This document shows, one piece after another, positions 1 to 8,517 of a stretch of DNA of 8,517 bases. Source of the stretch: a virus (taxonomy: Duplodnaviria > Heunggongvirae > Uroviricota > Caudoviricetes); the IMG/VR virus record IMGVR_UViG_2619619131_000020, positions 1-8,517 of that record; one strand, 5' to 3'. The number at the start of each line of letters is the position of its first letter. Positions within the stretch are counted from its first letter, which is position 1. The position numbers and the translations under genes were made by a program. The notes beneath the pieces were generated by a model that had not been told where the DNA came from, did not search any database, and saw only the letters and a program-made list of their open reading frames with translations.

Positions 1-1513
<1,513 letters not shown>

Positions 1514-1546
1514 GTTCAGCGCGGAGTTTAAGCAGGTGGTGAACTG

Positions 1547-2245
1547 ATGCAGGATATTCACGAAGAAAGTCTGAGCGAGTCGGTTAAATCAGAGCAGTCA
1601 CCGCGGGTGGTACTCTGGGAAATTGACCTGACGGTGCAGGGTGGTGAGCGGTATTTTTTCTGTAATGAGCTGAATGAAAAAGGGGAGCCGGTCACCTGGC
1701 AGGGGCGGAAGTACCAGGCGTACCCGATTGATGGCAGCGGCTTTGAGATGAGCGGGAAGGGCAGCAGTGCCAGACCGTCGCTGACGGTGTCCAATCTGTT
1801 CGGTCTGGTCACCGGGATGGCGGAAGACCTGCAGAGTCTGGTGGGGGCCACGGTGGTCCGCCGCCGGGTGTATGCCCGTTTTCTGGATGCGGTGAATTTC
1901 GTTGCGGGCAATCCGGCGGCGGACCCGGAGCAGGAGTTGAGTGACCGCTGGGTGGTGGAGCAGATGTCGCAGCTGACAGCCATGACGGCCTCGTTTGTGC
2001 TGGCCACACCGACCGAGACGGACGGGGCGCTGTTTCCCGGTCGTATCATGCTGGCGAACACCTGTATGTGGACCTACCGCTCTGATGAGTGTGGTTACAC
2101 GGGCGGGGCTGTGGCGGATGAGTTCGATAAACCCACCACGGATATCCGTAAGGACAGATGCAGCAAGTGCATGCGCGGGTGTGAACTGCGCAGGAATGTC
2201 GGCAATTTTGGCGGTTTCCTTTCCATTAATAAACTTTCGCAGTAA
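1547..2245 (+). CDS. L: Minor tail protein L (lambda gpL-like), 232 aa, apparently intact
   Basis: The 232-aa translation (MQDIHEESLSESVKSEQSPRVVLWEIDLT...GGERYFFCNE...NVGNFGGFLSINKLSQ) matches lambda gpL in length and in conserved blocks as I remember them, including the C-terminal Cys-rich region (CGYTGG...CSKCMRGC). The start overlaps the M stop. Confidence 0.9.
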   Translation: MQDIHEESLSESVKSEQSPRVVLWEIDLTVQGGERYFFCNELNEKGEPVTWQGRKYQAYPIDGSGFEMSGKGSSARPSLTVSNLFGLVTGMAEDLQSLVGATVVRRRVYARFLDAVNFVAGNPAADPEQELSDRWVVEQMSQLTAMTASFVLATPTETDGALFPGRIMLANTCMWTYRSDECGYTGGAVADEFDKPTTDIRKDRCSKCMRGCELRRNVGNFGGFLSINKLSQ

Positions 2246-2255
2246 ATCCCGGTTT

Positions 2256-2999
2256 ATGACACAGACTGAATCAGCGATTCTGGCGCATGCCCGGCGGTGT
2301 GCGCCTGCGGAGTCGTGCGGCTTCGTGATAAGCACGCCGGAGGGGGAGTGGTATATCCCTTGTGTGAATATTTCTGCAGAGCCGGAGGCGTATTTTCGTA
2401 TCGCACCGGAAGACTGGCTGCGGGCAGAGATGCAGGGGGAGATTGTGGCACTGGTCCACAGTCATCCCGGTGGGCTGCCCTGGCTGAGCGAGGCTGACCG
2501 GCGGCTGCAGATAAAAAGCGCACTGCCCTGGTGGCTGGTCTGCCGGGGTGACATTCACAAATTCCGCTGTGTGCCACATCTGACAGGACGGCGCTTTGAG
2601 CACGGGGTGACGGACTGTTACACGCTGTTTCGGGATGCTTATCATCTGGCGGGGACTGAAATGCCGGATTTTCATCGCGAGGATGACTGGTGGCGCAACG
2701 GTCAGAACCTTTACCTGGACAATATGGCGGTCACAGGCTTTTACCGGGTGCCCCTGTCCTCTGCACAGGCGGGCGATATTCTGCTGTGCTGCTTTGGTGC
2801 TTCGGTACCGAACCATGCCGCCATTTACTGCGGCAACGGTGAGCTGCTTCACCATCTGCCTGAACAACTGAGTAAACGGGAGAGGTATTCCGAAAAATGG
2901 CAACGACGAACGCATTCTGTCTGGCGTCACCGCCACTGGCACGCATCTGCCTTCACGGGGATTTACAACGATTTGGCCGCCGCCTCAGCCTGTATGTGA
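2256..2999 (+). CDS. K: Tail tip assembly protein K (lambda gpK-like) with JAB/MPN and NlpC/P60 domain motifs
   Basis: The translation starts MTQTESAILAHARRCAPAESCGFV. A JAMM-type motif HSHPGGLPWLSEAD (H-x-H-x7-S-x2-D) is visible directly, as are NlpC/P60-type catalytic residues (Cys in GVTDCYTLF, His in VPNHAAIY). The start was chosen at the first ATG after the L stop, in frame with ORF 1995-2999. Confidence 0.85.
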   Translation: MTQTESAILAHARRCAPAESCGFVISTPEGEWYIPCVNISAEPEAYFRIAPEDWLRAEMQGEIVALVHSHPGGLPWLSEADRRLQIKSALPWWLVCRGDIHKFRCVPHLTGRRFEHGVTDCYTLFRDAYHLAGTEMPDFHREDDWWRNGQNLYLDNMAVTGFYRVPLSSAQAGDILLCCFGASVPNHAAIYCGNGELLHHLPEQLSKRERYSEKWQRRTHSVWRHRHWHASAFTGIYNDLAAASACM

Positions 3000-3532
3000 A
3001 CACGGCAGCGGAAGCCATTCGCGCCCTGTCGATGCAGATGCCGGGCTTTCGCCGTCAGATGAACGAAGGCTGGTACCAGATACGTATTGCCGGTGATGAC
3101 ACGGCACCGGAGGCGGTGTATGCCCGTCTTACGTCCTTCAGTTATGCCAATGCTGAGGATGAGCAAAAAACGCGCTACAGAGATACCCGCTGGCATGAAG
3201 ATTCCGTGCGTAACCGCTGGTTCAGCGTGATGGCGGGGCCGTCTGTACGCGTGAATGAATGGTTCAGCGCGTATGCGATGGCGGGTGTGGCTTACAGCCG
3301 TGTGTCGACTTTCTCCGGGGATTATCTCCGCGTAACTGACAACAAGGGGAAAACGCACGACGTGCTGACCGGAAGTGATGACGGTTGCCACAGCAACACG
3401 TCTCTGGCGTGGGGGGCTGGCGTGCAGTTTAACCCGACCGAATCCGTGGCCATTGATATTGCTTATGAAGGCTCCGGCAGTGGTGACTGGCGCACTGACG
3501 GTTTCATCGTGGGTATCGGTTATAAATTCTGA
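2897..3532 (+). pseudogene. In-frame chimera: N-terminal ~70 codons of tail assembly protein I fused to the C-terminal ~130 codons of outer-membrane protein Lom; J and the Lom signal peptide are missing
   Basis: N-terminus MATTNAFCLASPPLARICLHGDLQRFGRRL...WYQIRIAGDD resembles the lambda gpI N-terminus. From ~nt 3130 the translation SFSYANAEDEQKTRYRDTRWHEDSVRNRWFSVMAGPSVRVNEWFSAYAMAGVAYSRV...DGFIVGIGYKF matches the Lom/Ail-family beta-barrel C-terminus ending in aromatic F. No J-like ORF (expected >1000 codons) lies between. Confidence 0.7.
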
Positions 3533-3558
3533 TTAGCCAGGTAACACAGTGTTATGAC

Positions 3559-3586
3559 AGCCCGCCGGTTCAGGCGGGCTTTTTTG
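3559..3586 (+). terminator. Rho-independent terminator downstream of the I-lom chimera
   Basis: An 8-bp perfect stem AGCCCGCC (3559-3566) / GGCGGGCT (3573-3580) with a 6-nt loop GGTTCA is followed by a T-run at 3580-3585. Confidence 0.6.
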
Positions 3587-3596
3587 TGGGGTGAAT

Positions 3597-4811
3597 ATGG
3601 CAGTAAAGATTTCAGGTGTGCTGAAGGATGGTACAGGAAAACCGGTACCGGACTGCACCATAGAGCTGAAAGCCACGCGAACGAGTGAGACGGTGATAGT
3701 CACCACGGTGGCGCAGGGGCAGCCGGGGGAAACCGGCAGTTACAGTTTTGATGTGGAGCCGGGGTGGTACCGGGTGACGCTGAACACGGAAGGGTACGCC
3801 CCGTCGTATGTGGGTGACATTCTGGTGAAGGCGGATTCTGAGCCGGGAACGCTGAATAAATTTCTGATGGAACAGGATGAGGTGCAGTATTACCCGAAAG
3901 CGCTTGCAGAGCTGGAAGCGGTGGCAGCGGAAATCCTGAAGCGTGCTGAAGCGTCGGCGGCGAGTGCAGAGGAAGCGAAGGAACGGGCAGAGAATGCCCG
4001 GGGACCGGCGGGCGAGAAGGGGGACACAGGTCCACAGGGTGCCACAGGGGCACAGGGACCAGCCGGGGCAACGGGGGCGGTCGGACCAAAAGGTGAGCCG
4101 GGGCCAAAGGGAGAACGGGGAGAAACAGGTCCACAGGGACCGAAGGGCGATAAAGGTGACCCGGGCGGACCGCCGGGGCCGAAAGGGGATACGGGAGACA
4201 CAGGCCCGGCAGGACCACAGGGGCCGAAGGGAGATACGGGAGACACAGGCCCGGCAGGACCACAGGGGCCGAAGGGAGATACGGGAGACACAGGCCCGGC
4301 AGGTCCGCAGGGACCGAAGGGAGATACGGGAGACACAGGCCCGGCAGGACCACAGGGACCGAAGGGAGATACGGGAGACACAGGCCCGGCAGGACCACAG
4401 GGACCTAAAGGGGATGCGGGAGCTGCAGGCCCGGCAGGGCCACAGGGACCGAAGGGAGATACGGGAGACACAGGCCCGGCAGGACCACAGGGACCGAAGG
4501 GAGATACGGGAGACACAGGTCCGGCAGGACCTCAGGGACCGTCAGGAAGTCCTGACAGCGGACTGTTTGGTGTCGGTTCTTTTGTCCTTGCGGCATATTA
4601 TGCGACGAGTTATTCGGGGGATATGGCACCGGGCTCAGCCATTGCCGGCTCATCACTGTCTGCATGTTGCCTTTCGAATGGTACTCCCCTGGTTGCTTCC
4701 GGTAATGTGGGGGAGACCCGTTTACCGGGCACGTGGCGTGCATGTGGTCCGATGCTATGGACATCATCTCCGGGTATCAGACAGGCAGGATTATTTCAGC
4801 GCATATCATAG
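3597..4811 (+). CDS. stf: Side tail fibre protein (lambda Stf-like N-terminus, collagen-like Gly-X-Y shaft, distinct C-terminal domain)
   Basis: N-terminus [26 protein letters not shown] resembles the lambda Stf N-terminus. Codons ~136-320 are uninterrupted G-X-Y triplets ([13 protein letters not shown]...[15 protein letters not shown] repeated). The C-terminal ~90 aa are non-collagenous ([19 protein letters not shown]...GTWRACGPM...LFQRIS). Start taken at ATG 3597 rather than the in-frame GTG 3591; stop TAG 4809-4811. Confidence 0.8.
4179..4538 (+). repeat. Eight tandem copies of a 45-bp unit (CCGAAGGGAGATACGGGAGACACAGGCCCGGCAGGACCACAGGGR) encoding [15 protein letters not shown] inside stf
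   Basis: Direct reading: units begin at 4179, 4224, 4269, 4314, 4359, 4404, 4449 and 4494. Five are near-identical; the units at 4269, 4404 and 4494 carry a few substitutions. The period is a multiple of 3, so the reading frame is preserved. Confidence 0.85.
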
Positions 4812-4819
4812 AGGAGGTC

Positions 4820-5428
4820 ATGGTGGATAAGGGAAAAGAGATTCTTGCAGTACGAAATGCAGCCAGCAACGAATATGGCGGGATAAACTGTGAGGTGCAG
4901 TTTGAAGACGCGGTGAATGAAAAAGGGGAACAGGTATGGCTGCCGTATACTGCAACGGAAACGGATAATACAGAACACGGAAAAGCATTGTGGTCTGGGC
5001 TGACAGCAGGAACGTACGGAAGTGTGAGTGCCTTTGTCGCCACGGAAGCAGTACTGGAAGCGGCAAAAGCGGCGAAAAGGGAAGAGATTAATATCTGGCG
5101 TGATGTGCAGGAGAATATGGAATACATGATGGAATTCAACGGAAGGAACTGGGATTACGGCAAGAAGACGTTGTCCAGGATAAGCATGACACGCCTGATG
5201 GCAGAGAATAACCGTCTTCCGGAAGGTTTTGCTTGGACCGACGGGGATAATAATGTGGTGCCGGTGACGGCGGCAGACATCATAGCCCTGTCGGATGCGA
5301 CAGAGCAGGCGATGTTTGCGAAGGGGGTGGAGATTAATACACGGCAGTTGCAGATGAAAGCAGAGGTTGAGGCGCTGACAGAGCTGAAGGCGATCCGCAG
5401 TTACGTTGTTGGATGGCCTGCTGGCTGA
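4820..5428 (+). CDS. Putative tail fibre assembly / chaperone protein (DUF4376-like C-terminus), translationally coupled to stf
   Basis: A strong Shine-Dalgarno GAGGAGG at 4811-4817 lies directly after the stf stop, with ATG at 4820 (GTG 4823 is an alternative). The C-terminal block FAWTDGDNNVVPVTAADIIALSDATEQAMFAKGVEINTRQLQMKAEVEALTELKAIRSY fits the pattern I associate with DUF4376 fibre-associated proteins. It is not similar to lambda Tfa. Confidence 0.55.
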   Translation: MVDKGKEILAVRNAASNEYGGINCEVQFEDAVNEKGEQVWLPYTATETDNTEHGKALWSGLTAGTYGSVSAFVATEAVLEAAKAAKREEINIWRDVQENMEYMMEFNGRNWDYGKKTLSRISMTRLMAENNRLPEGFAWTDGDNNVVPVTAADIIALSDATEQAMFAKGVEINTRQLQMKAEVEALTELKAIRSYVVGWPAG

Positions 5429-5457
5429 ATAAAAAAACGGGACCACGACCAGTCCCG
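5429..5457 (-). terminator. Rho-independent terminator for minus-strand transcription (downstream of the ykgJ-like gene and int)
   Basis: Stem CGGGAC (5438-5443) / GTCCCG (5452-5457) with an 8-nt loop. On the minus strand the hairpin is followed by a T7 run (complement of A-run 5431-5437). On the plus strand no T-run follows the hairpin. Confidence 0.55.
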
Positions 5458-5569
5458 GAACCATGAGTTTTAGGGTATTAGTTTGTTATCATAGTTAGCG
5501 TGCTAAGTATGCCATGTCAGGTTGATTAGTGAAGTGATGTTGTTCGCATTTTTGCACGGCGGAGAATAT

Positions 5570-5895
5570 TCAGATTTTTGGAAATCCATATTTTTCCCGT
5601 GCGCGATTACATGCTTCATTTACGATGCTATTTTCGCCGGACATTGCGAATTCCCTGCATGTGGACGGTTTTTGTAAACAGAGCAATATGCGTTTTCTCC
5701 GGGGGGGGCCGGCAAGAGCGCCACATCGGGGATTTTTCTGATTGGTGCCGCGCATACAGCGATGAAAAGGAGATATTTGCTCAGTGAGACTGACCGAAAC
5801 CTTTCCGCCAGCATCGTCAGCTTCTGCCCAGTAAAAAGAGACGCGGAAAATGCACAACAGGCACCACACGTCATGCATGGATTCAGATTGCTCAT
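5570..5895 (-). pseudogene. YkgJ-family (CxxCxxCC, putative zinc/iron-chelating domain) gene interrupted by three frame changes
   Basis: Two overlapping minus-strand ORFs (5620-5895 and 5570-5902) each carry pieces of one family pattern. Frame a gives the N-terminal [10 protein letters not shown] and later CSVYKNRP; frame b gives [15 protein letters not shown]...[27 protein letters not shown] and the C-terminal [27 protein letters not shown]. Switch points coincide with homopolymer runs at plus-strand 5847-5850, 5701-5708 and 5669-5673. Family assignment is from memory of the motif pattern. Confidence 0.5.
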
Positions 5896-6115
5896 AATTC
5901 ACCAGTACAGCTATAAATCGTAAAGAGAACAGCGGTACATCGTATGTAAGAACGTACCGCGGCTGGCTGGTGAACTTCCGATAGTGCGAGTATTGAATGA
6001 TTTCCAGCCGTTACCGATTTTACTATGTTTTAGTAGAACACTTAGACAAAACTGAGACACACAAAGCTTTGTACTGGATTGCTAGGCTTTGTGCTATTCG
6101 ATAGTTTAAGGTCGC

Positions 6116-7273
6116 TCACTCTACCTTTTCATCAAGCCAGTCCGCCCACCACTGCATCATTTCTCTGCGCTTATCGAGATACTGTGCATGGTTGTAAATC
6201 CCGCGCACAGATCCGCCGTTGGCATGTGCAAGTTGCACTTCAATGGCGTCGGCAGGCCATTCGTGCTCGTTCATAATCGTGCTGAATTCATGCCTGAATC
6301 CGTGACCGCTTTCCAGACCTTCATAGCCGATTTGTTTGATCACAAGCAGTACAGCGTTCTCGCAAATTGGCTTCTTCTTATCGTTGCGCCCGGCAAAAAC
6401 AAACTCTGATACTGGTTTGGTGATTGAGCTTAGCATAGTGAGAAGTTCAACTACCTGGTCTGACATAGGAACCACATGAATTTTGCGTCCCTTCATCACA
6501 TTGGCGTCGATGGTGATAATCCTGTTTTCAAAATCGACGTTCTTCCATAGCATGGAACGAAGCTCTTTTGTTCTGAGGGCTGTGTAGCGTAAAACTTTGG
6601 TCGCAATGAGCGATACGATGCTTCCTGAAAATGTTGCCAGTGCTTTGTTAAATGCCGGGATCTGGTCTGCAGGAAGAAACGGGAAGTTTTTCTTGCGGTA
6701 TCCCTTCATGGCGTCAGCAAGGTCAGGTGCCGGGTTATATTTAGCCCTACCAGTAACAATAGCGTAACGGAAAACCTCGCCGCATCTTCTGCGGGCTTTA
6801 TTTGCTCTCTCCATTGCACCGCGATCTTCAAATCTGCGGATTACTTCCAGCAGTTGCATCGGCTCAATATCCTGAATTTCAAGGCCGCCGATGATAGGTA
6901 AAATGTCGTCATCAAACATTTTTGCAAGTTCAGTCGCATACCCTACTGACCATACTTGCTTCTTGTGCTCGTACCATTCCTTGTAAATCGCACTAAAGGA
7001 ATTGTTGTTAGACGAAGCCTTTTTCGCCTTTACCGGATCGATGCCAACCGAGATGTCTTTCCTCGCAGTCCATGCCTTATCCCTTGCCTCCTGCAAAGTC
7101 ATTAGCGGATATTTTCCTACGGTCAGGATTTTCTCCTTACCGTCAATCTTGTAGCGAAGCTGCCATACCTTTTTCCCTGACACAGGGACATAAAGGTACA
7201 GGCCATTACCATCGAGTAGGCGGTATGGTTTTTCTTTCGGCTTTGCTGCTTCAATCTGCTTAACGGTGAGCAT
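6116..7273 (-). CDS. intS: Tyrosine-type site-specific integrase (CPS-53 IntS-like), 385 aa
   Basis: Translation MLTVKQIEAAKPKEKPYRLLDGNGLYLYVPVSGKKVWQLRYKIDGKEKILTVGKYPL... has the C-terminal catalytic signature HGFRHEF (H-x-x-R) and a conserved Tyr in GIYNHAQY. It lies next to tRNA-Arg and yfdC, as IntS does in E. coli K-12. Start taken at ATG 7273 (385 aa) rather than the upstream in-frame GTG 7309. Confidence 0.88.
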   Translation of the reverse strand: MLTVKQIEAAKPKEKPYRLLDGNGLYLYVPVSGKKVWQLRYKIDGKEKILTVGKYPLMTLQEARDKAWTARKDISVGIDPVKAKKASSNNNSFSAIYKEWYEHKKQVWSVGYATELAKMFDDDILPIIGGLEIQDIEPMQLLEVIRRFEDRGAMERANKARRRCGEVFRYAIVTGRAKYNPAPDLADAMKGYRKKNFPFLPADQIPAFNKALATFSGSIVSLIATKVLRYTALRTKELRSMLWKNVDFENRIITIDANVMKGRKIHVVPMSDQVVELLTMLSSITKPVSEFVFAGRNDKKKPICENAVLLVIKQIGYEGLESGHGFRHEFSTIMNEHEWPADAIEVQLAHANGGSVRGIYNHAQYLDKRREMMQWWADWLDEKVE

Positions 7274-7318
7274 GGGTAAAAATCCGGTGGGTAAAATTAT
7301 TTTATCCACTTTTTACCC
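7274..7318 (-). promoter_or_regulatory. Cluster of three GGGTAAAA motifs in the int leader, candidate operator or arm-type sites
   Basis: Direct copies of GGGTAAAA at 7274-7281 and 7289-7296, plus an inverted copy TTTTACCC at 7311-7318; the first copy abuts the int ATG. Function is inferred only. Confidence 0.25.
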
Positions 7319-7434
7319 GTCATGGAGTGCGGCTGTCAACGATCTGACGCGAACCATGACGAACTGTGAATCTACGGAAGGCTTGATATTCAGGGGATTT
7401 TGCGGACTGGTACGGATGGGGGCGAACTGATAAA

Positions 7435-7509
7435 TGGTGTCCCCTGCAGGAATCGAACCTGCAATTAGCCCTTAGGAGGGGCTCGTTATATCCATTTAAC
7501 TAAGAGGAC
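7435..7509 (-). tRNA. argW: tRNA-Arg (anticodon CCU), argW
   Basis: The reverse complement of 7435-7509 is GTCCTCTTAGTTAAATGGATATAACGAGCCCCTCCTAAGGGCTAATTGCAGGTTCGATTCCTGCAGGGGACACCA (75 nt). It has a 7-bp acceptor stem (GTCCTCT/AGGGGAC), anticodon loop CTCCTAA with anticodon CCT, T-loop GGTTCGATTCC and an encoded CCA end. Confidence 0.95.
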
Positions 7510-7520
7510 AATGCGGCATG

Positions 7521-7549
7521 AGTATACCCGCTAATGGAGTGCGGGGTAA
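7521..7549 (-). promoter_or_regulatory. Candidate sigma70 promoter for argW
   Basis: On the minus strand, -35 TTACCC (plus 7544-7549) and -10 TATACT (plus 7521-7526) are separated by a 17-nt spacer; the -10 lies ~12 nt upstream of the mature tRNA 5' end. Sequence-pattern inference only. Confidence 0.3.
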
Positions 7550-7584
7550 GTACGCTGCCGCTCGATTGCTTAAACCCTCGCCAT

Positions 7585-8517
7585 TTATGCCGGGTTTTTA
7601 TAATTTTTCTTAATGTTTTCCGCACGTTCTGCTTTTTGGCGTGCTTCTGCTTTACGCTTATTGCTCATGTCGTTACGAATCTGTGCATGACTCATTAACG
7701 CGAAGATAAAGGTGCCGCCGCAGATGTTCCCCGCTAAAGTAGGTAGTGCGAAGGGCCAGATGAAATCGCTCCAGTGCAGCGTACCGTTAAACACCAGATA
7801 GAGGATTTCAACAGAACCGACCACGATATGGGTGGTGTCACCCAGGGCAATAAGCCAGGTCATCAATATAATCACCACAATCTTTGCCGCACCCGCTGCA
7901 GGAAACATCCAAACCATAGTGGCGATCAGCCAGCCGGAAATGATCGCGTTGGCAAACATCTCGCTGGGGGTGTTCTTCATCACATCCATGCCGATTTTGA
8001 CAAATGCATCGCGAGTTTCTTCATTGAAGATAGGCATATATTCAAATGCCCACGCCGCAATACCTGTCCCGAGAATATTACCCAGCAGCACGACGCCCCA
8101 TAACCGTATAAGTAAGCCGACGTTGCTCATTGTCGGTTTTTGCATGACGGGTAGTACCGCAGTCACGGTATTTTCGGTAAATAATTGCTGGCGGGCCATA
8201 ATGACGATAATAAAACCAAAGGTATAACCGAGATTCTCCAGCAAGAAGCTGCCCGGCACACCTTCCAGTTCGACTTGAAATATCCCTTTTGCCAGTAACG
8301 AAGCGCCCATCGACAGACCCGCCGCAATGGCTGACCACAGTAGCGCCATTGCGTCGCGTTCCAGCTCTTTTTCACCATCCTGGCGGATATGCTCATGAAT
8401 TGCCATCGCCCGGGAGGGGAGTCGGTCTTCATCTATTTCTATTTTTTTGCCGCGCTCTTTTTCTTCGCTCTCAACTTCAATTTCGTCGCTGTGTTGATCA
8501 ATTTTGTCGTTGTCCAT
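7585..8517 (-). CDS. yfdC: Formate/nitrite transporter family inner-membrane protein YfdC, 310 aa
   Basis: The 310-aa translation MDNDKIDQHSDEIEVESEEKERGKKIEIDEDRLPS... is followed by multiple hydrophobic transmembrane segments, consistent with E. coli YfdC. Its position next to argW fits the K-12 gene order yfdC-argW-intS. The start codon is the last three bases of the window, so an upstream extension cannot be excluded. Confidence 0.88.
   Translation of the reverse strand: MDNDKIDQHSDEIEVESEEKERGKKIEIDEDRLPSRAMAIHEHIRQDGEKELERDAMALLWSAIAAGLSMGASLLAKGIFQVELEGVPGSFLLENLGYTFGFIIVIMARQQLFTENTVTAVLPVMQKPTMSNVGLLIRLWGVVLLGNILGTGIAAWAFEYMPIFNEETRDAFVKIGMDVMKNTPSEMFANAIISGWLIATMVWMFPAAGAAKIVVIILMTWLIALGDTTHIVVGSVEILYLVFNGTLHWSDFIWPFALPTLAGNICGGTFIFALMSHAQIRNDMSNKRKAEARQKAERAENIKKNYKNPA

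Follow-up and report, generated by a model that had tools for sequence, protein, structure and literature searches.

Organisation of the Locus

The window, by which we mean the whole 8,517-nucleotide stretch of DNA analysed here, is identical throughout (8517/8517) to nt 3-8519 of JNRL01000022.1, a contig of the E. coli draft assembly GCA_000704665.1. It covers the late-gene end of a lambda-like prophage and carries, in this order, the 3' end of terminase A, W, a portal-FII fusion, a fragment of M, L, K, a chimeric reading frame composed of parts of I and lom, the side tail fibre gene stf, the tail fibre assembly gene tfa and a gene resembling ykgJ. They are followed by intS, a tRNA-Arg(CCT) gene (7435-7509) and yfdC. 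The genes surrounding the chimera, L, K, stf and tfa, are all intact open reading frames (ORFs). Tail gene K (2256-2999, plus strand, 247 aa) is defined by its Pfam domains, Prok-JAB and NLPC_P60, and by the gene calls in sister contigs, and it shares its last 103 nt with the beginning of the chimeric ORF, in the same way that K and I overlap in lambda. The chimera itself (2897-3532, plus strand) extends from an ATG at 2897 to a stop codon at 3530-3532 and comprises 211 codons. Directly 3' of the lom stop codon, and upstream of stf, a pattern scan detected a terminator-like GC-rich hairpin with a T-run (3559-3590, plus strand), a consensus match only, in which seven of the pairs in the 8-bp stem are GC. 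A promoter scan of positions 1500-3700 yielded a single weak site, against 0.9 expected from shuffled sequence, and none above chance.

The late genes follow the lambda-like order A-W-B'/'FII'/'M-L-K-I'/'lom-stf-tfa, which is interrupted by three deletion junctions in total. An initial annotation of this DNA had counted the I'-'lom join as the second in-frame junction in the window, and this holds, given that the B'-'FII junction is also in frame by Pfam. The latter is located at 1117-1122 (plus strand), where the homologies overlap by 6 nt, and it was defined with Pfam and by blastn against phage 2G7b and L002, a sister contig that still carries the genes lost at this point. Relative to 2G7b, about 4.2 kb are lost there, namely the rest of B, C, D, E, FI and the start of FII, and the in-frame join generates a 340-aa ORF (491-1513) with matches to Phage_portal_2 at aa 32-209 and to Phage_attach at aa 211-294. 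After about nt 1371 this ORF enters M sequence out of frame and it stops at 1513. The corresponding FII'-'M junction (1371-1386, plus strand) was located by blastn against 2G7b and the intact prophage L019, which is described below. The join is out of frame, with FII in frame 2 and M, whose remnant extends to 1547, in frame 0. Relative to 2G7b it has cost the prophage about 5.3 kb, encompassing Z, U, V, G, T, H and the start of M, and the 57-mer at 1352-1408 that represents the junction was found in all sister loci. The occurrence of two in-frame junctions among three is unremarkable because the probability of at least two of three arising by chance is about 0.26 (7/27).

Compared with phage 2G7b, the window prophage lacks C, D, E, FI, Z, U, V, G, T, H and J. 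A lambda-like gene order without essential morphogenesis genes characterises it, at the level of sequence, as a defective lambdoid prophage and, judging from the missing genes, it would be unable to form infective particles.

The stf gene (3597-4811) encodes a long Gly-X-Y collagen-like region in which four stretches match Pfam Collagen. Its collagen-like repeat array, at 4160-4541, consists of 8.5 copies of a 45-bp unit, and the number of repeats varies among the sister contigs, yielding products of 404 to 479 aa, a variation to which collapse of short reads may contribute. A change of similarity partner was also observed within stf. Positions 1-4270 of the window are 100% identical to sister remnants adjoining potB, positions 4540-5895 are only 96.6% identical to them and, beyond 5895, the window enters intS/tRNA-Arg/yfdC and not potB. 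This switch reflects either a true recombination between a prophage at potB and one at argW or a wrong joining of short reads in the draft assembly.

Composition of the Chimeric ORF

The ORF at 2897-3532 is a chimera. Residues 1-78 constitute the N-terminus of the tail tip protein I (gpI), encoded by codons 1-78 of I (2897-3130, plus strand), and residues 79-211 correspond to residues 67-199 of Lom, encoded together with the stop codon at 3131-3532 (plus strand). The initial annotation had described a 211-codon ORF that starts as I and ends as Lom, and both Pfam and BLASTP agree with that description at these coordinates.

For the I half, BLASTP aligned residues 1-78 with residues 1-78 of the VT1-Sakai gpI (75/78 identical, 96%) and of the lambda gpI (46/78 identical, 59%). 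The Pfam family Lambda_tail_I (PF06805) matches aa 15-69 with an E-value of 1.3e-10 and a score of 42 bits against a cut-off of 23.8, and the match covers profile positions 3-55 of 83. Among PDB entries, the I half matches the lambda 'tail tip assembly protein I' (8iyk, chain I) over residues 1-78, where the alignment ends, and the nucleotide sequence of the segment is matched by that of L019. It had been proposed that the nature of the N-terminus, gpI or a Lom signal or pro-region, would discriminate between readings of this ORF, and the BLASTP and PDB alignments of residues 1-78 to gpI decide for the former; a Lom pro-region is ruled out by the gpI matches to VT1-Sakai and lambda.

For the Lom half, residues 78-211 align with residues 66-199 of the VT1-Sakai Lom (130/134 identical, 97%) and with residues 73-206 of the lambda Lom (64/134 identical) in BLASTP. 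The Ail_Lom family (PF06316) matches aa 77-211 with an E-value of 2.9e-81, over profile positions 65-199 of 199. In the PDB, the half aligns with residues 75-206 of the lambda Lom in 9wso (E 9.7e-37) and with OmpX (E 2.8e-13), and it also matches L019. Lambda Lom is present in 9wso, a solved structure, as chain C. No J sequence was found between the I' and 'lom parts of the ORF. Some annotations use an alternative in-frame GTG start at 2996 and these yield a 178-aa form of the protein (P0003).

The Breakpoint and the Deleted Segment

Three-way nucleotide displays, in which the window was set against the intact I and lom genes of L001, L003 and L019, place the deletion junction at a 2-bp microhomology, TT, at 3129-3130 (plus strand), with the breakpoint at 3130/3131. 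I-type sequence continues up to nt 3130 (...GCCCGTCTT) and lom-type sequence runs from nt 3129 onwards (TTACGTCCTTC...), with I codon 78 (Leu) directly preceding lom codon 67 (Thr) in frame. The breakpoint thus located by nucleotide alignment falls within the range 3105-3140 that had been predicted for it. In the K-I region the window seemed to differ from L001/L019 by a 1-nt indel, but this proved to be an artefact of BLAST end extension across the junction (CTT-ACG versus CTTCACG), and the I side is ungapped.

The intact reference L019 is a prophage integrated at potB in E. coli S1-CAM-01-A (NZ_CP145714.1). It is identical to the window at 234/234 nt on the I side (2897-3130) and at 401/402 nt (99.8%) on the lom side (3131-3532). 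Relative to L019, 4,529 bp are absent from the window at the I'-'lom junction, comprising all of J (3,474 bp) with the spacers that separate it from I and from lom, the remainder of I (codons 79-226) and the first 66 codons of lom. The gene order I-J-lom occurs in lambda, VT1-Sakai, phage 2G7b and the E. coli prophage L001. The earlier proposal that J and the Lom signal peptide had been deleted is borne out by comparison with these intact relatives, and the rest of I is missing as well.

Sister Copies and Stepwise Decay

A 40-nt string representing the junction is present in 10/10 other E. coli contigs examined, which include the complete 4.84-Mb chromosome CP170296.1. Since the join is identical in all of these, it is not an assembly error, and the junction in the complete chromosome argues against the possibility, raised in the initial annotation, that a corrected assembly would place J between I' and 'lom. 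NCBI lists the exact 211-aa protein as EFC4077933.1, under the name 'hypothetical protein', and the 178-aa form occurs on 11 contigs.

The fusion is inherited across isolates. All copies share the I'-'lom and FII'-'M junctions and they differ in other deletions. The B'-'FII deletion occurs in the contig of the window, L011, and in L008, L010, L012, L015 and L016, three of which (L010, L015 and L016) carry an additional Nu1'-'A fusion. Four sister contigs (L002, L007, L009 and L013) have a 510-bp W'-'B deletion and have retained C, D, E and FI. The sister copies therefore show a stepwise decay, in which the common junctions came first and different deletions later; the I'-'lom deletion, being common to all copies, is placed early and those not shared by all are lineage-specific. 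The chimeric ORF is 100% identical in all copies and the flanking DNA is equally identical, with zero substitutions over about 4.2 kb outside the stf repeat array in most copies and mismatches confined to the array. The exact I'-'lom junction was found in 0/5,426 complete RefSeq E. coli genomes, and hence the lineage that bears it is rare.

Properties of the Predicted Fusion Product

Lambda gpI has the same start, overlapping K, and its residues 1-78 align end to end with the chimera. It differs in that the chimera keeps only 78 of about 225 residues and that the Pfam domain is cut at position 55 of 83. A complete gpI N-terminal domain, of 83 profile positions, is not present, with Lom sequence following after residue 78. 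The 'I-domain' of the initial annotation is accordingly correct as to its gpI origin but not as to its completeness, because the I part ends inside its N-terminal domain. Residues 135-223 of lambda gpI form a tripod plug in the lumen of the tail tip and bind gpJ (PMC10721106), and this hydrophobic, plug-forming C-terminal region is absent from the chimera.

With the barrels of the Ail/Lom/OmpX group (PF06316; 9wso, 1qj8 and 3qra), the chimera shares Lom residues 67-199, including the C-terminal ...GIGYKF, and it differs from them in having lost the signal peptide, the first two strands and half of the third, so that the barrel could not close and a route for export would be lacking. When aligned to OmpX, the Lom part begins at ...LGLI|TSFSYA..., a break that, given the topology of OmpX in 1QJ8, corresponds to the middle of OmpX strand 3. 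On this alignment and topology the Lom part would retain half of strand 3 and all of strands 4-8, or about five and a half strands out of eight. There is no N-terminal Sec signal peptide; the deletion has removed lom codons 1-66 and with them the leader MRKVCAAILSAAICLSVSGAPAWA. By a heuristic measure, the maximum mean Kyte-Doolittle value over 12 residues is 1.33 for the N-terminus of the chimera versus 2.68 for the leader of intact Lom. Export is not expected because the N-terminus is an ordinary gpI N-terminus of low hydropathy. The homology of the N-terminus and its low hydrophobicity both point to a product that would be cytoplasmic and unanchored.

Intact Lom has been implicated in adhesion and, when expressed, it provides strong protection against lambda-vir (bioRxiv 10.1101/2025.02.28.640651). 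Neither adhesion nor blocking of lambda-vir would be expected of the chimera, since both need an assembled outer-membrane barrel. An AlphaFold2 model of the chimera, built on a shallow alignment of 20 sequences, gave a mean pLDDT of 37.6 and a pTM of 0.29, although a model of such low confidence should not be taken as proof that the protein cannot fold. Because gpI is truncated, the barrel is partial and the signal peptide is lacking, the product would be unable to assemble a tail tip or to arrive in the outer membrane, and most likely it is the inert product of a pseudogene.

Other Lom Fusions in E. coli

A homology search, biased towards Lom-containing fusions, revealed many other single E. 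coli ORFs (dozens) in which the C-terminal part of Lom is fused to other proteins. The partners include the portal protein (P0059, 353 aa and present on 40 contigs, P0066 and P0114), terminase A (P0077), protease C (P0073), U (P0055), Z (P0092), a tail tube protein (P0091), L (P0103), fragments of J (P0036 and P0054) and lysozyme (P0068), and there is also an I'-J'-Lom triple fusion (P0109). Another I-Lom fusion (P0019, 315 aa), named 'tail component of prophage CP-933K', has kept almost all of I and essentially only J was removed, unlike the chimera in the window. Otherwise these X'-'Lom fusions represent the same kind of event, an in-frame deletion extending from an upstream late gene into lom.

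The lom breakpoints of the other fusions differ, ranging from about codon 36 to codon 100. A deletion hotspot in lom was considered and rejected, as the independent fusions break at many codons within this range. The complete RefSeq genomes carry only different, independent deletions in I, J and lom, at 88-92% identity. L005 has an out-of-frame I'-'lom junction, represented by two pseudogenes according to PGAP, and in L006 an I'-'J remnant adjoins an intact lom. The many independent X'-'Lom fusions, which differ in partner and breakpoint, show that such fusions are a routine outcome of prophage decay and commonplace in E. coli.

Origin of the Fusion

We consider it very probable that the chimeric ORF is a fusion pseudogene, created by a deletion in an E. 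coli prophage that is lambda-like and defective. A single event of illegitimate recombination or replication slippage at the TT microhomology would have removed about 4.5 kb, extending from I codon 79 to the end of I and through the spacers, all of J and lom codons 1-66, and I codon 78 would have come into frame with lom codon 67 by chance. If translated, the 211-aa product would be initiated at the normal I start overlapping K. The event would have occurred early in the decay of the lineage and further, lineage-specific deletions would have followed.

Other origins can be envisaged for the join. JNRL01000022.1 is a 2014-era draft contig, in which the sequence may be wrongly joined within the stf repeat array, and a similar short-read mis-join of I' and 'lom would imply that J is actually present. 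However, the same 40-nt junction is found in the 10 other contigs, from different assemblies and with the complete chromosome among them, and an assembler would have had no reason to join the sequences here because there is no repeat at the junction, just 2 bp of common sequence; the chance of such an artefact is vanishingly small. The K-I' and 'lom-stf sides could also have originated from two co-resident lambdoid prophages by illegitimate recombination. Recombination among E. coli lambdoid prophages is frequent (PMC2669165), the window switches similarity partner inside stf and in L001, which of the initial references matched the I side best, lom is divergent over nt 3131-3169. Nevertheless, the intact prophage L019, located at the same potB site as the sister remnants, matches the two flanks at 100% and 99.8%, and since L019 alone accounts for both of them one parent suffices. 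An inter-prophage origin is thus very unlikely.

A further possibility is that the I-Lom fusion was exapted, being expressed and kept for a function, for example as a cytoplasmic decoy or regulator or, by sustaining translation along the operon, as a means for the downstream stf and tfa to escape from polarity. Consistent with this, the fusion is in frame, its native I start is coupled to an intact K, the neighbouring L, K, stf and tfa are intact ORFs, the ORF is unchanged in at least 11 isolates and, of the window's three junctions, two preserve the frame. The last of these points loses its force in view of the chance probability estimated above, and the persistence of the fusion carries no signal of selection because the isolates are close to clonal across this stretch of the prophage, most copies being free of substitutions as described. 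Moreover, both domains are cut inside folded units, a terminator-like hairpin lies between the fusion and stf and AlphaFold2 gives no confident fold. The independent fusions, with their many lom codons and unrelated partners, are what would be expected from random deletion combined with in-frame ascertainment. Exaptation of the window fusion therefore seems highly improbable, and we attach equally little credence to the more general proposal that I-Lom and many X'-'Lom fusions have been retained because reading through the junction, or the C-terminal Lom fragment as such, brings a benefit, for example in the expression of the downstream stf or cargo genes or in a new cytoplasmic role. If the general proposal were true, the retained X'-'Lom remnants would constitute a domesticated module and not debris.

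Annotation and Comparison with Other Cryptic Prophages

Whereas the 211-aa form of the ORF is a 'hypothetical protein' in the public databases, its 178-aa form appears there either as 'Ail/Lom family outer membrane beta-barrel protein' or as 'bacteriophage lambda tail assembly I family protein'. Most other X'-'Lom fusions have likewise been annotated automatically, some with the Ail/Lom family name and some with that of the fusion partner. The ORF deserves to be flagged as a fusion pseudogene, otherwise it will be miscounted as a Lom adhesin, an exclusion factor or a tail gene. Its relevance beyond annotation hygiene is slight, in that it is a real but ordinary gene remnant, and the sister contigs illustrate, in a tidy and datable way, how a prophage decays step by step. 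Deletion fusions close to lom are common among E. coli and the I'-'lom chimera is a fresh instance of a well-known kind of prophage remnant.

Deletions, frameshifts and IS insertions are the norm for the lambdoid prophages of E. coli, and the same defective state has been described for most prophages of the Sakai strain (PMC2669165). The window prophage resembles cryptic lambdoid prophages, such as those of the O157 Sakai Sp pool, in its colinear gene order, its multiple internal deletions and its loss of morphogenesis genes. It differs from the cryptic lambdoid prophage pool in general in that it represents one lineage, carried by a handful of E. coli isolates.

Follow-up and report, generated by a model that had tools for sequence, protein, structure and literature searches.

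The question raised by this locus, which lies in a stretch of 8,517 nucleotides (the whole of the DNA that was analysed, referred to below as ‘the window’), is what a side tail fibre gene is doing in a prophage from which the corresponding tail appears to be missing, and whether its product is a complete fibre, the remains of one, or something else altogether. The answer that we consider very likely is that the window carries both genes of a lambdoid phage module for host recognition, complete but stranded in a defective prophage without its tail.

The element as a whole is a gutted lambdoid prophage at argW, with an IntS integrase. When mapped by blastn it resolves into four collinear blocks of the intact prophage of E. 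coli S1-CAM-01-A (L003), which are given here together with the fused reading frames that span their joints, the terminator ahead of the fibre gene and the integration end of the element:

1-1122: block with the end of gene A, W and the N-terminus of the portal gene
491-1513, + strand: fusion reading frame of the portal gene (N-terminus) and FII, junction near aa 209
1117-1387: block internal to FII
1386-3130: block with the C-terminus of M, L, K and the N-terminus of I (matches L003 9292-7548)
2897-3532, + strand: I-lom fusion reading frame, with about 78 first codons of I and the C-terminal two-thirds of lom (junction 3129/3130)
3129-5895: block with the C-terminus of lom, stf, the DUF4376 gene and the ykgJ-like gene (matches L003 3020-249)
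3559-3586, + strand: intrinsic terminator in the lom-stf gap, with an 8-bp GC-rich stem, a 6-nt loop and a T-run (terminator scan, RNA fold)
6116-7309, - strand: intS
7435-7509, - strand: tRNA-Arg(CCT) (argW)

Three deletions separate these blocks. One (about 4.2 kb) extends from the C-terminus of the portal gene to FII, with E among the missing genes; another (about 5.4 kb) took Z, U, V, G, T, H and the N-terminus of M; and the remaining one (about 4.5 kb) took the C-terminus of I, J and the N-terminus of lom. The I-lom reading frame matches Lambda_tail_I over aa 15-69 and Ail_Lom over aa 77-211 in Pfam. Because V, G, T, H, J and most of M were removed by these deletions, the fibre is orphaned from its own tail, which bears out the statement in the initial annotation that the tail to which it would attach is gone.

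The deletion junctions, among them those between the portal gene and FII (1117-1122) and between FII and M (1386-1387), share only 2-6 nt of overlap (‘microhomology’), and both L (1547-2245) and K (2256-2999) are still full length. No exact match (0) to the I-lom junction was found in a search of one genome per species, and the deletion structure of the window is absent from all 5426 complete E. coli genomes searched, to any of which the intS-argW-yfdC backbone (5900-8517) is at best 98.1% identical. The gene to the right of intS and argW is yfdC, and a complete prophage of E. coli F2_81 has the same layout of stf, cargo and intS-argW-yfdC. The fibre module is separated from intS by a ykgJ-family cysteine-cluster gene (5570-5902, - strand), which is a pseudogene; three frameshifting indels set it apart from the intact S1-CAM-01-A copy, namely the loss of one nucleotide from a T-run, the gain of one in a C-run and the loss of a further four, leaving two overlapping frames. 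The window covers the prophage only from the end of gene A, with the region upstream of A lying outside it.

The fibre gene had been described as possessing its own upstream terminator. The hairpin is real (3559-3580; -20.4 kcal/mol, z = -2.5 by RNA folding), but the 64-nt spacer between lom and stf hardly differs from those of lambda, S1-CAM-01-A, F2_81 and PM4-5, and the structure is therefore the standard, conserved lom terminator, found in lambda as well as in intact relatives, rather than something special to the orphan copy.

The fibre gene and its surroundings contain the following features:

3597-4811, + strand: intact stf-like side tail fibre gene, 404 aa (open reading frame list; phrog_366; 99%-identical 404-aa coding sequence after J-lom)
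3597-3998, + strand: N-terminal Stf collar or anchor domain (PfN), aa 1-134 (PF08400, 9e7m_Ta, lambda orf-401)
4002-4553, + strand: collagen-like triple-helix shaft, aa 136-319 (PF01391, triplet count, PDB sequence matches)
4160-4541, + strand: 45-nt tandem repeat, 8.5 copies, 15-aa units (Tandem Repeats Finder and unit listing)
4554-4808, + strand: C-terminal distal domain, 85 aa (aa 320-404), with the motifs VGSF...PGTWRxC...GLFQRIS
4811-4817, + strand: Shine-Dalgarno sequence GAGGAGG, overlapping the stf stop, 2 nt ahead of the next ATG (read from the sequence)
4820-5428, + strand: gene for a DUF4376 protein, 202 aa, presumed tail fibre assembly chaperone (PF14301, phrog_1141, PhiR5_1 homologue)
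5438-5457, - strand: hairpin and T-run that terminate the convergent ykgJ-like gene and bound the fibre module (terminator scan)

The reading frame at 3597-4811 is open over 404 codons (the coordinates take in the stop codon), and its product matches the PHROGs family phrog_366, ‘tail fiber protein’, with an E-value of 5e-103. A lambda Stf-like anchor had been recognised in about its first 30 residues; the lambda-type character of the anchor stands, but the similarity extends over 129 residues (53% identity to lambda orf-401 in BLASTP) and takes in the whole of the collar domain. The entire PF08400 profile (‘Prophage tail fibre N-terminal’) is matched by aa 1-134 (E 3.6e-42), a CarboxypepD_reg-like fold is also assigned within this domain by Pfam, and aa 1-91 match residues 1-94 of the Stf protein of Ur-lambda (PDB 9e7m_Ta) with an E-value of 8.5e-30 in a search of PDB sequences. 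The domain is composed of a beta-sandwich (aa 1 to about 91), a linker and a short helical segment.

From aa 135 onwards the protein matches collagen repeats (PF01391, E 3.1e-28). Direct counting gives 61 Gly-X-Y triplets, arranged as two uninterrupted blocks of 19 (aa 136-192) and 42 (aa 194-319) with a single break (GDPGGPPG, aa 187-194) between them, and thus 183 residues of shaft, in agreement with the earlier figure of about 185; collagen chains rank top among the matches of this region in the PDB sequence search. Only part of the shaft is encoded by the 45-nt tandem repeat at 4160-4541, for which Tandem Repeats Finder reports 91% matches and an absence of indels. Additional reading frames run over this repeat in another phase (3943-4830, + strand) and on the opposite strand (3700-4398 and 3890-4516), with lengths of 208-295 aa; their products are Pro/Arg/Gly-rich translations of the 45-nt unit, independent support for them as genes is absent, and we take them for artefacts of a GC-rich repeat free of stop codons.

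The last 85 or so residues, which we refer to as the ‘knob’, are assigned to no Pfam family and show no BLASTP similarity to lambda orf-314, as expected from the earlier description of this region as unlike lambda Stf. When the domain alone was used as a query, a word-index protein search returned five close E. coli proteins, mostly partial; a profile built from three sequences, covering three subtypes, gave 22 matches and finds all of these subtypes, with E-values of 1e-31 to 1e-40. When 1.84 billion representatives were scanned exhaustively with HMMER, about five true relatives emerged at E<=1e-3, approximately 48% identical to the domain in the window, in all of which collagen is followed by ...PGTWRxC...GLFQRIS. 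Since so few relatives were found in an exhaustive search, the family is a small one, and a function cannot simply be transferred to it. Database copies of the C-terminal part of the fibre (P0001-P0021) are mostly ‘partial’ proteins at the ends of contigs, which suggests that the 45-nt collagen repeat is a regular breakpoint in assemblies from short reads, and that draft genomes probably give too low a count of the fibre family and annotate it wrongly.

An AlphaFold2 monomer model of the domain, built from 11 sequences, is predicted with moderate confidence (pLDDT 70.6) to form a six-stranded beta domain. Comparison of this model with predicted viral structures by Foldseek gave 13 matches at E<=1e-3 (range 2e-5 to 1e-3), with TM scores of about 0.5-0.6, most of which correspond to annotated tail fibre proteins of Pseudomonas and Aeromonas phages and of roseophages. 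This likeness to tail fibres, together with the terminal position of the domain, supports a role for the knob as the tip of the fibre. The 85 residues are presumed to serve both as a trimerisation nucleus and as a receptor-binding tip, and by analogy with the PfC domain of the E. coli prophage protein EPclA, which has been demonstrated to be a trimerisation domain, the knob probably also determines how the three chains are registered in the triple helix.

Whether the gene is intact can be judged from its relatives. In E. coli S1-CAM-01-A, an intact lambdoid prophage runs from terminase to J-lom, and the next gene, in the canonical L-K-I-J-lom-stf position, encodes a fibre of the same length (404 aa) with 99% amino acid identity to that of the window and an identical C-terminus. 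The coding sequences for PfN and the knob are 100% identical in nucleotides to those of this intact prophage copy (L001), and all 14 codons that differ between the two genes fall in the repeat, at aa 225-252. A homologous C-terminal domain ends the fibres of PhiR5_1 (523 aa) and of P-EibA (ORF-401, 479 aa) in the same frame, at 31-37% identity and with invariant G, PG-W and LFQR positions. PhiR5_1 is a deposited complete phage genome with E. coli C as its listed host; its infectious status rests on the GenBank record alone, and a literature search found no paper on it. The alignments with these full-length homologues place the C-terminal 85 residues of the window protein in frame, and the gene is intact, as had been proposed. 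That intactness is adequately explained by near identity to a functional copy; with stf matching the intact prophage copy in this manner, there is no signal that separates recent stranding from selective maintenance.

Near-identical proteins are already present in RefSeq, under the generic name ‘prophage tail fiber N-terminal domain-containing protein’. One further E. coli remnant contains a 194-aa chimera (P0023) in which the N-terminus of the terminase large subunit is followed by an out-of-frame stretch and then by the last 32 residues of the knob; it is the product of a separate deletion, with most of the fibre gene gone.

The alleles of the fibre are mosaic. In PM4-5 a diverged N-domain is combined with a C-terminal domain nearly identical to that of the window fibre, and whole 15-aa units distinguish other alleles. 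Allele L006 is shorter by exactly 30 aa, or two of the 15-aa units; L007 has extra repeat units, a clearly diverged N-domain and a C-terminal domain that differs at few positions. The 45-nt repeat is thus the source of length polymorphism between alleles, and the combination of changes in repeat number with exchange of modules supports the earlier suggestion that such fibre cassettes can be reassorted. At least 80% of the stf-DUF4376 stretch is present in 11 of 5426 complete E. coli genomes, and parts of it are matched in 4316 of them.

The class to which this fibre belongs has been described before. Collagen-like proteins of E. coli prophages were divided by Ghosh et al. (2012; PLoS One 7:e37872; PMC3368898) into EPclA, EPclB, EPclC and EPclD, all of which combine PfN with collagen and frequently display a GXPGGPXG break; EPclA and EPclB have a ‘PCoil’ and a PfC domain, whereas EPclC often is without PCoil and has an unrelated C-terminus (PMC3368898). 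ORF-401 of P-EibA (AAF63232) was classed by the same authors as EPclC (PMC3368898), of which it is the prototype. Like the window fibre, it has PfN followed by collagen without a long Ala/Ser PCoil, and the GXPGGPXG break is common to the two, as is a C-terminal region distinct from PfC. The first 141 residues are 94% identical in the two proteins; their C-terminal domains share the VGSF, PGTWRA and LFQRI motifs, yet are only about 31% identical, and in both cases the fibre gene is followed by a helper gene of about 190-200 codons. On the grounds of that 94% identity over the first 141 residues and of the shared C-terminal domain family, the window protein is an EPclC-type fibre, and thus a member of an already published class. 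It differs from the listed EPclC proteins in having a single collagen block of 183 residues where they have two, and in being devoid of the Pf2 insert (‘QKGVVQLSS...ATPKAVK’) that splits the collagen in those proteins and in PhiR5_1.

The EPclA and EPclB proteins of O157:H7 prophages likewise consist of PfN and a collagen stalk, but they add a PCoil of about 110 aa, a PfC domain (PF06820) and a following gene for a small ‘phage tail fiber C-terminal domain’ protein. These features are absent from the window, in which PF06820 is unmatched in Pfam and the collagen starts at aa 136, directly after PfN. EPclA has been shown to be a trimeric ‘dumbbell’ with a collagen stalk, and this shape is the best physical model for the window fibre.

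Comparison with lambda Stf gives a similar mixture of shared and exchanged parts. The two fibres have in common the gene slot after lom, the lom-stf terminator and a homologous N-terminal collar domain, and attachment at the junction of gpV and gpM is presumably the same; in Ur-lambda, 12 copies of the StfN domain form a collar around the gpV/gpM ring junction (PMC12617516). Beyond the collar the resemblance ends: lambda Stf has an Ala/Ser-rich coiled-coil shaft instead of collagen, an OmpC-binding tip of the T4 gp37 type to which the distal domain of the window fibre is unrelated, and a Tfa (Caudo_TAP) helper in place of the DUF4376 protein.

The helper gene of the window follows its fibre gene closely, with the stf stop at 4809-4811, the downstream ATG at 4820 and a gap of 8 nt. 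Its 202-aa product matches DUF4376 (PF14301) over aa 81-188 (E 1e-16; 61.7 bits against a cutoff of 25) and the PHROGs family phrog_1141 (E 1.2e-79), and shows 42% identity to an annotated tail fiber assembly protein that is encoded after the fibre in PhiR5_1. Many homologues occur in E. coli, Salmonella, Citrobacter, Cronobacter and Klebsiella, and one database entry (P0034), also of 202 aa, is 100% identical. No similarity to lambda Tfa was found (PF02413 is unmatched, and DUF4376 is the only Pfam match), and a search of PDB sequences returned nothing; an AlphaFold2 model of the protein has a pLDDT of 93. The C-terminal domain family is paired with a downstream gene of about 190-200 codons in PhiR5_1, P-EibA, L006 and L007, and in PhiR5_1, L006 and L007 that gene is shown or annotated as a DUF4376 homologue. 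In close relatives RefSeq starts the DUF4376 gene at an upstream ATG (equivalent to 4757), which creates a 55-nt overlap with stf; the start at 4820 is favoured by the strong GAGGAGG at 4811-4817, by the 202-aa ENA call (P0034) and by the starts in PhiR5_1 and PM4-5, which fall just after the fibre stop.

Fibre activity has been found to depend, both in Alteromonas phage V22 and in the Campylobacter CJIE1 H-fibre, on proteins with a DUF4376 domain that are encoded downstream of the fibre gene; such proteins have been proposed to act as transient ‘caps’. The partners in V22 (gp27), A5 (gp9) and CJIE1 resemble the window protein in having a C-terminal DUF4376 domain, a position directly downstream of the fibre gene and a similar size, although they belong to unrelated hosts and serve non-collagen fibres, and the likeness is confined to the Pfam domain. 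By analogy with them, the window protein is presumed to be the assembly chaperone of its fibre. The ‘coupled chaperone’ of the initial annotation accordingly fares well as regards close coupling and membership of a family with experimentally supported fibre chaperones, but it is not of the lambda Tfa family.

Several other accounts of the gene can be imagined. The most improbable of these holds that it is a decayed pseudogene, in which the C-terminal 90 or so residues are an out-of-frame read-through; a slip within the 45-nt repeat is conceivable, given that on both strands several phases stay open over long distances in the collagen repeat. However, the terminal 85 residues are conserved as protein between diverged alleles and phages (31-48% identity, the G, P-G-x-W and L-F-Q-R motifs being invariant), recur with 100% identity in an intact prophage, and are modelled as a beta domain like that of other tail fibres; an out-of-frame C-terminus is ruled out by the alignments with intact homologues. 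Scarcely more credible is the idea that the protein is a bacterial collagen-like surface adhesin of the Scl or Lcl type, co-opted for a phage-independent purpose. It could draw on NCBIfam matches to Lcl, SclA and SclB, but these are all sub-threshold, confined to the Gly-X-Y region and far under the curated cutoffs (for example, 164 against 500 bits); the N-terminus is a tail-collar domain rather than a signal peptide or an anchor, and the gene is always found in the J-lom-stf slot of prophages.

A third account, still unlikely although less so than those two, agrees that the locus encodes a phage fibre and adds that the module is under selection for use in trans: upon induction of a co-resident lambdoid prophage, and with late transcription or a compatible Q antiterminator, the fibre would be placed on foreign gpV/gpM tails and would alter their adsorption range. 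The high conservation of the collar domain among lambdoid prophages (53% identity to lambda and 94% to P-EibA, with 4316 of 5426 E. coli genomes matching part of the stretch) would allow this, and stf and the DUF4376 gene are indeed intact, next to a damaged ykgJ-like gene and in a prophage that has lost three other stretches. Set against it, no sigma-70-like promoter was found upstream of stf on the + strand, where the lom terminator lies ahead of the gene; the coding sequence is so near to that of an intact prophage copy that its intactness needs no selection; and retention is inconsistent, as the remnant that encodes P0023 has lost most of its fibre gene.

The stranded host-recognition module remains the reading that we regard as very likely, and its workings can be proposed by reference to the known systems. 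Each of three fibre chains would contribute one N-terminal collar domain, clamping at the gpV/gpM ring junction as in Ur-lambda. A short helical neck would lead into a collagen triple helix of about 183 residues; collagen rises by approximately 0.29 nm per residue, and the shaft would thus be about 50 nm long. The small, beta-rich distal knob would start trimerisation and contact the host surface, and the fibre would be folded and assembled with the help of the translationally coupled DUF4376 protein as its chaperone. In its own element, from which the capsid, tail-tube, tape-measure and J genes are missing, the fibre could not be mounted on its own tail, and the module would most likely be a still-undecayed passenger with no present function, available for recombination with, and possibly for use by, related lambdoid phages.

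For the biology of E. coli prophages, the locus represents a known type of fibre and leaves current understanding unchanged. Its main value is one of annotation, in that a protein with a generic name can now be recognised as an EPclC-type collagen fibre, carrying a knob that recurs in the fibres of E. coli phages and that has neither a family model nor a solved structure. The compact size of this knob (85 aa) and of its DUF4376 partner (202 aa) makes them a possible system for studies of collagen register and for the swapping of fibre tips. A bolder proposition is that the stranded pair is expressed upon induction of co-resident lambdoid prophages and mounted on their virions, by a collar that would fit the conserved gpV/gpM junction of lambdoid tails, with the knob as a new, minimal domain that both binds a receptor and registers collagen; we think this improbable, but if true it would mean that a dead prophage reprogrammes the host range of live ones. 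As it stands, the locus illustrates how defective prophages may keep intact host-range modules that are recombinable through their collagen repeats.

What the first reader, a model, noticed from the sequence alone, without database searches (positions are those of the whole stretch)
4179..4538. Eight 45-bp tandem repeats encoding the collagen-like shaft
Near-perfect tandem units with an in-frame period (15 codons) are prone to slipped-strand or recombinational expansion and contraction. Copy number, and hence fibre length, is likely to vary between isolates without breaking the frame. High repeat identity suggests recent expansion, and this region is also liable to collapse in short-read assemblies.
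Basis: seen in the sequence. Interest (0 to 1): 0.5.

Follow-up and report, generated by a model that had tools for sequence, protein, structure and literature searches.

The report
Variable collagen repeats in prophage fibre
The eight 45-base repeats are real and encode most of the collagen-like shaft of a lambda-type prophage side tail fibre; their number does differ between otherwise near-identical E. coli prophages, but this protein family and its variable collagen length are already described, so the finding is correct and ordinary.

Summary
Confirmed and correctly interpreted, but not new. Window 4179-4538 holds exactly eight in-frame 45-bp units. Seven encode [15 protein letters not shown]; unit 6 encodes [15 protein letters not shown]. 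They lie in a 404-aa gene (3597-4811, +) with a lambda-Stf-like N-terminal collar domain, a short Ala/Glu coiled coil, a 184-residue Gly-X-Y domain and an 85-aa C-terminal domain. This matches the published "EPcl" prophage collagen-like tail-fibre family (Ghosh 2012). The C-terminus is about 94% identical to EC55989_1078, listed there as EPclC*. The seven same-peptide units differ only at synonymous sites (2.1 nt on average, against 8.5 expected from the peptide alone), so the units were duplicated or homogenised recently. Alleles whose non-repeat parts (855 nt) differ by 0-5 nt carry 6, 7, 8 or 10 units in four complete E. coli genomes, all at the same potB site. Viral contigs carry 12 units. 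Short contigs carry 1 unit. The window and its 8-unit relative are identical outside the array but arranged differently inside it. Edge units are constant and interior units turn over, as expected for unequal recombination or slippage. Each unit should add about 4.3 nm of shaft (inferred). The window's prophage is a dead remnant: capsid, tail tube, tape measure and J are deleted.

The parts
3597..4811 (+). Side tail fibre gene, 404 aa plus stop. The ORF is open from GTG 3591; ATG 3597 is the start used in RefSeq relatives.
   Evidence: ORF list. Pfam phage_tail_N and Collagen. PHROG tail fibre families. An identical 404-aa gene call on the source contig. The homologous CDS in L001 is 6007-7221.
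3597..3878 (+). N-terminal collar (tail-attachment) domain, aa 1-94, homologous to lambda gpStf residues 1-94.
   Evidence: phmmer against PDB: 9e7m_Ta 'Tail fiber protein', E=8.5e-30, query residues 1-91. In Ur-lambda, 12 copies of this domain form a collar at the gpV/gpM junction and carry four trimeric fibres (PMC12617516). Pfam PF08400, E=3.6e-42.
3879..4001 (+). Short Ala/Glu-rich linker or coiled-coil segment, aa 95-135 (13 Ala and 9 Glu in 41 residues). It is the counterpart of the 'PCoil' region of EPcl proteins.
   Evidence: Composition. PCoil is described in PMC3368898. No coiled-coil predictor was run.
4002..4553 (+). Whole collagen-like (Gly-X-Y) domain, aa 136-319, 184 residues, about 53 nm if a triple helix at 0.288 nm per residue.
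   Evidence: Gly-X-Y runs at 136-192 and 194-319. Pfam Collagen matches four stretches. Strongest PDB sequence matches are collagens. Rise per residue from PMC3368898. Arithmetic.
4134..4178 (+). Degenerate 'unit 0' ([15 protein letters not shown]). It contains the single break in the Gly-X-Y register, GDPGGPPG (4155-4178, aa 187-194).
   Evidence: [quoted passage not shown]
4179..4538 (+). The finding: eight tandem in-frame 45-bp units (aa 195-314), 65% of the collagen domain. The unit map is a b i e e h e f.
4404..4448 (+). Divergent unit 6 (type h, [15 protein letters not shown]), 8 nt different from the consensus unit. The same unit sits at the same position in the 8-unit allele of L001 and in the 12-unit alleles.
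4554..4808 (+). C-terminal non-collagen domain, aa 320-404, ending GLFQRIS. It is presumed to be the distal trimerisation and receptor-binding knob.
   Evidence: About 94% identical to the C-terminus of EC55989_1078. 48% identical to the C-terminus of the 688-aa fibre P0033. Invariant G/W/GLFQR positions in alignment A1. No Pfam family. The AlphaFold2 model is all-beta with pLDDT 69 and has no PDB fold match.
4820..5428 (+). Downstream DUF4376 gene (202 aa). ATG 4820 is preceded by AGAGGAGG. It is the conserved partner of this fibre type and a presumed fibre accessory or assembly protein.
   Evidence: Pfam DUF4376, E=1.4e-16. PHROG 1141 'tail fiber protein', E=1.7e-79. It is adjacent to the fibre gene in 12 of the 14 complete-genome loci examined (L001-L003, L005, L007-L014, L019); in L006 a 170-aa hypothetical gene intervenes and only a partial DUF4376 pseudogene remains. 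Start context.

Best explanation
The repeats are an in-frame coding minisatellite. It forms about two thirds of the collagen triple-helix shaft of a lambda-Stf-type side tail fibre, a member of the published EPcl family and closest to its EPclC* form.

The protein is expected to trimerise. Its N-terminal domains clamp onto the tail as a collar. The Gly-X-Y region winds into a rigid triple helix. The 85-aa C-terminal domain sits at the far end as a trimerisation and receptor-binding knob.

Because the 45-bp units are nearly identical at the DNA level, they misalign during replication or homologous recombination. Misalignment can occur within one array or between fibre genes of different prophages. 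Whole units, or blocks of up to four units, are gained, lost or homogenised while the reading frame and the Gly-X-Y register are kept. Each unit should change shaft length by about 4.3 nm, giving roughly 44-70 nm for 6-12 units.

Shown here: the repeat structure, the domain homologies, the copy-number and arrangement polymorphism among near-identical alleles, and the recent common origin of the units. Inferred: triple-helix formation by this protein, the length effect, any effect on adsorption or host range, and which misalignment pathway acts.
For: Repeat anatomy.

Recent common origin of the units: the seven same-peptide units differ only at synonymous sites, 2.14 nt on average against 8.5 +/- 0.5 expected, with 0 of 5000 resamples as low.

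Fibre identity:
- PF08400 and Collagen.
- Residues 1-91 match the Ur-lambda Stf collar domain in PDB 9E7M, E=8.5e-30.
- PHROG tail-fibre families.
- In intact relatives the gene lies directly after J and lom.
- The C-terminus and the unit type are shared with EC55989_1078, which Ghosh 2012 lists as EPclC*.
- The GDPGGPPG interruption matches the family's conserved motif.
- Homologous EPclA was shown experimentally to be a trimer with a collagen triple helix and a dumbbell shape about 50 nm long (PMC3368898).

Length polymorphism, as unit maps:
- L003: a b c d e f (6 units)
- L002: a b b c d e f (7)
- L001: a b c g e h e f (8)
- window: a b i e e h e f (8)
- L005: a b c g b b c d e f (10)
- L020, L022, L025: a b c g b b c g e h e f (12)

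The non-repeat 855 nt of the gene differ by 0-5 nt among the window and L001, L002, L003 and L005. The window and L001 have 0 differences. L002 and L005 have 1 difference yet carry 7 and 10 units. The first and last units are the same in every full-length allele, and unit i is a hybrid of a b/e-type 5' part and a g-type 3' part. That is the expected signature of unequal exchange. A sister lineage at five other insertion sites has 6-11 units. Protein database relatives have 1-8 units.
Against: No direct measurement exists of triple-helix formation, fibre length or adsorption for this protein.

The sequencing technology behind the 'complete' genomes could not be checked, so some copy numbers could carry assembly error. 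The window itself comes from a draft assembly contig.

Three IMG/VR contigs share one identical 12-unit map, so the array is not hypermutable on very short timescales.

The window's prophage has lost its capsid, tail-tube, tape-measure and J genes. This particular copy therefore cannot be used by its own element, and its repeat number may now be selectively neutral.

The C-terminal domain has no characterised homologue, so its receptor-binding role is assumed from position only.
Confidence: 0.88

Rival explanations
1. The copy number in the window (and perhaps in some relatives) is an assembly artefact. The true array is longer or shorter and the apparent polymorphism is technical.
For: The window is from a draft contig that starts inside the prophage. 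One IMG/VR contig ends inside the array and another carries small indels in two units. The 1-unit alleles come only from 1-2 kb contigs.
Against: The longest exact repeat within 4100-4600 is 77 nt. Distinctive units (a, i, h, f) anchor the array, so ordinary paired 100-250-nt reads can resolve it. An 8-unit allele with identical flanks exists in a complete chromosome. Four complete chromosomes give four different in-frame maps that are related by simple whole-unit events. The 1-unit junctions share only 17 nt, too short for k-mer collapse, and one of them recurs in three independent samples.
Confidence: 0.07
2. The units are old. They look alike only because selection keeps the peptide [15 protein letters not shown], and there is no ongoing expansion or contraction.
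For: Seven units encode the same peptide. Related lineages keep the same 15-residue pattern.
Against: Synonymous sites are also nearly identical: 2.14 against 8.5 expected differences, with 0 of 5000 resamples as low. Copy number and unit order differ among alleles with 0-5 flank substitutions.
Confidence: 0.02
3. The gene is a bacterial surface collagen-like adhesin or virulence factor (Scl/Lcl type) carried as prophage cargo, not a virion fibre.
For: The best NCBIfam hits are the collagen-like adhesins Lcl, SclB and SclA. Lcl also carries a copy-number-variable collagen repeat whose length changes adhesion (PMC6460258). The gene is intact although its prophage is dead.
Against: All NCBIfam scores are far below the curated cut-offs (164 against 500, 128 against 325, 105 against 400) and cover only the Gly-X-Y part. 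The N-terminus is the Stf collar domain that binds the phage tail. No cell-wall anchor motif is seen in the sequence, and no family search matched an export signal or anchor domain; no signal-peptide predictor was run. The position after J and lom in intact prophages is that of stf. The non-repeat parts are identical to the copy in an intact prophage, so intactness here says nothing about selection.
Confidence: 0.03
4. This is a rival on mechanism only. The variation comes mainly from recombination between different fibre genes (paralogous prophages in one cell, or incoming phages), with the collagen repeats acting as shared joints. Replication slippage within one array contributes little.
For: L005 reads as an L001-like 5' part (a b c g) joined to an L002-like 3' part (b b c d e f). 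In L006 the first four units are of this type and the array then switches to another unit type and a different C-terminal domain. P0011, P0016, P0017 and P0059 are identical over the first ~200 aa and diverge inside unit 1. Many genomes match only the 5' part up to gene position 596-623, or only the part from position 536-586 onward. E. coli genomes hold a median of 2 and up to 17 matching places. Collagen-like repeats have been proposed as phage recombination hotspots (discussion in PMC7242381).
Against: The single-unit duplication in L002 relative to L003, with 3 flank differences and 0 differences in 1100 nt downstream, is equally well explained by slippage. No Chi site lies in the window. 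The two pathways leave the same products, so these data cannot separate them.
Confidence: 0.45

Closest known systems
EPcl proteins: EHEC prophage collagen-like tail-fibre proteins (Ghosh et al. 2012, PLoS One 7:e37872; PMC3368898), especially the EPclC* example EC55989_1078
   Same: Same order of parts: PF08400 N-terminal domain, Ala/Glu/Ser-rich coil, Gly-X-Y domain, C-terminal domain. [quoted passage not shown] Same position in lambdoid prophage tail modules. The C-terminal domain is about 94% identical to EC55989_1078, and the 15-residue PKGD-G--GPAGPQG units are shared. The paper already notes that collagen-domain lengths vary in multiples of three residues.
   Different: The coil is short (about 41 aa against 116) and the collagen domain is longer (184 against 140 aa in EC55989_1078). 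The C-terminus is not the PfC domain (PF06820) of EPclA and EPclB. The 45-bp unit structure and the unit-by-unit turnover were not described in the parts of that paper I read.
Bacteriophage lambda side tail fibre Stf (Ur-lambda; PDB 9E7M; PMC12617516)
   Same: Homologous N-terminal collar domain (E=8.5e-30, residues 1-91). Same gene position after J and lom. Presumably the same trimeric fibre attached at the gpV/gpM junction and used for fast initial adsorption.
   Different: The lambda Stf shaft is described as coiled-coil with a gp37-like distal part that binds OmpC, and Stf is paired with Tfa. Here the shaft is collagen-like, the distal domain is unrelated, and the downstream gene is DUF4376.
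Legionella pneumophila Lcl collagen-like adhesin
   Same: Tandem collagen-like repeats whose number is polymorphic among isolates. Repeat number changes the protein's properties: binding and triple-helix signal rise with repeat number (PMC6460258). Lcl is the best NCBIfam hit for the collagen part.
   Different: Lcl is a secreted bacterial adhesin, not a virion part. Its flanking domains are unrelated. The score of 164 is far below the family cut-off of 500.
Bacillus anthracis BclA exosporium filament
   Same: A trimeric collagen-like stalk with a C-terminal knob. From my own knowledge (Sylvestre et al. 2003, J Bacteriol), polymorphism in the length of its collagen-like region sets filament length, which is the same length logic as proposed here. 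There is a weak sequence match to PDB 1WCK (E=6.6e-07) in the Gly-X-Y part only.
   Different: BclA is a spore surface protein. Its repeat units differ, and its C-terminal domain is C1q/TNF-like and unrelated to the one here. The AlphaFold2 model of the C-terminus found no PDB match.
Collagen-like repeats in other viral attachment genes (Streptococcus thermophilus phage antireceptors; Guarani virophage ORF8)
   Same: Collagen-like repeats separate the domains of host-recognition proteins. Spontaneous deletion of repeats accompanied a host-range change in Guarani, and such repeats have been proposed as recombination hotspots (PMC5601072; PMC7242381).
   Different: The proteins and hosts are unrelated and the unit lengths differ (27 nt in Guarani). 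No host-range data exist for the fibre studied here.

Membership tests
EPcl prophage collagen-like tail-fibre proteins (Ghosh 2012) | N-terminal PfN domain (Pfam PF08400, phage_tail_N) | tested here: met
   E=3.6e-42, residues 3-136, full-length match to the profile.
EPcl prophage collagen-like tail-fibre proteins (Ghosh 2012) | One or more (Gly-X-Y)n collagen domains (PF01391) | tested here: met
   E=3.3e-28 over four stretches. Gly-X-Y runs at 136-192 and 194-319.
EPcl prophage collagen-like tail-fibre proteins (Ghosh 2012) | [quoted passage not shown] | tested here: met
   GDPGGPPG at aa 187-194 (window 4155-4178). The motif is quoted from the paper.
EPcl prophage collagen-like tail-fibre proteins (Ghosh 2012) | Low-complexity Ala/Ser/Glu coiled-coil (PCoil) between PfN and the collagen domain | tested here: inconclusive
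   A 41-aa Ala/Glu-rich segment is present (13 Ala, 9 Glu). It is much shorter than the 88-116 aa of listed members, and no coiled-coil prediction was run. The paper says PCoil is often missing in EPclC.
EPcl prophage collagen-like tail-fibre proteins (Ghosh 2012) | C-terminal domain: PfC (PF06820) for types A and B; a different, non-PfC C-terminus for types C and D | tested here: met
   No PF06820 match even at E<=10, so it is not type A or B. The C-terminus is about 94% identical to that of EC55989_1078 (467 aa), which the paper lists as EPclC*.
EPcl prophage collagen-like tail-fibre proteins (Ghosh 2012) | Encoded in the tail module of a lambdoid prophage | tested here: met
   L, K, I, [J], lom, fibre, DUF4376 in the window and in L001-L003.
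EPcl prophage collagen-like tail-fibre proteins (Ghosh 2012) | Forms a trimer with a thermally stable collagen triple helix | not testable with these tools
   Shown experimentally only for EPclA and EPclB.
Lambda Stf-type side tail fibre | N-terminal collar domain homologous to gpStf residues 1-94 | tested here: met
   9e7m_Ta, E=8.5e-30, residues 1-91. Structure described.
Lambda Stf-type side tail fibre | gp37-like distal receptor-binding region and a downstream Tfa-type assembly chaperone | tested here: not met
   No such Pfam or PHROG match. The downstream gene is DUF4376. The protein therefore attaches like Stf but is not an Stf orthologue over its full length.
Bacterial collagen-like surface adhesins (Lcl, Scl1/SclA, Scl2/SclB) | Whole-protein score above the NCBIfam cut-off; secretion signal or LPXTG anchor | tested here: not met
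   164 against 500, 128 against 325, 105 against 400, with matches confined to the Gly-X-Y region. The N-terminus is a phage collar domain.
Coding minisatellite / variable-number tandem repeat | Head-to-tail units whose length is a multiple of three and whose DNA identity exceeds what peptide constraint requires | tested here: met
Coding minisatellite / variable-number tandem repeat | Copy-number polymorphism among otherwise near-identical alleles | tested here: met
   6, 7, 8, 8 (different order), 10 and 12 units. The alleles with 6-10 units (window, L001, L002, L003, L005) have 0-5 differences in 855 flanking nt; the flanks of the 12-unit alleles were not compared.
Coding minisatellite / variable-number tandem repeat | Measured mutation rate and pathway (slippage or RecA-dependent exchange) | not testable with these tools
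   Needs experiments or pedigreed isolates.

The most novel reading that the evidence does not exclude
The array is a selected, fast-evolving adaptor rather than a passive polymorphism. Whole-unit changes tune how far the side fibre reaches (about 4.3 nm per unit; 1-12 units seen) to match the thickness of the O-antigen or capsule layer of available hosts. The shared PKGD...GPQG units also serve as the joint at which distal receptor-binding modules are swapped between co-resident prophages. The mosaic breakpoints seen exactly in unit 1 and inside the array fit this. Nothing here tests the effect of length on adsorption.
Probability: 0.2. Interest if true: 0.45.

Novelty: already known. Interest (0 to 1): 0.17.

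Why it matters
The practical value is modest.

(1) Anyone typing or assembling E. coli or Shigella prophages should expect this gene to differ in length between strains and to break short-read contigs. Apparent "different" fibre proteins can be the same allele with another unit count.

(2) The locus offers a clean natural series: 6, 7, 8, 10 and 12 units on near-identical backgrounds. It could be used to test whether collagen-shaft length affects adsorption or host range of lambdoid phages, including Shiga-toxin phage relatives.

(3) It illustrates concerted evolution in a coding minisatellite, with stable edge units and a churning interior.

None of this changes current understanding. The family, its triple-helical nature and its variable collagen length were published in 2012.

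Tried and rejected
1. Whole-window megablast. No phage record and no complete E. coli genome covers 80% or more of the window, because the window's prophage carries three internal deletions and sits at another chromosomal site. The comparison was therefore done at gene level.

2. Pfam on the C-terminal 89 aa at E<=10 gave nothing. PHROGs gave only marginal hits, E about 1e-3.

3. tblastn of the C-terminal 94 aa against 50,697 phage records gave no match at E<=1e-5. This distal domain is so far seen only in prophages and viral contigs.

4. An AlphaFold2 model of the C-terminal domain from a 7-sequence alignment gave a small all-beta fold of moderate confidence (pLDDT 69.4). Foldseek against the PDB gave no match better than E=3.8. 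No functional inference was drawn from it.

5. An exact-sequence cluster look-up did not find the window protein in the clustered collection, although the contig look-up did find it.

6. I considered whether the 1-unit alleles P0004 and P0005 are collapsed assemblies. The junction sequences argue against simple k-mer collapse, but the contigs are short and of low coverage. These alleles are reported as probable, not certain.

7. A Chi-site search (GCTGGTGG) in the window found no sites.

8. Rejected: programmed on/off phase variation, because the unit is a multiple of three and all alleles are in frame. Also rejected: the long ORFs on the opposite strand and in the +1 frame across the array (3700-4398 -, 3890-4516 -, 3943-4830 +). 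They are by-products of stop-free GC-rich repeats.

It was rerun without that row.
Full report
**1. The observation**

Reading the sequence and cutting it in 45-nt steps from 4179 gives eight units ending at 4538. All are in the frame of the ORF that runs to the stop at 4809-4811.
- Units 1-5, 7 and 8 encode [15 protein letters not shown].
- Unit 6 (4404-4448) encodes [15 protein letters not shown].
- Tandem Repeats Finder reports the same array: 4160-4541, period 45, 8.5 copies, 91% matches, no indels, score 617.
- The extra half copy is a degenerate "unit 0" at 4134-4178 ([15 protein letters not shown]).
- Units 4, 5 and 7 are identical. The seven same-peptide units differ pairwise by 0-5 nt, always at third codon positions. 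Unit 6 differs from the others by 7-10 nt.

This is more than a collagen-coding sequence would show by itself. I re-drew synonymous codons for the same peptides from the gene's own codon usage. Unit pairs then differed by 8.5 +/- 0.5 nt (minimum 5.95 in 5000 draws), against 2.14 observed. The units therefore share recent DNA ancestry or are being homogenised.

**2. What the gene is**

The ORF is 3597-4811 (ATG), open from GTG 3591, and encodes 404 aa.
- Pfam finds the prophage tail-fibre N-terminal domain PF08400 (E=3.6e-42) and Collagen (E=3.3e-28). PHROGs assigns tail-fibre families.
- Against solved structures, residues 1-91 match chain Ta of 9E7M, "Tail fiber protein", at E=8.5e-30.
- That entry is the Ur-lambda virion. 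There, residues 1-94 of the side fibre Stf form a 12-copy collar at the gpV/gpM junction that carries four trimeric side fibres, and these make first contact with the cell (PMC12617516).
- After this domain comes a 41-aa Ala/Glu-rich segment.
- Next come 184 residues of Gly-X-Y (aa 136-319) with one register break, GDPGGPPG (aa 187-194).
- The protein ends with an 85-aa non-collagen C-terminus, GLFQRIS.
- The array is aa 195-314, so it supplies 120 of the 184 collagen residues.

In intact relatives the gene follows L, K, I, J and lom and is usually followed by a DUF4376 gene. This is the stf position of lambda.

**3. Relation to what is published**

Ghosh et al. 2012 (PMC3368898) described the "EPcl" prophage collagen-like proteins of pathogenic E. 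coli.
- Their architecture is PF08400 domain, coiled coil, collagen domain(s) and a C-terminal domain.
- EPclA was shown experimentally to be trimeric, with a collagen triple helix and a dumbbell shape about 50 nm long.
- The authors state that collagen-domain lengths vary between copies in multiples of three residues.
[quoted passage not shown] That motif is present here.

The window protein lacks the PfC domain of types A and B. I fetched EC55989_1078, the 467-aa example listed as EPclC* in their Table 3. Its C-terminal domain is about 94% identical to the window's, and it contains the same kind of 15-residue units. The protein is therefore a member of a described family, with a shorter coil and a longer collagen domain than that example.

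**4. Does copy number vary?**

Megablast of the gene against 5,426 complete E. coli genomes found few close alleles. I fetched them and read their arrays. Giving each distinct 45-mer a letter, the alleles at the same insertion site next to potB are:

| Source | Strain or contigs | Units | Unit map |
|---|---|---|---|
| L003 | 2017.17.03CC | 6 | a b c d e f |
| L002 | PS2Canimalfeces12 | 7 | a b b c d e f |
| L001 | S1-CAM-01-A | 8 | a b c g e h e f |
| Window | GCA_000704665.1 | 8 | a b i e e h e f |
| L005 | JNEC-KY204 | 10 | a b c g b b c d e f |
| L020, L022, L025 | three IMG/VR contigs | 12 | a b c g b b c g e h e f |

Outside the array, the 582 nt upstream and 273 nt downstream within the gene differ by only 0-5 nt among the window, L001, L002, L003 and L005.
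- The window and L001 have 0 differences there, yet their arrays differ by at least two unit-level events.
- L002 and L005 have 1 difference, yet carry 7 and 10 units.
- The first unit (a) and last unit (f) are the same in every full-length allele, while the interior changes.
- Unit i is a hybrid of a b/e-type 5' part and a g-type 3' part.
- The 10- and 12-unit alleles contain four-unit (180-bp) block insertions.

These are the classic marks of unequal exchange or slippage in a tandem array.

A sister lineage with PKGDTGA(A/T)GPAGPQG units sits at five other chromosomal sites and has 6-11 units. Protein-database relatives range from 1 to 8 units. The prediction is borne out. All variants keep the frame and the Gly-X-Y register.

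**5. Caveats on the census**

- I could not check which sequencing technology underlies each "complete" genome.
- The window is positions 3-8519 of a draft contig (JNRL01000022.1 of GCA_000704665.1). However, the longest exact repeat in 4100-4600 is 77 nt, and four distinctive units anchor the array, so its eight units are resolvable with ordinary reads.
- Evidence that the array troubles assemblers exists but is thin. Contig L021 ends inside the array after at least nine units, and L026 has small indels in two units.
- The 1-unit alleles (P0004, P0005) come from 1-2 kb contigs, one at 3.5x coverage. Their junctions share only 17 nt with the parental arrangement, and one recurs in three independent samples. 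They are probably real deletions rather than k-mer collapses.
- Three contigs share an identical 12-unit map, so the array is variable but not wildly unstable.

**6. How it most likely works**

Shown:
- the repeat structure;
- the recent common origin of the units;
- homology of the N-terminus to a structurally defined tail collar;
- family membership;
- copy-number and order polymorphism on near-identical backgrounds.

Inferred from homologues and collagen geometry:
- Three chains trimerise, and the Gly-X-Y region forms a triple helix of about 0.288 nm per residue (value from PMC3368898).
- The whole shaft is then about 53 nm here, the array about 35 nm and each unit about 4.3 nm. On the same arithmetic, 6-12 units give roughly 44-70 nm.
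- The C-terminal domain would be the distal trimerisation and receptor-binding knob.

Which misalignment pathway acts is open.
- Recombination between different fibre genes is plausible. L005 looks like an L001-type 5' part joined to an L002-type 3' part.
- L006 switches unit type and C-terminal domain inside the array.
- Several proteins are identical to the window protein for about 200 aa and diverge inside unit 1.
- Genomes carry a median of 2 and up to 17 matching places.
- The single-unit duplication in L002 is equally compatible with slippage.
- No Chi site is present in the window.

**7. Context in the window**

This copy sits in a dead prophage. Compared with intact relatives (L027 and L001), three deletions of about 4.2-4.5 kb are present.
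- The first fuses the portal N-half to an FII-like gene (junction 1117-1122). It removes the protease, decoration, major capsid and FI genes.
- The second (junction 1371-1386) removes the tail-tube genes, G/T, the tape measure and part of M.
- The third (junction 3129-3133, 5-bp overlap) fuses I to lom and removes all of J.

The fibre gene cannot serve its own element. Its non-repeat parts are identical to those of an intact prophage, so the decay is recent and says nothing about selection on the fibre.

Homology to the potB-site prophage ends at 5895. An IntS-type integrase (6116-7309, -), tRNA-Arg(CCU) (7435-7509, -) and yfdC (7585-8517, -) follow.

**8. Things that led nowhere**

- The C-terminal domain has no Pfam family.
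- It has no tblastn match in 50,697 phage records.
- Its moderate-confidence all-beta AlphaFold2 model (pLDDT 69) has no PDB fold match.
- NCBIfam's best hits are the collagen-like adhesins Lcl, SclB and SclA. They score far below the cut-offs and cover only the Gly-X-Y part.

**9. Verdict**

The object is an allele of a described protein family whose variable collagen length is already in the literature. Analogous copy-number-variable collagen repeats are well known: Legionella Lcl (PMC6460258), Bacillus BclA (from my own knowledge), and collagen-like repeats in other viral attachment proteins (PMC7242381; PMC5601072). Interest is low. The only mildly novel, untested reading is that shaft length is actively tuned to the host surface and that the array doubles as a module-swapping joint.

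Noticed in passing
window 1117-1122, 1371-1386 and 3129-3133: There are three internal deletions of similar size (about 4.2, 4.4 and 4.5 kb) relative to intact lambdoid prophages. They create a portal::FII-like fusion ORF (491-1513) and an I::Lom fusion ORF (2897-3532). They remove the capsid, tail-tube, tape-measure and J genes. Two junctions have 5-6 bp overlaps. The prophage is a dead remnant.
   Followed up: yes
window 4179-4223 (unit 1); proteins P0011, P0016, P0017, P0059; locus L006 2507-3958: Mosaic joints coincide with the array. Several fibres are identical to the window protein for about 200 aa, up to ...[14 protein letters not shown], and then switch to other collagen, Pf2 and C-terminal modules. 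L006 keeps four units of this type and then changes unit type and C-terminal domain. Many genomes match only the gene's 5' part up to position 596-623, or only the part from 536-586 onward. The repeats may act as recombination joints for swapping distal modules.
   Followed up: partly
L023 (IMGVR_UViG_2529292910_000010), reverse strand, about 1000-1160: The N-terminal part of a J gene is fused directly into the collagen array (...KQCY | GRHRP.., out of frame), leaving three units. This is another decaying prophage, and its deletion endpoint lies inside the repeat.
   Followed up: no
L021 (contig end at 6430) and L026 11130-11185: One IMG/VR contig stops inside the array after at least nine units. 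Another has small indels that garble two units (PGAKRGYGSQAAG). This is consistent with assembly or sequencing trouble in the repeat.
   Followed up: partly
L016, L017, L018 (protein P0005, 286 aa) compared with window 4134-4538: This allele has a single unit and also lacks the 13-aa segment [13 protein letters not shown], so it has no Gly-X-Y interruption. The junction lies in a 17-nt string (CCACAGGGACCGAAGGG) shared by unit 0 and the array. The allele is seen in three independent samples, but only on 1.1-1.9 kb contigs.
   Followed up: partly
window 4554-4808: The 85-aa C-terminal domain has no Pfam family, no hit in 50,697 deposited phage genomes and no PDB fold match. It does share invariant G/W/GLFQR positions with the C-termini of other collagen-like prophage fibres (alignment A1). 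It is a widespread but uncharacterised distal fibre domain.
   Followed up: partly
window 4733-5428: The start of the DUF4376 gene is annotated inconsistently in relatives. Some records use a start that overlaps the fibre gene by 55 nt (equivalent to ATG 4757). Others use a start just after the fibre stop. ATG 4820 has a strong AGAGGAGG ribosome-binding site 8 nt after the fibre stop and is the likelier start.
   Followed up: partly
window 5570-6116: A YkgJ-family cysteine-cluster gene (5570-5902, -) ends the homology with the potB-site prophages at 5895. About 200 nt later the IntS integrase, argW and yfdC block begins. The same tail-fibre end therefore lies at potB in four complete genomes but next to intS and argW here. 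The arrangement was not resolved: tandem elements, or an integrase at the fibre end.
   Followed up: no
window 3700-4398 (-), 3890-4516 (-), 3943-4830 (+): Long ORFs of 208-295 aa on the opposite strand and in another frame run through the collagen region. They translate to repetitive Pro/Gly- or Arg-rich strings and are by-products of the stop-free GC-rich repeat, not genes.
   Followed up: no

Follow-up and report, generated by a model that had tools for sequence, protein, structure and literature searches.

The window analysed here, i.e. the whole stretch of 8,517 nucleotides, carries on its minus strand a ykgJ-like gene (5570–5895) whose recognizable family blocks are distributed over two reading frames. 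This raises the question of whether the gene is broken in the organism itself, only in its assembly, or read in some less direct manner. The gene begins with an ATG at 5893–5895, and its native stop codon, a TGA at 5570–5572, lies in the second frame only. Translation of the minus strand bears out the alternation of frames reported in a preliminary description of this DNA: frame A, the frame of the ATG, extends from 5895 to 5851 and carries the peptide CMTCGACC, frame B continues from 5850 to ~5709 and ends in ALAGPP, frame A resumes from ~5708 to 5669, and frame B closes the gene from 5668 to 5570 with GFPKI immediately before the stop. Such a succession of YkgJ-like blocks lies far beyond chance.

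The family assignment made in the same description also holds. The ykgJ gene of Escherichia coli K-12 together with its upstream region aligns with the window from 5586 to 6023 (438 nt, 85% identity, E 1e-141), and repair of the frame yields a protein of 109 aa, close to the single open reading frame of ~110 aa that had been anticipated. This repaired translation matches PF03692 with 43.2 bits (cutoff 23, E 6.8e-11) over profile positions 1–85 of 85, and its cysteines in HRCM, PRC, YC, STC and EAC occupy the positions seen in K-12. The N-terminal CxxCxxCC motif of the YkgJ/PF03692 family is present in the window as the CMTCGACC mentioned above. Neither of the raw open reading frames found a match in Pfam, and the repaired 109-aa protein found none in NCBIfam at E<=1e-5. 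With three frame-disrupting indels, the window allele has no single open reading frame that spans the whole domain, and the locus is best regarded as a pseudogene of the YkgJ family rather than as one of its functional members.

The nature of these indels becomes apparent when the window is compared with a reference state defined by K-12 ykgJ and the intact prophage copies L008, L010 and L011 (from IMG/VR) as well as L024, L026 and L027 (from complete genomes), the latter three being annotated as intact 109-aa “YkgJ family cysteine cluster protein”. Lesion 1 shortens a T5 run to T4 (−1; A4 on the plus strand, 5847–5850) just after the CxxCxxCC motif; T5 is found in K-12 and all intact prophage copies, and the broken lineage, including the window, has T4 throughout. 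Lesion 2 extends a C7 tract to C8 (+1; G8 on the plus strand, 5701–5708), the intact C7 being read as GGC CCC CCC, i.e. Gly-Pro-Pro. Lesion 3 is the loss of one CCGT unit (−4; ACGG remains on the plus strand, 5665–5668) at a site where intact prophage copies have CCGTCCGT, that is (CCGT)2, and K-12 has TCGATCGT. The three runs to which the breaks had originally been ascribed (A4 at 5847–5850, G8 at 5701–5708 and T5 at 5669–5673) are all located as described. The accompanying proposal that one base was gained or lost at each of them is correct for the first two sites and has to be revised for the third, where the deletion adjoins the T5/A5 run at 5669–5673 and lies outside the run itself. One added base would restore the frame there, but the ancestral state is four bases longer. 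Hence, two of the three lesions are homopolymer indels and the third is a tetranucleotide tandem deletion. All three have the appearance of typical slipped-strand products, from which we infer the mechanism. Since lesion 1 separates the CxxCxxCC motif from the rest of the domain, a functional domain would be lost, and the window allele is not expected to give rise to a functional YkgJ-family protein.

Two overlapping open reading frames result from this combination, one from 5620 to 5895 (91 aa, ATG) and one from 5570 to 5902 (110 aa, GTG). The second, which was missed in the preliminary description, corresponds to frame B, which beyond a GTG at 5902 meets no stop before that at 5570–5572, i.e. 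remains open for 110 codons, because lesions 2 and 3 amount to a net change of −3. This reading frame, like the long ones of the C6 and C9 alleles discussed below, was considered as a new functional protein and rejected, as the tract lengths display no frame preference. In addition, the GTG at 5902 sits within the native Shine–Dalgarno region, which likewise speaks against such a protein. An exact look-up of the broken reading frames (91, 110 and 107 aa) in the protein collection returned nothing, which is uninformative because NCBI records leave pseudogenes untranslated. An exact 30-mer scan of the contigs of one genome per species likewise gave no match. A terminator-like hairpin (5457–5438) followed by a T7 run is oriented for the minus strand (5431–5457; consensus scan only). 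It is located some 110 nt beyond the ykgJ′ stop, directly after the stop of the neighboring DUF4376 gene, and is a possible shared or bidirectional terminator.

The lesions are not confined to the window. T4 together with a single CCGT is shared by 7 complete E. coli genomes, 11 IMG/VR loci and 4 metagenome contigs. Many of the matching assemblies may stem from related strains, and there are therefore fewer independent observations than loci. Among the complete genomes are NMBU-W12E19, cM8a, TOE17, O111:H21 15A and 55989 (L001–L005), in all five of which PGAP labels the gene “YkgJ family cysteine cluster protein, frameshifted”, while JKHS016 and JE86-ST02 are counted on the basis of identity and length. 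The prophages that carry the broken allele are integrated at four or more sites, namely argW/intS (the window, L014 and L015), the pao locus (L001), btsS (L002, L003) and tRNA-Ser/hyaA (L004, L005). Two of these loci, L014 and L015, which judging by their contig names come from two further IMG genomes, match the window with 100% identity over 5300–6400 including the G8 run. They differ from it further left, outside this interval, and hence represent separate assemblies. The comparison with the orthologous locus in related genomes, which had been proposed as a check, therefore returned both outcomes: the same T4/single-CCGT lesions in some copies and intact T5/C7/(CCGT)2 versions in others.

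Taken together, the locus is with a probability of about 0.9 a genuine inherited pseudogene, that is, a prophage paralogue of the chromosomal ykgJ that was broken by slippage and has spread between prophages. In this scenario, ykgJ and 128 bp upstream of it would have been taken from the chromosomal ykgJ-ecpE region and become part of the cargo that lambdoid prophages carry at their tail-fibre end. The 5′ 208 bp could later have been refreshed via recombination with the chromosomal copy. In one prophage lineage, three slipped-strand events would have changed T5 to T4, C7 to C8 (in a tract that is still drifting) and (CCGT)2 to (CCGT)1, before the broken allele was passed on by recombination to prophages at several integration sites. 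The state of the surrounding prophage, which is itself wrecked by portal::FII and I::Lom fusions, provides supporting context. On the other side, some polypeptide could still be made from the 110-aa frame-B reading frame or from the long reading frames of the C6 and C9 alleles. In essence, a decaying prophage carries an ordinary pseudogene that had already been annotated.

What was lost can be judged from the intact relatives. One exact 109-aa sequence of the intact prophage type is present on 640 contigs, and 48 of the 53 lower-identity rows in an alignment listing of ykgJ copies have a length consistent with an intact gene. The dN/dS ratio is 0.06–0.09 between the prophage type and K-12 and 0.04–0.08 among more divergent intact prophage types, so that the YkgJ family represents a real gene with purifying selection acting on its intact copies. 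For the repaired window sequence versus the intact L024, dN/dS is 0.20, which is consistent with a recent relaxation, the numbers (7 nonsynonymous and 9 synonymous changes) being small. The window lineage is not the only one in which the gene decayed. L006 (O104:H4; 3121–3381) combines T4 with a 69-bp deletion, and L023 combines T4 with C10 and an extra C. In L030 and L036, a one-base loss at the same CCCCGG spot results in a different frameshift and is accompanied by a Cys>Tyr exchange and a premature stop; in L025, which is taken up below, C8 is the sole lesion. In VT1-Sakai (L028, 2370–2570) only a 5′ remnant is left, which is annotated as “similar to E. coli K12 YkgJ”. Judged from these sequences, the prophage ykgJ has been inactivated repeatedly and independently.

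The genomic surroundings fit a cargo gene of a degraded lambdoid prophage. A heavily deleted lambdoid late region on the plus strand (491–5428) consists of portal::FII, L, K, I::Lom, a collagen-like tail fibre gene and the DUF4376 gene, and is followed by the ykgJ pseudogene on the opposite strand, an IntS-type prophage integrase (6116–7309, minus strand), the tRNA-Arg(CCT) gene argW (7435–7509) and yfdC (7585–8517). The pseudogene thus occupies a cargo slot between the tail-fibre genes and intS/argW. L029 is arranged in the same manner, with a protein kinase (named NleH1-1) and an IS1 in the slot. Within the late region, the reading frame at 491–1513 (340 aa) joins ~185 N-terminal residues of a portal protein of the lambda type to the head–tail joining protein FII, with a junction near 1117–1140, so that most of the head-gene region must have been deleted. 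L014 and L015 share window positions 1117–1387. In a second fusion (2897–3532), the start of the tail assembly protein I continues at ~3133 into an outer membrane protein of the Lom/Ail type, of which the C-terminal two-thirds are present; the whole J (tail tip) gene has been deleted. The tail-fibre reading frame (3591–4811) contains a 45-bp tandem repeat encoding collagen-like units (8.5 copies, 4160–4541, 91% matches), whose number of copies probably differs from one prophage to another. At a coverage of >=80%, the overall arrangement of the window was found in no complete E. coli genome. The window ends at 8517 exactly on the ATG of yfdC, and the two IMG/VR contigs L014 and L015 end at the same base. 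The window is thus probably a predicted provirus that was trimmed at gene boundaries and includes the host genes yfdC and argW.

The DNA upstream of the pseudogene opens the alternative that survives best. It consists of 128 bp (5896–6023, minus strand) derived from the chromosomal ykgJ-ecpE intergenic region, a homology that ends abruptly at 6023/6024. All other prophage copies as well as K-12 diverge from the window at 6023, where the intS module starts. Identity to K-12 amounts to 96.2% over 5816–6023, i.e. the 5′ 80 nt of the gene and the 128 nt upstream, versus 74.8% over 5586–5815, which points to a mosaic generated by recombination or gene conversion of the prophage with the chromosomal ykgJ. 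An 87-bp piece of this region (5937–6023) is also located next to intS in L029 (10104–10569) and occurs twice in L020 (including 601–687). According to Nakamura et al. (PLoS Pathog 2021; PMC8112680), prophage ykgJ/ecpE-like sequence holds a 96-bp site, attB-in-PP_2, that is used by other lambda-like phages, and the ykgJ-ecpE-derived segment was inferred to have been acquired more than once. With its ykgJ-ecpE homology at the tail-fibre end of a lambdoid prophage, the DNA at 5896–6023 belongs to this segment, which is hence already known. The 87-bp piece may overlap attB-in-PP_2. The site is probably truncated in the window, as the homology is estimated to stop partway through it, the published sequence being given in figures only.

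Conceivably, the segment is kept for the sake of its DNA, as a secondary attachment or recombination site, with the gene as a decaying passenger. This idea is compatible with an inherited pseudogene, and it is in line with the published site, the retention of the 128 bp, the additional occurrences of the 87-bp piece and the situation in VT1-Sakai, where a truncated ykgJ remnant and the intergenic region are all that is retained. It is nevertheless unlikely, given that the homology in the window is estimated to cover the site in part, that the window has no prophage integrated at the segment, and that the protein is clearly under purifying selection in intact copies. In the annotation supplied by the depositors of VT1-Sakai (L028, 2727–3041), a LexA SOS box and a promoter serve both the ykgJ remnant and a dinI-like gene. 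The SOS response may therefore induce some of the prophage ykgJ copies along with dinI; the window itself has no dinI-like gene.

A second alternative arises from the poly-C tract. In the T4/single-CCGT background, the tract is present as C6 in five copies, C7 in three, C8 in seven, C9 in three, and C10 and C11 in one each, and one broken-background copy has an interrupted C tract (CCCTCCCC). This spread from C6 to C11 is found among copies with flanks of >=97% identity. The sequenced copies with an intact background all have C7 with the exception of L025 (2511–2841), in which C8 is the only lesion; this copy is annotated as frameshifted and its protein is cut to 66 aa. If lengths from the identity/length listing are included, about 85% of the intact-background copies have C7. 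Fisher's exact test of tract length against background gives p = 0.012 for the sequenced copies and 7e-6 with the alignment-listing lengths added, values that are indicative only, as the copies are not all independent. The drift of the tract in dead copies fits relaxed selection in a dead gene.

These data also invite the interpretation that ykgJ is a phase-variable contingency gene, in which the poly-C tract would serve as a slip-strand ON/OFF switch of a prophage cargo gene, with C7 as the ON length. The hypervariability of the tract would suit such a role, as would L025 and a 66-aa member with 3 NCBI accessions in the cluster of the intact protein. For the window this is very improbable. 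Two fixed frameshifts flank the tract in its lineage, and no allele of the broken lineage encodes the full domain, whatever the tract length. A repeat length that toggles between an intact and a truncated reading frame is found in the separate intact lineage only (C7 in L024 versus C8 in L025). Moreover, the tract is missing from other intact members, with GGAACTCCGGGT in L027 and GGAACCCCGGGC in K-12, and is therefore a recent lineage-specific run rather than a conserved switch, and the prevalence of C7 in the intact background resembles purifying selection with occasional slippage. That the C7 tract of the intact prophage gene is a genuine ON/OFF switch, which was later locked off in the window allele, is quite improbable as well. 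If this were the case, expression of the prophage YkgJ-family protein would vary from cell to cell among E. coli lambdoid lysogens, and E. coli would offer an unusual instance of a prophage cargo gene whose phase variation is based on a homopolymer.

The third alternative is a sequencing or assembly artefact, i.e. a gene that is intact in the organism and three breaks that are base-calling errors at repeats. The preliminary description took the clustered breaks as the classic signature of such errors and named genuine decay as the other option. It is this latter option that prevails. Homopolymers of the length of G8 are error-prone on some sequencing platforms, all three lesions are situated at or beside short repeats, G8 is the longest homopolymer in the window, and part of the variation in tract length between assemblies could be technical. 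Still, an artefact is extremely improbable. Complete genomes, isolate drafts and metagenomes together provide at least 22 other loci with identical lesions 1 and 3, in prophages at different sites, and neither a T4 run nor a 4-base tandem unit is a typical error site. Two other assemblies, L014 and L015, reproduce the window exactly, G8 included. Furthermore, a uniform homopolymer sequencing error would ignore the genetic background, so that confinement of the tract drift to the already broken background speaks against error. For lesions 1 and 3, the artefact reading is thus essentially refuted; an error private to the assembly of the window is excluded for these two and unlikely for the length of G8. 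The related warning that other frame calls in the window deserve caution can be set aside, since G8 at 5701–5708 is the sole homopolymer of at least 8, the remaining odd reading frames are explained by large deletions, and no homopolymer-linked breaks were found in the other genes of the window. For quality control this means that the frame breaks are biological and that other gene calls in the window are not put in doubt. The drifting tract in dead copies versus C7 in live ones offers a clean example of how decay can be told from error without reads.

Lastly, programmed recoding would have the protein made via ribosomal frameshifting or transcriptional slippage at the runs. In favor of this reading, the breaks fall on slippery-looking runs, and the alternative frames are open for long stretches. 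Its probability is nevertheless negligible. Three such events within 330 nt would have no precedent, and intact homologues consist of one simple reading frame each. In the broken lineage, all three frame classes are represented among the tract lengths, so that the frame relation is not conserved. Furthermore, a canonical X XXY YYZ heptamer is missing at lesion 1, and lesion 3 is a deletion of 4 bases.

The inherited pseudogene can finally be placed among known systems. A prophage ykgJ that is common and under purifying selection where intact constitutes a legitimate, if modest, study target. A slip-strand phase-variable contingency locus, the gene neuO of the argW prophage CUS-3 (E. coli K1), resembles the window in that a prophage cargo gene contains a hypermutable simple repeat within its coding region. 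It differs in that the repeat of the window cannot switch the gene on owing to the two flanking fixed frameshifts, and in that the tract is not conserved in the family. Stx phages match window positions 5806–6020 at about 83–84% and share with the window the chromosomal ykgJ/ecpE origin of this DNA and its position at the tail-fibre end. Their copies (VT1-Sakai AP000400, H0002 “similar to YkgJ”) comprise the first ~114 bp of ykgJ and 193 bp with homology to the K-12 intergenic region, with a dinI-like gene upstream, whereas the window keeps the whole gene and only 128 bp of the intergenic region, joined to the intS module. The K-12 ykgJ (b0288, 109 aa, PF03692 putative zinc/iron-chelating domain) has the same length and architecture as the repaired window copy. 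The latter, unlike K-12 ykgJ, is borne by a prophage, is ~75% identical over the 3′ two-thirds and carries the three indels. K-12 has no poly-C tract, with GGAACCCCGGGC where the window type has GGCCCCCCC. In a transposon study, K-12 ykgJ was tied to biofilm fitness and filamentation (PMC8743551), and in FliB a related cysteine motif binds a [4Fe-4S] cluster (PMC8598068). A sequence search for a solved structure of the YkgJ family returned none. Further parallels are the intact prophage genes encoding WP_032169753.1, WP_074015512.1 and WP_022581964.1, which are 89–93% identical to the window at the DNA level. Like the pseudogene, they are located directly after the DUF4376 tail-fibre gene, on the opposite strand and as the last gene before the prophage end, but they have retained intact 109-aa reading frames with T5, C7 or no tract, and (CCGT)2.
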